From Escherichia phage ime, in sequence record MN850576.1: a stretch of 64,000 bases of DNA. One strand, given 5' to 3'. Made by a program: the position numbers and the translations under genes. Positions 1 to 64,000 of this stretch are shown piece after piece (within the stretch, counting starts at the first letter, position 1; each line of letters starts with the position of its first letter). The notes under the pieces are model-generated. The model ran no database searches and was not told where the DNA came from. It saw only the letters and a list, made by a program, of their open reading frames with translations.

Positions 1-564
1 CGGATTCTCCTCGGTATTTGCGGATTTTGCAACATCATCCACCTCGGTAGTTTTATCCACCTCAGCAGGTTCCTGTACCGCCTTGATCAGGTTCCCTTCT
101 TTATCGAAGAGATCAGCGGTTACTTGTTCAAAAATCTGTTGTGTTTTTAACAGGCTGTACTGATCTACCACACTAAGCTGCTTGCCTTCTTTTGCAGCCT
201 TATGAATGGTCACGTTATCACAACGCTCTTCCAGCCATGCAATACAAGACTCTGCGTCAGCTTGCGCCCATTCCCAATCAGGATGCTCTTTAGCCCAAGC
301 CTCCTCTTCAATCTCAAAACCAAGCATGTGTGCAAGTGCTTTAGCATCATCATACCACATATCGAAGAAACGACGCAGGTATTCTTCAAAACTAAGCTCC
401 ACAGTAACTTGGCGAAGTGCCTTAACAATATCGTCTGTTAACTGCTCAGGCTTAAGATCACTCTTCATCAAAAGAGATACAGGTCTGTTGTTAGCGCTAT
501 AGCCTTGCGCCTTATGGCACAGGGCAATCCCCTTCTCTTTAATAGTAATCGTTTTTTCAGACAT
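1..564 (-). CDS. hypothetical acidic protein, partial (3' end beyond window); possible scaffold/head-assembly protein
   Basis: Minus-strand ATG at 562-564 overlaps stop of upstream gene (TAATG); frame stays open to window edge; absent from ORF track because truncated; SD-like GAAGAGGG upstream; lies downstream of portal candidate. Confidence 0.4.
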   Translation of the reverse strand, partial: MSEKTITIKEKGIALCHKAQGYSANNRPVSLLMKSDLKPEQLTDDIVKALRQVTVELSFEEYLRRFFDMWYDDAKALAHMLGFEIEEEAWAKEHPDWEWAQADAESCIAWLEERCDNVTIHKAAKEGKQLSVVDQYSLLKTQQIFEQVTADLFDKEGNLIKAVQEPAEVDKTTEVDDVAKSANTEENP

Positions 565-995
565 TATTCATTGCCCTCTTCTACAACACTGATCCCGAAG
601 TTTACGTTGGTAATTTCACCAGTTTCTTCATCAACATTACCTGTTGCCTGAATGCTTAGGCCACCAACAATGCCAGCCTTCTTAGCTTCCCATAATTCAG
701 GATTATTGTATTTAACTTTAGCAACCCAAGAGCCAGCCTTGATGACCTGCTCAGTGCCAATTACTACAACATCAAACTCTTCTTGAATCCACGTCTTTTC
801 AATAGTGAAAGCATCTGTAGAGGTCAAGTGGAAAAGGTTTTCAGAAACTAGGCCTGCAGCGTATGCTGCGTCCCAGTTATCTTTAGCCTTTTTGATGGTG
901 TCTTTACTCATCCACTCACCGTGAGCATCTTTAGTGTCAGGCTCGTAGATGATTTCGTAGGAAATCATTTCTTCCTGTGGCATCTTATTCCCCAT
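564..995 (-). CDS. hypothetical protein (head-module gene downstream of portal); start uncertain
   Basis: ORF 564-1139 overlaps portal 3' end; internal Met starts at 995/983/968 avoid overlap, AGGAAG SD precedes the 968 Met. Confidence 0.35.
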   Translation of the reverse strand: MGNKMPQEEMISYEIIYEPDTKDAHGEWMSKDTIKKAKDNWDAAYAAGLVSENLFHLTSTDAFTIEKTWIQEEFDVVVIGTEQVIKAGSWVAKVKYNNPELWEAKKAGIVGGLSIQATGNVDEETGEITNVNFGISVVEEGNE

Positions 996-1050
996 GTGGA
1001 TTATTTTATCACGCCAAAGGAGGTTTTGCAACCCCCTGTGTTGATAATTT

Positions 1051-2607
1051 TTAATTTTCCATGTTGGATATGGAATTATCTCTGGTTGATGATATCTTAG
1101 AAGTGCCGTTGCCAGTGGATCCTGCAGCCATTCCATCACCAGCTCTACTGATGTCCTGGCCCAAGAGCTTCATCAGCTCTTCCTGATCCATGTCCTCGTC
1201 AAATCTTTCATCAAACCCGCCTACTTCAAGAATCTTATTAATTACTGCAGGAGTTTTTGGCAAGTAACCTACAGCACCGATCCTCTGGACAAACTTGGAG
1301 AAGCTCTCCATATCCACTTCTTCAATCAGACCAGGTTTCAGTTTAGGCATATCATCATCTTCAAGGATGATACCATTCAATGCCAGAAGCTGTGGAATAA
1401 GATCCTTATTGAAGGCTTCAGTGATAATATCTATATCACGCTGAACAAAATGACCATGGATAGACTGTTTTGACTCAGACAGAGAGAAGGATCCAACGTT
1501 ATCGTTACCGAGGTTAATAAAGCCAGCACCGAAACGGTCAAGAATCGCCTTCTTACGGGCATCAATCAAATCTTTAGTGGAATACTGCTTACCCATACCG
1601 TCAACCCCCTTCAGGGTCATGGAGTAAAGCTCTTTACCAGACTTATCTCTATCAGACGGAAGTATAAAGAAACTTTGCTCACCACTATGGGCGTTTGCTG
1701 CGTCAAGCATAAGATCTGCAACCATTCTCCCTTCCATTGAATTCGGGTCAATGCTGGCCTTGTTCAAAATATTGGAAGGAATTTTCAGCTCAAGTACACC
1801 ACCAAGGTCTTTGGAACAGCCAACAACCTCAAGGTTTTCAATCAGAACTTTCTCACGGAAAGATCTGTAGCAACCTATCATCGGTGACACACCTGCAGGG
1901 TTAGATTCTGTTCCTGACAGGGTCATGAGCATAAGCTTTTTAGCAGGGATGAAAATTTCAGGCTCATTAAAGCCTTTTGAAGGCATTGCAGCAAGAGGTC
2001 CAGCCCAGCGTGCATTCTGAGTGTTTAGAAATGCATTAGGTGACTGATAAATACCTGTCAGTGTTCTACTATTCTTGTCAAAAACAAACGGCTCTGATCT
2101 GGACAGGCTGGCCTGAGGTCGGAATGCAATTTTATCAATAAGAAGCATCCCGGCATATTTACCTTCTTTCTCTCTGCGGTATACTTTCTCAAACAGTGAA
2201 AAACCATACTCGTTAAAGGTAGCTGCGCTTCTTGCAATATCTCGAAGAGTTTGTTGGTTTGCCAAATTACGCAAAGAATACTCTATAAGCTCGGCAGCTT
2301 TCTTAGAGTCTTCACTTTTAACATTATAAAGGATCTTAAAATCATTGAATGCTTTCGTGATGAAAACATATTTTGTATCTAAGGCAGTAGCAACTGTGGA
2401 ATCACATTTCATAGTCTCCACTGTGGCAATCAGCTGAGGCCAACGCAATTCCTCAACCATCATAGATTGCGATTCTGCCATAATTTGGGAAAGTGCGCCA
2501 GAACCGATCTCACTCATACGAACATTATGAGTTGGTGCGCCTGCGTTCCCAGATTTATTCACAGTTTTGGCTGTGGCGTTGTGTTTCCTGCGGTTCTTTT
2601 TGGACAC
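1051..2607 (-). CDS. putative portal protein
   Basis: 518-aa ORF immediately downstream and co-directional with large terminase; size and position typical of portal; no motif-level confirmation. Confidence 0.5.
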   Translation of the reverse strand: MSKKNRRKHNATAKTVNKSGNAGAPTHNVRMSEIGSGALSQIMAESQSMMVEELRWPQLIATVETMKCDSTVATALDTKYVFITKAFNDFKILYNVKSEDSKKAAELIEYSLRNLANQQTLRDIARSAATFNEYGFSLFEKVYRREKEGKYAGMLLIDKIAFRPQASLSRSEPFVFDKNSRTLTGIYQSPNAFLNTQNARWAGPLAAMPSKGFNEPEIFIPAKKLMLMTLSGTESNPAGVSPMIGCYRSFREKVLIENLEVVGCSKDLGGVLELKIPSNILNKASIDPNSMEGRMVADLMLDAANAHSGEQSFFILPSDRDKSGKELYSMTLKGVDGMGKQYSTKDLIDARKKAILDRFGAGFINLGNDNVGSFSLSESKQSIHGHFVQRDIDIITEAFNKDLIPQLLALNGIILEDDDMPKLKPGLIEEVDMESFSKFVQRIGAVGYLPKTPAVINKILEVGGFDERFDEDMDQEELMKLLGQDISRAGDGMAAGSTGNGTSKISSTRDNSISNMEN

Positions 2608-2707
2608 AAGCTTTACCCCTCAAAACAGTATAACAAAATAGCCCTCGTCAGAGGGCTAGTATCTCCAATTACTTTATTGTACCACATCTAATTAAGATTG
2701 GCAACAC

Positions 2708-4255
2708 TTAGATAAAACGCTTGAACATAGAAGGTGATGAGATTGATGGAATCACACAAGGAAGTGCTACCTCCTCTTTCTCCAGGAAATTAATCGCAGA
2801 AGCTACACAGTCGGCCCAGTCGTCTTTTCTGTTAAATGTTGATCTTTCCCCGTTGAATTTTTCAAGTTCAGTCAGAAATGCTTCCAGAGTATCAGGATGG
2901 AAACTGGATTTTACAATCCTCACCATTCCTTGTTGGGCAAGATTGGCAAAAGGTGAGAACCTTGTCAGTTTAGACTTGTTGGAAGGCATTGGGTCTTCTT
3001 CAACCCTGAACCCTTCGGCAAGCAAGGATCTGGAGGAGGTTAAGAACTCACTCTTACCTGCCTGCCCTGGGTCCACAGAGAAGACGATTATGCAATCATC
3101 ACCATCGAACTGCGCCTGTTTCCTGATGATCACATCTCGTTCACCAGCCTTTTTACAGAACTTGCCTTCCAGACCTGTGGAATACCTCCCGTCATCCACG
3201 TTCTCAGGACAATAATCACCGGACAGGTAATAAAAGCCGTCGCTATCTTTACTTACCTTAACACTGGCAGTAAAGTCAGGAAATTTATTACCGGAAGTTC
3301 TCTCGGTTCCTGCCTTATCCCATGCCCTGCAAGATACTGACCCAAGAGGTACTCTATCGGCATCACGAAGGAAAGATCTTTGAAAATAGTTTGCACCCTC
3401 AGGCTTTGCAAACCAGTTACCATGGAGAAGCTGAGCTTTTTCCAGCTCTGGTAGACCTTCGAGGAAAGCAAGGTATTCTGGGTTGTCTCTCAAACAGACA
3501 GGATTATCGAATATTGTTGCGCCTATGAACGAGAATGACAACGGTCTTGGCTTGATCTCTACGCCAAGTCCGTTAACCGTGGTGTATTTCTCTATCAACT
3601 CTTCTTTAGAGTCTCCCCAGATAAATTCACCGTCGCGTCGGATAAAATATCTTTTCTTACCGCATTTCTCCGGATCTGGATACCCTTCATCGTCCAACCA
3701 CCATCTAACCAGTTTGGCAAGCATGTGTTCTGAATCGGGGTTACAGCTGATAACCATTCTTGATGGATACTTTGACTGAGATCGCAGACGAGACATCAGA
3801 TAGTCTATCTGCTCCCATTCGAACTGCGTGCCCTCATCGAAGCAAACCATGGTGTACTCAAGCCCCTGATGGTTAAGCTTATCTTGTACATACTCCATAT
3901 GGCAGTATTTTACAACAGCTCCCTTTTTGCTTCTATCCCACTTACCAGTGTTCGGATCAAACCGTGGAAAAATGAACTTATGATCCTTCTCTCTGAACTT
4001 TGGCTTAATGTTTTCAGGCAGATCACTGTAAATAGCTACTGCTTTAGGCCATAGTCCACCCTCACCTTCCAACTGTGGGGTTGTTCTTCGGAACATAACC
4101 ACAGAGCTGTGGGGGTCATCAATAATTTTAAGTGGCATCAACTGCAAGAGGAACGACTTGCCAGACCCTGCGGCACCGCCGATTACCAAAATATCTGCAT
4201 CGTTTTCTAGGATCATCTTCTGCTTTTCAGAACACGGTCCGTAAATCTTAGACAT
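2708..4255 (-). CDS. terL: terminase large subunit
   Basis: 515 aa; N-terminal Walker A ILVIGGAAGSGKSF; size and two-domain architecture typical of phage TerL. Confidence 0.8.
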   Translation of the reverse strand: MSKIYGPCSEKQKMILENDADILVIGGAAGSGKSFLLQLMPLKIIDDPHSSVVMFRRTTPQLEGEGGLWPKAVAIYSDLPENIKPKFREKDHKFIFPRFDPNTGKWDRSKKGAVVKYCHMEYVQDKLNHQGLEYTMVCFDEGTQFEWEQIDYLMSRLRSQSKYPSRMVISCNPDSEHMLAKLVRWWLDDEGYPDPEKCGKKRYFIRRDGEFIWGDSKEELIEKYTTVNGLGVEIKPRPLSFSFIGATIFDNPVCLRDNPEYLAFLEGLPELEKAQLLHGNWFAKPEGANYFQRSFLRDADRVPLGSVSCRAWDKAGTERTSGNKFPDFTASVKVSKDSDGFYYLSGDYCPENVDDGRYSTGLEGKFCKKAGERDVIIRKQAQFDGDDCIIVFSVDPGQAGKSEFLTSSRSLLAEGFRVEEDPMPSNKSKLTRFSPFANLAQQGMVRIVKSSFHPDTLEAFLTELEKFNGERSTFNRKDDWADCVASAINFLEKEEVALPCVIPSISSPSMFKRFI

Positions 4256-4542
4256 TAACCTCTCTCCTTTGGAAACAGTGTTCTAATATAGTCTTGCAAA
4301 ATGATCAATTTAGCTCTATCATTGCTACAAGACAGATTATTATCCCTCATAATGCCAGAATTCACTGCATCTGGCGCACCTTTCTTCAAAGGCATAGCTT
4401 TAGCAGGTGGTTTCATGGCACCTTCCGGGGGTTTAACAATCAACCTTCCTACATCCGGAGGGTCAATCTTGTATTCTCTCTCAACGCTGGTTGCACACCC
4501 ACATAATAACAAGCACACAATAAACAGTGTAGCAACTCTCAT
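4255..4542 (-). CDS. putative o-spanin (outer-membrane lipoprotein, Rz1-like)
   Basis: 95 aa; N-terminal signal with Cys-containing lipobox-like LLLCGCATS; proline-rich mature part; 4-nt overlap with upstream i-spanin candidate. Confidence 0.55.
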   Translation of the reverse strand: MRVATLFIVCLLLCGCATSVEREYKIDPPDVGRLIVKPPEGAMKPPAKAMPLKKGAPDAVNSGIMRDNNLSCSNDRAKLIILQDYIRTLFPKERG

Positions 4543-4937
4543 CTACCCTCCTGATTAATACTCTCATTATAAATATCTATAAGCTGATCAGGGAGTGTTG
4601 ACTTCTTACCCTCAGGTGACTGGAGGTAAATAATCTGCTTTTCTTTACCTGCCTTCTCAGCCATATTTAATTTATCCTGTAGATCAGAAAGGGATTTTTC
4701 AAGGTTTTTAACCTCCTCTGCGTGGCCCATTTTAATTTTGTCGGCCTGCTTTTGTTGCTGATCAAGGATCCGTTCCCACTTTAACTCTGTTGCTGACACA
4801 CCTTCTTGGTAGGCATCATTAAGCTTAGAGTTAAACCAATACACGGCCCCAAGATAAGCTGTACCTATCGCAGCTGCAAAAACTAAACCTTTTATGATCC
4901 CTCTATACCTGCTCAGCCATGTTAAAACTGAAATCAT
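4539..4937 (-). CDS. putative i-spanin (Rz-like)
   Basis: 132 aa; N-terminal TM segment (LVFAAAIGTAYLGAVYWF) then coiled-coil-like charged region; paired with overlapping lipoprotein gene. Confidence 0.55.
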   Translation of the reverse strand: MISVLTWLSRYRGIIKGLVFAAAIGTAYLGAVYWFNSKLNDAYQEGVSATELKWERILDQQQKQADKIKMGHAEEVKNLEKSLSDLQDKLNMAEKAGKEKQIIYLQSPEGKKSTLPDQLIDIYNESINQEGR

Positions 4938-4950
4938 TTTAAGGCTCCAG

Positions 4951-4990
4951 AAACGAAAAAACCCCGCAGCTATACAGCTAACGGGGCGGG
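4951..4990 (-). terminator. rho-independent terminator (minus strand)
   Basis: On minus strand: GC stem CCCCG...CGGGG with inner palindrome, followed by TTTTTTCG; downstream of gene 5043-5312. Confidence 0.5.
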
Positions 4991-5042
4991 TTAAAATTGA
5001 GTAACCTAAATAGATCGAAACTAACTAAAAGGAGACTAATAC

Positions 5043-5312
5043 TTATCGAGGCACTCGGTGGATGATTCTAACAGTAACTGCATTTTCATTCATCAAGTAT
5101 GCATCTACATCTCTGTAAATATAAAACTTCTGCTCACTATCAACAACACAAGCTACCGCCCCTTCAGAGTTGTCTTCAAAAAAGACCACCACTGCATCGC
5201 AGCTGAGTTCATGATATGACTCTCGAAGATTTACAGCCAGAGGATTGAAATCGTCACGAAAATCTACGGTATGGGTTGGATTTACACGCTCTACAATTTT
5301 AAGTGTATACAT
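5043..5312 (-). CDS. hypothetical protein
   Basis: ORF track 5043-5402 trimmed to Met at 5310-5312 because N-terminal extension overlaps tRNA-Pro; SD AAGGA 9 nt upstream. Confidence 0.4.
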   Translation of the reverse strand: MYTLKIVERVNPTHTVDFRDDFNPLAVNLRESYHELSCDAVVVFFEDNSEGAVACVVDSEQKFYIYRDVDAYLMNENAVTVRIIHRVPR

Positions 5313-5358
5313 TTTAAAGGTTCCTTTTGTTTGTATATGTTTAAAGTATAACTGAAAG

Positions 5359-5435
5359 TGGTCTCCACGGAGTGATTCGAACACTCGACCTCCTGATCCC
5401 AAATCAGGCGCTCTACCAAGCTGAGCTACGCGGAG
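5359..5435 (-). tRNA. tRNA-Pro (anticodon TGG)
   Basis: Manual cloverleaf: C1-G72 acceptor (typical of Pro), D-arm TAGCTCAGCTTGGTAGAGC, anticodon stem CCTGA/TCAGG with loop TTTGGGA, T-loop TTCGAAT, encoded CCA. Confidence 0.85.
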
Positions 5436-5446
5436 TATTTATTATT

Positions 5447-5521
5447 TGGTGGCCCTGGGTGGAATTGAACCACCGTCTGGCGATTATGAGTCGCTTGCTT
5501 GAACCTTCCAGCTACAGGGCC
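5447..5521 (-). tRNA. tRNA-Met (anticodon CAT; elongator-type or Ile-CAT not distinguishable)
   Basis: Manual fold: acceptor GGCCCTG/CAGGGCC, anticodon loop CTCATAA, T-arm GGTGG-TTCAATT-CCACC, encoded CCA; G1-C72 pair argues against initiator. Confidence 0.75.
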
Positions 5522-5522
5522 A

Positions 5523-5598
5523 TGGTGCTGATGGCAGGACTTGAACCTGCAACCTATTGATTACAAATCAATTGCACTACCAATTGTGCTACATCAGC
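5523..5598 (-). tRNA. tRNA-Thr (anticodon TGT)
   Basis: Manual fold: acceptor GCTGATG/CATCAGC, D-stem GCAC/GTGC, anticodon stem ATTGA/TCAAT loop TTTGTAA, T-arm GCAGG-TTCAAGT-CCTGC, CCA. Confidence 0.85.
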
Positions 5599-5603
5599 AA
5601 AAA

Positions 5604-5702
5604 GGTGCTAGGTGATGGAATCGAACCACCTATGTATTCAACGACTACCTCGTCTATTTTCAGGATTAAAAATCCTCGCCCTTGCCAAAGGGCTTACCTA
5701 GC
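5604..5702 (-). tRNA. aberrant tRNA-like element (Lys-TTT-like anticodon arm; about 25-nt insertion in variable region); possible pseudo-tRNA
   Basis: Perfect 7-bp acceptor GCTAGGT/ACCTAGC, D-arm GCCC-TTTGGCAA-GGGC, T-arm GGTGG-TTCGATT-CCATC, anticodon arm AGGA-TTTTTAA-TCCT; about 30 nt between anticodon and T arms; CC but no terminal A encoded. Confidence 0.4.
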
Positions 5703-5800
5703 TCAGTATGTTGACCATGTTGCTAGTCGGCGATGACGACTGTAACATTTGATAATCCGGTTCTGCTTCCGGCTTTCGCTTAATTACAAGGTCAACAATA

Positions 5801-5891
5801 TGGCTGAGGGTAATGGAATCGAACCATCATCAAGTCATCCTCAACGGGACGGTTTTCAAGACCGCTTGAGCACCATTGCTCCCTACCCTCA
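5801..5891 (-). tRNA. tRNA-Ser (anticodon TGA), type II with long variable arm
   Basis: Manual fold: acceptor TGAGGGT/ACCCTCA, anticodon stem GCGGT/ACCGT loop CTTGAAA, long variable arm, T-loop TTCGATT, encoded CCA; 91 nt. Confidence 0.8.
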
Positions 5892-6005
5892 TTTATAAAC
5901 AATACTGATAATGACACTGATTTTCGAGCAGTTAGTGACTAGTATAAACGACGATAAATATCAATGCCATTATCTGTATGATTTATGCATTTAAAACTAT
6001 AAATT

Positions 6006-6092
6006 TGGTGGGGAGTGGTGGAGTCGAACCACCCGAGTCGCAATGACAATAGATTTACAGTCTACACCGCTACCCCTACGGGATAACTCCCC
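6006..6092 (-). tRNA. tRNA-Tyr (anticodon GTA), type II
   Basis: Anticodon arm GTAGA-CTGTAAA-TCTAT, variable arm about 15 nt, T-arm GGTGG-TTCGACT-CCACC, acceptor GGGGAGT/ACTCCCC, CCA; resembles bacterial tRNA-Tyr layout. Confidence 0.8.
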
Positions 6093-6096
6093 AATT

Positions 6097-6171
6097 TGGC
6101 ACCCCGTACTGGACTCGAACCAGTGTCAACGGCTTAGAAGGCCGCTGCTTTATCCACTAAGCTAACAGGGC
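6097..6171 (-). tRNA. tRNA-Arg (anticodon TCT)
   Basis: Acceptor GCCCTGT/ACGGGGT (2 G-U pairs), D-stem GCTT/AAGC, anticodon stem GCGGC/GCCGT loop CTTCTAA, T-arm ACTGG-TTCGAGT-CCAGT, CCA. Confidence 0.8.
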
Positions 6172-6267
6172 ACTGGGTGGCTTTCTTTTACACCTTAGCC
6201 GCCAGAAAAGGTGGGAGACCATGTTTACAATATTACACTGTTAAGCAAAGTTTGTCAAGAAAATATT

Positions 6268-6606
6268 TTAGCTATTGCCAACAGGTTGTATTTCTGTGGT
6301 AAATGGCATAAAAGGTGCTGGTTTTTCAGCCTCTTCTACTACCACCTCTTCCTCTTCACCAAACATCTCATCATATTCTTCCTGCATTCGGTCTGCCTTA
6401 TCAAGAACATACTCTGCAATGCTTTGACGAATATTTTGTTTGGTTTTCGGGTCCAACATCAGCTCTCTTAAAACTTTGTGAGCTTCTGGAACCATCGCTA
6501 TAAAAGATTCCTTCATATCAAGGATGTTCTTCTCTAGCTGAATGGCGTTGGACTCCTCTTTCAGAGGTCTGCCTCTACGGCGACGCTTTTTAGTTGTATC
6601 CGCCAT
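6268..6606 (-). CDS. hypothetical protein with AT-hook-like basic motif (KKRRRRGRP) and acidic tail
   Basis: ORF track 6268-6726 trimmed to Met at 6604-6606 preceded by GGAGG SD; RGRP AT-hook-like motif near N-terminus. Confidence 0.45.
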   Translation of the reverse strand: MADTTKKRRRRGRPLKEESNAIQLEKNILDMKESFIAMVPEAHKVLRELMLDPKTKQNIRQSIAEYVLDKADRMQEEYDEMFGEEEEVVVEEAEKPAPFMPFTTEIQPVGNS

Positions 6607-6950
6607 GTTTCCTCCATTATCACGTGATAGGTGGATTTTATCATAGCAAATACTGATTGTCAAGTTCGCCGCAGGGTGGTATTCCCTGCGACTTGTCCAG
6701 CGTCCTGGACCAGCAAGACCCAACAAGTGGGTTACCAGAGCCCATTACCGCACTTTGGCTCGACCTTATTACAGGTTGGCTGGGGTCACATCGTCATGTG
6801 CTGGCTGCCCCTACCATTTTAAGTGTGGTGCACTATCAAGCCCTCTAAGGGGAACTCAGCCTTCTCCGAACCCTGTTTCAAAGCATCCGGAGATAAAGCC
6901 ATCAAATTCATCTTTAAATTGGATATTCATCATGATACACGAAAACAACC

Positions 6951-7193
6951 TCATTGTAAAGCACAAATAAATAAAACATACTTAATTTGTTTGTTATCAG
7001 GCTCAGGGTAGAAGTAGAAGATCTTGCTATCACCGATCTGAACACCACCATCCCAACAGCATAGCCCATAACCCGTATTCATACAAGCTAAGTCGTTGGC
7101 AAAATCTATTGCATCATCCAGTGCACGAAATTCACCTTCATCTTCTAAATAATCCTCATTCATGGAACGAAAAACGAGCTTAACCTTAAACAT
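6951..7193 (-). CDS. hypothetical protein
   Basis: 80-aa ORF in leftward block; no recognisable domain. Confidence 0.35.
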   Translation of the reverse strand: MFKVKLVFRSMNEDYLEDEGEFRALDDAIDFANDLACMNTGYGLCCWDGGVQIGDSKIFYFYPEPDNKQIKYVLFICALQ

Positions 7194-7269
7194 AGCATTA
7201 CCTGTAGACCTCGTAAGTTAAAATTGCATCACATCATATTGCAGATCTTATCAGGTAACACTATTTTTG

Positions 7270-7479
7270 TCAACAGATTCCTGCCTTATCCTTCCTGTCT
7301 GCGTATTCTTTAATCGCAACCTCATCTGCATTAGTGACCAGGTCTTCAAAGTAACTCTCAAGCTCCTCGTCAATGTCAGGAGACCAGCTCTTTTTCCTGT
7401 CAGTGTGAATTGCAGACTTGTTGAACTTATTACAGTTCTTTGCTACCGGGTTGTTCATTAAGCGCTCCTCAGCGTTCAT
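7270..7479 (-). CDS. hypothetical protein
   Basis: 69-aa ORF, co-directional, overlaps next gene start by 11 nt. Confidence 0.35.
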   Translation of the reverse strand: MNAEERLMNNPVAKNCNKFNKSAIHTDRKKSWSPDIDEELESYFEDLVTNADEVAIKEYADRKDKAGIC

Positions 7480-8047
7480 AGTAAATCTTATTTAACATTA
7501 CCTCATCCTTTGCAGAAAGGATATCAAGATATGCATCACCAAATCTTCCTGCAACAACCTCTGCATGATACATCACTTCGTTAACATCGTCAAGAGTGAT
7601 AACCGGATGACCATATCTTTCTGAATATTGTCTCAGGGTGCGATGTAACGAGTCGTCATCATATGCAGACTTTTTAATATCACAAACACGACGAATAGCC
7701 TTGATGTCGAAAAAACCTGTGCGATACCACCCAAGAAAAAGGTTTCGTGCAGTGTCAACATCTACATTGATACCATCAAGAACCTTATCTACAAGATAGC
7801 TGTCATCCTTTGGACCAGCGTCCTTAGTGCGAATGTAGTTGCCATCTTTTCCAGGCGACATCTCCTTCTCATCCCCAACCTGCATGCCATCATTTGGCGG
7901 TGTTAGCCACTTATCCGGATGCTTACGATCACGAGCGTTAGAATGATTACGCTGGAAACCGGGCTTCCACTTGAAAGTTTTCTCCATCTGTTCTTCATTC
8001 TGATAACGTTTTGCAATCTTTTCACGGTCATCTTTGCGTGAACCCAT
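7469..8047 (-). CDS. hypothetical protein
   Basis: 192-aa ORF; GAGGAGG SD immediately upstream of ATG at 8045-8047. Confidence 0.5.
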   Translation of the reverse strand: MGSRKDDREKIAKRYQNEEQMEKTFKWKPGFQRNHSNARDRKHPDKWLTPPNDGMQVGDEKEMSPGKDGNYIRTKDAGPKDDSYLVDKVLDGINVDVDTARNLFLGWYRTGFFDIKAIRRVCDIKKSAYDDDSLHRTLRQYSERYGHPVITLDDVNEVMYHAEVVAGRFGDAYLDILSAKDEVMLNKIYYER

Positions 8048-8132
8048 AGCTGCCTCCTCTTCAAGTTATAGAAAAACTAACTGTATCGCTTTGTAACGAG
8101 CTTTTCTATCAAACTGGTGCGATTGCATTACC

Positions 8133-8141
8133 TGGTATAGT
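8133..8141 (+). promoter_or_regulatory. candidate extended -10 promoter element (TGGTATAGT)
   Basis: TGnTATAGT matches the extended -10 consensus; sits just upstream of the GC-rich ORF-free island. Confidence 0.3.
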
Positions 8142-8149
8142 TTATATAG

Positions 8150-8450
8150 CTGTGGAGCGATTTAGGGGCCTTCTTGTCAGTTTCCACACATAAACTTCAT
8201 CCAAGCTCGCGCGGGAGACTCTCAACCGACTCCTTACGGCGCTGGCAAGCTTTCGTCGGTGGTCCACATCAGTGCTCGGCCTTTGGCCTGCGCTATCGCT
8301 TCGCTCCCACACATGTTAACAGACCTGTATGTATGAACTTCTGTTATTGTGTGCACCAAAGAGGCCCGGCATCTCGCCCCTCGTAGGCGAGTGCCAATGA
8401 AGGGCCGACACTGCCCATAGTAAGTAATAAATTTAAAACATGGTACTTAG
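8150..8450 (+). ncRNA. candidate non-coding RNA (GC-rich ORF-free island between extended -10 and strong terminator)
   Basis: About 250 bp visibly GC-richer than surroundings; only one RBS-less TTG-initiated ORF; bounded by promoter-like element and hairpin plus T-run; no match to any RNA family I can recognise. Confidence 0.25.
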
Positions 8451-8523
8451 GATCTAGTATATTCTACATAAGTTAAGTATATGTACTTGGTACCATAAGT
8501 ACTAGATCTTTTATTTTTTTTTT
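8451..8523 (+). terminator. rho-independent terminator (plus strand), long-loop hairpin plus T-run
   Basis: GATCTAGTA (8451-8459) pairs with TACTAGATC (8500-8508), followed by TTTTATTTTTTTTTT. Confidence 0.5.
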
Positions 8524-8555
8524 ATTATTTAGTTATTTTAGTTATATTCTTTATG

Positions 8556-8636
8556 TGTCCGTATCACGGACAGTTAGTGTCCGTATTACGGGCAGATGTG
8601 TCCGCGTGACGGACAGTAGTGTCCGTATCACGGACA
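8556..8636. repeat. array of four phased 17-bp palindromes TGTCCGYRTNACGGRCA (operator- or iteron-like)
   Basis: Copies at 8556-8572, 8578-8594, 8599-8615, 8620-8636 (21-22 bp period) plus degenerate fifth copy about 8643-8662; half-sites TGTCCGT / ACGGACA. Confidence 0.8.
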
Positions 8637-8711
8637 GTTAATAGTATCCGTTCCATGGCGAACATAAAACATACGAATCCTTATAGTACAGATATTTAAG
8701 TTTTTACTGGT

Positions 8712-9062
8712 CTAACCAGTTGTTGACATCCGAATAACTTCTTCTGGTGGCAAAACTTTGGAAAATGTGCATCTTTTACCTCTCCCTTGTGTGGATGTCT
8801 CAACCACTCCTGCACATTCTAAAGTTTTAACGCACGCTGCTGCTTTTGTTTTCTTTATCCCAACATCTGCTGCAATTTTCCTTGTGCTTGGTGTGAAGCG
8901 TGAATTTCCTCCAAGCTTATACCAGTTATGCAGGTAGCAGTATACGATCTTGTCATACAAGTCAAGAACAACAACCTCCCCAGTTGTGTCATTCAAAACT
9001 TTTGACATAGATAGTATTTCAAGGGGGACTTTAAGATATAGCAGCTTATCCCCATCTTTCAT
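8712..9062 (-). CDS. putative helix-turn-helix DNA-binding protein
   Basis: 116 aa; C-terminal segment STRKIAADVGIKKTKAAACVKTLECAGVV resembles a winged-HTH recognition region; adjacent to palindrome array. Confidence 0.45.
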   Translation of the reverse strand: MKDGDKLLYLKVPLEILSMSKVLNDTTGEVVVLDLYDKIVYCYLHNWYKLGGNSRFTPSTRKIAADVGIKKTKAAACVKTLECAGVVETSTQGRGKRCTFSKVLPPEEVIRMSTTG

Positions 9063-9109
9063 ATCTCCTGATTCTCCTTGTGTGGCAATTTTCTTTAAAA
9101 TAGCAGGGA

Positions 9110-9664
9110 TTACTCCCTGCTGTCAATATCAAAACTCATTGCAATACGGTATGCCTCTTCTAATGGTAAGAGTCTCCCCCACACATCCCAACCGACATCA
9201 AGCTGCCTGCCAAACAACTGTTGTGTGGTTCCGTGAGCATGACCGAACAGTTGGACTGATCCGTGAGGCTTTCTGTTCCACTTTGCAAACTGGTAATGGC
9301 TCATACAGATCAAATTCTTGTTGTGGCGAAGCTCGTAATAATCTACAACCTCATGACCGAACTCTTTCATAATTCTGACAGTCGTCCTTGTGTCATGGTT
9401 GCCACGAACAAGAATAATATGTCCGTTCAACATATTTAGAATATCTGGAAGCAAGTTGTTGATATTCTTATCATTAGTGCACGCAATATCTCCCAAGTGG
9501 AACACAGTGTCTGCAGGTGACACAACAGAGTTCCACTCGGCGATGATTCCCGCATTCATACTGTCAAGATTGTGATCATACTGAGATCTGTGTTTTTGAC
9601 ATGAATCAAACTCCATGACCCGCTGGTGGAGAAAGTGTGTGTCGCTTGTTACAAAGTATTTCAT
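9110..9664 (-). CDS. calcineurin-like metallophosphoesterase
   Basis: Starts MKYFVTSDTHF; motifs GDIACTNDKN and GNHD typical of metallophosphoesterases; ORF track start trimmed to Met at 9662-9664 with GAGGA SD; directly follows kinase stop. Confidence 0.7.
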   Translation of the reverse strand: MKYFVTSDTHFLHQRVMEFDSCQKHRSQYDHNLDSMNAGIIAEWNSVVSPADTVFHLGDIACTNDKNINNLLPDILNMLNGHIILVRGNHDTRTTVRIMKEFGHEVVDYYELRHNKNLICMSHYQFAKWNRKPHGSVQLFGHAHGTTQQLFGRQLDVGWDVWGRLLPLEEAYRIAMSFDIDSRE

Positions 9665-9671
9665 ACATTCC

Positions 9672-10139
9672 TCATTTAAGTTTAATGCAGTTTTTAAGCT
9701 GGCGTTCCATACGATCCACAACCTTGTCTGGAACATCATGAATGCTTTTATTACCGTGGCGGTTTTCAACCACGATCACGGTATAACTATACCCATGACT
9801 GATTGCCATGTCAACATATTCCTGCACATGTTTTTCTTTTGTAAACGTATTACTTACCACGATACGGTCGTATCCCATACGCATCATATCTTCTACGTTA
9901 TCTTTGCACCATTTTGCTGCGAGTGTTACTTTACTTGCATCCCAGTTGTAATTGCCGTCATCGTCATACCAGAACATGTCGTTCTCAAAATGTGGATACA
10001 GACCCTCTAAAGATAGCGCATTTGCCAGTGTTGATTTGCCAGACCCTGGTAGACCACGCACGATATATAGCATTTTAGACATAGTGACCCTCCGTTTTAA
10101 TTTCAACGGTAGTATACCTAACTGTTTTGTTAATTTCAA
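9672..10139 (-). CDS. P-loop kinase, polynucleotide-kinase-like
   Basis: 155 aa; Walker A GLPGSGKSTLA near N-terminus as in T4 Pnk kinase domain; followed by phosphoesterase gene. Confidence 0.55.
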   Translation of the reverse strand: MKLTKQLGILPLKLKRRVTMSKMLYIVRGLPGSGKSTLANALSLEGLYPHFENDMFWYDDDGNYNWDASKVTLAAKWCKDNVEDMMRMGYDRIVVSNTFTKEKHVQEYVDMAISHGYSYTVIVVENRHGNKSIHDVPDKVVDRMERQLKNCIKLK

Positions 10140-10203
10140 GTGTTGACACTAGGTTATTTGTGTGGCAGGATAGACTGACAAAATGACAAATGAGGAACGT
10201 ATA

Positions 10204-11118
10204 ATGAAGTATTTTAATGCAGACGACCTGGTTGACAAAGGTCTTGTAACCAGTAGGTATTACCCAGATCTCGGGTTAAAGATCTATAAATATGCTAGAA
10301 AAGTATTTTACAACAATTTATGGCATTTGTCCCCTCGTTTACTGGAGTGCCGAGGCATTGTTGTAGGTAATGAAGGAAATGTTGTGGCATGGCCCTTCAC
10401 AAAAGTGTTTAACTTGGGAGAAAACTCCACCAACCTGCCTGACAATAAGCTTGTGACTGCGGTAGAGAAAAAGAACGGATTCCTTGGTGTGGTATCATCT
10501 CATAAAGGTGACCTATTGTTCTCAACAACCGGGTCTCTTGATTCTCCATATTGTAACCTTGCAAAGGAAACCATCCAAGAGCAATGTGGTAATTTAGATC
10601 TTATCAAGAAGGTTATGGGCAATGAAAACATGACATTCATGTTTGAAATTTGTCACCCTTCAGATCCGCATATTGTTCAAGAAGACCATGGCGCATATTT
10701 GATAGGTTGCAGATATAATGATTCTGGAATAATGCTACCAGAAGCAGCTTTAGATGGGATTGCCAAATACCTTGGTGCAAAACGTCCTCACACTGTGCGT
10801 GAAATCCCGTTCAGCTATGCAAAAGAATTAGCCGCAGAAACAAGGGGCGAAGGGTATATGATCCGTAAGCCTTACTACCCTTATGACCTGCAGCTGAAGA
10901 TCAAGTCTCCATACTACCTGGCACGGAAGGCCGTAATGAGGGGTAAAGCTTGGAAGATTTGGGATGATGATATCTTTAAACGTGTTGACGAAGAGTTTTA
11001 CGGCATGGTAAACTTCATTCGTAACAATTACACAGAAGATGTGTGGAACTGCCTCCTGGAGCAGGAACGCCGTGAGATACTTGATTACTATTTCCACAAC
11101 GAGAACTATATGCAATGA
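10204..11118 (+). CDS. putative RNA ligase-like nucleotidyltransferase
   Basis: Covalent nucleotidyltransferase motifs: motif I KKNGF (KxNG), motif IV-like EGYMIRK, motif V-like LKIK; start set at Met 10204 with GAGGA SD (ORF track start 10183). Confidence 0.5.
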   Translation: MKYFNADDLVDKGLVTSRYYPDLGLKIYKYARKVFYNNLWHLSPRLLECRGIVVGNEGNVVAWPFTKVFNLGENSTNLPDNKLVTAVEKKNGFLGVVSSHKGDLLFSTTGSLDSPYCNLAKETIQEQCGNLDLIKKVMGNENMTFMFEICHPSDPHIVQEDHGAYLIGCRYNDSGIMLPEAALDGIAKYLGAKRPHTVREIPFSYAKELAAETRGEGYMIRKPYYPYDLQLKIKSPYYLARKAVMRGKAWKIWDDDIFKRVDEEFYGMVNFIRNNYTEDVWNCLLEQERREILDYYFHNENYMQ

Positions 11119-11465
11119 AGAAGTTGATTGTGTGGCTGGATGACTTGAGAGATCCGTCAAATTATGGGCTCCCCGACGCTATTTGGCTAAAGAATTCCTC
11201 CGAGTTTATAGATTTTATTAACGATAGGGGAAAGCTCTACAGACGCGTTTCTGAGTGGCACATGGACAACGACCTTGGAGAGTTGTTCGAAGGGTACGAT
11301 TGCCTATCTATGTTGGAGGAAAAATTTGTATTTGGTAAGCCCCCTGTAGTTGACAACGTGAAGATTTTCGTGCATACTTCTAACCCATCAGCGGCTCGTA
11401 AATTCATGCTTGCAGCTGACTCGTTTAAAAAGTTTGGAATAGAGATTAAACAAAACATCTACTGA
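11115..11465 (+). CDS. hypothetical protein (inside RNA-repair/Sir2 cluster)
   Basis: 116-aa ORF with ATGA overlap to upstream gene; no domain recognised. Confidence 0.45.
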   Translation: MKKLIVWLDDLRDPSNYGLPDAIWLKNSSEFIDFINDRGKLYRRVSEWHMDNDLGELFEGYDCLSMLEEKFVFGKPPVVDNVKIFVHTSNPSAARKFMLAADSFKKFGIEIKQNIY

Positions 11466-11473
11466 GGACACTT

Positions 11474-12235
11474 ATGCGACGACTGATTATTATCTCCGGT
11501 GCTGGTTTGAGCGCTGAATCTGGTATTCCCACTTTCCGATCTGGTAGCACTGCAATGTGGGAGAATTTCAGCATCGATGAGGTGTGCAACATCCACACCT
11601 TTGCCAAGAACTACTACAAGGTGCATGACTTTTACAATGCACGTCGTGTAGCTCTAGGCGGTGTTGAGCCTAACCTTGCACATCTTCGGATCGCTGAGTG
11701 GTATTCCCGCTGGTCTGGTCGTGTGATCAACCTTACCACCAATGTAGATGATTTGCTGGAGCGTGCTGGTGTAAAACATGAAGATATTTTACATGTTCAC
11801 GGGTATTTGCCAGAAATAGTCTATGAGGACGATGAAGGAAGTGACGTCATTAAGGACATTGGATACTCTGAGGTAGATGCAGGAAAGTATACCTGGGTTA
11901 AACCTAATGTGGTGTTCTTCGGAGAAGTAGCTCCGAAGTATACAGACATGTATGACCTGTTGACTTCTCTTACAAGCAATGATATGGTTATCCTTGTAGG
12001 GTGTTCCAACACAGTTATCAATTTTAACTGGGAGCTATTCCCTGCCTGCAATAAGGGCACCAAACTGCTGATCGTTAACAAATACGACTCACAGCATCTA
12101 GAGGAGAATGGCATTTCACGTAGTGATATTTACCAGTACGAGGATCGCGGCATCCCGGTTTGGTTTAACGGGGCGGTTGACGCTTTCTCTGATAAAACAT
12201 TCATTGAGACCGTAGAAAACTTTATGGAACTTTAA
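11474..12235 (+). CDS. Sir2-family (sirtuin-like) NAD-binding protein lacking the zinc-ribbon module
   Basis: N-terminal GAGLSAESGIPTFRSG, TTNVDDLLERAG and HVHG motifs match sirtuin NAD-binding/catalytic signatures; no CxxC pairs anywhere in the protein. Confidence 0.8.
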   Translation: MRRLIIISGAGLSAESGIPTFRSGSTAMWENFSIDEVCNIHTFAKNYYKVHDFYNARRVALGGVEPNLAHLRIAEWYSRWSGRVINLTTNVDDLLERAGVKHEDILHVHGYLPEIVYEDDEGSDVIKDIGYSEVDAGKYTWVKPNVVFFGEVAPKYTDMYDLLTSLTSNDMVILVGCSNTVINFNWELFPACNKGTKLLIVNKYDSQHLEENGISRSDIYQYEDRGIPVWFNGAVDAFSDKTFIETVENFMEL

Positions 12236-12248
12236 AAGGAGACCTTTA

Positions 12249-12962
12249 ATGCTGAATACTAAACTGATCGACAACCTGGAAAAACTGTCTCAGCCTGAAA
12301 ACTACCTTTGGTCTGCCAACTGGGTGGAAAACTGGAACCGTGTGGCAGCTAAAGTGAAAAAATCATACACACCATTCGAATTACAGCTTAGCTTCATTGA
12401 GGAAGAGTTCAATGAGGTTTTGGAAGAGCTGGAGAAAGGTGATGGTGGAGATCACCTGCTAAAAGAGGCCTGCGATCTTCACGTTGTCACAAGTTATGCC
12501 GCTTATCTTGTTAATGATAATCACGAAAAGTGGTCAAACCTGTTTGATAATCCACGAGGTCTTAAGTTCAAGATCGGTGAGTTCTATGATACACTGATCG
12601 CTGCGAAAAACACATCCAAGCAAAGAGCGTCAGCTTACCGCTTAGCGGAGTTGTCAACAGCTTTGCTGTTCCAGCTTCGCGGCGATGTGTGTGGGATGAT
12701 GCGGAAGGTTCTCAAATCTAATGACAGCAAGTTTGCACGGATCAACCATCTACGATATTCTCACGGTGCCAGTGCAGATATGTCTACTGAATTGCTCATA
12801 GAGTTAGAGATTGAAGATCTTGAGCGTCGTTTTGGTGGTCGCTACGAAGGTTTCGTTGCTAAAGAGGAGTTCTACAACGGTAATAAAGTTATTATATTCC
12901 TTGACAGTAAAGGTAAGATTATGAAGCCTTCGAGCTTCAAGGATGTAACAGAGTATATTTAA
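12249..12962 (+). CDS. hypothetical protein, possible MazG-like nucleotide pyrophosphohydrolase domain
   Basis: EEEFNEVLEEL ... KEACD segment resembles MazG EExxE...ExxD metal-binding pattern; weak. Confidence 0.3.
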   Translation: MLNTKLIDNLEKLSQPENYLWSANWVENWNRVAAKVKKSYTPFELQLSFIEEEFNEVLEELEKGDGGDHLLKEACDLHVVTSYAAYLVNDNHEKWSNLFDNPRGLKFKIGEFYDTLIAAKNTSKQRASAYRLAELSTALLFQLRGDVCGMMRKVLKSNDSKFARINHLRYSHGASADMSTELLIELEIEDLERRFGGRYEGFVAKEEFYNGNKVIIFLDSKGKIMKPSSFKDVTEYI

Positions 12963-12968
12963 CAACAT

Positions 12969-12997
12969 AGCCGGGATTACCCGGCTTTACTTATTAT
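12969..12997 (+). terminator. rho-independent terminator
   Basis: Hairpin AGCCGGG-ATTA-CCCGGCT followed by T-rich TTACTTATTAT, immediately after stop at 12960-12962. Confidence 0.5.
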
Positions 12998-13024
12998 GGA
13001 AAGTATGCAGTGAGGTAGTTAGTT

Positions 13025-13333
13025 ATGTACAAGCATTCCAGAGATCTTGAAAAAGATGCTGTGTTTGGCGACCAGATGAAGGAGCTGATCAAACTTATAG
13101 GTAGAATGGAAGATAAGTTTGACACTAAAATCTACATCGATAGCAAGATCTTCAACCACAAAATATGGACAAATGTGTGTGTTGGGCTACATGGTGATAA
13201 AGATATTGTAAATTTGGTTGTAATAAAGTTCATAGTGTGGCAGAATAGGACTATACGTTATTCCGATCCACACTTACTTGTTTATCCTATAAAAGACCTA
13301 CTACAGAAGGAGGACTGCAATGCCGTTATTTAA
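13025..13333 (+). CDS. hypothetical protein
   Basis: 102-aa ORF in rightward block. Confidence 0.4.
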   Translation: MYKHSRDLEKDAVFGDQMKELIKLIGRMEDKFDTKIYIDSKIFNHKIWTNVCVGLHGDKDIVNLVVIKFIVWQNRTIRYSDPHLLVYPIKDLLQKEDCNAVI

Positions 13334-13589
13334 TCTTGCTAAACCTGTAGAAGCACACCAGTTTGATGGAAGCTCTTCATCAGTATCTGATCTGCAACGG
13401 TGGATTGATACAGGTGTGTTTACATCGTCACCTGTTCGGACCAGAGATATTCGTCGCATGTGTGAGCTTGTTGAGCCGTTTGGCAACTTGGTTTTGTACC
13501 AGGGAGATTGGTTAGTTGACTTTATGGGAGACTGGTTGGTAATGAGTAAAGAAGAGATGTTTAAAATTTTTAAGGAAGAGGCCGAGTAA
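13320..13589 (+). CDS. hypothetical protein
   Basis: 89-aa ORF; overlaps neighbours by a few nt (coupled). Confidence 0.4.
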   Translation: MPLFNLAKPVEAHQFDGSSSSVSDLQRWIDTGVFTSSPVRTRDIRRMCELVEPFGNLVLYQGDWLVDFMGDWLVMSKEEMFKIFKEEAE

Positions 13590-14872
13590 TGCATCAAATC
13601 AAAACAACACTGTACGCACTGAACAAAGATGGCAGCTACCAACAGTGGAAAGTATTCACTGATGGCGAAAAGGTTATCGTAGAGTTTGGCAAGCTTGACG
13701 GTAAATTGCAGTACAAAGAGACGGTATGTACACCTAAAAACGTAGGTCGTGCCAACGAGACTACAGCTGAGCAACAGGCCGAGCTTGAGGCTATCAGCAA
13801 GTGGGAAAAACAAGTCCGTCTGGGGTATGTTGAAAACATGGAAGATTGCGAGCAGGGTGTTGATCTTTTACCTATGCTGGTGCATGACTACCTGAAGCGT
13901 GGCAAGGCACTTAAATTACCTTGCTGGATCTTGCGTAAGTTAGATGGCCTTCGTCTGCTTGTTGTTTTCCAAAATGGTGAGCCTAAATTTATTTCCCGTG
14001 GTAATAAGTCCTACCCTATTCAAGGAAAGCTTTTAGAGCAACTTCGTTCTTTCCATTCTACCACTGGGATTAAACAACTTGATGGGGAACTATACATTCA
14101 TGGTCTTCCTTTGCAGAAAATAGTGTCTCTTGCTAAACGGTGGCGCACACAGGAAGAGATTCAGGCCGAGATCGATAAAGACTATGAGGCAGATAAAAAA
14201 CGCCGTCATGCAGCAATTAAGGCAGGCTTATCAACATACAAAAACTTCAACAAGGTAGATATTCCTGTCGATGTTGAGCCTGTTCGTGATGATTTGCGTT
14301 ACGGTGGATACTGTAGCTACGATCTGGAGTATCACATTTTTGATATTCCTAGCGACAAGGTGTGGTGGGATCCAGAAACAGAGTCTGGACGCTGCAAGGA
14401 TCTTATGGATGCAGAGGATACCGTTACCACTCTGATGCTTGATCATATCAAGGTTGTTGACGCAGAGCTTGCGTACACAGTTGATCATTGCGAAGAATCT
14501 GTTGGTATATTCATGTCCGAAGGATATGAAGGTACTATCATGCGTAATTTCTGCGGTAAATATGAGTATGGTCAGCGAACATCTGAAGCATTGAAATGGA
14601 AAAAGTTCAACGACGCAGAGGTGAAAGTTATTGACGTTGAGAAAGATAAGAATGATGAAGGTGTTCTTATCTGTGTTGACAAGGAAGGTGTTGTTGTTAA
14701 AATGAAGATGAAAGGCACGCACGAGGAGCGTAGCTATGACAGGATGCAGGAAATGATCGGCAAGTTTGTCACCTTCAAATACCAAGCAAGGACAGAAGAC
14801 AACAACTACCAATTCCCTGTCGGTATCTGCGTCCGAAATGTTAACCCAGACACTTGGGAGGTGCTTGAATGA
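13589..14872 (+). CDS. ATP-dependent DNA ligase
   Basis: Motif I KLDGLR (KxDGxR), motif III-like LDGELYIHG; 427 aa. Confidence 0.75.
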   Translation: MHQIKTTLYALNKDGSYQQWKVFTDGEKVIVEFGKLDGKLQYKETVCTPKNVGRANETTAEQQAELEAISKWEKQVRLGYVENMEDCEQGVDLLPMLVHDYLKRGKALKLPCWILRKLDGLRLLVVFQNGEPKFISRGNKSYPIQGKLLEQLRSFHSTTGIKQLDGELYIHGLPLQKIVSLAKRWRTQEEIQAEIDKDYEADKKRRHAAIKAGLSTYKNFNKVDIPVDVEPVRDDLRYGGYCSYDLEYHIFDIPSDKVWWDPETESGRCKDLMDAEDTVTTLMLDHIKVVDAELAYTVDHCEESVGIFMSEGYEGTIMRNFCGKYEYGQRTSEALKWKKFNDAEVKVIDVEKDKNDEGVLICVDKEGVVVKMKMKGTHEERSYDRMQEMIGKFVTFKYQARTEDNNYQFPVGICVRNVNPDTWEVLE

Positions 14873-14995
14873 TGTAGGAAGGTTCAGTAGGTAACGGTAG
14901 CCAATTGAATGATGGTTTTCAATCGGCACCTACATAACCACACTGTGTAGTGTTGTTGATCGTGTTAGTTATGAGTAAACTGGAGAGTATGAAAA

Positions 14996-15466
14996 ATGAA
15001 ACTTGATAAAAATGTTCAACGAAAAGCTTTCTTGGACATGATCGCATATTCGGAAGGTACAGATAATGGTAGGCAACCCACTAAGGATCGGGGATACGAT
15101 GTCATAGTTGGTGGCAAGCTGTTTAGCGATTACAGCAAGCATCCAGGTGTGTACGTTAAGCTAAATGCTAAACTTACCTCCTCCGCTGCTGGTCGTTACC
15201 AGGTTTTGGAGAAGTTTGCTAAACACTACATGGAACAGTTAGGATTGCCAGATTTTGGCCCCGCCAGTCAGGACAAGATTGCGTTGCAACTGATCCGTGA
15301 GTGCAAGGCTCTCGCCGACATTGACGAAGGGCGTATCCACGAGGCTATCCATAAATGCCGTTCCCGCTGGGCTTCGTTACCTGGTGCTGGATATGGTCAG
15401 CATGAACAGAAGATCGAGAAGTTGATCGAGGTGTTTAAAAAGGCAGGCGGTGTTGTCCTTGATTGA
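14996..15466 (+). CDS. endolysin, lambda R-like lytic transglycosylase
   Basis: N-terminal KAFLDMIAYSEGTDNGRQPTKDRGYDVIVGG and C-terminal WASLPGAGYGQHEQK closely recall phage lambda R. Confidence 0.85.
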   Translation: MKLDKNVQRKAFLDMIAYSEGTDNGRQPTKDRGYDVIVGGKLFSDYSKHPGVYVKLNAKLTSSAAGRYQVLEKFAKHYMEQLGLPDFGPASQDKIALQLIRECKALADIDEGRIHEAIHKCRSRWASLPGAGYGQHEQKIEKLIEVFKKAGGVVLD

Positions 15467-15529
15467 TCATTGACATAACCACACGGACGTGGTATTGTTA
15501 CCTCATAAAATGTTTAGGAGGGCTTAACC

Positions 15530-15736
15530 ATGAAAGATTTTCTGTTGGCAATTTTGTTCATGGTAGCATGTCTGTCCTGTGGTGTCGTGTTTGCAGGTGA
15601 AACAGCGTATCTTGTCGATGTATATCGGGACAATGGTAAACGTATTTGCCTTTATGAGACAAGTCAAGGTGAGCTCTACGAGCTTGTGAAACAAGGTGAG
15701 GCAGGTTCCTGCCCTCGCACCCATTTCTTTGAATGA
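15530..15736 (+). CDS. small secreted protein or lipoprotein
   Basis: 68 aa; strong SD AGGAGGG; N-terminal hydrophobic signal with Cys residues (MVACLSCG); adjacent to endolysin. Confidence 0.45.
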   Translation: MKDFLLAILFMVACLSCGVVFAGETAYLVDVYRDNGKRICLYETSQGELYELVKQGEAGSCPRTHFFE

Positions 15737-15764
15737 GGGAGAACACGTGGAAGACGGACGTTTA

Positions 15765-16211
15765 ATGAAGTCTGAACGCAGGCTTATTGTGCAACTGATC
15801 CCAGAAACAGCTTGGTATAATAACCTCCGAAACGCTGTGAAGAAGAGTGAGTGGGATAAGATACGTAAGAAGTGCTATAGAGAAGCCAACTACACTTGTG
15901 AGGTGTGCGGCGGTAAAGGCAGCAAACACCCAGTGGAGTGTCATGAACTTTACACTTTCGAAGAGGGAGTGATCCGGCTTGTCGGACTGATAGCACTGTG
16001 CCCGGATTGTCACACATCGGTGCATCCTGGGTTAGCAAATATCCGTGGAAAGTATGCTCAGGCAGTTAATCAGTTGGCTAAGGTGAATAAGATCACCAAG
16101 AGTATGGCAGAGGCGTATTACCGAGACTGCTTTGCAGAGTGGCGTGAGCTTAGTAAAGTTCCAGAATGGAAGACTGACTTTTCGTGGATAGAGGGTTACC
16201 TTGATGGCTAA
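15765..16211 (+). CDS. HNH endonuclease
   Basis: CEVCGGKG ... HELY ... CPDCH: His-Me finger with two Cys pairs; start set at Met 15765 (ORF track 15696 overlaps upstream gene). Confidence 0.7.
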   Translation: MKSERRLIVQLIPETAWYNNLRNAVKKSEWDKIRKKCYREANYTCEVCGGKGSKHPVECHELYTFEEGVIRLVGLIALCPDCHTSVHPGLANIRGKYAQAVNQLAKVNKITKSMAEAYYRDCFAEWRELSKVPEWKTDFSWIEGYLDG

Positions 16212-16494
16212 GAGACCTGTAAAAGAGAAATTCGATAAGACAGCTTTTGTATTCGATACACCTCTGGACGACATCATTAGAGGTATGCAATCATTGTATC
16301 GGAAGGCTGAATCTGAGCAGCTGTCGGAATCAGAACTTTACTGGCTCGGTTGGTGGGAGTTAAACCTGCCTAAAGCTGAAAGTTCTTCTCTGAGAACTGT
16401 TAAAACGTGCGCCCAAGAAAACGCTGCACTTGGAATCTACCACAAAAGGAAAAGATCAACAAAAAGCTCTCCAAGAAAGACTAAAAAGTCTTGA
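16201..16494 (+). CDS. hypothetical protein
   Basis: 97-aa ORF, basic C-terminus. Confidence 0.4.
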   Translation: MMAKRPVKEKFDKTAFVFDTPLDDIIRGMQSLYRKAESEQLSESELYWLGWWELNLPKAESSSLRTVKTCAQENAALGIYHKRKRSTKSSPRKTKKS

Positions 16495-16520
16495 CAAAAG
16501 TGTTATTAATCTGATATTAT
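16491..16520 (+). promoter_or_regulatory. sigma70-like promoter (TTGACA-N18-TATTAT)
   Basis: -35 TTGACA 16491-16496, -10 TATTAT 16515-16520; upstream of gene 16554. Confidence 0.5.
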
Positions 16521-16553
16521 CGGTCAGATATCTATAAACTAGGAGAACTAGAT

Positions 16554-16862
16554 ATGCTTAAAATTTTTATTGTTGAAGATAAAGATATTGTCCAGTTGTA
16601 TGCAAACGAGAATCATAAAGGTATGATTCTGAAGAAGGCAAGCAACCTTCATGAAAACACAATTCAACCTGGCGATGTAATTAAGATCTGTGGTTATATG
16701 ATACCAGACTCCTTGATGAAAATAACCCACCACTGGGGGTCTAATCCGTTCCTTTTTGAAAAGTATTGGGATGTTGAGTCACTTATTGCAGAGAGTGATG
16801 ATGCATTCCATTACAGCATCCAACCATCTTGCAGAATAACTAACAGGAGGGTCTTTGAGTAG
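16554..16862 (+). CDS. hypothetical protein
   Basis: 102-aa ORF following promoter. Confidence 0.45.
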   Translation: MLKIFIVEDKDIVQLYANENHKGMILKKASNLHENTIQPGDVIKICGYMIPDSLMKITHHWGSNPFLFEKYWDVESLIAESDDAFHYSIQPSCRITNRRVFE

Positions 16863-17994
16863 AGAATATCCACTTATTGAGTCCATAGATTGTCTGGCTG
16901 ATCTTCTTGAACCTGACGCTATAGTTTATTATGACTTCGATCAGGTTGCATATCAAGCTGCAGCAAGTTGTGAAAAAAGGACAATTGAGGTAACACACAA
17001 AGCCTCCGGACGTAAGAAGATGTTTAAAACACGAACAGAGTTCTGGGGGCGGCAGAAGAACACAGTTGGTGGTTGGTTAAAAGCTGAGAATACCAACCGT
17101 GAAGCTGCATGTAAAAAGGCTGGCAAGGAGTTTATTCCGTGGACACGAGAAGATTTCGATGTCTTGGATATCCAAACCCCTGATCCTGTAGAGAACTGCT
17201 TGCACACAATTAAGTGTAAAGCGAATGCAGTCCTTAATTATCTCGGTATTCCGGAAGATCGGTGCGTGGGGGTACTTGGAGGCACAGGTAATTTCAGACT
17301 AGATCTTCCCATGCCGGAAAGATATAAAGCCAACCGTAACAATACTCTTCGACCACTGCTGCTTGGAGATGCAAGACAGTATCTCCAAAAGCAGTATAAT
17401 GCTCAAGTGATCAACGGTATCGAGGCTGACGACTGGTTAGCTATCCAGCAATTTGAAGGTTGGAACCACTACCAAAAAACAGGTAAGTTCAACAAGTTTA
17501 TTATCTCTATTGATAAGGACCAAAGAACACTGCCGGGGCTTGTGTTCGATCCCATGCGAAACGATAAGGGAGATTTTGTAAGGGAAACCCCTATGCTGAT
17601 CGATAACGGTATGGGGAACATCTTCATGAAGCCTAATGGAGAGGTTGGTGGTTACGGAATGCTGTTCTTCGGATACCAAATGCTGTGTGGTGACTCTGCC
17701 GACAATATCAAGCCGTATCAAGGACTTATCGGTAAGGGTAAGTTCGGGGATGCCTCAGCATTCTACCTACTGTCTCAGTGCAGCACTCCAAAGGAGATGT
17801 GGGTGGCTATTATTGATCAGTACAAGAAGTGGTTCCCGAAAGGTGTTGTTAAGTATACTGACTTCAATGGTGTTGATCGTAGAATTTCCGTAGGTCAATG
17901 GATGAGTATAATTTTTGACTGTTTGTATATGAAGCGAACATTCAATGATCAAACAAAACTTGTTAACGTTCTTAGAAATGTTGGAGCAATTTGA
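16855..17994 (+). CDS. flap endonuclease / 5'-3' exonuclease (FEN family)
   Basis: INGIEADDWLA and CGDSADNIKPYQGLIGKGKFGDASAFYLL match FEN metal-binding and helix-hairpin-helix signatures; TTG start after GGAGGG. Confidence 0.7.
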   Translation: MSREYPLIESIDCLADLLEPDAIVYYDFDQVAYQAAASCEKRTIEVTHKASGRKKMFKTRTEFWGRQKNTVGGWLKAENTNREAACKKAGKEFIPWTREDFDVLDIQTPDPVENCLHTIKCKANAVLNYLGIPEDRCVGVLGGTGNFRLDLPMPERYKANRNNTLRPLLLGDARQYLQKQYNAQVINGIEADDWLAIQQFEGWNHYQKTGKFNKFIISIDKDQRTLPGLVFDPMRNDKGDFVRETPMLIDNGMGNIFMKPNGEVGGYGMLFFGYQMLCGDSADNIKPYQGLIGKGKFGDASAFYLLSQCSTPKEMWVAIIDQYKKWFPKGVVKYTDFNGVDRRISVGQWMSIIFDCLYMKRTFNDQTKLVNVLRNVGAI

Positions 17995-18326
17995 TGACTA
18001 AAAATTCTGTAGATAGTGCAATTATGGAAGCTGTTTTTGAGGATGATCATACAACAGGGACACTTAAAACAAAAAATACATTCGTTGTTGCCACAGGTAT
18101 GTGGCGGTTGTATGAAGATGACACCATTTCATACATCCTGTACACTGATGATTACGCAGATGACCGTGTATGGTCTGCTGTTTTAAAAGAGGATTGTGAA
18201 CTGATTGAGGGCGAGCGGTTATGCATGTTCACCAGTGTGGAAACAGATGTTAAGCTTTGCTCTCTCGTCTTGTTCAAAGATAAGGCTTATGCTCCTGATG
18301 AAGGAGAGGAGGATGAGGAAGTATGA
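17991..18326 (+). CDS. hypothetical acidic protein
   Basis: 111-aa ORF, ATGA-coupled. Confidence 0.4.
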   Translation: MMTKNSVDSAIMEAVFEDDHTTGTLKTKNTFVVATGMWRLYEDDTISYILYTDDYADDRVWSAVLKEDCELIEGERLCMFTSVETDVKLCSLVLFKDKAYAPDEGEEDEEV

Positions 18327-18952
18327 GAGAGCGTCTATTATCCATAGACCAGTCGTTGACACACACAGCTTGCGTTGTATGGGACGATGGAAAGCCTGTT
18401 CATAAGGTTGTGTTACGAACTCAAAGCTCATCTGCAAAAGAGAAGAAACCAGGGACGGTTTCTTTTGCAACAGCTGCTGAGCGTATTGACTGGATCTGCA
18501 AACAGGTCAGATATTATATCCACACGCACGGAGTTGACACCGTGGTTATGGAAGGACTTTCCTTCGGATCTCGCGGGGATGCCACACGTGAACTGGCTGG
18601 GTTGTTTTACGGTCTCGAAGTTATGCTTTGGGATGCTTTAGCTGATTGTGAAAATGACGGCCTGTTTAAGGTTCACACAGTGACACCAACAACTGCCAAA
18701 AAGTTTGCTCGTAGTCATCTTCCTGAAGAACTTGCTTTTGAGGAGAAGAAAAAGCTTGACAAAAAGACAGGTAAAGAGCATACTGTGAAGAAACCTGTTA
18801 CGATGGATAAAAAGTTGATGGTTAAGGCCTGCGAAGTATCTGAACCAGGGTTCCTAGATGGGATCAATTTGGTACAAGGTAAGGCCGATCTCGCAGATGC
18901 TTATTGGATAGGCAGGGCGCATCTGGAGGGGTTATCGCAAAGCGTAAAATAA
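18323..18952 (+). CDS. putative RuvC-like (RNase H-fold) junction-resolving nuclease
   Basis: N-terminal LSIDQSLTHTACVVWD and VVMEGL segments resemble RuvC/YqgF fold motifs; weak. Confidence 0.35.
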   Translation: MRERLLSIDQSLTHTACVVWDDGKPVHKVVLRTQSSSAKEKKPGTVSFATAAERIDWICKQVRYYIHTHGVDTVVMEGLSFGSRGDATRELAGLFYGLEVMLWDALADCENDGLFKVHTVTPTTAKKFARSHLPEELAFEEKKKLDKKTGKEHTVKKPVTMDKKLMVKACEVSEPGFLDGINLVQGKADLADAYWIGRAHLEGLSQSVK

Positions 18953-19509
18953 GAAAGAAAGCTGTCAAAGCCCCCGTTCATAGCGGGTGGCTAAAAGATT
19001 CTAAGGACATAGCCAACTTTCGAAAAGAATTGTCAGAGGAGCAGGATGGTCTTGATCCGATCTTGTGCGAGCCACTTCGTAAGCCTTGTTTAGATCATGA
19101 TCATCTGACTGGTCGTTGCAGGGGTGTTTTGTCTCAGTGCACTAATACCTTTGAGGGGTATGTGCTTAAATACTGGATGAAATACTGTAACGAGTATACA
19201 GATTGCAGTTTATCAGAGGCGTTGCGCCGGATGGCTGACTATCTGGAGAAAGACTACAGCGACTTCCCGCTCCACAAAAACTACAGAGATGATATGACAA
19301 AGTTCTTGAGGAGATGCTCTAAAGCTACGATTATTGCACGAGCAGAATCAGATCTCAATCTTGTCATTAATCCAGAGTGCACCAAGCATGAGGCTATTGA
19401 GTCCTACATGCAGGAGTTTATAAAGAAAACTGAGGAGAGAGATTTCTATGGGGATGAAAAAGGTATTCAATCCTTGCGACTCAGTCCTGATCAGGATGAA
19501 ATACCGTAA
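18904..19509 (+). CDS. endonuclease VII-like (T4 gp49-type) nuclease; start codon uncertain
   Basis: CLDHDHLTGRCRGVLSQCTNTFEG matches the Endo VII Zn/His-Me core; ORF track start is TTG without SD and overlaps upstream gene. Confidence 0.55.
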   Translation: MDRQGASGGVIAKRKIRKKAVKAPVHSGWLKDSKDIANFRKELSEEQDGLDPILCEPLRKPCLDHDHLTGRCRGVLSQCTNTFEGYVLKYWMKYCNEYTDCSLSEALRRMADYLEKDYSDFPLHKNYRDDMTKFLRRCSKATIIARAESDLNLVINPECTKHEAIESYMQEFIKKTEERDFYGDEKGIQSLRLSPDQDEIP

Positions 19510-19669
19510 CTGGAAAGGTGTTGTTGCAGATCGCTGCGTTACTGAGCCTAATTTATGGTTTGGCTCTACAGAGTATCATAAAGAAGAGCAGTGGTTGATG
19601 CATGCCTTTGATGTAGACAAGGGCGAATATCGTGACTTCGCTTTAAAAGACATTCTTCAGTTTTACTAA
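19448..19669 (+). CDS. hypothetical protein
   Basis: 73-aa ORF; overlaps upstream gene, start uncertain. Confidence 0.3.
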   Translation: MGMKKVFNPCDSVLIRMKYRNWKGVVADRCVTEPNLWFGSTEYHKEEQWLMHAFDVDKGEYRDFALKDILQFY

Positions 19670-19681
19670 GGAATTTTGACG

Positions 19682-20665
19682 ATGATGACAAAGTTAACTC
19701 TTGAGCAAATTTTAACACTAAAGCAGCAGGGATACACTAATAGACAAATTGCTCGTGAATTTTTAGGCCGTGAGTCACGTGAGAGTTGGATCCGACTACA
19801 GCTTAAACGTGCACAAGAGAATATGTCAGAGATTGTAGGAGAAGCAACGGAGCGCTTCCTTGAAGAACACAAAGGAGCTAAAGTTTGGGTGTATGATACA
19901 GAAACATCACCAACAAACGGCTGGTTCTTTGGGCACTATAAGACCAACATTCAAACCTGCGGTATTGAAATTATGCCCTATATGCTAACTTTCGCAGGTA
20001 AGTGGTTAGACAGTCCTAGTGTGGTTGACTGCGCTCTTCCCGATTACAAAATGTGGGATGAGGATATTCACAATGACCTCGAATTGATTCAGGACTTGTG
20101 GTATTATCTGGATAAATGTGATGTCGCAGTAGCCCACAATTCAGGTTTTGACTGTGGGTGGGCAAACCAACGATTTGCATTTCACGGGTTGCCTCCAACA
20201 AGCCCATACAAAGAGGTTGACACCCTTAAAATGATCAAGAAGGCATTCCGTTTGAATGCAAACACTTTGGAGTATGCATGCAAATACTTCCAACTTGCCA
20301 GACAGAAACTGATTGACCACACATTTGAAATGTGGATCAAGTGTGTTCATGGTGATCTTGAGGCGTTTAAACAGATGCGGGAGTACAATGTTGGTGATAT
20401 CCTATCTCTGGAAGGCCTGTATTTGCTGGCACGCCCGTTTGCTAAGCAGCACCCCAACATGTCATTGTACTACCAGGATGAGGAGCCAAAAGTTCGTTGC
20501 CCACGCTGCGGTGGAGAACACCTTCACGAGGAAGAAGCTTTGGCGTATACTCAACTGAGTGCATTTAAAACATATCGCTGCGAAGGTTGTGGATCTGTTG
20601 TTCGTGACCGTAACAACATCCGTACCAGAGAAGAAATGAAAAACACCCTGATTCAGATAATCTAA
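19682..20665 (+). CDS. DEDD-family 3'-5' exonuclease with C-terminal zinc ribbon
   Basis: VWVYDTETS (Exo I), AVAHNSGFD (Exo II), HGDL...YNVGD (Exo III-like); C-terminal CPRCG...CEGCG; ATG 19682 with AAGGA SD. Confidence 0.6.
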   Translation: MMTKLTLEQILTLKQQGYTNRQIAREFLGRESRESWIRLQLKRAQENMSEIVGEATERFLEEHKGAKVWVYDTETSPTNGWFFGHYKTNIQTCGIEIMPYMLTFAGKWLDSPSVVDCALPDYKMWDEDIHNDLELIQDLWYYLDKCDVAVAHNSGFDCGWANQRFAFHGLPPTSPYKEVDTLKMIKKAFRLNANTLEYACKYFQLARQKLIDHTFEMWIKCVHGDLEAFKQMREYNVGDILSLEGLYLLARPFAKQHPNMSLYYQDEEPKVRCPRCGGEHLHEEEALAYTQLSAFKTYRCEGCGSVVRDRNNIRTREEMKNTLIQII

Positions 20666-20674
20666 TCAAGTATA

Positions 20675-20702
20675 GGGAGGCTTGCGCCTCCCTTTTCCTT
20701 TT
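20675..20702 (+). terminator. rho-independent terminator
   Basis: GGGAGGC-TTGC-GCCTCCC hairpin followed by TTTTCCTTTT, right after stop at 20663-20665. Confidence 0.6.
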
Positions 20703-20711
20703 GGAGGCACT

Positions 20712-21530
20712 TTGAGCAAGAAAGAGTCCAACGACAAATATTACACAAACCCTGAGTATGCAGAATATCTTGTTGGTAAAGTAAAAGATAAGTATGGAAA
20801 TTGTGCATACGTTGAGCCTTCTGCTGGAAGGGGTTCTTTTTCAAAACTATTTTCAGAGATACTGTCTTACGATCTAGTACCAGATCCTGAATTTGAAGGA
20901 CCAACACCGTGCATTCAGGCAAACTTCTTGGAGGTGCATCCCAAGGCAGATGTCTTCATAGGTAACCCACCATTTGGCAAGAATTCATCTTTAGCTTGCA
21001 AATTCTTTAACCATTGTGCATCATTGCTAGAGCTTGGAGGGGCTATAGCCTTCATCTTGCCACGGACATTTGAAAAAATATTTTTTGCAAACAAACTGGA
21101 CATGTCGATGCACCTTGTCTACAGTGAAAGGTGCCCTAAGAACTCGTTTCTACTTAATGGCAAACCTTATGACGTGCCGTGTGTTTTCCAAATTTGGGAG
21201 AAAAAGGCGTGCAACAGGGATCCTGTAGAGATTGGGGAGAATAAGTTATTTTCTTTTAGCACTCCAGATGACTACGACTTCTGTGTAAGACGTGTTGGGT
21301 ATAATGCTGGAAAAGTATTGGGGGAGGATGACCCAAAATCTGAAGAATCAACATATTTCATAAAATCTTTAGTTGACGGTGTTGACAGAGTGTTTGCTGA
21401 ATGCTATTCTTCTTTTCAAGAAGAAGCAGGTAAGACTGCCGGAATGAAGAGTATAGGTAAGAAAGAACTACAATACATTTTGGAGACTAGGTATGATCAA
21501 AAGCATAGACTTGACCAAAGAACTTACTGA
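20712..21530 (+). CDS. N6-adenine DNA methyltransferase
   Basis: Motif I-like EPSAGRGSF and motif IV IGNPPFG; ORF-track start 20682 lies inside the terminator hairpin, so in-frame TTG 20712 after GGAGG is proposed. Confidence 0.65.
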   Translation: MSKKESNDKYYTNPEYAEYLVGKVKDKYGNCAYVEPSAGRGSFSKLFSEILSYDLVPDPEFEGPTPCIQANFLEVHPKADVFIGNPPFGKNSSLACKFFNHCASLLELGGAIAFILPRTFEKIFFANKLDMSMHLVYSERCPKNSFLLNGKPYDVPCVFQIWEKKACNRDPVEIGENKLFSFSTPDDYDFCVRRVGYNAGKVLGEDDPKSEESTYFIKSLVDGVDRVFAECYSSFQEEAGKTAGMKSIGKKELQYILETRYDQKHRLDQRTY

Positions 21531-21951
21531 TGCAAAAGCTTTTGGTGAGACAGCGGTACAAAGGGGGCAGGCGATGGGACTGGCACTACCTTTCGTATTA
21601 AAAGAGCACTTTACAGATTTTCAACTTATCAAGGGTGATAAGGGAATGCTTATCCTGGAGCATAAGTTGAGTAAGAAACGCTATAAAGTTGTTTTTAATT
21701 CTAAAGCTCCAACAAAACTGGGATTCAGAACTTACAATCTTAACCCATCCTACACTAAGGGTGTTGGAAGGGTAGAACAACAGCATTTCAGCGCCAGAGC
21801 TTCTTTAGCCCCTTTGATGCTAAATTTCTCAGGGGTGGCTTTAGGATACCTTGATAAGAAAAGAGTTCTTCATGTCCGTTTCACAGACTTTGTAACGCTT
21901 CTAGCCAACAACGAGGTTGATGAAAAGGGACGTGTAAAAACAAACTTCTAA
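21493..21951 (+). CDS. hypothetical protein
   Basis: 152-aa ORF; ATG preceded by GGAGACTAGG. Confidence 0.45.
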   Translation: MIKSIDLTKELTDAKAFGETAVQRGQAMGLALPFVLKEHFTDFQLIKGDKGMLILEHKLSKKRYKVVFNSKAPTKLGFRTYNLNPSYTKGVGRVEQQHFSARASLAPLMLNFSGVALGYLDKKRVLHVRFTDFVTLLANNEVDEKGRVKTNF

Positions 21952-21966
21952 TAACGCATAGTATGA

Positions 21967-22170
21967 TTGGAGAACGCAATGACACTAAAGTTAACAATTC
22001 CAGACAGCTTTTCAGAAGACTTTATCCCAGAAATGATGGGTAAGATGCGATCATTGCTTGATCAGATCGAGGAAGCTGTTTGGGAAGACGATGCTGTAGT
22101 GGCTAACGAGCTGGTAGATAAGTGTAAAAGTATTATTGATGCAGTTGAAGAATACCACGGAGGTTTTTGA
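21967..22170 (+). CDS. hypothetical acidic protein
   Basis: 67-aa ORF, ATGA-coupled to next gene. Confidence 0.4.
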   Translation: MENAMTLKLTIPDSFSEDFIPEMMGKMRSLLDQIEEAVWEDDAVVANELVDKCKSIIDAVEEYHGGF

Positions 22171-22784
22171 TGGATATTATTGTTCTTAACGCCCCACCCA
22201 GCAGTGGTAAGGATCACATTGCAGATCTCTTGTTGGAAGCTATTCCTAACTCACACCACCGTGAGGTTAAGGAGATGCTCTTCAGTGTGGCAATTAAGGC
22301 AGCTGGTGTAACTCCTCAACTCTGGAATGCACTTTATGACCGCCACTACAAAGAAGAGCCTTGCCCTTTCTTAATGATAGACGGCAAGCATGTTTCTCCG
22401 CGAGAATGGATGATCCATTGTAGTGAAAATCTGATTAAACCTATCTTTGGTGAAGATGCTTTCGGTAAAGCCGCAGTCGCATCTTTGAAGAAAGATTTCC
22501 CTAAAGGTAAAGGGGTTGTTGTTTACTCCGATGGTGGATTCAAAGAGGAGCTGGCATGCCTTAGCGAGTACGCGTACAGCACAGGTGGAGATCTGTTGTT
22601 GTTCCGTATTCACCGTGTCGGATATGACTGGGGAAATGATTCCAGAACCTATCTAAGTCTGGAAAAGAACGGAATAAAAGGAATTGAGTTCGATGTTGTA
22701 AACCCTGAAGGTGCACCTTGGGAATGTGCATCGGAGATTGTGTGCAAGTATATTGATGCTAAAGAGGCCCAAGAAGAATGTTAA
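22167..22784 (+). CDS. deoxynucleoside monophosphate kinase-like P-loop kinase
   Basis: N-terminal IIVLNAPPSSGKDHIADLL resembles T4 gp1 dNMP kinase P-loop (GxxxSGKD). Confidence 0.55.
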   Translation: MMDIIVLNAPPSSGKDHIADLLLEAIPNSHHREVKEMLFSVAIKAAGVTPQLWNALYDRHYKEEPCPFLMIDGKHVSPREWMIHCSENLIKPIFGEDAFGKAAVASLKKDFPKGKGVVVYSDGGFKEELACLSEYAYSTGGDLLLFRIHRVGYDWGNDSRTYLSLEKNGIKGIEFDVVNPEGAPWECASEIVCKYIDAKEAQEEC

Positions 22785-23371
22785 TCGGTATTGATGTAGA
22801 TTTGACACTGGTAGATTCAGGAACAGCATGGTGGGAGTGGTTGGAGCGTTTATATGGTCCAGCCAGTAAGACAGTCACTAAACCTTCTAATGGGTTAATG
22901 TATTACGATCTGTCAAAGTATTGGCCTAATCGCCCCAAAGAAAACATCATAGGGCCTTTTGATTTCTGGAGTGACCCGTTCCTCTACGACTTTCTTAAGC
23001 CTGAAGAGGGGGCTATTGAGGTTATGAAAGATTTGGTGGCTCGTGGTCACAAGCTTGCATTTATCTCGGTATGCAAGAAAGGTCACCTTGCATCTAAATC
23101 AAGGTTCTTAAAGCGTTGGACTAGTGATTTTATGGATCTGGACGATCACACCCAGGGTCACGGCTTCTACGCCACGCATTTCAAGGGAAATGTGGCTGTA
23201 GATGTTATAATTGACGACAGGCATGAATACCTGAACCAATTCGCTTCACGCCCTGAAGTTATTAAAATCCTAAAAGATACGCCTTATGAGCAATTTGAGG
23301 AGTTAAAGGTTAGTGTTGACTATACCGCTAATAGCTGGTATAAAATAGGAAAGTTTTTAGAAGGTATTTGA
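22778..23371 (+). CDS. HAD-superfamily hydrolase (possible 5'-nucleotidase)
   Basis: N-terminal IGIDVDLTL = HAD motif I (DxDxT); sits between dNMP kinase and thymidylate synthase genes. Confidence 0.5.
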   Translation: MLIGIDVDLTLVDSGTAWWEWLERLYGPASKTVTKPSNGLMYYDLSKYWPNRPKENIIGPFDFWSDPFLYDFLKPEEGAIEVMKDLVARGHKLAFISVCKKGHLASKSRFLKRWTSDFMDLDDHTQGHGFYATHFKGNVAVDVIIDDRHEYLNQFASRPEVIKILKDTPYEQFEELKVSVDYTANSWYKIGKFLEGI

Positions 23372-23372
23372 A

Positions 23373-23573
23373 ATGGGCAGATGTTCTAAAGGTGGCGATC
23401 CTGTAGTCAGATACGGTGACTGGCTAGAGGTGTATGATCTGGGAGGTAAGCTGGTGTATGCCTCCAGGATCACCCAAGACATGTGCTCCGATATGCTCAA
23501 CAGATACCTTGCATTTAAGGCCAACATAAACCCAGACGAAATTTCCAAAATTAAAACAAGGAGAGCTAAATAA
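23373..23573 (+). CDS. hypothetical protein
   Basis: 66-aa ORF, coupled to thyX-like gene. Confidence 0.4.
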   Translation: MGRCSKGGDPVVRYGDWLEVYDLGGKLVYASRITQDMCSDMLNRYLAFKANINPDEISKIKTRRAK

Positions 23574-24556
23574 TGCTAAAACTGTGCACTGCAAAGATCA
23601 TTGCTGACAGCATTTCCGAGAAAGGTAAGCGCATCACAACTTTTGAGCTAGAGTATCCTCGAATTATTCACTCAGAGCTTATGACGCACCGAGTGTTCAG
23701 CCGAAACGCCATGTCTTCCCGTGCAGTGCCTGTCGGAAAGATGCTGCAACAGATTGTGGAGAATCCGGCAATGCCAGTTCGCTTCGGTGTAAATAAGCGA
23801 GGAATGGAAGATGGTGGGGAACACGATCAAAAGATCCGTGTAGAGTACACTGATATGGAGCTAACTCCGGAAGAGTTTTGGAAAGAAGCTGCAAAAAACG
23901 CCGCTTGGCATGCAGAGAAGTTTGCCCTTGCTGGTTACCATAAGCAAGTATGTAACCGCTTAGTGGAGCCTTTTCAGCGCATGAAAACAGTTGTAACAAG
24001 CACCGAGTGGAATAATTTTTTCCACCTCCGTTGCTGGCACGATGCGGATCCTACGATTCAGATGTTAGCTAATTGTATGTGGGAGGCTCTTGTGAATAGC
24101 ACTCCTGAAATCCTTAAACCGGGTCAATGGCACACTCCATATGTAGAGCACGTTTATTTGGACGGGGAGTTTAACTACGCTGTACGTGACACAGAAGGAA
24201 AGCTCTGCATTCTCGATACTAAAGAAGCTCTGTCTATCAGTGCTAGTTGCTGTGCACAAGTATCTTATCGAAATATTGACAGCACGTTTGAAAAGGCAGA
24301 CAGTGTGGCTAAAAAATTGATTGGTGGGGATCGTATTCATGCAAGCCCTTACGAGCACCAGGCAACACCTATGGATCACGATAACGCAATGGAACGTTTA
24401 AACTACTACCTGTCTTCATGTGAAATCACACAAGACATCAGTACTTGGCAGGAAGGTGTAACCCATCAAGACCGTGATGGTAAATTCTGGTCTGCCAACT
24501 TTTGTGGGTGGGTTCAGCACAGACAACTGCTTAATAACCACTTCGTGAAAGGTTAA
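23573..24556 (+). CDS. thyX: flavin-dependent thymidylate synthase (ThyX-like)
   Basis: HSELMTHRVFSRNAMSSRA fits the ThyX RHR-x7-S signature (T substituting first R); nucleotide-metabolism context. Confidence 0.55.
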   Translation: MLKLCTAKIIADSISEKGKRITTFELEYPRIIHSELMTHRVFSRNAMSSRAVPVGKMLQQIVENPAMPVRFGVNKRGMEDGGEHDQKIRVEYTDMELTPEEFWKEAAKNAAWHAEKFALAGYHKQVCNRLVEPFQRMKTVVTSTEWNNFFHLRCWHDADPTIQMLANCMWEALVNSTPEILKPGQWHTPYVEHVYLDGEFNYAVRDTEGKLCILDTKEALSISASCCAQVSYRNIDSTFEKADSVAKKLIGGDRIHASPYEHQATPMDHDNAMERLNYYLSSCEITQDISTWQEGVTHQDRDGKFWSANFCGWVQHRQLLNNHFVKG

Positions 24557-24585
24557 TCCTATCACAGCGATAGGTAACTTTTGTG

Positions 24586-24614
24586 TTGACTAATAGTATT
24601 AGATAATCTATAAT
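24586..24614 (+). promoter_or_regulatory. sigma70-like promoter (TTGACT-N17-TATAAT)
   Basis: -35 TTGACT 24586-24591, 17-nt spacer, -10 TATAAT 24609-24614. Confidence 0.6.
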
Positions 24615-24642
24615 AATGGCTCACTTTGTTGGTGAGCCAGAA

Positions 24643-25116
24643 ATGGAGACAGATATGAGTAATGTTATGATTCCTAAAAAGACATTTATTTCAGTTACTT
24701 TGGATTTCCTATCTACCGTTCCCGGGTTTAACGTTCGCACACGAAACGGTCTCCGAGCTGCACTCTTTGCCGTAGGGTTTGATTTAAAAAGTATTGATGT
24801 TCTTCGTGGAAAAAACGTTCGATGCAAAAATAAGCCAACACATTATCGAAAGGCAGATGTATTTGCTGGTGTCATGCGTGCAGACTTTAGATACCCGCAA
24901 ATGTATAACGGTGTAGATATTTTAGATGTGGATAAAGCACCTGGTGAGGCAATGCTTGTTCAAGATCTTCCGTATGATATTCCTGTAGAGGATCGTGTTA
25001 ATGTAAGAAAGTATACAAAACAATCTGAAAAGGCTGAAGATATTCATATTGTTGATGAACCTTTCAATTTTGAAGATCTGCATCGCCTGGAAAAATTATT
25101 CGGTATTGAAAGCTAA
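24643..25116 (+). CDS. hypothetical protein
   Basis: ORF track start 24616 lies upstream of predicted transcription start; in-frame Met at 24643 or 24655 proposed. Confidence 0.4.
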   Translation: METDMSNVMIPKKTFISVTLDFLSTVPGFNVRTRNGLRAALFAVGFDLKSIDVLRGKNVRCKNKPTHYRKADVFAGVMRADFRYPQMYNGVDILDVDKAPGEAMLVQDLPYDIPVEDRVNVRKYTKQSEKAEDIHIVDEPFNFEDLHRLEKLFGIES

Positions 25117-25126
25117 GGTGGTGAAG

Positions 25127-25357
25127 ATGAGTCATAACTCCAAGTGGAAGGATCTTGGTTTTGCAAGTCGGTCAGAGTATGTTGGTTGGCTTTGGTTCAA
25201 CGGCCTGACAAACGATATTAAAATGTATGATGATGTTTATTATGACGAGTATACAGGCAAAATTATAAATATCTCTGTAGAAGAGGATACCTTTATCCAG
25301 CAAGATACTGATACCTGCCTTGATAAATACGTTGATGAAGTGGAGGAAGCAAATTGA
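25127..25357 (+). CDS. hypothetical protein
   Basis: Met at 25127 after AAGGTGGTGAAG; 4-nt overlap with nrdA start. Confidence 0.4.
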   Translation: MSHNSKWKDLGFASRSEYVGWLWFNGLTNDIKMYDDVYYDEYTGKIINISVEEDTFIQQDTDTCLDKYVDEVEEAN

Positions 25358-27669
25358 TCACCAAGGTAATTAAAAGCAACGGATGTGAAGTGGCATTCGA
25401 TCCAGAACGTTTAAATAAGGCAGCTATTTTCGGTGACGACGGTAACGGCAATTGGTCACATATTGCACTGGATGCATACAAACGACTGTATGATGGATGT
25501 ACAACCAAAGAAGTTAACCAAGCTATCATAGACTCCTGTGTTAGCCGTAAAGACGAAGCACATTCCCGTATGGCTGGTCGTGTTCTTATTGGTCAGATTT
25601 ATAAAGAGGCTTTTGGAGGGTTTACAAAGATCCCTTCCTTACCATCATTTTACAACGACATGGTTGAGAAAGGGTATTGGGAGGATATGGGATATAGCTT
25701 TACCGAGCTAAACACTTTAGACGCTGTTATTGACCACAGTAAAGATCTCGGTTATGGCTATGCAGTCCTTAAACAGTTTCGCGACAAATACGGGATCAAG
25801 GATACTCTTAAAGACACCTTGTTTGAATCTCCCCAGATGATGTTTATGGGGATAGCAATGGCTGTCATGAAGAATATGCCGAAAGAACGTCGTATCAACG
25901 ATGTTGTAAAATTATACACTTATCTGTCCGACTTAAAGATCAATGCCCCGACACCGTACTTAAACGGGCTGCGCACAGGTAAGACAGGGTATGCATCTTG
26001 TTGTGTAATAAAAGCTGACGATACAGCAAAATCTATTGGTGTGGCACGTGAAGTTGCGTACACAATGACGGTTAACCAAGCAGGTATCGGCTACTATTTA
26101 TCATCAAGATCTGCAGGTGATGGTGTTCGCGGTAACACTATTAAACACATGGGTAAGATTCCATATTATCGAGGTATTGACGCTGGGGTTAAGGAGAACA
26201 GGCAACAATCACGTGGCGGTTCTGCAACAGTATCATTCCTTGCACTAGACCCGCAGATTGATGAGCTAATCCGCTTGAGAAACCCTATGACTGTTGCTTC
26301 AAAAAGAATCAACACCATGGACTACTCCATCGGTATTAATAGGTCGTTTATCAACCGTGTGGCTAAGAATTTAGATTGGATGCTTGTTTCTTATAAGCAC
26401 GCTCCTCAACTGCATGAGGGTATCTTCACCATGTCTATGGAGGAGTTTGATGCAGAGGTTGATCGTATTGCTAAAGATGACAGTATCCCTAAAACATGGA
26501 TCCGAGCCAGAGATCTTGCTGTTGAACTGATCACGCAGCGTACTGAGGTGGGAAGGCTGTATGTATACTGGACAGATGAGATGAATAGACATACACCTTT
26601 TAAAGATGTGATCTATTCAAGTAACCTGTGTGCAGAAATAGCCCTCCCTACAAAAGGCTATTCAGATATGCGTAATATCTTCAAGTACGATGCTGATGAT
26701 GGAGAGGTTGCATTGTGCTTCCTGTCATCTCTTGTAGCTGGAAGGGTTACTCCAGAGGAGTATGAGGATGTTGCATACTACACGGTGCTTATGATTGACA
26801 ATGTTATGGAAATCATGACATATCCGTATGAAAATATGGAAAGCACAGTTAAAAAACGCAGATCCATCGGGGTTGGCCTTACCAATGCTGCACATTTTAT
26901 TGCCAGCCACAAGGTTACTTACGGATCTCCTGAAAGTAAACAGCTTGTTCACGATCTTGCAGAACTTCACAGCTACAGCTTGCATAAGGCAAGTTTACGG
27001 TTGGCAAAAGAGCGTGGTGTCTGCGAGTGGATGCATAAAACAAAATATCCAGAAGGTTGGTTACCAATCGACACCTATAACAAAGAGGTCGATAGCGTGG
27101 TGAAAGATCCTTCTCTTAAACAGGATTGGGAAGGGTTACGTAAAGAAATTATTGAAAATGGTGGGCTACGTAATAGCGTTCTTGAAGCATATATGCCTAA
27201 TGAAAGCTCTTCGCTGGCAACAAACACCACTAACGGGGTTTATCCTGTCCGTGAGCACATTATCTTTAAAAAGTCGCCACAAGGGCAGGTGCTGTTTATC
27301 GTTCCTGACTATGATGAGTTGAAAGAGTATTACACCTCGGCTTGGGACGTTGATACTAACGACATGATCGATATGTATGCTGTGATTCAAAAATTTACAG
27401 GTCAGGCAATCAGCGCGGATTTATACATAGACTACACCAAGTTGAAAGATGGTAAAATTTCAATGAAGGAGCAGCTAGGGTACCTTATCCGTGCCACTAA
27501 ATTCGGGATGAAGACATGGTATTATTTAAACTCCAGGGTTGGTGCTGGTGACTCATTGGCAGAGGAACTTCATGCCAAGAAACAGGCTGAAGATGAAACC
27601 AGAAAGAACTACCCTTTGATTGCAGATAGTTCGGTTGAAGATCCGTATTGCGAAAGTTGTGCACTATAA
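25354..27669 (+). CDS. nrdA: ribonucleoside-diphosphate reductase large subunit (class I)
   Basis: 771 aa; SSNLCAEIALPT catalytic-site motif, C-terminal CESCAL Cys pair as in E. coli NrdA; TTG start after GGAGG. Confidence 0.9.
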   Translation: MITKVIKSNGCEVAFDPERLNKAAIFGDDGNGNWSHIALDAYKRLYDGCTTKEVNQAIIDSCVSRKDEAHSRMAGRVLIGQIYKEAFGGFTKIPSLPSFYNDMVEKGYWEDMGYSFTELNTLDAVIDHSKDLGYGYAVLKQFRDKYGIKDTLKDTLFESPQMMFMGIAMAVMKNMPKERRINDVVKLYTYLSDLKINAPTPYLNGLRTGKTGYASCCVIKADDTAKSIGVAREVAYTMTVNQAGIGYYLSSRSAGDGVRGNTIKHMGKIPYYRGIDAGVKENRQQSRGGSATVSFLALDPQIDELIRLRNPMTVASKRINTMDYSIGINRSFINRVAKNLDWMLVSYKHAPQLHEGIFTMSMEEFDAEVDRIAKDDSIPKTWIRARDLAVELITQRTEVGRLYVYWTDEMNRHTPFKDVIYSSNLCAEIALPTKGYSDMRNIFKYDADDGEVALCFLSSLVAGRVTPEEYEDVAYYTVLMIDNVMEIMTYPYENMESTVKKRRSIGVGLTNAAHFIASHKVTYGSPESKQLVHDLAELHSYSLHKASLRLAKERGVCEWMHKTKYPEGWLPIDTYNKEVDSVVKDPSLKQDWEGLRKEIIENGGLRNSVLEAYMPNESSSLATNTTNGVYPVREHIIFKKSPQGQVLFIVPDYDELKEYYTSAWDVDTNDMIDMYAVIQKFTGQAISADLYIDYTKLKDGKISMKEQLGYLIRATKFGMKTWYYLNSRVGAGDSLAEELHAKKQAEDETRKNYPLIADSSVEDPYCESCAL

Positions 27670-27676
27670 TTTTAAA

Positions 27677-27696
27677 GGGGCTTCGGCCCCATTTTA
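27677..27696 (+). terminator. intra-operon terminator or attenuator between nrdA and nrdB
   Basis: GGGGC-TTCG-GCCCC hairpin followed by ATTTTA. Confidence 0.45.
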
Positions 27697-27708
27697 GAGG
27701 TTAGAATA

Positions 27709-28797
27709 ATGGCTGTATTTAATGCTGAGAACACCGCTCATAAAACTGGTGACTATCCGCTGTTTCTAGGACAGCAAATGGGTATGTATGACTCTATCAA
27801 CAAAAAATATCCACAACTGTTTGAACTATACAAAAAACAAAAAGAGCAAGATTGGGCAGAGGATGAAGTGGATTTGTCGCAATCTATTTCAGATTTTGTA
27901 ACATGCTCCAAGTCAACTTATGACGTGATGGTGCAGACCTTGATGTGGCAATGGGAGGCTGATAGCGTTGCGGCAAGATCGATCATCTGCCTCTTTTCAC
28001 CATTCATCACTAATAGTGAGCTTTTCACTCTATTGATGAAACAGTCAGAGATTGAAGTTCTTCACGCACTAACTTACTCAGAGATTGTTAGACAATGCCT
28101 CCCCAATGCCCGTGAGATTATAGAAGAGATTCAGGAAAACCAAAACGTTCTGAGCAGATCTGGCGTTATTGTCAAATACATGCAAGAGCTTGAGGTTATT
28201 GGTGCAAAATACCGACTGGATCCTTCTAGTGTTGAAGAAGATATTGTGCGGAAATGCATTCTTAGAGCGCTTTTTGCACTTTTAGCCCTGGAAAGTATTG
28301 AGTTTATTGCAAGTTTTGCATGCACTTTCGCAGTAGCTGAACAGGGTATTTTTGTTCAGGTGGCGCAGCTTGTTCAAAAAATCATGCTTGACGAAATGCT
28401 ACACTCGAAAGGTGATTTTGCCATCATTGATATCCTGCTTAATGATCCCACATGGGAGAAAAGCTTCCTTGAGATAAAGGGGGAGTTAAAAGAGATTCTT
28501 GATGAAGTACGAACCAAAGAGTACGGTTGGAGTGACTATATTTTCAGCGAAGGAAGGGCGATTATAGGTCTTAACTCACCGTTGCTTAAAGAATGGGTTG
28601 ACTATAACTGCTCACCGATTTATGATTACTACGACATCGACAAAGACTTTGTGCCGCCAACAAAGGACCCGCTACCGTTTATGCAGGTGTGGATGAAACC
28701 TTCATTGCAACAGACGGCGAACCAAGAAATGTCGAACACTGACTACCGCGTCAACACAACTGTTAACGACGCTGAAGAAGAAATTTGGGAGTTTTAA
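27709..28797 (+). CDS. nrdB: ribonucleoside-diphosphate reductase small subunit (class I)
   Basis: 362 aa directly after nrdA; helical ferritin-like protein with conserved E/H-rich segments typical of R2. Confidence 0.8.
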   Translation: MAVFNAENTAHKTGDYPLFLGQQMGMYDSINKKYPQLFELYKKQKEQDWAEDEVDLSQSISDFVTCSKSTYDVMVQTLMWQWEADSVAARSIICLFSPFITNSELFTLLMKQSEIEVLHALTYSEIVRQCLPNAREIIEEIQENQNVLSRSGVIVKYMQELEVIGAKYRLDPSSVEEDIVRKCILRALFALLALESIEFIASFACTFAVAEQGIFVQVAQLVQKIMLDEMLHSKGDFAIIDILLNDPTWEKSFLEIKGELKEILDEVRTKEYGWSDYIFSEGRAIIGLNSPLLKEWVDYNCSPIYDYYDIDKDFVPPTKDPLPFMQVWMKPSLQQTANQEMSNTDYRVNTTVNDAEEEIWEF

Positions 28798-28800
28798 TAT

Positions 28801-29079
28801 ATGAGCTGCGAAAAATCTTTTTTCATCATCATTTACGGTAAGGATAACTGCCCACATTGTGTCAGAGCAAAAGAATTTGCAATCAGCAAAGGTCTGCCTT
28901 TTGTATATAAGACACTTGGCGAGGGCTACACAAAAGAAGAGCTTATTGAGAAGTGTAGTCCAATCGTCCCCCGAACGTTGCCGCAGATCTTCTTAGAAAG
29001 CGATCTTGACAGTATCCATATAGGCGGTGCCGACGATTTCATCTCTTTTGTTAAGAATGGTTTTGGAGAGAAAAAGTGA
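28801..29079 (+). CDS. nrdH: glutaredoxin-like protein (NrdH-like redoxin)
   Basis: 92 aa with CPHC redox motif near N-terminus; between nrdB and nrdD. Confidence 0.65.
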   Translation: MSCEKSFFIIIYGKDNCPHCVRAKEFAISKGLPFVYKTLGEGYTKEELIEKCSPIVPRTLPQIFLESDLDSIHIGGADDFISFVKNGFGEKK

Positions 29080-31199
29080 AAGTTGTAAAACGGGACGGTA
29101 GAGAAGAGTTCTATAACGGAATTAAGGTGATCAAGGCGGCAGAGTCCGCCTTACTTGAGTCTGGACATACTGAAGAAGAAGCTTACCGGATCGCCTGCGC
29201 GGTTAATGAAGTTGTTGCTAACAATCTACCAACCGACCAGTGCACAATCTCTGTAAAAAATATCCATATCCTTGTTGAAGATGCTCTTATGGATATGGGT
29301 TTAAAATGTGCAGCCAGAGAATACATCCAGTATAGACAGACAAGAGATAATAACAGAGAGGCAGGTGGAAAACTGCTTGCAGATATTAGTGGCTTCTTGG
29401 ATCGAACTTGTGATGAATTTACAAAAGAAAACGCAAATAAGCCTACTAATCATGTACACACTCATCGCGACCTGCTTGCAGGTATTCTTAGCAAACACCT
29501 TGCATCAACACAGATCCTGCCAGACCGTGTCTCCGAAGAGCACAATAAAGGCTTCATCCATGTGCATGATCTTGACTACTTGATCAGTCCGTTAACAAAC
29601 TGTTGTTTGGTAAATTATCCAGATATGTTGGAAAACGGATTCAACATTGGTAACGCCCATGTCAGTAAGCCGAAGTCAATAGGGGTTGCAACAACAATCC
29701 TTAGCCAAATTTCTAGTGCGGTAGCTAGTGCTCAATATGGTGGTCAGACTATGAGCCATATTGATCATTATCTGGCACAGTATGCTGAAGCAACCTATGA
29801 GAAGAACCTTAAATTTTGCCAGGAACATTGGTTGCCAAATGCTGAGAGTGTTGCAATGCAAATGACAGATAAAGACGTATTTGACAGCATGCAGACTTTG
29901 CTCTATCAAATCAATACGTTAACTTCTGTCAACGGGCAAACTCCATTCATCACATTGAGTTTAGGACTGGATACCTCGGTCTTTGGTAGAATGATTACCA
30001 AAAACTACCTGAAAGTCCACAAAATGGGTCTTGGTGAAGAACGTATTACACCTGTGTTCCCTAAAGTGCTGTTCTTCCTAGAAGAGGGTGTCAACATGAA
30101 CCCTGGGGATCCTAACTATGATTTGAAACGATTAGCTCTGGAATGCTGTGCAGAACGTATCTACCCTGACTTCGTATCTGTACCACTAAATAGAAAAGTG
30201 ACAGGCTCGACAGATGGCAAAGTAACGAGCATGGGTTGCCGGAGTTTTCTTAGCAAATACAATGACTTGGAAACAGGCGAGGAGAAATATCTTGGTAGAT
30301 TTAACTTAGGCGTTGTTAGCCTTAACCTGCCAATGATTGCGGCAAAAGCCAAGACGGAAGGTGTTGATTTCTTTGCAGTTCTTGACGAATACTTGGATCT
30401 TGCATACGAGGCTCACCTTGTAAGGGTTAATCGTCTAAAAGGAACAAAGGCAGGGCAGAACCCCATCATGTGGTGTGAAGGCGCTCTTGCTCGCCTGGAT
30501 CCTGAAGAGAGTATTGATAAACTCTTCTATGACGGGTACGCTTCCATCAGTATTGGGTATATCGGTGTGTATGAAACCTGTCAGATTTTGGGTAGAGAGG
30601 GTGACAAGGCTTTAGCTCTTGAAATCCTTCAGCACATGAGAGATGCTTGTGAGCGATACAAGAAGGAAAGTAGACTAGCATTTAGCTTGTACGGCACTCC
30701 TTCTGAGAGTCTATGCTATAAAGCTGCAACCTGTCTGGATCGTGAATATCCGGAAGTGTTGAAGCACGAGCATGAATATCTCACCAACAGTTTCCATCAG
30801 CCAGTATGGATAAATAGCTCTCCTTTTGATAAGTGGGAGTATGAGGAAGGTTTTGCTATGATCTCCTCTGGTGGCAACATCGGATACGTAGAAACACCTA
30901 ACCTGAAAAACAACCTGGATGCTTTAGAGGCTCTTGTTGACTTCGGGTATAAACACATTATGTATTTTGGTATTAACCAACCTGTAGATAAATGTCTCAA
31001 GTGTGGTTTCTCTGGTGAGTTCAGTGCAACAGCTAAAGGCTTTGTATGCCCAGAGTGTGGAAACCATGAAGAGGGAACTATCAGTGTAATTCGACGTGTG
31101 TCTGGATACCTTTCCAGTCCTAACTCCCGTCCTTACAATAAAGGTAAGCAAGCGGAAGTTATCGAGCGAGTTAAGCACTATGGAAGTTGTAGTTGCTGA
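29076..31199 (+). CDS. nrdD: anaerobic ribonucleoside-triphosphate reductase
   Basis: 707 aa; C-terminal zinc ribbon CLKCG...CPECG and glycyl-radical motif RRVSGYL. Confidence 0.9.
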   Translation: MKVVKRDGREEFYNGIKVIKAAESALLESGHTEEEAYRIACAVNEVVANNLPTDQCTISVKNIHILVEDALMDMGLKCAAREYIQYRQTRDNNREAGGKLLADISGFLDRTCDEFTKENANKPTNHVHTHRDLLAGILSKHLASTQILPDRVSEEHNKGFIHVHDLDYLISPLTNCCLVNYPDMLENGFNIGNAHVSKPKSIGVATTILSQISSAVASAQYGGQTMSHIDHYLAQYAEATYEKNLKFCQEHWLPNAESVAMQMTDKDVFDSMQTLLYQINTLTSVNGQTPFITLSLGLDTSVFGRMITKNYLKVHKMGLGEERITPVFPKVLFFLEEGVNMNPGDPNYDLKRLALECCAERIYPDFVSVPLNRKVTGSTDGKVTSMGCRSFLSKYNDLETGEEKYLGRFNLGVVSLNLPMIAAKAKTEGVDFFAVLDEYLDLAYEAHLVRVNRLKGTKAGQNPIMWCEGALARLDPEESIDKLFYDGYASISIGYIGVYETCQILGREGDKALALEILQHMRDACERYKKESRLAFSLYGTPSESLCYKAATCLDREYPEVLKHEHEYLTNSFHQPVWINSSPFDKWEYEEGFAMISSGGNIGYVETPNLKNNLDALEALVDFGYKHIMYFGINQPVDKCLKCGFSGEFSATAKGFVCPECGNHEEGTISVIRRVSGYLSSPNSRPYNKGKQAEVIERVKHYGSCSC

Positions 31200-31262
31200 T
31201 ACTTGACAAAAGCCACAAGGATGTGGCATATTATTGACACACAGTGAGCTAGGAGGTGCAGT

Positions 31263-31379
31263 ATGTCTAAAGGTATTTATAAAATTTGCAAGTGTGGTTG
31301 TCGTTGTAATCTTCGTTGGTGCAAGGCATTGGACGATTTTATTTGGCATTGCCCTGAATGCGATGCGGAGTACTTATAA
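31263..31379 (+). CDS. small Cys-rich (zinc-ribbon-like) peptide, 38 aa
   Basis: ATG 31263 preceded by AGGAGGTG at ideal spacing; MSKGIYKICKCGCRCNLRWCKALDDFIWHCPECDAEYL; below ORF-track length cut-off. Confidence 0.45.
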   Translation: MSKGIYKICKCGCRCNLRWCKALDDFIWHCPECDAEYL

Positions 31380-31530
31380 GCATAAGGGGTCGAAATGCGG
31401 AAATCTATCAAGAAAATCAAGATAAAATTGTTAGCATTGAAGCGTAAGTATAAAAAGTTATACGGCTTCATCAAATGGACTTTTATAGGTTTATCTTGAA
31501 TAGAAGCACACCACAGAAGAGAGGTTCCTT

Positions 31531-31767
31531 ATGATAGGTGTCTGTGTAAAAGATAACAGATGGTTTACATTCGGCAAGGATTACGAAATTATCTTTCATT
31601 CGGACAGAGCCACAACAGTAGAAAGTGATGATGGGTGCTACTGGTTCGTTAGTTACCAGGGTGATGGGTATTATAGATCTACTGATTCCAGAGGGGAAGA
31701 AGCTGTTTTCTTAGATAGAGCTTATTGTGGGCCTGAATATCCCTATCTCAAAGAGGGTAAGGAATGA
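31531..31767 (+). CDS. hypothetical protein
   Basis: 78-aa ORF, ATGA-coupled to nrdG. Confidence 0.4.
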   Translation: MIGVCVKDNRWFTFGKDYEIIFHSDRATTVESDDGCYWFVSYQGDGYYRSTDSRGEEAVFLDRAYCGPEYPYLKEGKE

Positions 31768-32237
31768 ATGTTGTCAATATTATAGAGTGTAGCATGGTTG
31801 ACGGCCCAGGTATCAGGACAACGGTGTTCTGTTCTGGTTGTCCACATCACTGCGTCGGTTGCCAAAACAAAAGTGTTTGGTCCCCCGCTAAAGGGGAACC
31901 GTTAACAAATGACACAATCGAGAGCATACTTAGCTCTATAGAACCAAACCATATTACCGGCGTTACATTATGCGGTGGAGAGCCTTTAGCGCCTTACAAT
32001 ATTGATGGTATGTATTCAATCATTTGCGCTATCCGTGAACGCTTCGGCAACACAAAAACTATCTGGGTGTACACAGGGTATTTGTTTGAAGAAGTCCCCG
32101 ATTACATTAAAGATAGTGTTGATTACATTATGGACGGTAAGTACGAAAAAGATAACCCCACCAAAAAACCCTTTAGAGGCAGTGATAACCAAAGAATGTT
32201 TAAAAAGGTAGCAGATGGTTGGGTTCAGGTTGACTAA
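31764..32237 (+). CDS. nrdG: anaerobic RNR activating protein (radical SAM)
   Basis: CPHHCVGC = CxxxCxxC radical-SAM cluster motif; 157 aa; follows nrdD. Confidence 0.8.
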   Translation: MNVVNIIECSMVDGPGIRTTVFCSGCPHHCVGCQNKSVWSPAKGEPLTNDTIESILSSIEPNHITGVTLCGGEPLAPYNIDGMYSIICAIRERFGNTKTIWVYTGYLFEEVPDYIKDSVDYIMDGKYEKDNPTKKPFRGSDNQRMFKKVADGWVQVD

Positions 32238-32240
32238 TCG

Positions 32241-32270
32241 TTGACAAAGCTTTGTTAAGTCGGTTATAAT
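32241..32270 (+). promoter_or_regulatory. sigma70-like promoter (TTGACA-N18-TATAAT)
   Basis: -35 32241-32246, -10 32265-32270. Confidence 0.6.
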
Positions 32271-32299
32271 TGTCGTAATGAAAGCAGAGGAGGTGCCAA

Positions 32300-32413
32300 A
32301 TGGCTAAAAAAGCCTTGAAGAAGGCGTACAAGAAAGAGATTGCGCTTGAGCTTAAGAAAAAACACAAGCGTGAAAAGAAACATCATGAAGATGAAGAGGG
32401 GGTGCAACAGTGA
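32300..32413 (+). CDS. small highly basic peptide, 37 aa
   Basis: ATG 32300 after GAGGAGGTG; MAKKALKKAYKKEIALELKKKHKREKKHHEDEEGVQQ; below ORF-track cut-off. Confidence 0.4.
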   Translation: MAKKALKKAYKKEIALELKKKHKREKKHHEDEEGVQQ

Positions 32414-32760
32414 CACAAGAACGTATCGATTTGGCTAATAAGTTTGTAGATCTCATTTTGCCACGGTTAGTTACTCAACATGCAGATGCTATTTCCACTA
32501 ATCTTGATGGCTTACGCCTAATGCTGAATCGCACAGATGACCCTCGTATTCGGGCTGATTTAGAAGCCTCTGCCAACAAACTGGAAAAGTTCTTGCAAGT
32601 AGACACGCAAGAAGCCTTGCACAAGATTATGGTGGAAGGTTTCTCTAAAGAATTTACCATTAAAGAGCTTAAGGAGCTGATCCACCAAGAAGAGATGAAT
32701 ATTCGAGTTCAGGCTGTTGCAAGCAGCATGGAAGCGGCTATTGAAAAACTGTTGCAGTAA
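32410..32760 (+). CDS. hypothetical protein
   Basis: 116-aa ORF, GTG start overlapping upstream stop. Confidence 0.4.
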   Translation: MTQERIDLANKFVDLILPRLVTQHADAISTNLDGLRLMLNRTDDPRIRADLEASANKLEKFLQVDTQEALHKIMVEGFSKEFTIKELKELIHQEEMNIRVQAVASSMEAAIEKLLQ

Positions 32761-32798
32761 AAGTACTTGGCACATCTCAATCTGAAAGGAGTCCCAAC

Positions 32799-33587
32799 AT
32801 GGGTCGAGCTAAAGAAACAAAACGCATGCGTGATGAAGCTAGAGAGGCTCGCAAATCTGATCGCCTGCGTAAGGCTGCTGAGAAATTTGCTGACGAAAGA
32901 GAGCACACCGCTCCAGCTCTCCGACCAATGAATAAGAAGCAGCAAAAGTATCTTGATTATCTAGGGTCACGTAAGATTATTATTGTAAACGGTGTGTTTG
33001 GATCCGGTAAGACATTTATGGCATCTGCATATGCAGGTGATCTTCTGCGTAAGAACGAGATTGATAAGATCATTGTTGCACGTCCTTACGTCCAGACAGG
33101 AAAGACTTCAGGATTTAAACCCGGAAATGCAATGCAGAAACTGTGGCCCTATCTTCGAAGCATGATGGACACGATTTGTCGTCGTGTTGGCAAAGGTGCT
33201 TTTGCCGCAATGCTGGGAGACGGTCAGAACAGTCGTATCGAGATTTGTGAAGTTGAAAGCATTCGTGGTCGTAGTTTCGATGAGCGATGCTTTGTCCTGA
33301 TTGACGAGGCACAGCAAACTAACCCTGAAGAAATGTTGTCAATTATCACAAGGATCTCTGATCAAGCCACCCTTGTAATTATGGGTGATAATAGCCAACG
33401 TGACATCCCTGGTAAATCTGGCCTTGCATGGGTGACGGATTTCTTTACTCGTCATCCAGATCCTGAGGTTGGAATGATCAGCTTTGATAGTCCAGACGAT
33501 GTCGTTCGTTCCGGGTTGGGTCGTCAAATCGCACTCAATCTTATTGAGGATCGTGCAAATCATATTTGGACCCCTGTTTCCGAGTAA
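32799..33587 (+). CDS. phoH: PhoH-like ATPase
   Basis: P-loop GVFGSGKTF and overall PhoH-like layout; 262 aa. Confidence 0.8.
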   Translation: MGRAKETKRMRDEAREARKSDRLRKAAEKFADEREHTAPALRPMNKKQQKYLDYLGSRKIIIVNGVFGSGKTFMASAYAGDLLRKNEIDKIIVARPYVQTGKTSGFKPGNAMQKLWPYLRSMMDTICRRVGKGAFAAMLGDGQNSRIEICEVESIRGRSFDERCFVLIDEAQQTNPEEMLSIITRISDQATLVIMGDNSQRDIPGKSGLAWVTDFFTRHPDPEVGMISFDSPDDVVRSGLGRQIALNLIEDRANHIWTPVSE

Positions 33588-33631
33588 TACAGAAGGGTGG
33601 TTATTCCACCCTTAAATATCTAAAACAGTTG

Positions 33632-33660
33632 TTGACAAATAGGCAAGCTTTAGATATTAT
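33632..33660 (+). promoter_or_regulatory. sigma70-like promoter (TTGACA-N17-TATTAT)
   Basis: -35 33632-33637, -10 33655-33660. Confidence 0.6.
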
Positions 33661-33688
33661 TATCGGACAAAACAAAGAGAAGGACAGT

Positions 33689-34000
33689 ATGGCTACAATA
33701 CAAGAGAAACTGAATAAAATATACTGCCTATTTGTCTATAACGGTGAGACAATTTTGGCAAATAAAGGATCCAAGAATGTGTGGACCAAGGACAGCGGTG
33801 GTAATATAATCAACTTAGCGTTGCTACGTGAGCGCCGACACAGATTCTTTATCGAGTCTCGAATTATTGAAAGCAGCACTTGCTACAGAACAGGCGATAA
33901 AGTAATTGTTGACAATGATACGTGGTATGTGGTAGATTGGCAATCATTGAGTTGTGATGCTTCTGACAATCGTAAGTACTCCATAGTGATTGCTAAATAA
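33689..34000 (+). CDS. hypothetical protein
   Basis: ORF track start 33566 precedes the promoter; Met 33689 after AGAAGGACAG proposed. Confidence 0.45.
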   Translation: MATIQEKLNKIYCLFVYNGETILANKGSKNVWTKDSGGNIINLALLRERRHRFFIESRIIESSTCYRTGDKVIVDNDTWYVVDWQSLSCDASDNRKYSIVIAK

Positions 34001-34060
34001 AGGTAAATGTGAATCAGGTTTAAATAAATAGCTTTCAACTTCCAATATTAAGGATTTCTC

Positions 34061-35110
34061 ATGAATTTAACACCTCGCAGCACCATGGTACACGGCATGA
34101 AAGAAAAACAGAACGGTTTCGAACCTATGAGTAATAAAATGTTTGGTATGCCGGGCGGTATCATGGAAACATACAGCTACCCAACACCTGTTGTTGACCA
34201 CGTTCTTTATATCGACGATTTGGAGGACCTGCAGGATCATATGTCTCGTCTGCAGACGATCCGTATGGCTCAGCCGGAAGAAAGCATTCGTGTGATCATC
34301 AATAGCCCTGGTGGTTGCGTGCACATTGCAATGGCCTATCTGCAGGCATTCCGCGAGTCTCAGGCAAGCGTTGTTGCACATGCTGAAGGGATGTGCTGCT
34401 CTGCTGGAACAATCTTATGGCTTGGTTGCAAAGAACGTACTGTGGCTCCGGACACAGAATTTATGTTCCACTACTATCAAGGTGGCACTTATGGTAACGG
34501 TGTTAACATGAATACTCAGGTCAGCTACTGGAAAAAACGTTTTGAACACCTGATCGAAAAATACTACGGTGGGGTGCTGACAGAAGATGAGATAGCATCC
34601 ATCACAGCTGGTGGCGAAGTGTGGTTGGACGGAGAAGAGTTGGCAGCACGCACTGGAGCTATTATTCTGGATGAAGGCAACATACAACGCATCCAGAACG
34701 GACAAAAACCGAAAAAGCTTCTGGCAAAAGGTGATGAAGAAGGCGTGTTAGGTGAAGCAGGTCTTCCGGAGATTCATCAGTGCACATCTTTAGATGAGTT
34801 AGTTCATGCTGTTGAATCTGCAAAAGCGGGTGGTTCGAAAGGTGATGTTCACACTGTGTTCCTGAATCTGCAGATGGAAAGTGGCGAGACCGTCCGAATT
34901 GCCCTGGGTGAGATTACTTCAGAAGATCTGCAGAGATTCTCTGTCGTTGAACTTCAGGATATTCTGTCTCAATTGAAGACTACTCTGAACGGCGGTGAAG
35001 AGGTTAAGGTGAAAGATAAGACTCGCAAGCGTCTTGTGGACAATATTATTAAAACAGCAAAAGAGCTCAATGAAAAAATCCTGGGTGCAGGAATTGTCGA
35101 AGAAGCTTAA
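34061..35110 (+). CDS. ClpP-family serine protease with acidic C-terminal extension (possible prohead protease/scaffold fusion)
   Basis: IRVIINSPGGCVHIAMAYL and GMCCSAGTILWLG match the ClpP INSPGG / GxAASMG active-site region; C-terminal 150 aa acidic. Confidence 0.7.
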   Translation: MNLTPRSTMVHGMKEKQNGFEPMSNKMFGMPGGIMETYSYPTPVVDHVLYIDDLEDLQDHMSRLQTIRMAQPEESIRVIINSPGGCVHIAMAYLQAFRESQASVVAHAEGMCCSAGTILWLGCKERTVAPDTEFMFHYYQGGTYGNGVNMNTQVSYWKKRFEHLIEKYYGGVLTEDEIASITAGGEVWLDGEELAARTGAIILDEGNIQRIQNGQKPKKLLAKGDEEGVLGEAGLPEIHQCTSLDELVHAVESAKAGGSKGDVHTVFLNLQMESGETVRIALGEITSEDLQRFSVVELQDILSQLKTTLNGGEEVKVKDKTRKRLVDNIIKTAKELNEKILGAGIVEEA

Positions 35111-35122
35111 ACATTAATTCTA

Positions 35123-35145
35123 AAGCCCTCTTCGGAGGGCTTTTA
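35123..35145 (+). terminator. rho-independent terminator
   Basis: AGCCCTC-TTCG-GAGGGCT hairpin followed by TTTA, just after stop. Confidence 0.6.
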
Positions 35146-35161
35146 TGATCTGGAGATTTGC

Positions 35162-35695
35162 ATGACTTGTGCTAGAAAACCTGATGAACAACGTAACGCC
35201 TACGATGAGTATGTGACACCGGAGTGGTGTGCAGAAGGGCTGTATGACCTTATTCCGTTCCCAGAAGACTGGACCTACTTAGAGCCTTGCAGGAATAGTG
35301 CCTCAGGTGTGTTCTACTCCCGTATGCCGTTAGGATCTGCATGGGGAGAAATCCAAGAAGGTGTTGACTATCTGAATACAGAATACAACCATGTTGACTG
35401 TATTATCACCAACCCGCCGTACAGCCTGGCTCGTGAGTTTGTGGACAAGGCGTTGAAAGATGCCGACGTAGTTATTATGCTTTTGCGTCTTAATTTTCTG
35501 GAAAGCAAGGCCAGATTTGAATGGTGGCTTGATAATGCACCTACCACTGTGATCACAATATCTAAGCGTCCGTCATTCCAATCTAATGGTAGAACGGATG
35601 GGCAGGCATATGCATATTTTGTATGGGACAAGAAAAACCGTCTAGACTTGCCGCCATTTATGTGGTTGGCACCACCAGAGGCAGACTTGAAATGA
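35162..35695 (+). CDS. N6-adenine DNA methyltransferase (small, NPPY-type)
   Basis: DCIITNPPYS catalytic motif; 177 aa. Confidence 0.6.
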   Translation: MTCARKPDEQRNAYDEYVTPEWCAEGLYDLIPFPEDWTYLEPCRNSASGVFYSRMPLGSAWGEIQEGVDYLNTEYNHVDCIITNPPYSLAREFVDKALKDADVVIMLLRLNFLESKARFEWWLDNAPTTVITISKRPSFQSNGRTDGQAYAYFVWDKKNRLDLPPFMWLAPPEADLK

Positions 35696-35976
35696 AAATG
35701 AGTGCTAAGGACAAGTTGCACCAGTTAGCGCTAAAACGTCCTGTAACGCTTCCTGACGAGCTTAACTCTATTTATGATGCGATTGTTGGGGAGATACAAA
35801 ATAAAGCGTTAGCAGGCTTTCTGGGATGTGGATTTTCGATAAATCTCCCATCACACCTCTCAGACTACTTCCCACACATTGTTGGGGATTTGAGGGCAGG
35901 AGGTCTGCAGGTGGATGTTGTTGGCATCTCTCCGGAGAAAAATAACACAGTTGCCTACTTGACAGTGACCTGGTAG
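35692..35976 (+). CDS. hypothetical protein
   Basis: Met 35692 overlapping upstream stop (ATGA); ORF track start 35623 trimmed. Confidence 0.4.
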   Translation: MKMSAKDKLHQLALKRPVTLPDELNSIYDAIVGEIQNKALAGFLGCGFSINLPSHLSDYFPHIVGDLRAGGLQVDVVGISPEKNNTVAYLTVTW

Positions 35977-36011
35977 TAGTGTATTTTGTTTTCAACAAGA
36001 GGGGGCCATTT

Positions 36012-36251
36012 ATGTACAAGTCATTCTCAATCTACTCAAGACAGGCGAAACACTACACAGAGATCCTGATCACTCAGAAAAAGTCTGTAGAAGGTGAGTG
36101 GGAGTATCACCATAAAATGTTGCGTCCAGATTGGGTTTTTGATAGACTTATTGCTATGATCCCTCTTGGAGAAGTATACCCTCTGACAGGTCATAGGGAT
36201 GCTTGGGATTTAATTGATTACATAGATTCATTTAAGGAGCCTAGATTATGA
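36012..36251 (+). CDS. hypothetical protein
   Basis: Met 36012 after GAGGGGG. Confidence 0.4.
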   Translation: MYKSFSIYSRQAKHYTEILITQKKSVEGEWEYHHKMLRPDWVFDRLIAMIPLGEVYPLTGHRDAWDLIDYIDSFKEPRL

Positions 36252-36646
36252 AGATTGAGATTACTAAAGAAGGTAAGAAAGTGTCCGGCAACTATGCAAC
36301 AGTAATTCGGGATTTAATGTTTGAAGCCACCAAGATCGGTACATCTAAAGTTGGTCAAACTGTTAGTGTGAAAAGTAATATCGCCACAGGAGAGAAGGTA
36401 TTCATTGTGGTCAAAGGGCAGGATCCCGTGGAAGGAACAGTGGGCCGAGGTGGCTACCTGTGCATTTCTGAAGAGCCGCGTATGTTAGTGGCTGACGCTA
36501 CTATGGGTGGGAAACGTGTGTGCGAGGCGGATGAGGTAATGATTATCCAACCTGTTGATCCAGATGACCCAGCAACTTGGGTGGTAGGAAATGAAATCTT
36601 CTCTTTAGAAGAGTTATCCTTCCCAGCACCGCGCTCTGTTCAGTAA
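36248..36646 (+). CDS. hypothetical protein
   Basis: 132-aa ORF, ATGA-coupled. Confidence 0.45.
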   Translation: MKIEITKEGKKVSGNYATVIRDLMFEATKIGTSKVGQTVSVKSNIATGEKVFIVVKGQDPVEGTVGRGGYLCISEEPRMLVADATMGGKRVCEADEVMIIQPVDPDDPATWVVGNEIFSLEELSFPAPRSVQ

Positions 36647-36683
36647 TAATTTATCTTACCAGGGACGGTAGGTAGGAGGTAGC

Positions 36684-36917
36684 ATGAAAGTTAAATTTCT
36701 TACAGATTTAGGGTACCCTTCCTTGGTTGACTGTGTTGGTAAAATTGTGGAAGCAAAACGGCTATCTGCAAACGAGAATGTTGTCCTGGTTAAAGGGAAT
36801 GATTTACTAGCTGCAGGTGCAGAGTCTGGCAGGATCTCTCCTGATTATATGTATTACCTATCTTTAAGTAATCTGCCAGAGCGAGGCGGTAAAGGCCTTG
36901 AAGTTGTGGAGGAGTGA
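36684..36917 (+). CDS. small acidic protein, paralog family A
   Basis: Strong SD AGGAGG; MKVKFL...VLVKGNDLLAAGAES...LEVVEE shares N-terminal, central VKG-DL-AAGA and acidic C-terminal patterns with 40329, 40546, 42418, 42686. Confidence 0.5.
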   Translation: MKVKFLTDLGYPSLVDCVGKIVEAKRLSANENVVLVKGNDLLAAGAESGRISPDYMYYLSLSNLPERGGKGLEVVEE

Positions 36918-36922
36918 CAGGT

Positions 36923-37447
36923 ATGCTTCTGATTAACTGGGAAGACCTCTATGGGGACAAAGACCCTGTTGCGTTTGTTGATCGTAGGTGGAGATATACT
37001 GAAGAACAACTGGCGGCAAAAAATTTAACTGCAAAACGCAGAAAGATCATCCAGTGCAAGTACAAATACGCACAGTTCGCTGCAAAAGTGTCTCCACAAA
37101 TCGAGAGCTTTGTGCTTAAATTGTATGACGAGTACCTCAAATTCAAATTGGATTTTGTGCAGGTGTACCGTGCACAGGTACGACCAGATACCAACATATG
37201 TAGATGGAAGGTTGTTTGTGAAGGTAAAGATTTGCCGCTCAGCTTGACAATTGAGTGGCGTTATGGGTATCATGAGTGTGGTCTGTATGATATTTGGGAT
37301 GTCATTGTAGATCCTGCTAAGCATCTGAACACAGAGGAGCTGGAATATATCAATAAGGTTATTCTCGATATGTTTTTCAGCTACACACATGAAAACTCTG
37401 AGAAAGAACGGGATAATTTTCTTGACACCCTCAGCGACCATTTGTAG
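36923..37447 (+). CDS. hypothetical protein
   Basis: ATG 36923 after GGAGGAG. Confidence 0.45.
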   Translation: MLLINWEDLYGDKDPVAFVDRRWRYTEEQLAAKNLTAKRRKIIQCKYKYAQFAAKVSPQIESFVLKLYDEYLKFKLDFVQVYRAQVRPDTNICRWKVVCEGKDLPLSLTIEWRYGYHECGLYDIWDVIVDPAKHLNTEELEYINKVILDMFFSYTHENSEKERDNFLDTLSDHL

Positions 37448-37477
37448 TGTACAATTTAACCTACAAAGGGAGGACCA

Positions 37478-37705
37478 ATGAGTATAAATGTTGTGCTAAT
37501 AGCTTACCTGGTAATGTCCGTTATAACAGCGGTATTCTTGACAGGTGTATGCATCGTGTCCAGACGAAGGGTGAAGTTTGATGATTTTATCACCATCATC
37601 ACTGCTGCACCTTTTTGGCCTGTTGTTATCTTCATCGTAATAATGTGCCTAGTTGATTACTACAAGAATATCAGGAAGGAGAGTAGGGATGGAGACCGCA
37701 CCTAA
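37478..37705 (+). CDS. small membrane protein (two predicted TM helices)
   Basis: SD AGGGAGGA; hydrophobic segments VVLIAYLVMSVITAVFLTGVCIV and AAPFWPVVIFIVIMCLV. Confidence 0.45.
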   Translation: MSINVVLIAYLVMSVITAVFLTGVCIVSRRRVKFDDFITIITAAPFWPVVIFIVIMCLVDYYKNIRKESRDGDRT

Positions 37706-37841
37706 AACTATCTATACTGTTCTTAAAGAGATTGCGTTCTACGCAGATCTTAGCCAGGCACCTTTATGGGAAAAGAGCATGTATTTAAAATGGTGCGTTA
37801 ATTTAGGGAGACCTTCCAGTGTTTCAAGCCATGTTTATTGA
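37689..37841 (+). CDS. hypothetical small protein
   Basis: Met 37689 after GGAAGGAG; overlaps end of previous gene. Confidence 0.3.
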   Translation: METAPKTIYTVLKEIAFYADLSQAPLWEKSMYLKWCVNLGRPSSVSSHVY

Positions 37842-37924
37842 GATGCTATCTGGGATATTGTTACTGGTAGCCATCTTAGGTGGTGCAGTTCTGATGTATA
37901 ACTATCTTGAAAAAGGAGACAGCA

Positions 37925-38110
37925 ATGGCAAAAAATAAATCTTTAGAGCAGGCTGAAAACCTTCTCCACGAGCTGGTAAAGGAGTGGAAAGTTGAATACT
38001 CAGATTTTAATGCACGAGAGGGTGAAGATTATTGGCCTACGGAGCGCTCAGAGGGCGAATGGTATCAAGATTTCATAGAGTGGTTATATCAGACGTGCGA
38101 TGAGGGGTGA
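37925..38110 (+). CDS. hypothetical small acidic protein
   Basis: Met 37925 after AAAGGAGA. Confidence 0.35.
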   Translation: MAKNKSLEQAENLLHELVKEWKVEYSDFNAREGEDYWPTERSEGEWYQDFIEWLYQTCDEG

Positions 38111-38568
38111 CGATGTTTGTTAAATATGTAAAAACGTGCCTCAACAATCTTGGTAGAGAGCATTGGTACACCTTGCTTGAAAAAGGAGAAATTTTAACAA
38201 AATCTGGAAAGATAACTTTAATACCCTTGGACGATAAAGACCCGTCACTACTTATCATAGATGATTACGTTACAGGTGTGTCGTACGAGGTCTCTGTGGA
38301 GAGGTTAATACGCAGATCTGGAGGTCCTTATGACCGAAGAGAGTATGTTTTCGATTCTATTACAGAGAAGGAAGATCCGTCTCTAATGTTTAGGATGGTA
38401 ATCAGGGATATGAAATCATCTATAAATAGGATCGTAAAGGACATTAAGGAACCTTTTAGAGTAAAAGTTAAGAAGTTTTTCGATTCTAAGATTAACATAC
38501 TCGCCGTTGCACTAGGTGTAGTTCAACTTCTGTTAATTTTGCACTATTTTGGACTACTATTTAAGTAG
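38107..38568 (+). CDS. hypothetical protein with C-terminal TM anchor
   Basis: 153-aa ORF, ATGA-coupled; C-terminal hydrophobic LAVALGVVQLLLILHYFGLLF. Confidence 0.45.
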   Translation: MTMFVKYVKTCLNNLGREHWYTLLEKGEILTKSGKITLIPLDDKDPSLLIIDDYVTGVSYEVSVERLIRRSGGPYDRREYVFDSITEKEDPSLMFRMVIRDMKSSINRIVKDIKEPFRVKVKKFFDSKINILAVALGVVQLLLILHYFGLLFK

Positions 38569-38630
38569 TGGTTGAGATATGGCACAAAGGATGTGCCATA
38601 GTGAAATAAACTAAGAAAGAGGTAGAGAGA

Positions 38631-38978
38631 ATGCCAAAGATTAAAACGTTATTAATGTGGGTAGCTGTTTTAGCTTTTATAGGGTACTGGACTTGGGAAA
38701 CTGAATTAAAAGATATCGGATATACCAGTCTTGAGAGCAAGGCGTGCATTGGTATAACCGATGCATTCAGGCAAAATGCTATGGATCACGAATGTGTCGA
38801 TGCAGACATAGATGATAAACTGTCTAAGGACAAAGACTTCTACCACGGGTATGCTTTGCTTGACAGTGGGGACACTGTAGAGTTCTGGTCGTGGTTTCGT
38901 GAAGATGGAACAATAAAAACAGCAGTAAAAATCTCCAACAAAGAGTTAATGCTGTTGCAGCAGAAGGAGGTTCAATGA
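38631..38978 (+). CDS. hypothetical protein with N-terminal TM/signal segment
   Basis: SD AAGAGG; N-terminal LLMWVAVLAFIGYW. Confidence 0.45.
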   Translation: MPKIKTLLMWVAVLAFIGYWTWETELKDIGYTSLESKACIGITDAFRQNAMDHECVDADIDDKLSKDKDFYHGYALLDSGDTVEFWSWFREDGTIKTAVKISNKELMLLQQKEVQ

Positions 38979-39262
38979 TCTGGATATCCTATGCGGATGG
39001 CACCATGCTGTATACTGCGGGTACCCGATACGAAGTTCAGGAGAACGATAAAAAATTTATCGTAAGAACATTTGACAAGGACGACAACCTTTTGCTAGAA
39101 TTGACTTACAAGGTTGGAGAGGTATCCAATATCCAATTGGATTGTGGTCATAAAGATAACCCACTCAAAAAACCTGGAATAGGCAAGGCTTCAGAAGAAC
39201 GTTTGTCTCGTATTGCAGAAAGCGTTTCTACACAAAAATCTAAGAAGGGGACTAGAAAATGA
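38975..39262 (+). CDS. hypothetical protein
   Basis: 95-aa coupled ORF. Confidence 0.4.
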   Translation: MIWISYADGTMLYTAGTRYEVQENDKKFIVRTFDKDDNLLLELTYKVGEVSNIQLDCGHKDNPLKKPGIGKASEERLSRIAESVSTQKSKKGTRK

Positions 39263-39453
39263 AAAACTTACGTTTTAACACTTATTACTACAACACATTG
39301 AATGATTTGTATTATATTGTTCGAAGTAAAAGTCCTGAAACAGTCCTATTCTGCCGCGAACCTTTCAAAGGGGAGGAAGTAGAGTCTGAGATGAATGTTA
39401 GCCAGATCACCTCTTTGTTGCTCTCAGGTGCAATGGAAGAAGCAATATTCTAA
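39259..39453 (+). CDS. hypothetical protein
   Basis: 64-aa coupled ORF. Confidence 0.4.
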   Translation: MKNLRFNTYYYNTLNDLYYIVRSKSPETVLFCREPFKGEEVESEMNVSQITSLLLSGAMEEAIF

Positions 39454-39470
39454 ACCAGGCGGGGGGTTTT

Positions 39471-39656
39471 ATGAAGCACTATTGCCTGTCTGGTAGAATG
39501 GGTGCAGATTGTGATTGGGTTTTCTTAAAACTTGTCAGCATTCGAGAGTTCATCCCAGAGGAAGAGCAAGAAAGCGAGCTGATGTCATGGATCAACCATT
39601 ACGGTAACACTTTTCGGCATGTTAAGGTAGAAGAGTTGCCAAGCGAGGCTGATTGA
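39471..39656 (+). CDS. hypothetical protein
   Basis: 61-aa ORF. Confidence 0.35.
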   Translation: MKHYCLSGRMGADCDWVFLKLVSIREFIPEEEQESELMSWINHYGNTFRHVKVEELPSEAD

Positions 39657-39658
39657 CT

Positions 39659-39748
39659 ATGATTGCATCAATATTAACGTTTATGGGTGGCGTGGCATTC
39701 GGATTCATTGTTTGCCTGTTTATAGTGATTATGTCTATGCGAGGCTGA
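39659..39748 (+). CDS. hydrophobic micro-peptide, 29 aa
   Basis: ATG 39659 overlapping upstream stop; MIASILTFMGGVAFGFIVCLFIVIMSMRG; below ORF-track cut-off. Confidence 0.3.
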   Translation: MIASILTFMGGVAFGFIVCLFIVIMSMRG

Positions 39749-39751
39749 ATT

Positions 39752-40048
39752 ATGAAACTTTTTGAGTGGTTTAAAAAGTTTAAATATAAAGCTGTAGCCA
39801 TCGTGCCGTGGTCCATTCAGTGGGTTGATGAAGGTGGTCTACCGATACCTGGTGACAAAGATACTGGGTACTGGATTATGATGGAGAACGGGTTTGGAAA
39901 GCGAAAGTATACGTGCACAAACTCTACTCGATCTGCACTTAATAGAGTTCCTGGTTACAAACTTATGGTTGTGTGGAAAATGTCAGGCGTGCCTCCAGCC
40001 AATGCTCAATTTCTTACTGACAATCCGACCACGGTAGAGGGAGATTGA
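39752..40048 (+). CDS. hypothetical protein
   Basis: 98-aa ORF. Confidence 0.4.
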   Translation: MKLFEWFKKFKYKAVAIVPWSIQWVDEGGLPIPGDKDTGYWIMMENGFGKRKYTCTNSTRSALNRVPGYKLMVVWKMSGVPPANAQFLTDNPTTVEGD

Positions 40049-40332
40049 TAATGAAAAAGATTAACAGTAGTGAAGTAGAGTTTAAACTTGTCGGAAAAGG
40101 CACTTACTGGGAAGTTCGTCAAAAGGTATATTTGTTCGGTATTATTCCCTACTGGTCTAAATTCTACTGGGGAGCTAACGAGTGGGGAAGATACGCCACC
40201 AAATCAATGGCACTTATTGGTATAGCAGAGTACATTGCAGCCCGAGATAGGGTTGGAACCACTTATTACTACACTGCTGACGATATTCGTAACAGTGTTT
40301 ACATCCCACAACCGCCTGAGGGAGACCGTTGA
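40045..40332 (+). CDS. hypothetical protein
   Basis: 95-aa coupled ORF. Confidence 0.4.
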   Translation: MIMKKINSSEVEFKLVGKGTYWEVRQKVYLFGIIPYWSKFYWGANEWGRYATKSMALIGIAEYIAARDRVGTTYYYTADDIRNSVYIPQPPEGDR

Positions 40333-40556
40333 TGAAAGTTAAAGTTTTAGATTCAAGCTTCTATATTGGTCAGGAGCCCTTAGTGGGGAAAGTGTTTACC
40401 GCTATCCCTAACGAAGATTATCCTGACCTTTTAAAAATAAAAGGTGCAGATCTTATTTCCGCTGGTGCATCTCAGGACTGCTTTGACAGCCAGTGGACCT
40501 ACAACTTTGCCCTTGGTGAGGATGTAGAGATAGTGGAGGACGAGAATGAAGGTTAA
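40329..40556 (+). CDS. small acidic protein, paralog family A
   Basis: MMKVKVLDSSFYIGQEPLVGKV...LLKIKGADLISAGAS...VEIVEDENEG; first gene of duplicated cassette copy 1. Confidence 0.5.
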   Translation: MMKVKVLDSSFYIGQEPLVGKVFTAIPNEDYPDLLKIKGADLISAGASQDCFDSQWTYNFALGEDVEIVEDENEG

Positions 40557-40800
40557 AATTCTTGATTCTAACGTCTACTTGGGACAATCCTTCCTGAAGG
40601 GAAAGGTCGTTCCTGCGGTATACTTTGAAGGGTTGCCGTGGGATGATCCTGTGCGGCAACATCGCAGTTATGTAGGCCACAACGTGGTGTTTATCTTGGG
40701 ATCAGACCTGATCGCTGCTGGTGCACCGGAATATTATTTCGGGGAAGAATCCTATTATGCCTTTGGGGCAGGGTCAGATGCAGAGATTGTAGAGCTGTGA
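40546..40800 (+). CDS. small acidic protein, paralog family A
   Basis: MKVKILDSNVYLGQSFLKGKV...VVFILGSDLIAAGAPE...AEIVEL; second gene of cassette copy 1. Confidence 0.5.
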   Translation: MKVKILDSNVYLGQSFLKGKVVPAVYFEGLPWDDPVRQHRSYVGHNVVFILGSDLIAAGAPEYYFGEESYYAFGAGSDAEIVEL

Positions 40801-40812
40801 TGGGTAACCGTT

Positions 40813-41211
40813 GTGAAAAATAAACTGTTCAAAGTTACAATGAAAATTCGCGGAGCTTGGAGCGTAAAGCAAGGGCGTATCCCAGAATTTGAGAAAGACT
40901 TCTACGTAGTCTCCACCTCGGAGGAGGCTGCATGCTGGCAGGCTGGCTATGCATATGCAAGAACCTGGTACGAAGGATACCAGACTGGTGGCTATGACGG
41001 AGAAATTATCAGCAAGGGTGTAGAAGAAATTAATGTGTTGACAAGTGAAAAAGTTTTTGTTATAGTGCATCCAGATTCCAGAGTGAAGCATTACTGGAAT
41101 GCCAGAACAAAAACTTGGACACCGTTTGCAGATTCTGCTACACCACTTTTAAACCAGAAAGCTCTTGACTCTGTCCCGAGCTATGGGGTTGTTGAAGAAA
41201 AGCTAAACTGA
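40813..41211 (+). CDS. hypothetical protein, paralog family B
   Basis: VFVIVHPDSRVKHYWNARTKTWTPFADSATPLL aligns with 43018 gene (KFVMRHPHSNIAYYWDVLNNEWTPDLQKATVLTPFL); third gene of cassette copy 1. Confidence 0.5.
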   Translation: MKNKLFKVTMKIRGAWSVKQGRIPEFEKDFYVVSTSEEAACWQAGYAYARTWYEGYQTGGYDGEIISKGVEEINVLTSEKVFVIVHPDSRVKHYWNARTKTWTPFADSATPLLNQKALDSVPSYGVVEEKLN

Positions 41212-41228
41212 AACGGTGAGGTACTAAC

Positions 41229-41519
41229 ATGATTGATTTAGTTCTAGACACTGATAACACCGGAGCGTTTAAAAAGGATGGTGTAACAAGCGTTGACCAA
41301 TCATTCCCTGCCAAGATTGACTCAAAATGGACCTACAAGTTTGATGGAGAGATCTTCGCAAATGATGAGAAGGTTGTAGATGCTGCAGCCATTTTGAACG
41401 CTCTAGGGTACGACCCTGTGAATTCTTTGATCAAGGATCCTGTTGAGTTTGCAGAGTATGTTCGAAAAATGGCAGATCTTGCTGTGGATATTTTAAAAAC
41501 TATCGACAACAATCTGTAA
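41229..41519 (+). CDS. hypothetical protein
   Basis: 96-aa ORF. Confidence 0.4.
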   Translation: MIDLVLDTDNTGAFKKDGVTSVDQSFPAKIDSKWTYKFDGEIFANDEKVVDAAAILNALGYDPVNSLIKDPVEFAEYVRKMADLAVDILKTIDNNL

Positions 41520-41524
41520 AAACT

Positions 41525-41553
41525 GTTGACACAACGCTTCAGATTTAGTATCA
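41525..41553 (+). promoter_or_regulatory. sigma70-like promoter (TTGACA-N17-TATCAT)
   Basis: -35 41525-41530, -10 41548-41553; directly upstream of HPF-like gene. Confidence 0.55.
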
Positions 41554-41601
41554 TTGTTTTCAAAGAGGGTTTGGTTCCCTCTTCTTTAAAAGGAACACGT
41601 T

Positions 41602-41919
41602 ATGCAAATTGAAATCACTGGCAACGTAGAAATCACTGAAGGTATGGTGTCTTTCATTTCCCACAAAATGTCTAAGCTGGAGCGTTTGCATCCCTCTGCC
41701 AACTATGCACGTGTGAGTGTAAAAGTTGAAAATGATCACCAGGAAGTTATGGCGTTCATTTTTGACAATTCTGGAAAAGAAGTTATTGCCAAAGCTAAAG
41801 GCAGTGATGCTTACGAGGCAACTGACCGTATGGTAGATGTTGCAGCACGTCAACTGGCTAAATGCGGTGGAAAGAAAGGTAAGGGGAAAGGCAAAGTAAA
41901 GATTGACTTTGGAGAATGA
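41602..41919 (+). CDS. hpf: ribosome hibernation promoting factor / RaiA (YfiA) family homolog
   Basis: MQIEITGNVEITEGMVSFISHKMSKLERL ... VSVKVEND ... AKAKGSDAYEATDRMVDVAARQLAK parallels E. coli HPF/RaiA along its whole length (from memory); own promoter; Lys/Gly-rich tail. Confidence 0.8.
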   Translation: MQIEITGNVEITEGMVSFISHKMSKLERLHPSANYARVSVKVENDHQEVMAFIFDNSGKEVIAKAKGSDAYEATDRMVDVAARQLAKCGGKKGKGKGKVKIDFGE

Positions 41920-41928
41920 GGTGCTACA

Positions 41929-42030
41929 ATGGGTGTGATCAAGAAATTAGTCCCAAATGTAGAGATTGCATGCTTTGAAATTATGTTTGCAATCGCAGTT
42001 GTAGTTAATGTGTTAGGTTACGGCTATTAA
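41929..42030 (+). CDS. hydrophobic micro-peptide, 33 aa
   Basis: ATG 41929 after GAGGTG; MGVIKKLVPNVEIACFEIMFAIAVVVNVLGYGY; below ORF-track cut-off. Confidence 0.3.
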   Translation: MGVIKKLVPNVEIACFEIMFAIAVVVNVLGYGY

Positions 42031-42056
42031 TATCAAATAATTGAGGAGACCTCTAA

Positions 42057-42326
42057 ATGAAAATTAAATTATTCAAAACTGAGCTGGCAGACAAAAACTG
42101 TGGACTGGTTGAAGGTATGATTGTCGAAGCACAACCAGTTGACTATATGAAGGTGGTTCGTGATGCCCTGGGTGAAGGTTTTGATCTGATGGAGCCAGCT
42201 CTGCGAGAAGATGTTATCGAGATGGCTAAAAAGCACACACCTGAAGGCATGGTGGTGTTTGTTGCACCGGGTAACGGAGAAGAGTTGATTGTAACTCCGG
42301 ATGTGTATGAGATTGTAGAGGAATAA
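42057..42326 (+). CDS. small acidic protein (distantly family A-like)
   Basis: MKIKLFKTELADKNCGLVEGMIVEA...EIVEE; N- and C-terminal patterns as in family A. Confidence 0.4.
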   Translation: MKIKLFKTELADKNCGLVEGMIVEAQPVDYMKVVRDALGEGFDLMEPALREDVIEMAKKHTPEGMVVFVAPGNGEELIVTPDVYEIVEE

Positions 42327-42417
42327 TCCTGCTTGGATTAGCATACTTCCTCGATAAGGAAGGTTTGTAATTATTTGTGGGAAAGGAATCCCAATCTCTT
42401 ACCAGAGGTGATACTAT

Positions 42418-42681
42418 ATGATTGTTTATTTTAAAACTTCAGGTGGATACCCTGATTCTCAAAGCTTGATCGGAAAAACGTGCACAGCATACTCACCTCT
42501 TGATGAGGAGGTAGGCGATATTCTACGAAATATGTATCGGATTGATCCTCAAGAAGCTTTTGATCAAAACCTTGTATTTGTCAAGGGCTCAGACATGAAG
42601 TCTTTGGGAGCATTCCCTGAAGCAGATGATGATGCCGTTTATTCGTTCATGACCCCTTTTGAAGCTATGGTTGTTGGGTGA
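42418..42681 (+). CDS. small acidic protein, paralog family A
   Basis: ...YPDSQSLIGKTCTA...LVFVKGSDMKSLGAFPE; first gene of cassette copy 2. Confidence 0.45.
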   Translation: MIVYFKTSGGYPDSQSLIGKTCTAYSPLDEEVGDILRNMYRIDPQEAFDQNLVFVKGSDMKSLGAFPEADDDAVYSFMTPFEAMVVG

Positions 42682-42685
42682 TAAT

Positions 42686-43018
42686 ATGAAAGTACGCTTT
42701 ATTGGTGAAACAATTCCTGTGCATCTCCGGTCGCCTGAGGATTCTGCAGATCTTGCATCTCAAAAGGCGAGAGGTTATGATAAGAAAGTAACCTCAACTG
42801 ATGTAGTGCTTGAGGCTACTAGTCTACCTGACCCTGCTGCATTCTTTAATCATTATGGGTACTATTTCAGCAATCTGATGAATATCGGTGAGCTTGTGTT
42901 TATTAGTGGTGGAGAGATTGTTAGCAAGCTTGGCGGCGATCCGGATGTCTTTCATGAAACCTGTCCTTTTGCATTTGTGGTAGGTTCAGATGTGGAAGTT
43001 ATTGAGGAGGTGCGGTAA
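42686..43018 (+). CDS. small acidic protein, paralog family A
   Basis: MKVRFIGE...LVFISGGEIVSKLGGDPD...VEVIEEVR; start set at Met 42686; second gene of cassette copy 2. Confidence 0.45.
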   Translation: MKVRFIGETIPVHLRSPEDSADLASQKARGYDKKVTSTDVVLEATSLPDPAAFFNHYGYYFSNLMNIGELVFISGGEIVSKLGGDPDVFHETCPFAFVVGSDVEVIEEVR

Positions 43019-43413
43019 TGGTAAGCCTATACCGTGTTGAGTATAGCTCAGATACTGTATACAACGTAAGAAGCAAAGATCGCAGCGACAGAGTGCAAGA
43101 AATGTATGTTCTTGCCGACAGTCCGTTATCTGCAGCGTTCAAGGCAGGGGCTCTTGCATCTCGTTGGAAATTTGAAGGCGGATCTTTCTATGAAGAAACC
43201 CTTGAAGATTCTGTTGTTATTTCTTCTGTAGAGGTTTCAGATGACTACGAAGGGAAAAAGTTCGTAATGCGGCACCCACACAGCAACATTGCGTACTACT
43301 GGGATGTTCTGAACAACGAGTGGACCCCAGATCTTCAGAAGGCTACTGTGCTAACACCGTTTTTGGCAGATAAGTTCCCACCAGAAGGTAATTTATCCGC
43401 ACTGTTTCAGTAA
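43018..43413 (+). CDS. hypothetical protein, paralog family B
   Basis: Paralog of 40813-41211 (shared HP-S---YW------WTP and A-KAG-A--W-EG segments); third gene of cassette copy 2. Confidence 0.5.
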   Translation: MVSLYRVEYSSDTVYNVRSKDRSDRVQEMYVLADSPLSAAFKAGALASRWKFEGGSFYEETLEDSVVISSVEVSDDYEGKKFVMRHPHSNIAYYWDVLNNEWTPDLQKATVLTPFLADKFPPEGNLSALFQ

Positions 43414-43489
43414 TTTTCTTGCACACAGGTGTTGACAACGCCAACCCTGTGTGAAATAATACCTTCATCTTAACAAGACAGGAGACCGA

Positions 43490-43750
43490 TTGATGAAGAT
43501 TAAATTGAAAAACCTTGAAACGGCAGAGATTCAGGACGGTGTTGATTTCCGTTCTAAAGATGGTGACATCTTAGAGGTAAATATTCCAACCTACGAGCTG
43601 ATTAAAGGTTTTGGCAACGTTCCGGAAGAGGATATTACAGAAATTCTTATGATGTTGATTCTTGACGGAACTGTGTTTGTAGGTGAAGGTGAGAACGCTA
43701 TTGCAATCCCAGGCCATTTTTATGAAGTAGTTGACGAAGAGGTGCTGTAA
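43490..43750 (+). CDS. small acidic protein
   Basis: MMKIKLKNLE...EVVDEEVL; preceded by TTGACA-type promoter at about 43432. Confidence 0.4.
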   Translation: MMKIKLKNLETAEIQDGVDFRSKDGDILEVNIPTYELIKGFGNVPEEDITEILMMLILDGTVFVGEGENAIAIPGHFYEVVDEEVL

Positions 43751-44101
43751 ATGAAAGTAGAAATTACCGGTTTTGATGTGAATGTGGTTCCGGAAGATAT
43801 TTTAGCTAAACTTCCAGAAGGTTTTGGTAACGGCGTTGTGGTGGATGCTGTTCCTCCTACCAAAGACATTCTGCTGCAGTATGGTGTAGCAGAGGAAGAT
43901 GTCGATAAAGTTCTTACAATGATGGCAATCGATCGTGTTGTCGTTGTTAAAGGTCTCGATAATTTTGAGAGTGATCCCCTGATTATTCGTGGAGATGACT
44001 ACAAAATCATCGATAATGAAGGCCAAGAGTTCTATGAACCTTGTGCAGAAGATATTCTTAACTTATTACTGGAAGCAGGCACCGAAGAGGAGGACGAATA
44101 A
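43751..44101 (+). CDS. small acidic protein (family A-like)
   Basis: MKVEITG...VVVVKGLDNFESDP...; 116 aa. Confidence 0.4.
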   Translation: MKVEITGFDVNVVPEDILAKLPEGFGNGVVVDAVPPTKDILLQYGVAEEDVDKVLTMMAIDRVVVVKGLDNFESDPLIIRGDDYKIIDNEGQEFYEPCAEDILNLLLEAGTEEEDE

Positions 44102-44430
44102 TGAAGATTGACCCGTTACTGAAGGCTCGTGCAGAAAAAGCGTACACTATTAAGCTGACTAATCTGGTTCCTACTTGTCATCCGGATGTAGGTTGGCCCG
44201 AAGGTCTGGTAGAGGGAACTGTAACAGCTGCATACCTTCCTAACATCAAGTACCTTATGGAGATCTTAGAGATGGATGAGGAAACTGCAGAACAGTTCCA
44301 GTTAGATATGAAACAGAGTGGGACTCTGGTTATTCACGGGTGGTATAATACTAAAGATGCAGAAGACCCTCTGGTAACTTCTAATCTGGCATATGAAATC
44401 TTAGGGCCTTTGAACCTGGAGGAAGACTAA
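44101..44430 (+). CDS. hypothetical acidic protein
   Basis: 109-aa coupled ORF. Confidence 0.4.
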   Translation: MKIDPLLKARAEKAYTIKLTNLVPTCHPDVGWPEGLVEGTVTAAYLPNIKYLMEILEMDEETAEQFQLDMKQSGTLVIHGWYNTKDAEDPLVTSNLAYEILGPLNLEED

Positions 44431-44717
44431 TGAAAGATCTGGTTAAGATTAAGATTAAAGATACCAATGGAGAACTCAGCCATTTTGGAATTAATGATGG
44501 TGACGAGCTGATCGCACACCTGCCTACTAAGGAGGTTGTAAGCAAAGCAGTTGCCGGAGAAGAAGCTGCAATGCAGGCTGCAGGTGTGGATGAAAACTAT
44601 GTAGCTATGTGCATGTGCCGAGATCAGGTTGTTCTGTATAAAGCGTATCGACCAAACGGAGCCACGGAGTGGCTTGTATTCCGACCCGAAGGATATGAAA
44701 TCTTAGAGGCACTATGA
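44430..44717 (+). CDS. hypothetical protein
   Basis: 95-aa coupled ORF. Confidence 0.4.
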   Translation: MKDLVKIKIKDTNGELSHFGINDGDELIAHLPTKEVVSKAVAGEEAAMQAAGVDENYVAMCMCRDQVVLYKAYRPNGATEWLVFRPEGYEILEAL

Positions 44718-44806
44718 TAAATCTTGCCAAGGTTGCAACGGCACTGTTAATTATTTGCTGGTCTGTAACCTTAACACTGTGTCTTGTATTTCAGTGAGGT
44801 GCTTGT

Positions 44807-45070
44807 ATGAACATCCTGATGTGGGTTATAGCAGTGGCGTTTGTTGCATGTTTTTGCTGCTGGGTTGCGGTGAGGATTTCTGTAGCTACCCTTCGGAAGT
44901 TGGGGTTCTCAGAATGGGATATTAATATCCTTTCTTTTCGCAATGAAACAATCTCAGCCGCCCTGCTTTGTAAGAAATTCAAGTGGGAACCTTGTGAGGT
45001 CATGAGCTATCTAAGAACAGGCGATATCCCTGAAAGATTTAAAAAAGTTCTTGACGGCAAGGATAAATGA
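44807..45070 (+). CDS. membrane protein (N-terminal TM helix)
   Basis: N-terminal ILMWVIAVAFVACFCCWVAV. Confidence 0.4.
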   Translation: MNILMWVIAVAFVACFCCWVAVRISVATLRKLGFSEWDINILSFRNETISAALLCKKFKWEPCEVMSYLRTGDIPERFKKVLDGKDK

Positions 45071-45225
45071 CAGTATAGTGACTAACAAGAGGTGAGGAGT
45101 GACTGATTTTACTGAAGCTTTAATGATGGCCTTGTCTGTTTTAGCGCTATCGGTGTGTTTTGGGGCGTTATTCACATCTCTGGTTAAAGTTTTACATACA
45201 GTATTATTACCCAAGGAGCGCAGTA

Positions 45226-45477
45226 ATGACGAAGATTGACTTGAATGCTGGCGACCATGTTGTTGTCAAATGCATCGGAGATTATCTTGGATTCACAATC
45301 GGTAATACTTACGAGGCGGTAGTGGCGAAGGTTTATCATGATAAAGTCCTCAGTCTTGTATTTGACTGCGATGATGATGGAGATGACCGATACGTCTGTG
45401 AGGTGCTGGCACGAGACGACAGTGAAGACCAGAAATTCTTGGTTATTGAACTGAACGGTATTTTTGTAGAACGTTAA
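45226..45477 (+). CDS. hypothetical protein
   Basis: Met 45226 after AAGGAG; ORF-track start 45160 trimmed. Confidence 0.4.
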   Translation: MTKIDLNAGDHVVVKCIGDYLGFTIGNTYEAVVAKVYHDKVLSLVFDCDDDGDDRYVCEVLARDDSEDQKFLVIELNGIFVER

Positions 45478-45505
45478 TTTAAAACAACATAAGGGGACTC
45501 TTACT

Positions 45506-45811
45506 ATGGCTAAATCTAAAGTTGAACTGTTCACCTCTCTTCCTTCTGACACTGCAGAGCGTGATCGCCTTCGCAAGACAATCGAAGAACTGGTGGAACT
45601 CCAACTTCAGATTAAAGATCTGAAAGATGCCATTAAGGATATCATTCTCGTTGAGAAGCAGGATCACCTGTATTCTCCTAAATTCATCAAATCTCTGGTG
45701 GCTACCGAGTTCGATATTCGCTATGAGGCTGAAAAACGTCGAGCTAAAATCGAAGAAGAGGTTGAGCACATGTCCGAGGCAGACATTCTGTTCAAACGCT
45801 CTGTAGAATAA
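45506..45811 (+). CDS. hypothetical coiled-coil protein
   Basis: ATG after AAGGGGA; heptad-like charged sequence. Confidence 0.45.
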   Translation: MAKSKVELFTSLPSDTAERDRLRKTIEELVELQLQIKDLKDAIKDIILVEKQDHLYSPKFIKSLVATEFDIRYEAEKRRAKIEEEVEHMSEADILFKRSVE

Positions 45812-45819
45812 TGACAAAA

Positions 45820-45843
45820 AGAGGGGCCCAAGCCCCTCTTTTT
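45820..45843 (+). terminator. rho-independent terminator
   Basis: AGAGGGGC-CCAA-GCCCCTCT hairpin followed by TTTTT. Confidence 0.65.
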
Positions 45844-45866
45844 ACTATCTATGAAGGAGATTTGAG

Positions 45867-46199
45867 ATGGGTATACCGATCACTGTAAAAGAATTGAATG
45901 AACGTGATGCAGGTGGTCTATGGCCTGCACGAAAAATACGCTGCATCCGTATGAAAGAGAACCTTGAGCATCTTGAGCAACAGAAACGGATTGAGGTTGG
46001 TGATATTTTCGAAGTATTTTATTCTGATCGCCGTAACTGGGAAACCATTCAACCTTCCGGTTTTGTTCTTGCTAAGCTTGACACTGGAGAAGTGATTGTT
46101 CCTGGGTTGGATATTGTCTTCGAAATTATCCAGGAGTGGGATCCGGACAAGATTAGATACGAAGAGCTATTCGGTGAAGGTATTATCAAACCTGTGTGA
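45867..46199 (+). CDS. hypothetical protein
   Basis: 110-aa ORF after AAGGAG. Confidence 0.45.
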   Translation: MGIPITVKELNERDAGGLWPARKIRCIRMKENLEHLEQQKRIEVGDIFEVFYSDRRNWETIQPSGFVLAKLDTGEVIVPGLDIVFEIIQEWDPDKIRYEELFGEGIIKPV

Positions 46200-46207
46200 G
46201 GTGGATT

Positions 46208-46507
46208 ATGTCTACAAAGGCGGCTAAATACTCCTACATGCCATCAACCTCTGCAGAGGTAGACTTTAGTTTCGATGTGTTTCCACTGTTTGAGGTGGTT
46301 CTGGCATACCCAACAATACTATCTACTCCTGAATCACTTGTGCCTGTTAAGTTGCAGAACGCTATGCATTCCATGCACTACAACAACAAATGTAGGCACA
46401 GATGGTGTCAGGACGAGGAAAAAGATTTGGATAGTTTGAGAGATTTTGACAGTCACCTTTTGACACCTTTCAGCTACTCCAACCTTGATAAGCCCTCGTG
46501 GGTATAG
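46208..46507 (+). CDS. hypothetical protein
   Basis: Met 46208 after GAGGTGG. Confidence 0.4.
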   Translation: MSTKAAKYSYMPSTSAEVDFSFDVFPLFEVVLAYPTILSTPESLVPVKLQNAMHSMHYNNKCRHRWCQDEEKDLDSLRDFDSHLLTPFSYSNLDKPSWV

Positions 46508-46531
46508 CAAAATATCAAATTTAAGACACCT

Positions 46532-46558
46532 AGGACGCTCTGTGGCGTCCTTTTCTTT
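46532..46558 (+). terminator. rho-independent terminator
   Basis: AGGACGC-TCTGTG-GCGTCC(T) hairpin followed by TTTTCTTT. Confidence 0.6.
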
Positions 46559-46720
46559 ATCTGGTGCACGATTGCATACCTTGGGCAGTTAATCTCATTA
46601 CAGAGCGTTTAAGAGCTCCCTACAAACAACTCCATATTTCGAGCGTAGCGAGAACGCACGTCCGTTTTGACCCAAATCACCATACGCTCGGATTTTAACC
46701 AAACCCTCGCGGCGTTTCTG

Positions 46721-46749
46721 TTGACACATTACCGATCCAGTGATAGTAT
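46721..46749 (+). promoter_or_regulatory. sigma70-like promoter (TTGACA-N17-TAGTAT)
   Basis: -35 46721-46726, -10 46744-46749. Confidence 0.5.
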
Positions 46750-46781
46750 CCACACATAGTTTGTAGAATATGGAGTACACA

Positions 46782-46871
46782 ATGAGAACATTGTCCGAAG
46801 TTTTAGTGGTGATCCTGATGATCATTACGTCCATAGCGGCTGTTGCCGGAATACTCACGGGTGGAACATGA
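46782..46871 (+). CDS. hydrophobic micro-peptide, 29 aa
   Basis: ATG 46782 after GGAG; MRTLSEVLVVILMIITSIAAVAGILTGGT; ATGA-coupled to next ORF. Confidence 0.35.
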   Translation: MRTLSEVLVVILMIITSIAAVAGILTGGT

Positions 46872-47080
46872 TAAACACACATGCATCTGAAGAGACATCC
46901 AAAGGAGTGACTATATGTCCCTTGGCTGAGCCAGTGAAAGAGGAAAACTTAGATTCTGAAGATTCTCCATCTTCGCTCCAGGTAGATCCTGAGGCTGATG
47001 ACCTAACGTGGGAAGACATCGTAGATATCTGGTTCTCTATTATGCCTGAGCACGAAGAGTTCAGGGGTGGTAGACTATGA
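46868..47080 (+). CDS. hypothetical acidic protein
   Basis: 70-aa ORF. Confidence 0.4.
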   Translation: MINTHASEETSKGVTICPLAEPVKEENLDSEDSPSSLQVDPEADDLTWEDIVDIWFSIMPEHEEFRGGRL

Positions 47081-47201
47081 AGCACCGAGCCCACACAGGT
47101 TCCTCATGCTAAAGCATGGCCTGAAGAGGCAAACGTGCATAATTCCTGTGCATCGGAACGTATAAAACCCTGTTCACACTCTCATTTCCAGAGGAGATTT
47201 C

Positions 47202-47417
47202 ATGAAGATAGAAATATTTGGTGGAGCTGACAACACTCGTGGCCTGATTTACCTTGAATTCGATGAATCATACCTGCCAGAGGTGTTAAATATGGACTCT
47301 GTTGCTGATGCTTTGGGAGTAAGTCCTAAAGATCTCTACTCTGGTGCTGAGATTGATGGTTGGGAGGAGACCATGAACATTGATTTCAGTGAAGTAGGTG
47401 ATGAACCACTGGACTGA
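47202..47417 (+). CDS. small acidic protein (family A-like N-terminus MKIEIFGG)
   Basis: 71-aa ORF after GGAGA. Confidence 0.4.
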   Translation: MKIEIFGGADNTRGLIYLEFDESYLPEVLNMDSVADALGVSPKDLYSGAEIDGWEETMNIDFSEVGDEPLD

Positions 47418-47546
47418 CACACAATTAGCTGCCAGGCTAAAGTGCTGGAAGCGCACCTATAACACATCTTTCAACTAAATTTCCTACCACCACAATCACT
47501 TACCTCCCACACATGACTGTTTGCTTGTTTAGTGAGCAGTCATGCC

Positions 47547-47574
47547 TTGACATTCTTGCCTATCCTGATAAAAT
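47547..47574 (+). promoter_or_regulatory. sigma70-like promoter (TTGACA-N16-TAAAAT) facing an ORF-free region
   Basis: -35 47547-47552, -10 47569-47574; no ORF of 60 aa or more downstream on plus strand for over 2 kb. Confidence 0.45.
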
Positions 47575-47579
47575 TAAGT

Positions 47580-47860
47580 TCTTCTCTTTTCTTTTACCGA
47601 GTAATTCGGGTTTTCTGTTCTCTTCGGTTTGAAGGGGTATGGAGATACACCTGAGTGAACAGGGTGAACAACCGAACCATTGGCTATGGCATTAGCATGG
47701 CGAAGCGGACGGGTGACGAAAGAGGGGCCGGAGGACACCAGTCACTGCCATATGGTATATGGGTGATAACCTGAAGAGTCTGAATAAGTGTTTAAGTACC
47801 AGTCAGAGGAAAAGGTGAATGGTAGCCGAAGGGGGAGGGGGGTTTCTTGTATCTTTAATT
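47580..47860 (+). ncRNA. candidate non-coding transcript (unclassified)
   Basis: Promoter-proximal ORF-free stretch with locally elevated GC and G-rich tract (GAAGGGGGAGGGGGG) followed by TTTCTTGTATCTTT. Confidence 0.2.
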
Positions 47861-48912
47861 TGTATATTATGTATACACTTGTAAACCAATCTCATCTGAA
47901 TCTGTTTACCACACAAAGCGGATAGAGACAAATATCACCTATTAAACTTGAATTATTTATAGAAAATACCACAACACCACTTAAGTCTTTGATTTTACAC
48001 ACAAATCCTACAGATATTCAACCTCCATATTTAACATACTTGTAACATATTCCATACTCTACCTGTCTGATCAATCTACCCAACCACATCCTTCATATTT
48101 TCCCTGTCTGTACCACCCCTGCCCCGCCGGGAGTCCCGTCATATCTGGCTTTCCAGTAAATAGCACACCCACAAATATCATTGCCTGAAGAGGGTTTCAT
48201 CCCATAATACATGCCTTACCTGAAGAGCGCTTCATACACCACGTAAATTTTTTAATTGACCTGCAATTTTCCCGTCATGACCCCCCCCCTGCCCCGCCGG
48301 AGAGGTTGGCTTTTCCCACACAGACCTGAAGAGTCAGCCAGAAATATCTGAACAGGTCCAGTTCTGCCTTGTCATGAGCCGTAGCGACTGGAGTGCTGCC
48401 AGGCGGACGGAATGGGAATACTTCTCATTCTTATAATAATTCTCAAATATCGAGGCAGTGAGGCAAATTAATAGGTGAGGCCGTTCACACAGTGGCACAA
48501 CATTTGCAATCTATTTTGTGAGGGTGAATGAGAATACCTATCATTGTGAGAACCTTTATCATTACGGGCAATTTAACATAATACCCATTATGCGCACCAC
48601 TGGCGATACATACAGGGATTGATACCATGAGTTACAGTTTACGCATATAACAATCATATTTCTTACTATTTGTGTGGGATATAGTTAGCAACCAATAGAT
48701 TAGATATTGACCTACAGACTTCCAACCGTCTAGACGTCTAAACGCCCACACACCAAGGGTTATACATACATTACTGAATGTAAACAGGGCCGCAAAAATG
48801 CTACCATACCAGTTTGTAAATTTTTCATGCAGCACTTGACAAAGAGGAGAAAAACTTGTCTGACATAATGTGACCTAACTGACACAACATGACACTTTTA
48901 CACACCTATTAG

Positions 48913-48984
48913 TTTACACACTGGATTGTTTACATTCCTGATTGTTCACATGCTAACCATTTACATGATTGACTGTTTACACAC
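48913..48984. repeat. iteron-like direct repeats (five TTTACA/TTCACA copies, loosely DnaA-box-like)
   Basis: GTTTACACA 48913-48921, TGTTTACAT 48927-48935, TTGTTCACA 48942-48950, ATTTACAT 48959-48966, TGTTTACACA 48975-48984; further copies near 49395-49455. Confidence 0.55.
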
Positions 48985-48993
48985 CGATAATCA

Positions 48994-49251
48994 GCCATGC
49001 CATTCGTTTGCATGACAATAATTATACATGACAATAATCGCACTGATTATAATTAGCATGACATAATATAAAAGCAGGGCAACTATTAGCAGATCTATAG
49101 TTGCCTTGCTTGTTATGTCATGATTAACTAAATACAAGGCAACTATGATCTGATTAATAGTTTGCAGACAAACTATCACGGGGGTGATGGTTACTGCTTT
49201 TATATTATGTCGCGACTCCGTCGCGCCATGCCATTCGTTTGCATAGTTGCC
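48994..49251. repeat. composite repeat: 20-bp direct repeat, 18-20 bp inverted repeat, four GGCAACTAT/ATAGTTGCC copies
   Basis: GCCATGCCATTCGTTTGCAT at 48994-49013 and 49225-49244; ATGACATAATATAAAAGCAG 49058-49077 vs its reverse complement 49194-49211; GGCAACTAT at 49078, 49138 and ATAGTTGCC at 49097, 49243. Confidence 0.7.
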
Positions 49252-49861
49252 TTATTGTTACAGATAAAATAATTGTATTGTTAATTATTTCTTATCTTTC
49301 TATTAGTCATCTAATGATTTCAGTTAATATAGTAACGTACAGTAAACATTAGACGACTAAAGATTTCTCTGCTTATGGTAACCTAACGTGACAATTCCAG
49401 ACTGTTTACGAAAAATGTTGACACCTGGGCCGATTTATGTTATGCAGTTTACACGAATAATTATTTTATGCAGGTATTGACTATTCCGTTATTCTATGGT
49501 TGGAATAAATGCTTAGCAGGCTATAGAATGGCGAGCGTACGTAAATTCTGAGATCTGGCGGCTATAGTTATACTCGATTTTTCACGTAGAAAACGCTTTT
49601 GTAGCTATGTAAGTGTATGACTTATAAAGATTTTTAGTTGTTGACAAGATATTGGAGATGTGCATCAGATTAAATTTTGTGCAATAGCTACATTACGTGC
49701 ACTTTTGGAAGAAAAAACGTGTAAAAATGGCCCTGCTACCACACAATGAAAGATTATGCAATAGTTATTTTATATGTATATTTGTACAGTGTGTGGGATT
49801 AATGGCTAGTCAATTATTCCACTTGCCAGGTAGGGCCGTTTATGGTAGGAGAAGAGCAGAC

Positions 49862-49886
49862 AAAAAGAAAGGGGCCTTTAAGCCCC
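49862..49886 (-). terminator. rho-independent terminator (minus strand)
   Basis: On minus strand GGGGC...GCCCC hairpin followed by TTTCTTTTTG; downstream of gene 49907-50326. Confidence 0.55.
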
Positions 49887-49906
49887 TTGATAATTCAGTT
49901 AAGAAA

Positions 49907-50326
49907 TTATAATGATTCGTATATTTCAAAAATCCGATTTGCCAGGTCGTTACGGTAGCGGAATTTTTCATCACGCTTGATCATTAAATCCTTATAGCCG
50001 TACTCTTTAAGCACTTCATTAACTTTATGGCGGCATACCTGCATATTATCTTGAGCGTCACCAATAAACTTGTTGCTGTGGTGCATTGCTTTAATTTCTT
50101 CTTCCAGGACCAGGGCAACTACCCGGACCGGATCAAGCTGGTAGGCGGTAACATCCATGCGGCATTGTAGACGGCTTTTAACGTCTGCCACCGGATATAC
50201 TGCAACCTCTTCCCCGTCAACATTAACAATAACTAGTTTACCATCGATTTCGAATCCTTTCGCCGCCGGACCGTGACAAAAAGCGTTATCAAAGCTATAT
50301 GCCGGATTATCAGATTTAATGTTCAT
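49907..50326 (-). CDS. hypothetical protein
   Basis: 139-aa ORF; minus-strand promoter TTGACA-N17-TATATT and SD AAGAGG upstream. Confidence 0.5.
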   Translation of the reverse strand: MNIKSDNPAYSFDNAFCHGPAAKGFEIDGKLVIVNVDGEEVAVYPVADVKSRLQCRMDVTAYQLDPVRVVALVLEEEIKAMHHSNKFIGDAQDNMQVCRHKVNEVLKEYGYKDLMIKRDEKFRYRNDLANRIFEIYESL

Positions 50327-50469
50327 GGTGTTTTTACCTCTTAGTTAATTTTCTTACAACTTCCCTTCAAAAAGAATATAGCAAAACTGCCGATCCCTGT
50401 CAACCAAGGATAGCATAATTTTTATGTGATCAAGGGGCTTTATTGCCCCTGACCATGTAACTTGTTGTA

Positions 50470-50733
50470 TTATTTGTTGCTCATCCAGTTTTCCCAAGCT
50501 GCCTGATAATCTGCCTCACTACGGCGGATCTCTTCTTGTTCTTCACGCCGGATCTCTTCTTCCAGGTACCCCAGTATATCGGCTTTTTTGGTCTGGCGTA
50601 ACATCCAATCATCTTTTTTACGAGTAAAGATCTTATAAGCTTTCTCGCAAACCTCTTTTTTGCTACCTTTCTGGACTTCAAGAATTCTGTAGGCCATGTA
50701 CTGAACTAATTTAAGCTGATCCAGACGTTTCAT
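50470..50733 (-). CDS. hypothetical protein
   Basis: 87-aa ORF in leftward block. Confidence 0.4.
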   Translation of the reverse strand: MKRLDQLKLVQYMAYRILEVQKGSKKEVCEKAYKIFTRKKDDWMLRQTKKADILGYLEEEIRREEQEEIRRSEADYQAAWENWMSNK

Positions 50734-50810
50734 GATGTTTCCTCTTTATGTGGTTCGTTTTGATTAGTTGATAATACAGCAGTTCGCAGATCAGTCTTTA
50801 GCAATTCATG

Positions 50811-51029
50811 CTATTTACTCACAACGGTGTCGAAAACAAATTTTTCTTTATTGTCTAAACTCACGTATCCGATTCGACCACGCAAGCCGCAAGTAGTGCC
50901 GTACTCGTAACCATTAAGGCCTTTAACCTTCCAATCCGTACCCATTAAAACCGCATTATATTCCTGACCAACTACAAAAGCGCCCCCAGTCGATTCAATG
51001 CAAACAACTTTAATTTTACGGGTTGTCAT
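50811..51029 (-). CDS. hypothetical protein
   Basis: 72-aa ORF. Confidence 0.4.
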   Translation of the reverse strand: MTTRKIKVVCIESTGGAFVVGQEYNAVLMGTDWKVKGLNGYEYGTTCGLRGRIGYVSLDNKEKFVFDTVVSK

Positions 51030-51089
51030 TTTCTTTCTCTCTTTGTGTGGTTCTGATTAGTGGACCTTTTGGCCCGTGTCATTATCTTA

Positions 51090-51362
51090 TTACTTGCGGC
51101 GGCAGAATTCAAGCGTTTTTAATTGATAATCTTCCTCAGCCTGGAGTACTACCGCCTCGATCATTTCGTTGGCATTGTTAAAGCCATAACCTTTAGCGAA
51201 CTCATCCGCGCCACCTTCGTGATCATGTTCTGCGTTCATCGCTTCCACAAAATGGAATTCCAAATTGTTGAGGTAGGGGCTTGATGTGCCGTCTTCTTTT
51301 TCGATGAGATCCCAAATAGCATTAAAACGTGATTCGACTTCTTGATTAATCCAGCTTGACAT
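51090..51362 (-). CDS. hypothetical acidic protein
   Basis: 90-aa ORF; SD GGAGAGAGG; GC hairpin in leader. Confidence 0.45.
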   Translation of the reverse strand: MSSWINQEVESRFNAIWDLIEKEDGTSSPYLNNLEFHFVEAMNAEHDHEGGADEFAKGYGFNNANEMIEAVVLQAEEDYQLKTLEFCRRK

Positions 51363-51573
51363 AGTGTTTTCCTCTCTCCTGGTTATTGTGTGGGCACTTT
51401 TGCCCCTTCAAGATAAATGTTACCCCACCCCATGGCAGATGTCAACGGTTTTTATAGTTCTTATATGACAGGCAGGCCCGGTGATTGTCTCCACCCGTCG
51501 CCAGGTGCCTGCCGTGAAACAAGTATAACAAAAAACAGGACCATTGCAAGCCCTGTTTTGTAGTTTATAAGGA

Positions 51574-51765
51574 TTATATTTTTTCGCCTATGTAGTCCGG
51601 TCGGTTTTTCTCTGTCATGCGCTTGAGCAATTCTTGCATGTTGCTTATGGCTTGCAGTGTATCCCCTTCCAGACTTGAATCAACATAATCAGGATCGTCT
51701 ATAACCTTTCTATGATTATGATAACGCAGTACCGCCAATACCTTTCTAACTTGTTCGATATTCAT
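51574..51765 (-). CDS. hypothetical protein
   Basis: 63-aa ORF. Confidence 0.35.
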   Translation of the reverse strand: MNIEQVRKVLAVLRYHNHRKVIDDPDYVDSSLEGDTLQAISNMQELLKRMTEKNRPDYIGEKI

Positions 51766-51914
51766 TTTTATCGCTCTTTAAAACAAGGTGCCAACCGTTC
51801 CCAATAGATCACTGACTACCAGGACAATACTGATCAGCACATACCTAACCATAAGGGGAAAGAGCGCCAGCGATCCAGCCACAATCCCCAAGGTGATGAT
51901 TATCTTTCTCATGG

Positions 51915-52199
51915 TTAACGGTTTACGTAAGCTTTACCGTTTACGGTGATGGGCAGGTCTTCCAGGTCTGGATCTTCCTTAAGGTCGCGAGCAAGCTCAC
52001 CGCACCGGATACCCTCGAATCCGTAGTACTCTGTTGTGCCGTCATTAAAAGTTTTAGCGGCAAGGCATAAGCGATAAGTAACCCCGATTTGATTGACGGC
52101 ATGGATATCCGTTAGATTAACCTCTTTTGCCAGCTCTTTAGCCATTACAGGCGCATTAAGTCCAACAACCAGGGCAACTACTGCGATCATCTTTTTCAT
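51915..52199 (-). CDS. secreted/periplasmic protein (signal peptide)
   Basis: N-terminal MKKMIAVVALVVGLNAPVMA signal-like sequence. Confidence 0.45.
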   Translation of the reverse strand: MKKMIAVVALVVGLNAPVMAKELAKEVNLTDIHAVNQIGVTYRLCLAAKTFNDGTTEYYGFEGIRCGELARDLKEDPDLEDLPITVNGKAYVNR

Positions 52200-52290
52200 T
52201 GTGTCTAGCCTCTTTCTGCTACGTTTAAGGCGGCGGTAACCGCCTGTTTATGATTTATTGGTTAATTTTCAGGTATCGCTATAAATTAAA

Positions 52291-52515
52291 CTATGCTGTA
52301 CGCTCAACTATAACAACGGTTTGAGGGATCTCACCTTCTACCACTATCAAGGCCTTTTTCTGCGTGATGGATATCTTTACCCGTTGCAGCGTGGCGGTGA
52401 AGTCTTTCATTTCGTCACGTGGTGTTTTAGTGCAATGCCAGATCTCAGGCTTACCTATTTGCAAGCCGCGTAAAAATTCTGTTTTACCTGTCTTATTCGT
52501 GATCATTTGATTCAC
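52291..52515 (-). CDS. hypothetical protein
   Basis: 74-aa ORF. Confidence 0.35.
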   Translation of the reverse strand: MNQMITNKTGKTEFLRGLQIGKPEIWHCTKTPRDEMKDFTATLQRVKISITQKKALIVVEGEIPQTVVIVERTA

Positions 52516-52516
52516 C

Positions 52517-52621
52517 TTAACCGATACCGTGGGAAGATAGGATCATGTTAGCCATAGTTGCAACCACTCCAACCGATAATGCCAGGCCAACTACTACAAC
52601 CGTGAAAATTTTCTCTAACAT
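52517..52621 (-). CDS. hydrophobic micro-peptide, 34 aa
   Basis: ORF track 52517-52720 trimmed to Met at 52619-52621 preceded by GAGGGTAG; leader TTAATGAGGGTA shared with next small ORF. Confidence 0.3.
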   Translation of the reverse strand: MLEKIFTVVVVGLALSVGVVATMANMILSSHGIG

Positions 52622-52704
52622 GATTCTACCCTCATTAATGGGCGTTGCCTTATTGCCCCGCCCTACGAAATACAGTCTATCAAGTAATAAACTATTGTCA
52701 AGAT

Positions 52705-52842
52705 TTATTTTACTTCCCAAACGGAAAATTCACTACCTGGCGGAATCATCTTTTTAATCTTGTTTGCTGCTGCTACCAGATCCACGGCTTGTACTGTAAT
52801 AATATAACCAATTGTCGAGGCTGTTGCGTTGAAAGTTTTCAT
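52705..52842 (-). CDS. small protein, 45 aa
   Basis: Met at 52840-52842 preceded by GAGGGTAA and palindrome GGCGGGAA-N3-TTCCCGCG; below ORF-track cut-off. Confidence 0.3.
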   Translation of the reverse strand: MKTFNATASTIGYIITVQAVDLVAAANKIKKMIPPGSEFSVWEVK

Positions 52843-52860
52843 TAAATTACCCTCATTAAT

Positions 52861-52878
52861 GGCGGGAAGTATTCCCGC
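52861..52878 (-). promoter_or_regulatory. leader palindrome GGCGGGAA-N3-TTCCCGC (copy 1 of 3)
   Basis: Inverted repeat about 20 nt upstream of a minus-strand start codon; see copies at 56939 and 58828. Confidence 0.45.
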
Positions 52879-52926
52879 GCTATGTAGTACACTTTACCAG
52901 ATTGTTGACTGTTGTCAAACTATTTT

Positions 52927-53100
52927 AACGATAATCATCATATGCTTTATTGACCTGGCGAATATAACATTCAAAAGCTAAATCAATAGATTTATATTCA
53001 CGGATATATTCACCATAGGAAACCACATACATTTCTATAGCTTCCTCATATGCGAGGAGAATAGAATCTAAGCCTACGATCTCAGTCTTTGCAATAATAG
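52927..53100 (-). CDS. small protein, 57 aa
   Basis: Minus-strand ORF MAIIAKTEIVGLDS... with SD AAGAGGA; GC hairpin in leader; below ORF-track cut-off. Confidence 0.3.
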
Positions 53101-53179
53101 CCATGATTTTTATCCTCTTTGTGGTTGGTGGGGCTTGTTGCCCCCTTTGATTTATATTCTACAGTCTTATAAGGTCATG

Positions 53180-53389
53180 TCAACTATTTTCAAAAAATTT
53201 TTCTGCTGTAATATTTTTCCCGGTAGGGTTCGCTACTTTCAAAATTTTATCATGCACTGGACGCCCAAAAGAATAATCGCCGTCAGGCTGTACTATTACA
53301 GCCGCATAGGGTACGCCTTTTTCGTTTTTGCTGACAAAATAGATCACGTTGCCATTAATAGCCTCGGCGCGTTTAATTTGTTCCATCAT
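53180..53389 (-). CDS. hypothetical protein
   Basis: 69-aa ORF; SD AGAGAGG. Confidence 0.4.
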   Translation of the reverse strand: MMEQIKRAEAINGNVIYFVSKNEKGVPYAAVIVQPDGDYSFGRPVHDKILKVANPTGKNITAEKFFENS

Positions 53390-53445
53390 GATGATTTGCC
53401 TCTCTTTATTTTCATAATTGGGGGGCCTTTTCGGCCCCGCCAGGT

Positions 53446-53730
53446 TTATTTATTGATAGCGTGCAGCGGGAAAGGTACGCCAGGTTGATAGATAACTTTT
53501 ACAACCTCATCAGAGCAAAAGAAATTACAAAATTCACCCTGGTAAGCCTCATCCTCTTTTAATTCTTCATCAACATACTGGAAAAAGTAGTCAATGCTTG
53601 GATAATCCTGACCGGGATTATATTCAACCATGGTTAATAACAATTCTTGATCATTCCGTATGATATGCATACCAGCTTTTAAGTATTTGGCTTCCATTTC
53701 TACTACATCGCCAACGGTAACAATAGCCAT
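53446..53730 (-). CDS. hypothetical acidic protein
   Basis: 94-aa ORF. Confidence 0.4.
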   Translation of the reverse strand: MAIVTVGDVVEMEAKYLKAGMHIIRNDQELLLTMVEYNPGQDYPSIDYFFQYVDEELKEDEAYQGEFCNFFCSDEVVKVIYQPGVPFPLHAINK

Positions 53731-53870
53731 GGTTTTAACTCCTATCTATCCGGTTAATGATTGGAGGCCTCACCGCCCCCCCCCGACACCCTTTATTATC
53801 CATATTGTAGGACTTGATGCAAGTACTTCTTTAAAAATTTTTTAAGCGCCTTGGGGGCCGCTGTAACGCC

Positions 53871-53902
53871 AAAATAATAAAGGCTATGCAACCGCATAGC
53901 CT
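53871..53902 (-). terminator. rho-independent terminator (minus strand)
   Basis: On minus strand AAGGCTATGC-GGTT-GCATAGCCTT followed by TATTATTTT. Confidence 0.5.
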
Positions 53903-53939
53903 TTATGTGATTATATCGCTGCAGGCCCTGCCAGGGGCC

Positions 53940-54290
53940 TTATTTTGCATTCTTTCCTATATTGCCGCTACGGTACCAGCGTTTACGGTGAAAATGGTAA
54001 TAATCACCATCGGCATTAAACATCAGATGATTTTCAATAACCAGCTTACGAAGGTGGGCCGGATCTTGTTCCATTCTTGCCAGATTCTGGCGGCTGTTAC
54101 GTAAGCGGATAAATTCTATATTCAGGCCGTTGATTGCAGCATGGATGTCAAAGTAACCACCTTTGAGACGTTCACGCATGGCGTTAAGCTCAACACAATA
54201 TACAGATTTCTCACAAATCAAGGTATTAGCCAGGGCGCGGACCTGGGCAAGGGGGTTAAGCTCATTAAGGTAATATAGTTTTACTTTCAT
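53940..54290 (-). CDS. hypothetical protein
   Basis: 116-aa ORF. Confidence 0.4.
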   Translation of the reverse strand: MKVKLYYLNELNPLAQVRALANTLICEKSVYCVELNAMRERLKGGYFDIHAAINGLNIEFIRLRNSRQNLARMEQDPAHLRKLVIENHLMFNADGDYYHFHRKRWYRSGNIGKNAK

Positions 54291-54307
54291 AAAATCACCT
54301 GCTGAAA

Positions 54308-54628
54308 TTAGTTTGAGAAAACATCGTTCACAATAGCGATCACAATGCCGCCCACCTTGTCACGGTCAACAATGCACAAATCACCATAAATCATGTGGTA
54401 GTCTGGATGATCTTTGACGGAATAGTCGATAAGTGTTTTCTTGTCATCCAGCTTACTAACTTCCATTCTCATAACGATATGAGAATCATCAAAGGCATTA
54501 TTCCGAAAAGTCATAACCTGACCGCCAGGGCACCCGGTGATTTCCACCTCCACGCCGTCTACGATCTGACCATCAAAGAAATAAAGATTATTAGCCTGGA
54601 TAAACATGATCATTACTCCTTTTTGCAC
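54308..54628 (-). CDS. hypothetical protein
   Basis: 106-aa ORF. Confidence 0.4.
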   Translation of the reverse strand: MQKGVMIMFIQANNLYFFDGQIVDGVEVEITGCPGGQVMTFRNNAFDDSHIVMRMEVSKLDDKKTLIDYSVKDHPDYHMIYGDLCIVDRDKVGGIVIAIVNDVFSN

Positions 54629-54651
54629 TGATTATTTTAACAGGGTTTAAA

Positions 54652-54696
54652 TTTACTTTATTGATGGCCCTGGAGTCAAGGCCATCTAAAAATAAA
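54652..54696. repeat. 45-bp exact repeat containing a hairpin (copy 1)
   Basis: TTTACTTTATTGATGGCCCTGGAGTCAAGGCCATCTAAAAATAAA; identical to 58367-58411; lies 2 nt beyond a minus-strand stop codon. Confidence 0.8.
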
Positions 54697-54698
54697 TT

Positions 54699-54899
54699 TT
54701 ACAGGCCTACAATCTCTTTAATTCGTTTTACTGCTGCCTCAGCGCCTTGAGGGTAAAAATTATGGTAACCAATCACGCGAGTGATACTAATCGCCGTTTG
54801 ATGATCTTCATAATCACCTTTAAAGATTTCTTGACCGTCAATCAGCACGGCAATTTTTTCTTCTTTTTTGAAGTTAATAACGCGGATATTGTTGCTCAT
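54699..54899 (-). CDS. hypothetical protein
   Basis: 66-aa ORF. Confidence 0.35.
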   Translation of the reverse strand: MSNNIRVINFKKEEKIAVLIDGQEIFKGDYEDHQTAISITRVIGYHNFYPQGAEAAVKRIKEIVGL

Positions 54900-55379
54900 T
54901 TTGTTTCTCCTTTTGGAACTTTGTCTATGCGGTGGGGAGTGTCTCCCCGTTGATTGTTATTATCCATATTCTGGATCGGATTGCAACACTCAGGGAGAAA
55001 AAAATTTGAAAAGTTAGGCCCCCATGATCGGGGGCCGTTCTTAGTTACTTACAGCGATAAAGTACATCCCTACGCCTAGCAATATTTCAAGGGCGATAAT
55101 CTCAAGCCATACCATAACGCGGCGCACCTTATCGGTGCATGGCTTATCCTTGGTTGTCATCGTCTCCCCCTTTCCTTCTGGTAGTAGTGACGCGATCTAC
55201 AATGGCCCCCAGGAGTCCTATCACGACACACACCACAAGAAAAATTATCTCCGCTGTTGTTCGATCCATTGTTATAAAATTCCTCAAGATCAGGCCTGAA
55301 AATAAAGCGTTCGTTATTGAATCCGTCACGCCAGGCGGCTGGCTTCAAATCTCCACTAAAGGGATTAATTAACGTGGCA

Positions 55380-55784
55380 TTATTTAAACGGTTGGCCCAC
55401 ATATTTTCTATTCCTCTCAAATAGGCGATCCGCCTCAGTTAAACAAATCTCATGGGCGTGATCTCTGGTTTTAGCTTCATCGAAAACCTGTTGTGCAAGG
55501 CTGCAACGTAGGGAGACTGGAAGATCACTATAATAGGCGTTGACAAACGTTTGAGCGTCGTACAGGTCTGAAAATACTTTACCCTTTCTATTATTCCCCT
55601 TGTCAACAATTGCAAGGATAACCAATACAATAGTTGCAACCACCCCCAGGAAAATAGATATAATAAACCATAAAAAGGCGGATCTTCCCATCTTGCCAGC
55701 GATCCAGGCGTTAAACAAGGCAACCAATACAGCCAAAATAATAAATTCCATTCTATGTACCTCTTTTACAGTTCTGATTAACAA
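55380..55784 (-). CDS. membrane protein (two TM helices)
   Basis: FIILAVLVALFNAWIAG and FLWFIISIFLGVVATIVLVILAIV hydrophobic segments. Confidence 0.4.
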   Translation of the reverse strand: MLIRTVKEVHRMEFIILAVLVALFNAWIAGKMGRSAFLWFIISIFLGVVATIVLVILAIVDKGNNRKGKVFSDLYDAQTFVNAYYSDLPVSLRCSLAQQVFDEAKTRDHAHEICLTEADRLFERNRKYVGQPFK

Positions 55785-55815
55785 TAAGGCGGCAAATATG
55801 CCGCCTGCTACCTGA

Positions 55816-56196
55816 TTAAAAATTATCGCCGTAAATCTTTCCGCTTTCTACCCATACCACCACGCGAGGCATACTATCCCACACGTCTTGTTTTAGATTG
55901 AGCGCGTGCAATTCTTCGGTGGTGCTCATACCGGGCACGGGCTGATTGTATACTGCAAAACGACCGCCTGCATAATCATAGGCCAGGGTTAAATCACACT
56001 GGATCATCTTTTTGATCATGGCATTAAGCATGGCGTTAGCCGCATATTGATCACGTTTTAAAGGCAACTCTTTGATTAGTTTGCGATAGTTTTCGATATG
56101 GTCGCACACTGTTTCACGAGGAAGATCTTTCATATCTTCACGGAATGTAACCAGGTTAAACATAACGGTGTCAATAGCCTTGGTAGTGTTTTTCAT
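55816..56196 (-). CDS. hypothetical protein
   Basis: 126-aa ORF; minus-strand promoter TTGCAA-N16-TATATT, GC leader hairpin and SD AGAGGA upstream. Confidence 0.45.
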   Translation of the reverse strand: MKNTTKAIDTVMFNLVTFREDMKDLPRETVCDHIENYRKLIKELPLKRDQYAANAMLNAMIKKMIQCDLTLAYDYAGGRFAVYNQPVPGMSTTEELHALNLKQDVWDSMPRVVVWVESGKIYGDNF

Positions 56197-56286
56197 GATG
56201 TTATCCTCTTTGTTTTGTGTTGGGGCAAACGTCTTGCCCCCTTGAGTTTTAATATAGCAGGTTTTTAGGTTATTGCAACACTTTAT

Positions 56287-56910
56287 TTATGAAAAAGTCA
56301 TCTCACCATATTCATCGACATCAAACCGCCAATCATTGGCCTCGATAAGGCCGATCAGGTTTTCTGCGGTGAACTGTTCTAGATAGGCCTCCTCCAGGTC
56401 TACGTAAACCTTGCGGGATAGCTCCCGTACCGTCTCGGTGATCAGTTCTTCCAGGTCTTCCACTTTGTTTTCTTGTTTGGCGGTCAGATCTAGCCAAGTG
56501 GTATCAATGTACCCGCTTACAGTGTTTTCATGGCTGTAATGGCTGTACTTGTCGCGTTCAACACTGGCTGATAACTCGCCATCGTGCATTGTGCCGAACA
56601 AGTGACGAATTGATCGGAACTTGGTCAGGGCCTTTACTTTACGCAAAAATTTTTCTAAATCCACGTTTTCAGCACTGATTGACGCGCCGTCACCCTGGCA
56701 CCAAAAGCCTGACCAATGTACTTCGGTATCTTCAAGGCCATACTCTGGAAAAACATATTCTTTATAGTATTCAATTACACTTTCTGCAAAAAAGTTATCC
56801 CCGCTGTGTTCTTCTCTTTCGCGGACCATTTCAACGGCTTTTTCTTTTTGTTCGTCGGTCAGCACGTCGAAAGATAAATTGTAACCTGCGGTAATGTTAA
56901 CGGTGGTCAT
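56287..56910 (-). CDS. hypothetical strongly acidic protein
   Basis: 207-aa ORF rich in Glu/Asp; conserved-looking HWSGFWCQGDGAS motif of unknown family; own promoter TTGACA-N16-TATACT. Confidence 0.45.
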   Translation of the reverse strand: MTTVNITAGYNLSFDVLTDEQKEKAVEMVREREEHSGDNFFAESVIEYYKEYVFPEYGLEDTEVHWSGFWCQGDGASISAENVDLEKFLRKVKALTKFRSIRHLFGTMHDGELSASVERDKYSHYSHENTVSGYIDTTWLDLTAKQENKVEDLEELITETVRELSRKVYVDLEEAYLEQFTAENLIGLIEANDWRFDVDEYGEMTFS

Positions 56911-56938
56911 GATATTTTCTCCTATTTTCTTTGTTAGT

Positions 56939-56957
56939 GGCGGGAAGTTTTCCCGCC
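56939..56957 (-). promoter_or_regulatory. leader palindrome GGCGGGAA-GTT-TTCCCGCC (copy 2 of 3)
   Basis: Perfect 8-bp arms; between predicted promoter and SD of gene 56287-56910. Confidence 0.5.
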
Positions 56958-56984
56958 TGTGTGTTTAAGTATACTTATTGAGGC

Positions 56985-57245
56985 TTACTTGTCAACACTA
57001 TTTTTTAAATTATTGTGGCGCAAAATGTTTAAAATCTCCTCAACGTCATCAACACGGCGGCAATTTTTAAACGCTACCAATTGCCCCATGATTTTAATCA
57101 CTGGGCGGCCTTGCCAGTGCCCCTGAAGAAAGCGCGCCCTGACTTTATCGGTGGAACTATCACGCCACCAAATAGCCTTGTTGTTGCAGTAGTAAAAATT
57201 ATTCAGGATAACATCAACTTTATCAAAATTTTTTAATTTACGCAT
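56985..57245 (-). CDS. hypothetical protein
   Basis: 86-aa ORF. Confidence 0.4.
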   Translation of the reverse strand: MRKLKNFDKVDVILNNFYYCNNKAIWWRDSSTDKVRARFLQGHWQGRPVIKIMGQLVAFKNCRRVDDVEEILNILRHNNLKNSVDK

Positions 57246-57427
57246 GGCGTTTACTCCTTTCTCTCTTTGATGTGGTTAGTATAGCTAACCTGTTGACGAT
57301 GTCAATGATATTTTTAACGCCATGAAACGGCCCTGGGCGATGTTTTCAGGTTAAGGGGGGCGATTGCATAGGTGGGGGCCTTTTTGGCGCTTACAGGGCC
57401 AACCAGGGGCGCTATTCGTAGGATAGA

Positions 57428-57455
57428 AATAAAAAGCCCCGCACAATGGCGGGGC
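57428..57455 (-). terminator. rho-independent terminator (minus strand)
   Basis: On minus strand GCCCCGC-CATTGT-GCGGGGC followed by TTTTTATTT. Confidence 0.55.
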
Positions 57456-57463
57456 GTTGGTTG

Positions 57464-57685
57464 TTATTTGTCTTTATGGCGGTATCGTTCTGCCTGTCGT
57501 TCACGTTCCAAAAGTAGGCCGGGCAATTTACGATCATAATGATTACGCCAGATCTTCCCAAACCTTTTTGGCTTATTCAGTTTATTGTTACGCTGGCGGC
57601 GTTCTGGCAGCTCTTCGGAATCATGAGGGCGCTTTACAATTTTCTCGAAATTAATTTTCATATATTCCCCCCTTGCTAACTTCAA
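57464..57685 (-). CDS. hypothetical basic protein
   Basis: 73-aa ORF. Confidence 0.35.
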   Translation of the reverse strand: MKLARGEYMKINFEKIVKRPHDSEELPERRQRNNKLNKPKRFGKIWRNHYDRKLPGLLLERERQAERYRHKDK

Positions 57686-58004
57686 TATTGGCCTGAATAG
57701 CCCGGATACGGCGCTTTATAACTTCCTGATCTGTGTGGTCGTATCCCCAAAAGTCTACAATTTTTGCGCCCCCCGCCTTCAGGCGGTATAGTGTTTCCTG
57801 CATTTTGTAAGCCGGGATCGGTCGCGGTGTTACTTGGTCACCTTCTTTATTTTTATACTTTATAATATAATCTTCGTTATCGTTGAATGCCCAAAATGGA
57901 TATTCTGCAAGGGCGGTACTTCCTCTTTCCTTTTTATCCTGGATCTTATTTACAATTAAAGCCGTAGCAATAGCGCCAATAATAAAACTTGCCCCGCTGA
58001 TCAT
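57651..58004 (-). CDS. membrane-anchored protein
   Basis: N-terminal ISGASFIIGAIATALIV hydrophobic segment. Confidence 0.4.
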   Translation of the reverse strand: MISGASFIIGAIATALIVNKIQDKKERGSTALAEYPFWAFNDNEDYIIKYKNKEGDQVTPRPIPAYKMQETLYRLKAGGAKIVDFWGYDHTDQEVIKRRIRAIQANIEVSKGGIYEN

Positions 58005-58077
58005 GTACTTTCTCCTTTCATGGTGTTAATAAATTATCTTTATAGATGGCCCTGCAACCAGGACCACCGAAAAATAA

Positions 58078-58323
58078 CTATTTCACAATGCCTACAAAAC
58101 AGATCCCGCCTTCACCTATATAAGCAATATCGGTCACTTTATAACTTGTCAAGATCTGCTTATTTAGTTCATTAATAAAATCGGTCATTGCGTTGGTGTA
58201 GTTGTCTTCCGTGTCTAAGGCATAATCCCAGGTGTACACCTTTTTACGTCCGAAGCCTTTTACCATGATACGGGCGCTTTTGGTGTTGGTAGGGGCATAA
58301 TATTTGGTGATTAGTGCTGCCAT
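58078..58323 (-). CDS. hypothetical protein
   Basis: 81-aa ORF. Confidence 0.4.
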   Translation of the reverse strand: MAALITKYYAPTNTKSARIMVKGFGRKKVYTWDYALDTEDNYTNAMTDFINELNKQILTSYKVTDIAYIGEGGICFVGIVK

Positions 58324-58366
58324 GGTTTTAACTCCTATGCATTAGTTCAGTGTTAACAGTATAAAG

Positions 58367-58411
58367 TTTACTTTATTGATGGCCCTGGAGTCAAGGCCAT
58401 CTAAAAATAAA
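58367..58411. repeat. 45-bp exact repeat containing a hairpin (copy 2)
   Basis: Identical to 54652-54696; lies 1 nt beyond stop codon of gene 58413-58808. Confidence 0.8.
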
Positions 58412-58412
58412 C

Positions 58413-58808
58413 TCAATAAGTTTTTAGTACTTTCCCGTCCAATCTGTCAAGCTGGATCTCGATAGCTGCAGAAAACCTATTGTAAACCACATCGCCCAGG
58501 GAGTCCAGCCAATCTATGACGTTATATACCTGCTCTTTATTCTTGCAAGTCCGGATCCGTTTCATTACGTAAGACGGATCAATATTAGCGCTCTCGTTGT
58601 TGTGGTCCTGCGCCTGGCCTGCTGCGCTAGTTATAGATTTTACAACCACCTGAAAGGGCTTTAAGGTGCCTTTTGCGTTCATCTCACGCGCTTTTGCGGC
58701 GCGGTTGTTATATGTTACACAACGGCGGCAAATGTTGACCAAATGCATATCAATAATTTTTTCATCGTTTGCCAGTTCGTTCATGATGCGGCGTACGTTC
58801 TTATTCAT
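58413..58808 (-). CDS. hypothetical protein
   Basis: 131-aa ORF; SD AAGGA; leader palindrome upstream. Confidence 0.45.
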   Translation of the reverse strand: MNKNVRRIMNELANDEKIIDMHLVNICRRCVTYNNRAAKAREMNAKGTLKPFQVVVKSITSAAGQAQDHNNESANIDPSYVMKRIRTCKNKEQVYNVIDWLDSLGDVVYNRFSAAIEIQLDRLDGKVLKTY

Positions 58809-58827
58809 GATCTTTTTCCTTTGTGCT

Positions 58828-58846
58828 GGCGGGAAACATTCCCGCC
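58828..58846 (-). promoter_or_regulatory. leader palindrome GGCGGGAA-ACA-TTCCCGCC (copy 3 of 3)
   Basis: Perfect 8-bp arms 20 nt upstream of start codon at 58806-58808. Confidence 0.5.
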
Positions 58847-58890
58847 TTTTGTGTCTAGTTTACTTAAATTTTGCAGCGTGTCAATGATTT

Positions 58891-59289
58891 TTATTCGTGG
58901 GCGCATGTTACAATGTGTTTTTTATAGCCCAGGTGGTCAGCAAGTGCCGACAAAAACTCTTCTTCGTAGATCCAGCCGTCGGCAGTGATCCCCATAGCAT
59001 TTAATGCGCTCTCAAGTGCTGCGTTAGCTTTATCGTAACCGTGACCGCTCGCCTTGCCGCCAGTATAACCGTACTTATTGTTCTTGTTGTCGTGAATCCA
59101 AAACACGCAGTAGTGAGTGTTCCCGCTGGCGGCGGCATAATACCGGATCTCAGCTACTTCGTGCAAATTATTGTCATCGTCCAGGCCCACCAGATTATAA
59201 GCCTTGTAAAATCCACGATCACGGCGGCAGTTCTTGACATCAGAAAAAGAAAAGTCCGCATTATCAAAATTAAAGGTGGTGGTTTTCAT
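58891..59289 (-). CDS. hypothetical protein
   Basis: 132-aa ORF. Confidence 0.4.
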   Translation of the reverse strand: MKTTTFNFDNADFSFSDVKNCRRDRGFYKAYNLVGLDDDNNLHEVAEIRYYAAASGNTHYCVFWIHDNKNNKYGYTGGKASGHGYDKANAALESALNAMGITADGWIYEEEFLSALADHLGYKKHIVTCAHE

Positions 59290-59353
59290 GATTTTATCCT
59301 CTTAGTGTCTTTTGTGCTTTTAGTGTATTTGGTGTCGGACTATATGTCAATAC

Positions 59354-59629
59354 TTATTTTTTATTAAACCAGTGGTTGATCTGTCCTTTTGTCAGGGCGC
59401 AACGATTAAGCTGTTGCCGGGTATAGCTCTGACCGCGACGGAATTTATAAAGGCCTTGCCCGTTGTTGATGGTTACGTCCACCTGGCAAACCATTTGATC
59501 GGTGACCACCTGGCGAGTGTTGCGACGTACTTTGATCCCGTATGCGTTCATAAATTTATCCTCTTTACTGGTTAGTGCGGTGTTGTTCACCTTGTAGGGT
59601 AATAATACCATGATTAACCTTGTTGTCAA
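59354..59629 (-). CDS. hypothetical protein
   Basis: 91-aa ORF. Confidence 0.4.
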   Translation of the reverse strand: MTTRLIMVLLPYKVNNTALTSKEDKFMNAYGIKVRRNTRQVVTDQMVCQVDVTINNGQGLYKFRRGQSYTRQQLNRCALTKGQINHWFNKK

Positions 59630-60304
59630 CGATTATTTTAAATTATTTTTATGATAGAATCCACCTGCCGCCCCCGCCAGGTTAACCACCATTTTTTCGT
59701 ACTCTTCTTTATGTTCCCGCGCTTCTGTATCATTAATCACTACATTTCCCAGGTGAGTAGCATTACCTTTCATTTTTGTACCTCCTCTTCAATTGTTTAC
59801 CCTACAGCATGGGCCTACCAGGTTTGCAAGATTTCACCCTCTCCCACCTGGTCAGTTAGGTCCTGCCAGGCTGGCCCCGCCAGGTTGCAACGGTTAGCGC
59901 ATCAGGTTAGAAAAATTTTTTGAAAAGGTGTTGACAGCGGCCCCGCCAGGGGGCACAATATACCTATCGAAAGGACGGCAGGCACCGGTGACGGTGGAGA
60001 CAACCACCGGGGATGGGCGCTGCATAAAATGAGAACGGTTATCATTATCATTTAAAAATTTATGCAAAAAATCCTTGCCTTCTTTGTCCTGTGTGATACT
60101 ATAATAACAAGCCGGGGCAACAGGGGCCGGGAGACAATCACCGGGCCTGCCCGTTATTCTGCAAACGAGAATGATTATCATTCAAAATTCTAAATGAGAA
60201 CTCCTCGCATTTAATAAATTTAATTAGCATGCTAATTACCCTCCGTAACAATTTCCTATAAAACAGTATCCCATAAAATATTCCCATATAGAAATTTTAA
60301 AAAT

Positions 60305-60486
60305 CCATTTCTGAAAACGAAAAATCGATTTCGTCCCCAAAAATTTCAGGTCGAGAGCTGGAACGATTTCCAGAAAATCCGATTCAGAAAACGAAAAACA
60401 GATCGAGTACTTGGAAATTTATCGAGAAAAATTTTCAGAAAATTCAATCTTTGAAACGAAAAACAGATCGAGTACTTGGAAAGCTG
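60305..60486. repeat. tandem direct repeats, about 66-bp period, 2.5 copies
   Basis: AAACGAAAAACAGATCGAGTACTTGGAAA at 60388-60417 and 60454-60483 nearly identical; degenerate copy at 60314-60345; TTCAGAAAA sub-motif recurs. Confidence 0.75.
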
Positions 60487-60787
60487 TACCGCAACTTCAA
60501 GATAGTGGCTGGATTATTGCCATAAAAGGCCAAGGGCGAGTGGGAAAGTTCTGGTAGAAGGATGTGAGCATGTGTGGGAAAATCTATAATGGTGGCCTGG
60601 AATATGGTGCAAACGATAGGATGAGTTATTCAGCTTGTCGCGCCTACTCTGAAAAATCCATTTTAGTTTTCGATCCATTTTCTGATTTTCTAAGAATTTT
60701 AAAATATCCAGCCCGGTGAAATATCAAAAGGAGGAAATCCATTTTAGAAATCCCCCTTATACTTGATATGCCAGGAATTTTCAAGTA

Positions 60788-61117
60788 TCAGTTGTCTTTG
60801 TTTTTAGGTTTGTACATGCGCAGAGGTATGGTCTTTGTAACATTCCATTTCCTCAACCCTTCCCAGCTCCAGTTGTGGGCGTGGTATCCGGTTATGCATG
60901 CACTACTGGAGTGATCGTAAGCATAAGAGAACGCTAAGCGCACCAGGTGGGGCCAGTCCTTCCATGGTTGTGGACCGTAAGCTTTTCTCCAACACCGACA
61001 CAAACTAAATGTCTCAAGGATAGGAAGGATAACAAACCCATACACTGTCACCAAAATAGTCAGTGCAATGATTGTCAGGAACACATACCCTGCAGTTGAA
61101 ATGATGATCTCTGTCAT
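60788..61117 (-). CDS. membrane protein
   Basis: N-terminal IIISTAGYVFLTIIALTILVTVYGFVILPI hydrophobic segment. Confidence 0.4.
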   Translation of the reverse strand: MTEIIISTAGYVFLTIIALTILVTVYGFVILPILETFSLCRCWRKAYGPQPWKDWPHLVRLAFSYAYDHSSSACITGYHAHNWSWEGLRKWNVTKTIPLRMYKPKNKDN

Positions 61118-61317
61118 TTGTCGTCCCCTTTCTTACGGATATAGATGTGAGAACCTGCCTGTATATAAATTTCTCGACCATCTTCTGCGAAGATGTGGAA
61201 TACACGGTCACCTTCGTACTCAATACGAGATATCTTCATAATGGTCTTTCCACCTGGGATACGGATCTCGTCCCCCACAGCGATGTTCCATGCAGATTTA
61301 AGCTTAAACATCTGCAC
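61114..61317 (-). CDS. hypothetical protein
   Basis: 67-aa coupled ORF. Confidence 0.4.
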   Translation of the reverse strand: MQMFKLKSAWNIAVGDEIRIPGGKTIMKISRIEYEGDRVFHIFAEDGREIYIQAGSHIYIRKKGDDK

Positions 61318-61549
61318 CCTCCTTTGGGAACTTGAACTCTGGCATAGCCATATACGCTACAACAGGGTTGTGATCAAAGTAGAACTGACCGTTAATTATC
61401 CCGGTTTTACTCACATAGTTACCAGATCCTGCAAGAACAACCTCGCAAGCTCCGAAATCTACATTGCCATCCTCATCAGCCATGGCTACGATATACTTTC
61501 CTAGAGGCATGTTTTTAACGCCGTCTACAAATGTCCACCCTTTGTTCAT
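61304..61549 (-). CDS. hypothetical protein
   Basis: 81-aa ORF. Confidence 0.4.
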   Translation of the reverse strand: MNKGWTFVDGVKNMPLGKYIVAMADEDGNVDFGACEVVLAGSGNYVSKTGIINGQFYFDHNPVVAYMAMPEFKFPKEGADV

Positions 61550-61569
61550 ACTTTATCTCCTGCACTTTT

Positions 61570-61902
61570 TTAAGGTAACCAGTAAACAATCTCGCCTTTC
61601 AGCTTCATGTCGTTTCCAACATAAATTTCCCAGCCATCCATCTTAGCAACTGTAGGCCCAAAGTCATCCGCACCCCTTACCTCTTTCCAGGCTCCGTAGT
61701 CAGGTTGCCAGATATAGAATCCACCTTCTTTGTCCCATGCTCCGTACACTACGTTTAACAGGTTTCCCATTGCAACAATGGTGGGCCGTGGGAATAATAC
61801 ATCTACAGATGCGCCACAATTTCGGGTATCTTTTAAGTTGCAATCCCAAAAGATGTCTGCCAGTGTGGCGGCGATAGCTTTACGTCTTTCCAATGTTACC
61901 AT
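61570..61902 (-). CDS. hypothetical protein
   Basis: 110-aa ORF. Confidence 0.4.
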   Translation of the reverse strand: MVTLERRKAIAATLADIFWDCNLKDTRNCGASVDVLFPRPTIVAMGNLLNVVYGAWDKEGGFYIWQPDYGAWKEVRGADDFGPTVAKMDGWEIYVGNDMKLKGEIVYWLP

Positions 61903-61912
61903 GGCACGATAC

Positions 61913-62104
61913 TCACTTGTTGTTAATAAGTTCTAAAACTTTCTGTCTTACTTTGTCAAGGTCTGTTGATTCAAAAACTGTGCGATATCCCCAACTTTGC
62001 CCATAGGAGTGACTGCAATCCCCGTAGCACCATTGCTCAATTTGATAGTATTCAAGGAACGGGTGCTGTCTAACTATGATACCATCCCGGTTAAAAATTA
62101 CCAT
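61913..62104 (-). CDS. hypothetical protein
   Basis: 63-aa ORF. Confidence 0.35.
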   Translation of the reverse strand: MVIFNRDGIIVRQHPFLEYYQIEQWCYGDCSHSYGQSWGYRTVFESTDLDKVRQKVLELINNK

Positions 62105-62167
62105 AATACATCGCTCTCTGTTAGTTTATGCGTATATTATACACTGCAGTTTTCAGATGTCAACCTC

Positions 62168-62419
62168 TTACAGATTGCTCCAGTACAATCGGCATTTACA
62201 TTTTTGGCAATGAGGTTCTTTTATGTAATAACCGTCAGTCTTTGGAACACTTTTTGGTGCAGTTTTAATATTGTACCTGGTAAAACATCGGAAGCAGGTT
62301 ACCTCTCCGATCTGTTGATCGTTAATCCACTCGCCAGAGTGAAGCTCTTTCTTGTTTCTCATAATTCTCTTCAAAATCCTCTGCAATCTTATACCAAAAT
62401 CTCCAGCCAGAAAGCACAC
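62168..62419 (-). CDS. zinc-ribbon protein
   Basis: CFRCF ... CQKCKC Cys pairs. Confidence 0.4.
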   Translation of the reverse strand: MCFLAGDFGIRLQRILKRIMRNKKELHSGEWINDQQIGEVTCFRCFTRYNIKTAPKSVPKTDGYYIKEPHCQKCKCRLYWSNL

Positions 62420-62613
62420 GGGAACACTTTGAGGATTGAATCTTTACTTGGCTCGGAAGTTCTTTTTCCGTATGGTAGGTAGAAATACCCTCCTGCAGAT
62501 TCGAATATAGCTCCTTCGGTTGTATCTACCACAGCAAGAATTAAGATTTTAGTCTCCACAGTGCTCCCCTCTCTTAGTTGTTGTGGTGACTATACCATCT
62601 CAAAAACCAGCTG

Positions 62614-63111
62614 TCAACACTTTTTGTACTCCACCACGATAATATCCATATCAAAAGTGGCAAGGTTAATAACGTCCTCTACGTGCTCCCACTTCAAACC
62701 GCCTATGCCGCACCCGATCTTAGGGATGTAGAATGGTAAAGTCGATCCACTGAATACCTCATTGACTAGCTCAAAGCCTTTCAGGATTGAGAAATATTCA
62801 GCATTAGGTCCTGGGTAGAACTGAGTATACAGATTGATTCCGTAGACAATACCTCTCGGAGATAAGTGCTCCCATCGGGAGAACGCACCCAGTTTACTTA
62901 GGCAACCATGTCTGGTCTCTTTGTCAGCTGCCAATGCTTGAGGGAACTCACGGGTAATCTGTTTTGCTATCCCCTTGCCCATTGTGTGGAAGCAGTTACA
63001 ACCGTGGATCAGGTGACCAGCACCACTCTTAAAAAGGGAGATTAAATCTCCCTCTACAGTATCAATAATCACGGTATGCCAGCTCCTCTTCCACAATTTC
63101 AAAAAACTCAT
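62614..63111 (-). CDS. macro-domain protein (ADP-ribose binding/processing)
   Basis: GHLIHGCNCFHTMGKGIAKQI matches macro-domain NAAN-x6-GGG-[IV]A motif (C for A); C-terminal GCGIGG glycine-rich loop; start set at Met 63109-63111. Confidence 0.55.
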   Translation of the reverse strand: MSFLKLWKRSWHTVIIDTVEGDLISLFKSGAGHLIHGCNCFHTMGKGIAKQITREFPQALAADKETRHGCLSKLGAFSRWEHLSPRGIVYGINLYTQFYPGPNAEYFSILKGFELVNEVFSGSTLPFYIPKIGCGIGGLKWEHVEDVINLATFDMDIIVVEYKKC

Positions 63112-63487
63112 CCCAACCTTGTGGCATATTTGAGTTGCCGAAGTGGCTTTCATAGTAAAGGTTCTCACCACTTGGGAGATAGAAATCTGTTACCTCGTAG
63201 AGTCCACAATCGTCGCACTCACCTTCTTCGAACTTGGCCTCAACCTTAATACCTAGGAAGGTGAAAAGTTTATGGATATCTTCAGTTTCGAACTCCCAGC
63301 AGATATTGTTTTCCGCATCGGTGTAGAACTGGATCAGCAGACCATTATCCAGTTTACCAAAATATTCTGTGAAGTAACTACCTTCCCAGAAATCTTTATG
63401 ACAAATAATATCCATGCGCTTGCCCATGATAAAGGTGTGGGCGTTTTGGGCATCGTCACGAATCAGTTTTGGCATTTCATAGATCAT
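63062..63487 (-). CDS. hypothetical acidic protein
   Basis: 141-aa ORF. Confidence 0.4.
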   Translation of the reverse strand: MIYEMPKLIRDDAQNAHTFIMGKRMDIICHKDFWEGSYFTEYFGKLDNGLLIQFYTDAENNICWEFETEDIHKLFTFLGIKVEAKFEEGECDDCGLYEVTDFYLPSGENLYYESHFGNSNMPQGWDEFFEIVEEELAYRDY

Positions 63488-63555
63488 CTTAGTTCTCCGG
63501 GTTCAACAGGTGGTGGTGCTACAGGAAGATCATAAAACATAGCTATCACAGTCTC

Positions 63556-63753
63556 TTACACAGGAATTGCTTCAAACAGGCCGTTATCTATACCGTCCTT
63601 CAGATAGAGATTATATTCTATGTCGGTATCTGTATAAAGGGCAGCATCCAGCATTCTATCTGTGAGTCCATCCATTGGGTGGAGAAACCACCACCCACGC
63701 CAGTCAAAGTAACAGCCTGGTGCATCTTCTCTTACACGGATTCGATAAATCAT
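63556..63753 (-). CDS. hypothetical protein
   Basis: 65-aa ORF. Confidence 0.35.
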   Translation of the reverse strand: MIYRIRVREDAPGCYFDWRGWWFLHPMDGLTDRMLDAALYTDTDIEYNLYLKDGIDNGLFEAIPV

Positions 63754-64000
63754 GGGCAGTGGCCTCCTGTTAGTTATACATCCCAGTTTTCTTCGTTCAT
63801 CACGTCCTCCCGTTCTATGAAGTTATAATTGCACACCTTTCCACCTGTGTCAACAGAAAACTTCAACAAATTCTTCCACAGTTTTAATGTCGTGTGAAAA
63901 AGGTTTACGGCTATAACGGGCAATAGCACTATCAACCACCGCCCGGTACTCCAAATCTTCAGAATATTTCATGAAGCATTGCAGCGTCTCTGGGCAGATA

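Follow-up and report, generated by a model that had tools for sequence, protein, structure and literature searches.

A tRNA-like RNA in the tRNA cluster of rV5-like phages, a likely representative of a family specific to the Vequintavirinae

At positions 5604-5702 of the Escherichia phage ime sequence lies a 99-nt element that most likely represents, for rV5, a phage-restricted and hitherto undescribed family of tRNA-like RNAs specific to the Vequintavirinae. Positions are those of the window, the whole 64,000-nt stretch of record MN850576.1 that was analysed. Comparison of orthologous sequences makes it very probable that the element is a tRNA-like RNA maintained by selection, and probable, with somewhat less confidence, that this RNA does not decode. 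The preferred reading, to which a probability of about 0.55 is assigned, is that the element would be the gene for a non-decoding tRNA mimic, confined to the Vequintavirinae and acting through a tRNA-recognising protein, for which a host tRNA nuclease is the preferred candidate.

Locus and architecture of the RNA

ARAGORN reports seven minus-strand genes at 5359-6171, in which the element, called as a 99-nt 'tRNA-???' at 5604-5702, lies among six ordinary tRNAs. The order of transcription is Arg(UCU), Tyr(GUA), Ser(UGA), the element, Thr(UGU), Met/Ile2(CAU) and Pro(UGG). A putative sigma-70-like promoter (TTGACA-17-TAATAT, 6230-6258, minus strand, 10 of 12 matches in a consensus scan) sits just upstream of tRNA-Arg at the head of the cluster, and together with the order of the tRNAs it makes the seven genes look like one operon. 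The long operon spacers at 5703-5800 and 5892-6005 lie outside the element; they have no Rfam match and no homologue in the other genera. The family covariance model (R1) finds one copy of the element in the window, with 104.6 bits.

Over 1.1 kb, the tRNA region shares 99-100% identity with rV5-like coliphages (Vequintavirus, Vequintavirinae). The labels given to the same gene in GenBank vary between tRNA-Lys, tRNA-OTHER, tRNA-Pseudo, 'tRNA-???(atcc)' and tRNA-TERM, and in some records it is left unannotated. In the genome paper on rV5 (PMC3606486), which counts six tRNAs, the element does not appear. Literature searches, which included the papers on rV5, PARIS and phage tRNAs, found no description of it, and searches for reports on expression, end-mapping, aminoacylation or binding found none for the element of any phage.

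The first-pass annotation had described a tRNA-like element here without stating its strand. The element is present as described, and both ARAGORN and the reverse complement place it on the minus strand. RNA position i corresponds to window position 5703-i, and the 99 nt include the discriminator A and CC. The full RNA (5604-5702, minus strand) reads GCUAGGU-AA-GCCC-UUUGGCAA-GGGC-G-AGGA-UUUUUAA-UCCU-GAAAAUA-GACGA-GGUAG-UCGUU-GAAUACAUA-GGUGG-UUCGAUU-CCAUC-ACCUAGC-A-CC. The 5' strand of the acceptor stem, GCUAGGU (5696-5702), forms seven perfect pairs with ACCUAGC (5607-5613), so that the perfect 7-bp acceptor noticed at first is borne out; the 3' strand, the discriminator A and CC, read from the sequence, occupy 5604-5613. 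The terminal A of the CCA is not encoded in the window copy, and a U-run comes next. The T arm, GGUGG-UUCGAUU-CCAUC (5614-5630), has the canonical UUCGAUU loop and is paired in all orthologues.

The D arm, GCCC-UUUGGCAA-GGGC (5678-5693), is preceded by A8 and A9 at 5694-5695. It had been called canonical; the arm is indeed present, but A8 and U14, invariant in all copies, replace the universal U8:A14 of tRNAs, and the arm can also be drawn, in the manner of tRNA-Sec, with six pairs closing a UGGC tetraloop. The minimum-free-energy fold takes this second form, and in other copies Rfam aligns the arm to the 6-bp/4-nt D arm of tRNA-Sec. The UU…AA that would extend the D stem to 6 bp is invariant in the family, hence covariation speaks neither for nor against this drawing.

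The short 'anticodon' arm, AGGA(U)-UUUUA-(A)UCCU (5662-5676), can be drawn with 4 bp and 7 nt or with 5 bp and 5 nt, and it bears a UUU triplet and the sequence UAAUCC. The Lys-like arm AGGA-UUUUUAA-UCCU reported earlier is thus present and genuine in rV5, but it is 15 nt long, not 17, and is specific to the lineage. Between this arm and the T arm there are 31 nt (RNA positions 42-72), in agreement with the estimate of about 30 nt made before. They comprise a 5' linker GAAAAUA (5655-5661), the extra hairpin GACGA-GGUAG-UCGUU (5640-5654), which was found as previously described, and a 3' linker GAAUACAUA (5631-5639).

The minimum-free-energy fold gives all five helices at -34.2 kcal/mol (z = -3.66), a value equalled by none of 200 shuffles. 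The Rfam tRNA model (RF00005) scores the window copy at 35.5 bits (gathering score 29, E = 4.5e-5), and its alignment treats 26 nt of the variable region as an insertion. The ARAGORN check that had been proposed was run and did call a tRNA-type gene. The fold behind this call, with a four-base anticodon AUCC at position 37 and an inferred stem AUUUU/AAAAU, was rejected, being only 40% paired in the orthologues, in contrast to 100% for AGGAU/AUCCU.

Distribution of the family and conservation of structure

Sensitive BLAST, pattern scans and the covariance model together recovered orthologues from five Vequintavirinae genera and from metagenomes, giving 29 distinct sequences; 166 phage records match. 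Copies occur in Avunavirus (Av-05, 19-1-2), Seunavirus (PVP-SE1, 4MG, KE22, EspYZU15, SalP219, GAP31), Mydovirus (Mydo, BIS47 and Klebsiella phages) and Henunavirus (Erwinia phages pEp_SNUABM_01 and Hena1), with further copies on IMG/VR and metagenome contigs of 137-152 kb. Every orthologue is located inside a tRNA cluster, in the other genera often starting 2 nt past the CCA of the preceding tRNA. The R1 model scores all 38 collected copies at 85-122 bits and ordinary tRNAs at 25 bits or less. The window copy shares the traits of the family, namely a short-arm cloverleaf, the order GAAAA…hairpin…AUACAUA, A8/U14 and a position in a tRNA cluster.

The pattern ATACATAGGNGGTTNGATTCC retrieves family members from phage-type contigs only, with no match in 185,579 bacterial and archaeal species represented by one genome each. 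The element was likewise matched in none of 5,426 complete E. coli genomes. A host origin was rejected on these two results. No copy is present among the clustered tRNAs of CR3, a Certrevirus phage, where the best R1 matches are ordinary tRNAs with at most 24.5 bits. In V18 and O157 typing phage 4, both of the genus Vequintavirus, deletions fuse tRNA-Tyr onto the 3' part of the element and no intact copy is left; these natural deletions indicate that the RNA is dispensable under laboratory propagation.

In all copies the arm is followed by GAAAA(N1-3), then a hairpin, then (N1-2)AUACAUA up to the T stem, the cores of both linkers being invariant in the family alignments. The interior between GAAAA and AUACAUA ranges from 19 nt, its length in the window copy, to 29 nt; the whole variable region ranges from 31 nt, again in the window copy, to about 41 nt, against 4-5 nt in class I tRNAs. 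A hairpin of differing sequence and length forms in this interior in nearly all copies; two Vequintavirus-type metagenome copies that are almost identical have single mismatches in it, and a further copy contains Ns. In one type of hairpin a 12-nt loop, GAAYUAACAGUA, is conserved. In a search for antisense targets of the 3' linker in the window, its complement CCTATGTATT was matched four times with one mismatch allowed, the element included, against 4.9 expected. A mini-ORF in the linker (UUG/GUG-AAU-ACA-UAG) was discarded, as its start codon is not conserved in other clades.

Selection on the paired parts is visible in an unguided MAFFT alignment of 13 distinct sequences, where all 286 stem cells are paired and 9 of the 22 pairs show compensatory changes; sliding the 3' partners by 1-3 columns in the same alignment lowers pairing to 32-44%. 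The model-based alignment of the 29 distinct sequences, which is biased toward the structure by construction but concordant with the MAFFT result, has 99.4% of stem cells paired and compensatory changes in 13 of 22 pairs. Conservation with such changes in related phages puts the feature well outside what chance would produce. In these 29 sequences the acceptor stem is 100% paired, with both sides changed in five of its seven pairs, three of the four D-stem pairs are compensatory, and the T arm is 100% paired. The tertiary pair between G19 of the D loop and C56 of the T loop becomes U19:A56 in 10 of the 29 and is broken in none, which argues for a true tRNA-like elbow. The window copy is 66-91% identical to its orthologues; the tRNAs for Thr, Arg and Tyr beside it reach 63-77%, and the flanking spacer stands at the background of 50%.

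Decoding, alternative explanations and known RNAs

With class I elongator tRNAs, and with tRNA-Lys(UUU) in particular (RF00005), the element shares the 7-bp acceptor, the 5-bp T stem with its UUCGAUU loop, G18G19 and the 19:56 elbow; the rV5 copy additionally shares the UUUUUAA loop and A73 with tRNA-Lys(UUU). It differs from them in A8/U14, the 15-16-nt arm, the 31-nt variable region and the unconserved loop, triplet and discriminator. Several defining features of elongator tRNAs are therefore missing, though the window copy exceeds the Rfam tRNA threshold.

The 'anticodon' arm is 15 nt long in Vequintavirus, Avunavirus and Henunavirus-type copies and 16 nt in Seunavirus and Mydovirus, against the standard 17, with the caveat that counting a flanking G.G as a 27:43 mismatch gives three clades a 17-nt arm and a 7-nt loop, so that geometry alone does not forbid decoding there. 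The stem covaries (AGGAU/AUCCU, AGGUC/GACCU, AGGCC/GGCCU, GGGC/GCCC). The loop is UUUUUAA in Vequintavirus, UUUAUAA in Avunavirus and C/UAUCAAA with A33 in Henunavirus and metagenome copies; Seunavirus and Mydovirus have CAUCCA, CAGCCA, CCGCCA, CCUCCA or CUUCCA, and GUGAUA is a further type, loops spanning 5-8 nt overall. U33 is found only in the two clades of E. coli phages, and most clades have A or C. Depending on the clade, the nominal triplet is UUU (Lys), UAU (Ile), UCA (opal) or none, and with such differences among close relatives, the family as a whole has no Lys identity. A, U and C all occur as discriminator, and copies end in UCCA or ACC or without CCA: the other genera encode UCCA, Avunavirus none. 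This variation of the triplet on a constant body is a stronger argument for a non-decoding RNA than the geometry of the arm, to the extent that sequence comparison can speak to decoding.

It is improbable, but the best surviving of the alternatives, that the RNA is a working unconventional decoder, reading as Lys(UUU) in rV5-like phages, as Ile(UAU) in Avunavirus and, with UCA, as a suppressor of UGA in Henunavirus, and that its odd body may evade anticodon nucleases. Like E. coli tRNA-Lys with its LysRS identity elements, the rV5 copy combines a U33/UUU/A37 loop (UUUUUAA) with discriminator A73. The tRNAscan-based annotations in GenBank (tRNA-Lys or tRNA-TERM), the Rfam score of the window copy, the optional 17-nt arm and the known rescue of infection from tRNA nucleases by phage tRNA variants (PMC11464382, PMC12409363, PMC11555353) also agree with decoding. 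Against it, one conserved body carries three triplets or 6-nt loops according to genus, most clades have A or C in place of U33 and the discriminator varies, while A8/U14 and a variable region of 31-41 nt with invariant linkers are unlike any elongator tRNA. Furthermore, one metagenome contig (L054) has the element beside a normal tRNA-Lys(UUU), ARAGORN calls none of the non-rV5 copies, and the Rfam tRNA model fails on them as well.

In Rfam, the best match of the Seunavirus and Henunavirus copies is tRNA-Sec (RF01852), at 26.5 and 37.6 bits with a gathering score of 47; in the window copy, tRNA outranks tRNA-Sec. This preference is attributed to a D arm that can take a 6-bp/4-nt form, the long extra arm and the Henunavirus loop, C/UAUCAAA, which is near the CUUCAAA of tRNA-Sec. 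Besides the sub-threshold scores, the acceptor and T helices of the element have 7+5 bp instead of the 13 bp (8+5 in bacteria) of tRNA-Sec, its discriminator is U, A or C and not G, UCA is restricted to Henunavirus-type copies, where it comes with A33, and the extra arm stands between long single-stranded linkers. Membership in tRNA-Sec was rejected on three of these points, namely helix geometry, discriminator and the lack of UCA from most clades.

Less likely still is a role in cis on the operon transcript, where the tRNA shape of the element would signal processing or punctuation or act as a partial terminator, with no function as a free RNA. Punctuation by tRNA-like structures is an established principle, the element lies between tRNAs of one operon, and the rV5 T arm and acceptor strand, with the UUUUU that comes after, have been flagged as resembling a terminator. 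However, the neighbouring tRNAs supply RNase P sites, in other genera the element begins only 2 nt from the preceding tRNA, and the U-run is specific to rV5; nor does punctuation need invariant linkers, a maintained hairpin or covariation at G19:C56.

A functionless, decaying pseudo-tRNA left from a larger ancestral tRNA set would fit the tRNA-Pseudo label of some records, the loss of the element by deletion in two Vequintavirus genomes and the tRNA set of rV5-like phages, which is far smaller than in their Seunavirus or Certrevirus relatives, but it is practically excluded by 99.4% pairing with 13 compensatory pairs over five genera, by conservation at least equal to that of the adjacent true tRNAs and by the invariance of the single-stranded linkers. 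The first-pass annotation had offered a pseudo-tRNA, a tRNA with an insertion and a tRNA-derived regulatory RNA as its options. The first falls with the evidence just given, and a tRNA-Lys with a recent insertion finds no support, given the enlarged region and invariant linkers of every orthologue and the lack of any related sequence in the 5,426 E. coli and 185,579 species genomes. The third option, worded more broadly as a tRNA-like functional RNA, appears to be the best fit of the three, which gives the earlier interpretation partial support.

No tmRNA was called in the window by ARAGORN, and there is no Rfam tmRNA match at the element. YrlA (RF02553) does not match the element either; its only matches, weak ones of 25 and 21 bits (gathering score 69), are to neighbouring tRNAs. 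In situation, the element comes closest to the T4 species 1 and 2 RNAs (rnaC and rnaD), which likewise are small and stable, are encoded among the tRNAs of a phage and have no known function; rnaC ends in a tRNA-like T arm. They differ in length (139 and 119 nt) and in having no cloverleaf, and homology was rejected on R1 scores of at most 6.8 bits, below those of ordinary T4 tRNAs. Look-alikes of tRNA that do not translate, in whose manner the element would act, include the Bacillus cereus tRNA-Other (a pseudo-tRNA), the modules of YrlA/bacterial Y RNAs and the vtRNAs of gammaherpesviruses. All of them are tRNA-shaped, undergo tRNA-like processing and have roles outside decoding; to our knowledge, none of the B. 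cereus tRNA-Other, the Y RNA modules and the vtRNAs is related to the element in sequence.

Proposed role and significance

According to the preferred reading, that of a non-decoding tRNA mimic, the element would be transcribed from the minus strand within the phage tRNA operon and released as tRNAs are, through a 5' cut by RNase P, trimming of the 3' end and completion of the CCA. The product would adopt an L-shaped fold with a normal acceptor/T-arm and a D-loop/T-loop elbow, a core enlarged by the two invariant A-rich linkers and the extra hairpin, and an 'anticodon' arm that is probably too short and too variable for the reading of codons. Invariant single-stranded linkers on a tRNA body point to recognition by a protein rather than by a codon, and the RNA would thus act when a tRNA-recognising protein binds it as a tRNA look-alike, not in translation. 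The preferred partner is a host defence nuclease that targets tRNAs, other tRNA-binding partners being possible.

A decoy role toward such a nuclease is a tentative proposal and, as judged from the sequences, rather unlikely. T5 variants of tRNA-Lys(UUU), Thr(UGU) and Asn(GUU) neutralise PARIS (PMC11464382, PMC12409363). The element resembles these T5 RNAs in being phage-encoded and tRNA-shaped, and its proposed link to AriB, which reads UAAUC in the 3' half of the anticodon arm, is through the UAAUCC motif of the rV5 copy; this copy also lies beside a phage tRNA-Thr(UGU). The element differs from them in its abnormal arm and core, the T5 variants being normal translating tRNAs that escape by point substitutions. 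The PARIS nuclease AriB cuts tRNA-Lys(UUU), Thr(UGU) and Asn(GUU), the site being U36AAUC|A41, or UAAUC|C41 in the weaker substrate tRNA-Asn (PMC12409363). The arms of rV5 and Avunavirus read UAAUCC, and this motif is absent in the three other genera. Its identity in the E. coli phages with the AriB motif on tRNA-Asn is the ground for naming an AriB-type nuclease as a candidate. The adjacent phage tRNA-Thr(UGU) retains the fully cleavable UAAUCA, and with UAAUCC limited to two genera this leaves the PARIS-specific account thin.

Circumstantial support comes from the overlap between the small rV5 set of Arg-UCU, Tyr, Thr-UGU and the Lys-like RNA and the known targets of tRNA nucleases, and from a relative, phage Mydo, which has genes for RNA ligase 2, for a phosphatase and for a nucleotidyltransferase of PF10127. 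Two further points speak against the proposal: the invariant linkers and the extra hairpin have no evident use in a plain decoy, and the deletions in V18 and O157 typing phage 4 show that phages in culture can do without the RNA.

A more elaborate and less probable version is an evolvable decoy, in which a constant L-shaped body, kept out of translation by its enlarged core, would carry a fast-evolving arm tuned to the tRNA-cleaving immune nucleases of each host genus and would soak up or block them. The nuclease PrrC targets Lys-like anticodon loops, and in the phages of E. coli the arm may, on this version, combine an AriB-type UAAUCC motif with a PrrC-type Lys-like loop. An RNA that inhibits tRNA-targeting bacterial immunity would, if this is true, be the first of its kind.

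The inconsistent labels of this gene in GenBank distort or inflate tRNA counts and the calls of suppressor tRNAs in codon-usage studies. The family is small and well defined, and it occurs in phages that are easily grown (rV5-like phages, the BASEL collection). Countering host nucleases that cleave tRNAs is now seen as part of the role of phage tRNA genes. The element differs from these genes in that a tRNA shape strongly selected for its structure is kept in at least five phage genera while being apparently non-decoding, which suggests that phages put the tRNA fold to a second use, outside translation.

Non-coding stretches within and beside the tRNA clusters

On the minus strand, the tRNA operon of the window contains two long spacers, of 98 nt (5703-5800) and 114 nt (5892-6005), in contrast to the rest of the operon, which is closely packed. 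Neither spacer matched an Rfam family or contained a notable ORF, and no homologue of either was found in other Vequintavirinae genera. A weak promoter-like site is predicted on the minus strand within the longer spacer (5970-5941).

In Seunavirus and Avunavirus, the region immediately 3' of the element holds another non-coding stretch, approximately 165-190 nt long, that is both conserved and structured (related-phage loci L003, 1306-1496; L004, 1306-1495; L007, 1239-1429; L005, 1301-1480; L027, 515-705). In the alignment of these loci (A4), its tRNA-like ends, UGCAU…AUGCA and GCUC…GAGC, enclose an insertion of about 105 nt, and compensatory changes were found in 18 of the 61 predicted pairs. 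This stretch had no match in Rfam and is not present in the window.

Natural deletions and host labels of the records

In Escherichia phage V18 (L010, approximately 1150-1247) and in O157 typing phage 4 (L011, approximately 1130-1232), natural deletions have produced fusions in which the 5' portion of tRNA-Tyr runs into the 3' portion of the element, with the joint in either the variable arms or the near-identical T arms. The Tyr and Ser tRNAs as well as the element were thereby lost as working genes. In the tRNA region, 18 GenBank records of the MG0656xx series, titled "Campylobacter phage" with C. jejuni as the stated host, showed 99-100% identity to rV5-like coliphages. The attribution of these records to C. 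jejuni looks doubtful.

Neighbouring tRNAs and putative RNA-repair genes

Most records label the CAU-anticodon tRNA of the window (5447-5521, minus strand) as Met, whereas the BASEL phage records assign it to Ile (codon ATA); its candidate identities are elongator Met and lysidine-modified Ile2. Two metagenome relatives carry a tRNA with the anticodon CUA, called "tRNA-Pyl" by ARAGORN (L044, 7862-7934; L054, 2791-2865). This tRNA is of the amber-suppressor type, and the clusters in question also contain the element.

Proteus phage Mydo (L057) has genes at 10971-13032 and 47445-48515 for RNA ligase 2, a phosphatase and a nucleotidyltransferase of the RNA-repair-associated family PF10127, which suggests that these related phages handle RNA or tRNA damage.

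The Seunavirus "tRNA-Ile(GAU)" gene immediately upstream of the element (L003, 1119-1191; L004, 1118-1194) also has an abnormal anticodon loop lacking U33, which reads ACGAUUC in KE22 and is expanded to 8 nt in EspYZU15 (ACAGAUCC; ARAGORN call "tRNA-???(agat)"). Unusual anticodon loops may be a more general trait of these tRNA clusters.

Follow-up and report, generated by a model that had tools for sequence, protein, structure and literature searches.

A conserved, hairpin-rich non-coding island of rV5-like phages with homologues on small E. coli plasmids most likely encodes an undescribed structured RNA

The window, the whole 64,000-nt stretch of Escherichia phage ime DNA analysed here (record MN850576.1), contains a GC-rich island bracketed by an ORF77-like gene and an ORF79-like HTH gene, both on the - strand, as are all genes from the tRNA cluster (5359-6171) to position 10139. 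Seven tRNA genes were found in the window by ARAGORN, all of them within that cluster. GC content reaches 55.0% at 8160-8410, compared with 42.6% for the whole 64 kb (z = 3.6), a level attained by just 0.06% of 250-nt windows, and this segment is the joint maximum in the 64 kb. The earlier note on this DNA had described it as GC-richer than its flanks, and indeed the flanks have 40% (8048-8159) and 22% GC (8411-8554). A second GC-rich island, at 6651-6900, is no more similar to the first than shuffled sequences are.

The phage copy of the element runs from a leader through module 1, an A'/B-like hairpin region and a variable hairpin to a 3′ hairpin, and is followed by AT-rich DNA and direct repeats (Table 1). 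The near-palindrome upstream of it may be an operator. In a distant phage relative the small hairpin at 8149-8158 reads CAG[AUGA]CUG and is offset by 2 nt, and the G-run of the leader (8160-8170) varies within the phage genus. The CCACAY motifs correspond to the CCCACACA that closes each module of the plasmid homologues described below, and the hairpin region at 8272-8304 has its homologues in modules B and A' of the plasmids. Direct repeats inside the island are limited to two pairs of 8-9 nt, with no tandem repeats, and the iteron-like repeats beyond it are present in three copies in some relatives.

Table 1. Features of the island and its surroundings in the window
Feature	Position	Strand	Basis or remark
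ORF77-like gene	7469-8047	-	
Near-palindrome TGCGATTGCA	8118-8127		Alignment; all plasmid copies have TGCAATTGCA at the corresponding site ahead of the array
TGGTATAGT, extended -10-like	8133-8141	+	Sequence
3-bp hairpin GCU[GUGG]AGC	8149-8158	+	GCC[AGAA]GGC in plasmids
Leader AUUUAGGGGCC	8160-8170	+	Common to all plasmid arrays
CCACAY punctuation motifs (three, same strand)	8184-8189 (CCACAC), 8264-8269, 8307-8312	+	
Module 1	8205-8269	+	Pair counts; covariance model
Hairpin region GUGC-UC-GGCC-UUU-GGCC-U-GCGC plus GCGCUAUCGC	8272-8304	+	
Variable-length hairpin CACACA...UGUGUG	8308-8353	+	
3′ hairpin, 13 bp, 11-nt loop CCCCUCGUAGG	8363-8406	+	92% identical in distant relative
AT-rich segment, 22% GC	8411-8554		
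AU-rich hairpin (8441-8504) and 15-nt T-run (8509-8523)	8441-8523	+	Terminator-like end
Four 21-bp direct repeats GTGTCCGTATCACGGACAGTA, iteron-like	8555-8638		
ORF79-like HTH protein	8712-9062	-	Context, not an RNA part

A blastn search with 8050-8560 as query identified the source phage as rV5-like (Vequintavirus) and found the island in 118 of the 118 rV5-like phage records matched, at 88-100% identity. Some of these records carry Campylobacter names, and the start coordinates of the deposited phage records are scattered, none of them falling at the island. An IMG/VR search for wider homologues gave a single rV5-like contig, L006, a more distant relative whose ORF77 protein is 82% identical. 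Identity to L006 is 91.7% over the core at 8205-8312 and 92.3% over that at 8358-8410, compared with 81.4% for ORF77 DNA, 62% for 8131-8204 and 66% for the variable hairpin. These comparisons place the island under stronger sequence constraint than the adjacent genes. The AT hairpin and the iterons of the window have no alignable counterpart in L006; conservation thus attaches to the GC-rich core and not to its frame. Farther phage relatives, found via their phosphoesterase gene (27-64% identity), gave no match to the island by blastn, nhmmer or covariance model.

We found that this conservation does not look like that of a protein. The TTG ORF that the earlier note had placed in the island is present at 8174-8386 (+ strand, 70 aa), and short - strand ORFs lie at 8142-8312, 8234-8359 and 8316-8411. 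ORFs of 31-70 aa on both strands, annotated as hypothetical proteins in some records (rV5 annotates ORF78 here), speak for a protein-coding gene, either decayed or small. Across some 20 aligned relatives, however, variable sites concentrate at third codon positions in the real neighbours (24/17/45 for ORF77 and 3/4/14 for ORF79, by codon position), whereas three island ORFs have no third-position excess (18/21/17, 20/14/20 and 9/7/6), and blocks of about 50-100 nt are 92% identical to L006 without synonymous wobble. Single-nucleotide indels in P203, ECML-10 and Alma interrupt the island frames, L006 has indels of +3, +1 and -1, and insertions of 44 nt and about 60 nt in the plasmid homologue break all of them; rV5 and Murica share an 18-nt deletion, to which Murica adds one of 3 nt. 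On this evidence the island ORFs are spurious and the island is non-coding; a coding gene is very improbable, and the diverged protein-coding remnant that the earlier note had allowed for is contradicted by the lack of codon periodicity and by the frameshifting indels.

Searches against known RNA families were likewise empty. Rfam 15, whose models include tmRNA, RNase P, 6S, SRP, C4, ctRNA, riboswitches and ribozymes, gave no match in the island at gathering threshold, and at E values up to 10 the sole overlapping match was a 17-bit rli43 hit across the AT-rich region, attributable to chance. The plasmid and five plasmid arrays had no Rfam match at gathering or permissive thresholds, and ARAGORN found no tRNA or tmRNA in the island. 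This agrees with the earlier impression that the region is not tmRNA, RNase P, 6S or SRP RNA, and answers the suggestion that Rfam be scanned; with no Rfam match, the island element belongs to no described RNA family. A reading of the hairpin-plus-CCA units as tRNA-like RNase P substrates was rejected on the inconsistent spacing from stem to CCA.

Next we examined where else the island occurs. Searching complete E. coli genomes and PLSDB by blastn, we found the island cores at about 85% identity on small circular E. coli plasmids. Such a plasmid, of 13.3-13.7 kb, is carried by 7 of 5,426 E. coli genomes; one plasmid record is a 39.6-kb trimer, and the same kind of plasmid appears in two metagenome contigs of 13.9 and 15.5 kb. 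In the complete genomes no E. coli chromosome matched the island, and a host chromosomal origin was rejected on this confinement to plasmids. The plasmid genes encode a major head protein (phrog_29), a Dit-like tail protein, a Neck1/tail-completion protein, a tape measure protein, several HTH proteins and a winged-helix protein of 303 aa that weakly matches replication initiators; neither a terminase nor a portal could be recognised among them. The plasmid capsid protein shares 22-25% identity with capsid proteins of myoviruses of 140-150 kb. Judged by this gene content the plasmids appear satellite-like, and their link to the island suggests that a strictly lytic coliphage has a satellite-like element not described before. 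Within the 4.3 kb of regulatory and non-coding DNA of the plasmid, the island is the only sizeable match to phage records; the exception to this rule is a piece of about 60 nt within the Rep-like gene. The phage ORF79 and the plasmid wHTH/Rep-like protein have no homology.

On the plasmids the element is an array of hairpins built like cassettes, which close with CCCACACA / (C)CCACACA and are shuffled among plasmids. The array opens with a conserved leader (TGCAATTGCA..AGTTAATGCA, then GCC[AGAA]GGC, then CATTTAGGGGCC), continues with a series of hairpin modules with (C)CCACACA at the end of each, and closes with a terminator (GCCUAAAGAG..CUCUUUAGGC-UUUCAUUU) and a second terminator, beyond which lie iterons whose sequence varies by plasmid. 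The module orders are 1-A-B-T, 1-A-B-C-D-T, 1'-A'-B'-T and 1'-A'-C-T, and among the plasmids the type of iteron and the type of module assort independently. The phage-type 3′ hairpin is present in L020 only among the plasmids, and plasmid modules 1', A', B', C, D and E have no match in any phage record. Many of the hairpins form perfect palindromes around a 3-nt loop, and several of these loops belong to the GNA type (GTA, GAA).

The comparison of phage and plasmid copies gives at least seven compensatory base-pair changes. Three of the double-sided changes (A:U to G:C, C:G to U:A and A:U to C:G) fall in module 1. Its helix pairs 8225-8230 (ACCGAC in the phages, GCUGCC in the plasmids) with 8255-8260 (GUCGGU and GGCAGC, respectively) and is lengthened by pairing of 8217-8220 with 8261-8264. 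In this helix 95.6% of cells are paired, and both shuffles and slid registers fall far below. The 24-nt loop that it closes (8231-8254) holds an invariant 19-mer and is identical in phage and plasmid copies except for A/C at 8236 and a G-to-A change in WM. An alternative, mutually exclusive hairpin of 8240-8246 with 8255-8261 is 96% paired and has G-U to G-C and U-G to U-A changes of its own, so that module 1 could possibly adopt two conformers. A covariance model of module 1 scored 103 bits at 8196-8272, the sole copy in the 64 kb; true copies score 94-103 bits, compared with 18-23 bits for 19 matches in genome contigs of GC-rich bacteria, which cover the invariant 19-mer only and are due to chance.

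Compensatory changes are found outside module 1 as well. The 8272-8304 hairpin changes from GGCC/GGCC in the phage to AGCC/GGCU in the plasmid, a further change from GUGCC/GGCAC to GUGCU/AGCAC separates the plasmids from one another, and the 3′ hairpin (-26 kcal/mol, z = -3.4, 99% paired) differs from that of L020 by two G:C to U:A changes, the second hidden by a gap. The stem of the variable hairpin survives the 18-nt deletion in rV5 and Murica, and the L020 plasmid copy of this hairpin is about 60 nt longer. As a whole, 8148-8523 folds better than 100 of 100 shuffles on the + strand (z = -3.47; z = -2.06 on the - strand), while module 1 on its own folds no better than its shuffles (z = -0.02). 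The covariation rests mainly on the split between phages and plasmids and thus represents few independent events, so the compensatory changes generally expected of a structured RNA are present mostly through this one split. A pairing of the leader GGGG with the CCCC of the 3′ loop, considered because plasmid L020 has five of each, was rejected, as four substitutions in the phage G-run are uncompensated.

The element adjoins an origin-like region in phage and plasmids alike. Directly 3′ of it in the phage, 144 nt at 22% GC lead to four 21-bp direct repeats and then to the ORF79-like gene, whose protein has HTH_36 and DUF6945 matches just under the Pfam cut-offs and is named 'replication initiation protein' in RefSeq (annotation only); the plasmid arrays too adjoin iterons. 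From these features the region is a probable replication origin. The terminase gene of rV5 lies about 4 kb from the island. A - strand promoter upstream of ORF79 (9126-9097, annotated P76 in rV5) is followed, in a consensus scan of 8000-8750, by no - strand terminator and no ORF77 promoter, so - strand transcription should cross the island, and the island complement would then form the 5′ leader of ORF77. In the plasmids a strong - strand promoter sits between the array and the operon.

We then considered the signals that might frame a + strand transcript, for which the earlier note had proposed an independent transcription unit between an extended -10 element and a strong terminator. The extended -10 sequence TGGTATAGT is indeed there and resembles a late-promoter-like motif of rV5, TggTAaAAtA (PMC3606486). 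It lacks a usable -35, and no promoter was called by the consensus scan in 8000-8750. A promoter of the TGnTATAAT-like kind should keep its position as well as A2 and T6; the element varies within the genus (TATGGT, TAGAGT, TGTAGT or TGCAGT in relatives), and the aligned plasmid sequence is CACACAAGT; no conserved + strand promoter for the element was found in phages or plasmids. At the other end, the AU-rich hairpin (64 nt, -20 kcal/mol, z = -2.45) is separated by 4 nt from the 15-nt T-run TTTTATTTTTTTTTT, so both parts of the proposed terminator exist, but 'strong' was an overstatement, because 8441-8523 falls outside the scan's definition of a terminator (at least three G-C pairs, loop of 3-8) and is not called by it. 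The plasmid arrays end with two consecutive canonical + strand terminators, and in L006 the element ends on the + strand with a different hairpin plus a T-rich tail. A terminator-like end is thus found on the + strand in three lineages (the plasmids, this phage and L006) in three different sequences, with no - strand counterpart; the proposed transcription unit is half borne out, through this end and not through the -10.

It is because these ends recur in three lineages that we place the element on the + strand. Choosing the strand by energy or by G-U counts was given up: RNAalifold energies are similar (-72.6 and -73.7), single-sequence energies are mixed, and the G-U evidence is split, with polymorphisms that are A-C on + and G-U on - at 8225:8260 (L006, Aya) and 8318:8345 (B9-1, SYGMH1), and G-U on the + strand in GCCGAC/GUCGGU, in L052 module C' and at 8220:8261.

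Taken together, these comparisons describe a non-coding, constrained and hairpin-rich element with compensatory pairing and a plasmid homologue. The island most likely encodes a modular, highly structured, previously undescribed non-coding RNA; we give a functional structured RNA, whichever its strand, a probability of about 0.7, and lean slightly towards an RNA of the + strand, opposite to all flanking genes. Such an RNA would comprise a core of about 270 nt, and up to about 375 nt if it ran from near 8148 to the T-run at 8523. The idea of a structured non-coding RNA put forward in the earlier note therefore gains from the missing codon periodicity, from conservation exceeding that of coding DNA and from pairs kept through two-sided changes between phage and plasmid. 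That idea stands, whereas the promoter framing falls. The plasmid homologues, whose link to the phage island is the chief new result, and the neighbouring origin-like region are context that the note lacked.

The main competing explanation on the DNA level is that the hairpins act in single-stranded DNA at the origin, in priming or primosome assembly, or that the island is a pac region copied from a helper, as in the helper pac or cos mimicry known from P2/P4 and cos-type islands. The island adjoins AT-rich DNA and iterons in phage and plasmids alike and is essentially the sole DNA common to both, as such mimicry would have it. Perfect palindromes with GNA loops would also suit this explanation, GNA-type loops being very stable in DNA, as would the nearby terminase gene of rV5 and the trimeric plasmid record, which would fit concatemer packaging; inverted repeats acting as single-stranded hairpins would show compensatory change as well. 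Against this, the array of three lineages ends, on one strand, in U-tailed terminator hairpins, which points to transcription through it. Moreover, the palindromes are all of different sequence, so that one DNA-binding protein cannot read all of them, the independent assortment of plasmid modules and iterons argues against a Rep-specific origin component, and no deposited genome starts at the island. On balance we regard a DNA-level element as unlikely but as a real rival.

The functional RNA could instead be that of the - strand, a structured part of the ORF79-to-ORF77 mRNA lying between its genes or in a 5′ leader; it would serve as a cis-regulatory leader or be processed out of the transcript of this operon, whose end is the tRNA cluster. 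The orientation of the flanking genes, the promoter upstream of ORF79 with no intervening terminator or ORF77 promoter, the about equal folding of the two strands and the two polymorphisms that are G-U on the - strand all agree with it. Yet the + strand terminators of the plasmids and the terminator-like ends of both phage lineages are without a - strand counterpart, the G-U pairs listed above for the + strand weigh in the other direction, the shuffle z score of 8148-8523 is the better on +, and the - strand promoter of the plasmids sits between array and operon, which rules the array out as the leader of that operon. These points make a - strand RNA quite improbable.

For the preferred + strand RNA we tentatively propose cis-antisense regulation, directed beside the origin against the transcript that runs from ORF79 to ORF77; of the mechanisms considered we take this as the likeliest, yet hold it to be possible and no stronger than that. 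Under this hypothesis, the 24-nt loop of module 1 would be the recognition surface and would engage in loop-loop 'kissing' with the mirror-image hairpin of the - strand transcript, and the outcome would be control of the ORF77 leader or of transcription across the adjacent origin. Since the plasmid copy presents the same loop on covarying stems, the phage transcript could be a target for it too; the plasmid would then have a hold, through RNA, on the phage presumed to be its helper, or the phage on the plasmid. A scan of the 64 kb and of the plasmid for duplexes with the conserved loops gave no outstanding trans target, its best duplexes being unremarkable, and a literature search on a Vequintavirus transcriptome or satellites returned nothing relevant. 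More speculative, and in our view doubtful, is that the element represents a new modular 'hairpin-cassette' RNA class common to a lytic phage genus and satellite-like plasmids, with the loop serving plasmid-phage RNA recognition. If that were true, hairpin-cassette RNAs would be a means of RNA-based helper sensing, interference or counter-interference, and the CCCACACA-ended cassettes would be swapped to alter specificity.

Several known systems offer analogies. Pectobacterium phage PhiTE reportedly has a pseudo-ToxI, which Blower et al. are said to have described in 2012 as RNA mimicry of a plasmid-borne type III antitoxin. Like the island, pseudo-ToxI is a non-coding RNA locus of a large lytic myovirus of the rV5 supergroup, homologous to an RNA array of a host plasmid; unlike it, ToxI consists of identical 36-nt tandem repeats beside toxN, whereas the island modules are dissimilar and not in tandem. 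Neither the tandem repeats of about 34-36 nt nor the adjacent toxin gene of type III antitoxins was found, the plasmid array being followed by iterons. P4 CI and P1/P7 C4 (Rfam C4) are small structured RNAs of a satellite and of phage-plasmids whose loops pair with transcripts, which recalls the satellite-like plasmid here, but the island element is much longer and modular, and the phage that hosts it is strictly lytic; no C4 covariance-model match was obtained at E = 5-10 and no cis target repeats were found. The oop RNA of lambda is a short RNA with its own terminator that runs counter to an operon beside an initiator gene and origin and acts in cis-antisense, yet at 77 nt it has one terminator hairpin, no elaborate conserved structure and no plasmid or satellite homologue.

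Transcripts directed towards an AT-rich or iteron-bearing origin region are also known for ColE1 RNA II, which requires a defined fold, for T4 oriE/oriF and for the primary origin of T7. Unlike these primer or activator transcripts, the island has a terminator-like structure before the iterons, no similarity to them in sequence or model, and plasmid module types that do not co-vary with iteron type. The ssi signals of G4/phiX174 and plasmids, compared by description, are stable hairpin clusters beside an origin, some with GNA triloops, but they act as DNA and lack closing transcription terminators. Finally, the sponge RNAs CsrB and RsmZ resemble the element in their hairpin series, a short repeated motif as punctuation and a terminator at the end, although their motif is GGA in loops and that of the island is CCACAY or CCCACACA in linkers. 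PhiTE pseudo-ToxI, P4 CI/P1 C4, lambda oop and the sponge RNAs are the nearest analogies, and the island fails defining features of each.

The component shared by phage and plasmid, be it RNA or a DNA signal acting in cis, would make helper-satellite interplay at the RNA level accessible in a tractable E. coli system, and the idea is directly testable with phages, plasmid-bearing strains and genetics that already exist. Phages of the rV5-like group are widely isolated, are used in therapy cocktails and have members in the BASEL collection. Their genomes would gain a new regulatory part if a conserved structured RNA lay beside the probable origin, at a locus that their annotations leave blank or fill with spurious 'hypothetical proteins'.

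The circular E. coli plasmids of about 13.5 kb that carry homologues of the cores of the GC-rich island at 8160-8410, NZ_CP020521.1 (L020) among them, form a family present in 7 of 5,426 complete genomes, with L021, L042, L044 and L049-L053 as its further records. These plasmids encode major head, Dit-like, Neck1-like and tape measure proteins together with a Rep-like wHTH protein; neither a terminase nor a portal could be recognised. Iterons of several types occur in their non-coding DNA, which amounts to 2.9 kb. The family has the look of a satellite-like element not described so far. Besides the island, the sole DNA match between phage and plasmid is a stretch of about 67 nt with 80% identity, found at 10882-10947 of L020 in the acidic linker of the Rep-like gene, and on the phage side inside a short ORF.

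The iteron-like repeats beside the island differ in copy number between relatives, CarlMeissner and JES2013 each having one copy deleted. Across the island locus, 18 'Campylobacter phage' records (MG0656xx) have almost the same sequence as rV5-like phages of E. coli, and are probably mislabelled or contaminant assemblies.

Features of the window
Feature	Position	Strand	Details
tRNA, 97-99 nt	5604-5702	-	26-nt insert after anticodon arm
GC-rich ORF-free island	6651-6900 (core 6741-6787)		54% GC; between ORF75-like and ORF74-like genes
Iteron-like repeats	8555-8638		21-bp direct repeats
Match to L020	46878-46943		inside ORF 46868-47080 (+)
GC-rich stretch	59781-60030		55.2% GC, joint highest in the window

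We also observed another GC-rich island, at 6651-6900, which ranks third in GC among 250-nt windows, has no similarity to the one at 8160-8410 and gave no match in Rfam. About 43 nt of it are found at 85-97% identity in over 1,100 phage records besides this one, among them Klebsiella, Rheinheimera and Vibrio phages as well as RB3, where the copy lies within the vs.8-ipIV intergenic region. The conserved part is followed by a hairpin, which differs between RB3 and the window.

Short overlapping ORFs (90-95 aa, both strands) are all that covers the stretch at 59781-60030, which may therefore be a further non-coding island. Finally, the tRNA with the insert was given no identity by ARAGORN and scored just 35.5 bits in Rfam, and is annotated in relatives as tRNA-Lys(UUU).

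Follow-up and report, generated by a model that had tools for sequence, protein, structure and literature searches.

The four tandem palindromes that lie beside a small winged-helix gene in rV5-like phages of Escherichia coli are probably the iterons of a replication origin, and the 116-aa product of that gene, a predicted stand-alone RepA_N-like domain, is the candidate for the protein that binds them. The array was analyzed in a window of 64,000 nucleotides (the whole stretch of DNA under study, from Escherichia phage ime, record MN850576.1), to which all coordinates refer unless another genome is named. The initial annotation had offered an operator array or replication iterons as the meaning of the sites. 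This pair of readings was upheld, and the iteron side of it is favored because of the homology of the presumed binder, the least stable duplex, which abuts the sites, and the recurrence of gene, sites and AT-rich tract as a triad in other phage genera. An initiator-type domain, a phased cluster of dyads, an unstable duplex and a triad whose parts co-vary together give the locus the anatomy of an iteron origin.

The array and its genomic context

Positions 8300-9100 of the window match 118 phage records at 90-99% identity, and almost all of these come from Vequintavirus (rV5-like) myophages of E. coli; on this sequence identity the window is assigned to such a phage. Eighteen public records that match the E. 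coli rV5-like sequence at ∼90-98% identity are labelled 'Campylobacter phage' (the A147 record is marked UNVERIFIED). The array is situated in a 664-bp gap without real genes (8048-8711), between two minus-strand genes (Table 1). A cluster of seven tRNA genes lies to the left of the first of these, and plus-strand genes begin at ∼10160; all genes near the array are read leftward, which places the array upstream of a leftward unit. The tRNA cluster includes a tRNA-like gene of 99 nt (5604-5702, minus strand), for which ARAGORN reports the anticodon 'atcc'; GenBank records list it as tRNA-OTHER or as a 97-nt tRNA-Lys, and as a tRNA it scores low with Rfam (35.5 bits).

Table 1. Features in and around the palindrome array (window coordinates).
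Feature	Position	Strand	Remarks
Gene of unknown function	7469-8047	-	Left border of the gap that holds the array
Near-invariant AT-rich block	8425-8510		Inverted GATC motifs GATCTAGTA / TACTAGATC and GTAC-rich repeats
AT-rich tract, candidate DNA-unwinding element	8503-8554		Abuts iteron 1; 10% G+C over 50 bp (8503-8552)
oriC-13-mer-like sequence, GATCTTTTATTTT	8505-8517	+	Only occurrence of the E. coli 13-mer consensus in the window
Iteron 1, GTGTCCGTATCACGGACAGTTA	8555-8576		Perfect palindrome TGTCCGT-ATC-ACGGACA at 8556-8572, 0 mismatches
Iteron 2, GTGTCCGTATTACGGGCAGAT	8577-8597		Palindrome at 8578-8594, 1 mismatch
Iteron 3, GTGTCCGCGTGACGGACAGTA	8598-8618		Palindrome at 8599-8615, 1 mismatch
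Iteron 4, GTGTCCGTATCACGGACAGTTA	8619-8640		Perfect palindrome at 8620-8636, 0 mismatches
Spacer holding the earlier 'fifth site'	8641-8668		Variable; not counted in the functional array
Winged-helix gene, 116 aa	8712-9062	-	Right border of the gap; candidate iteron binder
Promoter, sigma-70-type, TTGACA-18-TATTTT with TG	9097-9126	-	Upstream of the winged-helix gene; P76 annotated in the rV5 record

The array consists of four units of 21 or 22 bp (8555-8640), with start-to-start distances of 22, 21 and 21 bp. The palindromes of the type TGTCCGT-N3-ACGGACA, which had been described at a spacing of 21-22 bp, are all present (0, 1, 1 and 0 mismatches), and the array lies 72 bp past the stop codon of the minus-strand gene 8712-9062, in agreement with its earlier placement 3' of that gene. 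The central spacers of the rV5 sites are ATC, ATT and GTG, and the flanks of the units (GTG...GTTA) are conserved. With a Tandem Repeats Finder score of 110-126, this is by far the strongest array of the window, and some GenBank records tag it as an automatic "repeat_region". The search for the palindrome elsewhere, which had been suggested as a check, returned no further copy with at most one mismatch, either in the 64-kb window or in the complete rV5 genome of 137,947 bp, such that the array is single in both. Four near-perfect copies of a palindrome with 14 specified bases within 86 bp cannot be a product of chance. The 'degenerate fifth' palindrome of the initial annotation (8645-8661, TATCCGTTCCATGGCGA) was rejected, since its distance of 25 bp from site 4 breaks the register, and since it carries mismatches at 4 of the 14 positions and falls within the most variable stretch of the alignment of 14 phages, which is also the least conserved part of the intergenic region.

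Conservation within the genus was assessed in that alignment of 14 phage genomes. The arms of the palindromes are kept in all 14, and the neighboring spacer 8641-8668 diverges freely. Iteron 1 is retained in 13, FFH2 being without the whole unit, and the number of copies is 2 (YN3), 3 (A147 and FFH2) or 4. Whole units have thus been gained or lost within the genus while the sites themselves stay conserved. In iteron 3 of a divergent clade, both inner bases of the arms are altered together (to TGTCCGC-GTG-GCGGACA), and pairing is kept. Gain and loss of entire units, from two to four copies, is also the behavior of slippage-prone repeats, and would be expected of a neutral tandem duplication that has no function. 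Such an origin of the array is very improbable, in view of the constancy of the arms in 14 of 14 genomes against the free divergence of the adjoining spacer, the invariable retention of at least two copies, and the occurrence of analogous arrays, with other sequences, beside homologous genes in distant genera.

Transcription from the promoter of the winged-helix gene (Table 1) would run toward the array. No intrinsic terminator was found in or beside the array, or between the gene and the array, and no T-run follows any of the stems; transcripts should therefore reach the iterons and the AT tract. In a scan that is blind to phage-specific promoters, no sigma-70 promoter was detected within 8400-8700, including the array and the AT tract. 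A search of the intergenic region against Rfam gave one noise match and nothing else. As a single strand the array folds far above shuffled sequence (z = -7.5). This score, the placement of the array past the 3' end of the gene (on the strand that is transcribed, no terminator intervening), and the pairing retained by the symmetric change in iteron 3 would all fit a role as hairpins, either in the 3' UTR of the winged-helix mRNA (as stabilizers, processing sites or attenuators) or in unwound DNA, where they would prime synthesis with no dedicated binding protein. We regard this role as quite improbable. The fold score follows trivially from palindromy, symmetric changes of the arms suit a dimer-binding site equally well, and stems that are not followed by a T-run are not intrinsic terminators. 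Moreover, the palindromes of the other genera lie upstream of the gene, outside a 3' UTR, and the register of 21-22 bp together with the conserved flanks is suited to recognition of the duplex by a dimer.

The distribution of the array in public records was examined with exact patterns (the palindrome or two adjacent units). In IMG/VR only scattered chance matches appeared, with no array outside Vequintavirus loci; in the same scans of metagenomes and GTDB genomes, the matches listed were likewise scattered and attributable to chance, with no array outside Vequintavirus loci among them. None of 5,426 complete E. coli genomes carries matching iterons. The sole match in PLSDB, CP057073.1 (137,565 bp, from an E. 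coli of cattle feces; array 98.9% identical), is evidently an rV5-like phage genome that has been filed as a plasmid. Three metagenomic Vequintavirus contigs (L356, L362 and L363) end 110-170 bp past the winged-helix gene, at or within the array, an outcome to be expected of a tandem repeat; the array therefore interrupts short-read assembly. An unrelated viral contig (L088, IMGVR_UViG_3300042691_021677) contains, at 2303-3421, three exact TGTCCGT-N3-ACGGACA sequences dispersed over 1.1 kb.

These records also bear on other conceivable DNA-level functions of the protein and its sites. The array could organize the genome or act in the manner of a centromere, be a hotspot of packaging or recombination, or provide a decoy or a means of immunity against RepA_N-type satellites. 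Reuse of a RepA_N-type binding domain in the conflict of phages with satellites has a precedent in Odn of phage ICP1, where it is fused to a nuclease that cuts the iterons of PLE (PMC8263062), and the difference in copy number among closely related phages would be in keeping with a function of this kind. We nonetheless consider such functions improbable: the iterons are missing from the complete E. coli genomes and their only PLSDB match is a phage, no gene for a nuclease or a partition ATPase adjoins the array, and the conserved AT tract that abuts it would be left unexplained.

The AT-rich tract and the remainder of the intergenic region

The tract that abuts iteron 1 is T-rich, with T-rich sub-repeats of 9-11 bp, and no 40-bp duplex of the 64-kb window is less stable than the one found in it at 8508-8547. 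In the whole rV5 genome of 137,947 bp the least stable 40-bp duplex is at 65110, and the array is at 65152. The match to the 13-mer consensus of E. coli oriC (GATCTnTTnTTTT, reportedly defined by Bramhill and Kornberg) is a match to a short motif of low complexity, for which ∼0.14 chance matches are expected per window and at least one was seen in 13 of 100 shuffled sequences. No DnaA box (TTWTNCACA) occurs between 2563 and 16969; such boxes are present in many, though not all, iteron origins.

The block that precedes and partly overlaps the tract (8425-8510, ∼85 bp, with two GATC sites) is more conserved than the flanking coding DNA, and could be an auxiliary element of the origin or a (phage-specific) promoter for the leftward unit. 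The same intergenic gap also includes a conserved GC-rich block at ∼8190-8420 (55-63% G+C in a genome of 43%), from which a 17-nt segment at ∼8327-8343 is missing in rV5 and A147. An ORF at 8142-8312 (minus strand; ORF78 in rV5) displays no codon-position bias, its variable sites being distributed 10/10/12 among the three positions, and the fold of the block is marginally above that of shuffled sequences (z of ∼-1.8 on either strand), with no Rfam match. The GC-rich block is thus neither clearly coding nor clearly a structured RNA.

A second repeat-rich locus was observed at 47450-49900, where ∼2.5 kb without convincing ORFs correspond to the unannotated gap at 104.0-106.6 kb of rV5, a convergent gene junction. 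This region, especially at 48990-49330, carries nested palindromes (GGCAACTAT-N10-ATAGTTGCC, with GATC at the center) as well as an 18-bp inverted repeat (49060/49194) and a 20-nt direct repeat (48994/49225), both perfect, and these adjoin a tract (49252-49330) that ranks second in the window for AT content. No Rfam match was obtained for 47450-49900, and the locus is less conserved in the genus than that of the iterons. It could be a second cis-acting site, for example an origin, a terminus or a packaging site. As a repeat-rich, AT-rich and non-coding locus that could itself serve as the origin, 48990-49330 was counted against the assignment of that function to the array.

The cumulative GC-skew minimum of rV5 lies ∼1 kb from the array, and was discounted as evidence for an origin because it coincides with the switch in gene orientation. 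In the paper describing the rV5 genome, the origin could not be defined, and skew analysis gave only the changes in the orientation of transcription (PMC3606486). No published description of an origin or of iterons was found for the rV5-like group.

The 116-aa protein and its relatives in other genera

In the rV5 record the product of the neighboring gene is annotated as a putative transcriptional regulator, and in some GenBank records as "replication initiation protein". Its Pfam matches are both below threshold (HTH_36, 24.5 bits against a cut-off of 25; DUF6945, 27.4 against 28), and the RepA_N family (PF06970) was absent among the Pfam matches at E≤1. The protein matches PHROG 12838, 'replication initiation protein', at 5e-80, and other initiator and DnaD-like PHROGs more weakly. 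No close relatives were found outside Vequintavirus, the search of IMG/VR being empty, and an exhaustive HMMER search yielded only a few distant ones.

Among PDB sequences the top match is 4RO3 (E=3e-6), and a profile built from eight members of the family recovers 4RO3 at E=1.6e-16 across nearly the whole domain. The other profile matches in the PDB, MarR, CodY and GntR among them, are weak (E≥0.002). The 4RO3 entry is the N-terminal domain of the RepA of the Vibrio cholerae satellite PLE, a RepA_N-type initiator. EMSA and deletion analysis established that PLE RepA binds semi-palindromic iterons at the PLE origin, and both RepA and the iterons are needed for PLE replication (PMC7145576; PMC8263062). 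The structural comparison used an alignment-based AlphaFold2 model (pLDDT 75, pTM 0.70), the single-sequence model (pLDDT 39) being unusable. With the former, Foldseek again placed 4RO3 first in the PDB (TM 0.63), followed by the staphylococcal RepA_N initiators 4PQL, 4PT7, 5KBJ (a Rep-iteron complex) and 4PTA (TM ∼0.54), which outrank most of the generic winged-helix repressors in the list. The protein ends after the winged-helix domain. From the profile and Foldseek matches we infer that it is a stand-alone RepA_N-like N-terminal domain of the winged-helix, DnaD-NTD-like fold, without a C-terminal domain. The HTH gene of the initial annotation thus does specify a predicted DNA-binding fold of the winged-helix type, but its product is a homolog of an initiator domain and not a generic HTH regulator.

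The distant homologs are encoded by small stand-alone genes (105-136 aa) in four phages, namely Erwinia phage pEp_SNUABM_01, Klebsiella phage DP, Salmonella phage PVP-SE1 (a weaker relative) and Pseudomonas phage phiPMW, and in two metagenomic contigs. Each of these genes adjoins its own two or three tandem palindromes, the sequence of which differs by protein subfamily: two copies of the type TGCTCAA-T-TTGAGCA in the Erwinia and Klebsiella phages and the two metagenomic contigs, two of ATTCCC-N4-GGGAAT in PVP-SE1, and three of GGACA-AAA-TGTCC in phiPMW. The sites are 23-24 bp apart, with one additional gap of 33 bp in phiPMW. For the rV5-like sites the mean spacing, 21.3 bp, amounts to about two turns of the helix, in keeping with the same-face phasing that had been proposed for the array; strict phasing of this kind is not conserved in the relatives. 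A/T-rich centers are present in sites of the relatives (AAA in phiPMW, AATTT in the Erwinia and Klebsiella phages, AAAAA in one copy of PVP-SE1). In each relative, the least stable 40-mer of the 5-10-kb locus is within ∼60 bp of the sites, and AGATCT, with a T-run behind it, opens the AT tract of every enterobacterial example examined, just as it does in rV5.

The order gene, sites, AT tract was observed in 6 of the 7 cases. In the other genera the sites are located 10-110 bp upstream of the start codon, in the divergent promoter region of the gene; in the rV5-like phages the gene is flipped, with its 3' end toward the sites. Proximity of the gene to the sites is therefore conserved, but overlap of the sites with its promoter is not. 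At the locus of a longer homolog (P0016, on L370) there are no clean tandem palindromes, and the triad is thus unsupported for that subgroup. Two other long homologs (P0009, 194 aa, and P0011, 217 aa, on L364) have an acidic C-terminal tail that ends in D-E-A-P-F or D-A-P-F. The C-terminal tip of bacterial SSB is DDDIPF. By analogy, this SSB-like tail hints at the recruitment of a partner, a capacity that would be absent from the 116-aa protein.

The arrangement in the other genera also favors a transcriptional operator, which is the main rival of the origin. In this alternative, the 116-aa protein would bind the four sites cooperatively as a regulatory array, repressing or activating a leftward unit that is transcribed from the AT-rich block through the GC-rich segment, gene 7469-8047 and the tRNA cluster, or else blocking read-through from the winged-helix gene itself. 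Sites upstream of the start codon, in a divergent promoter region, are where an operator would be expected; the near-invariance of 8425-8510 is that of a possible promoter; the array stands upstream of genes that are leftward throughout; and both the annotation in the rV5 record and the weak matches to generic winged-helix repressors are compatible with a regulator. We judge an operator to be rather unlikely as the explanation of the array. All of the significant relatives whose function is known are replication initiators, the promoter scan (which did not extend to phage-specific promoters) showed nothing of the sigma-70 type at or next to the array and the AT tract, and there is one target locus in 138 kb. 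In addition, the position of the rV5 sites downstream of the gene means that autoregulation at the promoter has been lost and adjacency has been kept, and the duplex alongside is the least stable of the genome, an extreme that a promoter can do without. The two functions could also coexist, as in iteron plasmids, in which Rep autoregulates its own synthesis.

The candidate origin and comparison with known replicons

The assignment of the array as a probable origin draws on direct repeats of 21-22 bp, an adjacent AT-rich region and a gene alongside that is related to initiators by homology, as in iteron origins; the confinement of the palindrome to a single locus in the 138-kb genome was also counted in its favor. 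On the other side, the 116-aa protein is missing the C-terminal domain that is essential in characterized RepA_N initiators and so may only bind DNA, AT-rich DNA is also expected at promoters, the upstream sites in other genera suit autoregulation equally well, and the spacers of the rV5 sites (ATC, ATT and GTG) are without the A-tract typical of RepA_N iterons.

By analogy with the RepA_N, lambda and P1 precedents, we infer the following course of events. The 116-aa protein would be made early, from a host-type promoter, and its dimers would occupy each 7-3-7 palindrome. With about two turns of the helix from one site to the next, the dimers would be aligned on one face of the DNA and could oligomerize, as do the N-terminal domains of RepA_N proteins. 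The resulting bending or wrapping may melt the abutting 50-bp AT tract, on which the T7-gp4-like primase-helicase of the phage, possibly together with an SF1B/Pif1-like helicase, would be loaded and replication would start. Read-through transcription from the promoter of the winged-helix gene may assist the opening.

Like the rV5 locus, the PLE replicon combines a homologous N-terminal DNA-binding domain with a small set of semi-palindromic iterons that lie in tandem between genes. In PLE, binding domain and origin vary together as one module (PMC8263062), and the same is seen across the phage genera described here. Replication of PLE depends on a phage SF1B helicase. A PIF1/RecD-like helicase is encoded in the rV5 genome (PMC3606486). 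The two systems differ in the number and size of the iterons (three of ∼30 bp in PLE, four of 21-22 bp in the rV5-like array) and in the nature of the replicon, PLE being a satellite of a Vibrio phage and the rV5-like genome that of a large virulent E. coli phage. The sequence identity is only ∼28%. Furthermore, the phage protein ends with its N-terminal domain and has no counterpart of the conserved C-terminal domain to which, in PLE RepA, recruitment of the replisome is ascribed.

In RepA_N plasmids of Firmicutes (pSK41 and pTZ2162), the winged-helix domain of ∼120 aa is similar in size to the 116-aa protein, and the fold is comparable at a TM of ∼0.54; the 120-aa N-terminal domain of pSK41 Rep binds four Rep boxes (PMC5703833). 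The iterons of these plasmids are semi-palindromic, as are the phage sites, and are bound by dimers whose N-terminal domains oligomerize. In contrast to rV5, their origin is inside the rep gene and the arms of their sites converge on an A-tract; moreover, their essential C-terminal domain, which binds the host DnaG, is absent in the phage protein.

Similarities to better-known origins are confined to architecture. The lambda origin comprises four dyad-symmetric iterons, which are bound by O dimers, and an adjacent AT-rich region of ∼40 bp, and the four dyads beside an AT-rich region in the rV5-like phages resemble it; unlike the rV5 locus, the lambda origin is within the O gene, and O has a C-terminal domain that binds P. 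In oriR of P1, a GATC-containing AT-rich region is followed by iterons and the rep gene, and DnaA boxes are needed. The same layout is found in the Erwinia, Klebsiella and PVP-SE1 relatives, and in rV5 with the gene flipped, but no DnaA boxes are near the rV5-like array. No sequence relationship of the 116-aa protein to O or to the Rep_3-type RepA was detectable. As in E. coli oriC, the AT tract has a perfect match to the 13-mer consensus at its outer edge, with GATC at the start; oriC, however, has three 13-mers, and the tract has a single copy with no DnaA boxes.

If the array is merely an operator, it is an ordinary regulatory site. As an origin, it would have wider consequences. The rV5-like phages are widely isolated and are candidates for therapy and biocontrol, and the locus provides them with a concrete candidate for both the origin and the initiator; a defined origin would be useful for phage engineering and for the reading of read-depth profiles. 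The RepA_N/PLE-RepA type of iteron replicon would be extended to large virulent phages of Gram-negative bacteria. The lack of a C-terminal domain could be the feature that sets the rV5-like iteron origin apart, and it raises the question of how an initiator would function without the domain that plasmid RepA_N proteins need. A more tentative proposal, which we consider possible though not probable, is that large virulent phages of Enterobacteria and Pseudomonas (Vequintavirinae, Plaisancevirus) share a minimal origin module of two parts. The module may consist of a stand-alone RepA_N-like N-terminal domain of ∼105-136 aa, lacking a C-terminal domain for recruitment, and two to four cognate palindromic iterons that abut a T-rich unwinding element headed by GATC. 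In that case, a bare domain for DNA binding and oligomerization would suffice to open an origin for a T7-type primase-helicase, and the phage module would be an evolutionary sibling, or the source, of the RepA_N replicon of the Vibrio satellite PLE.
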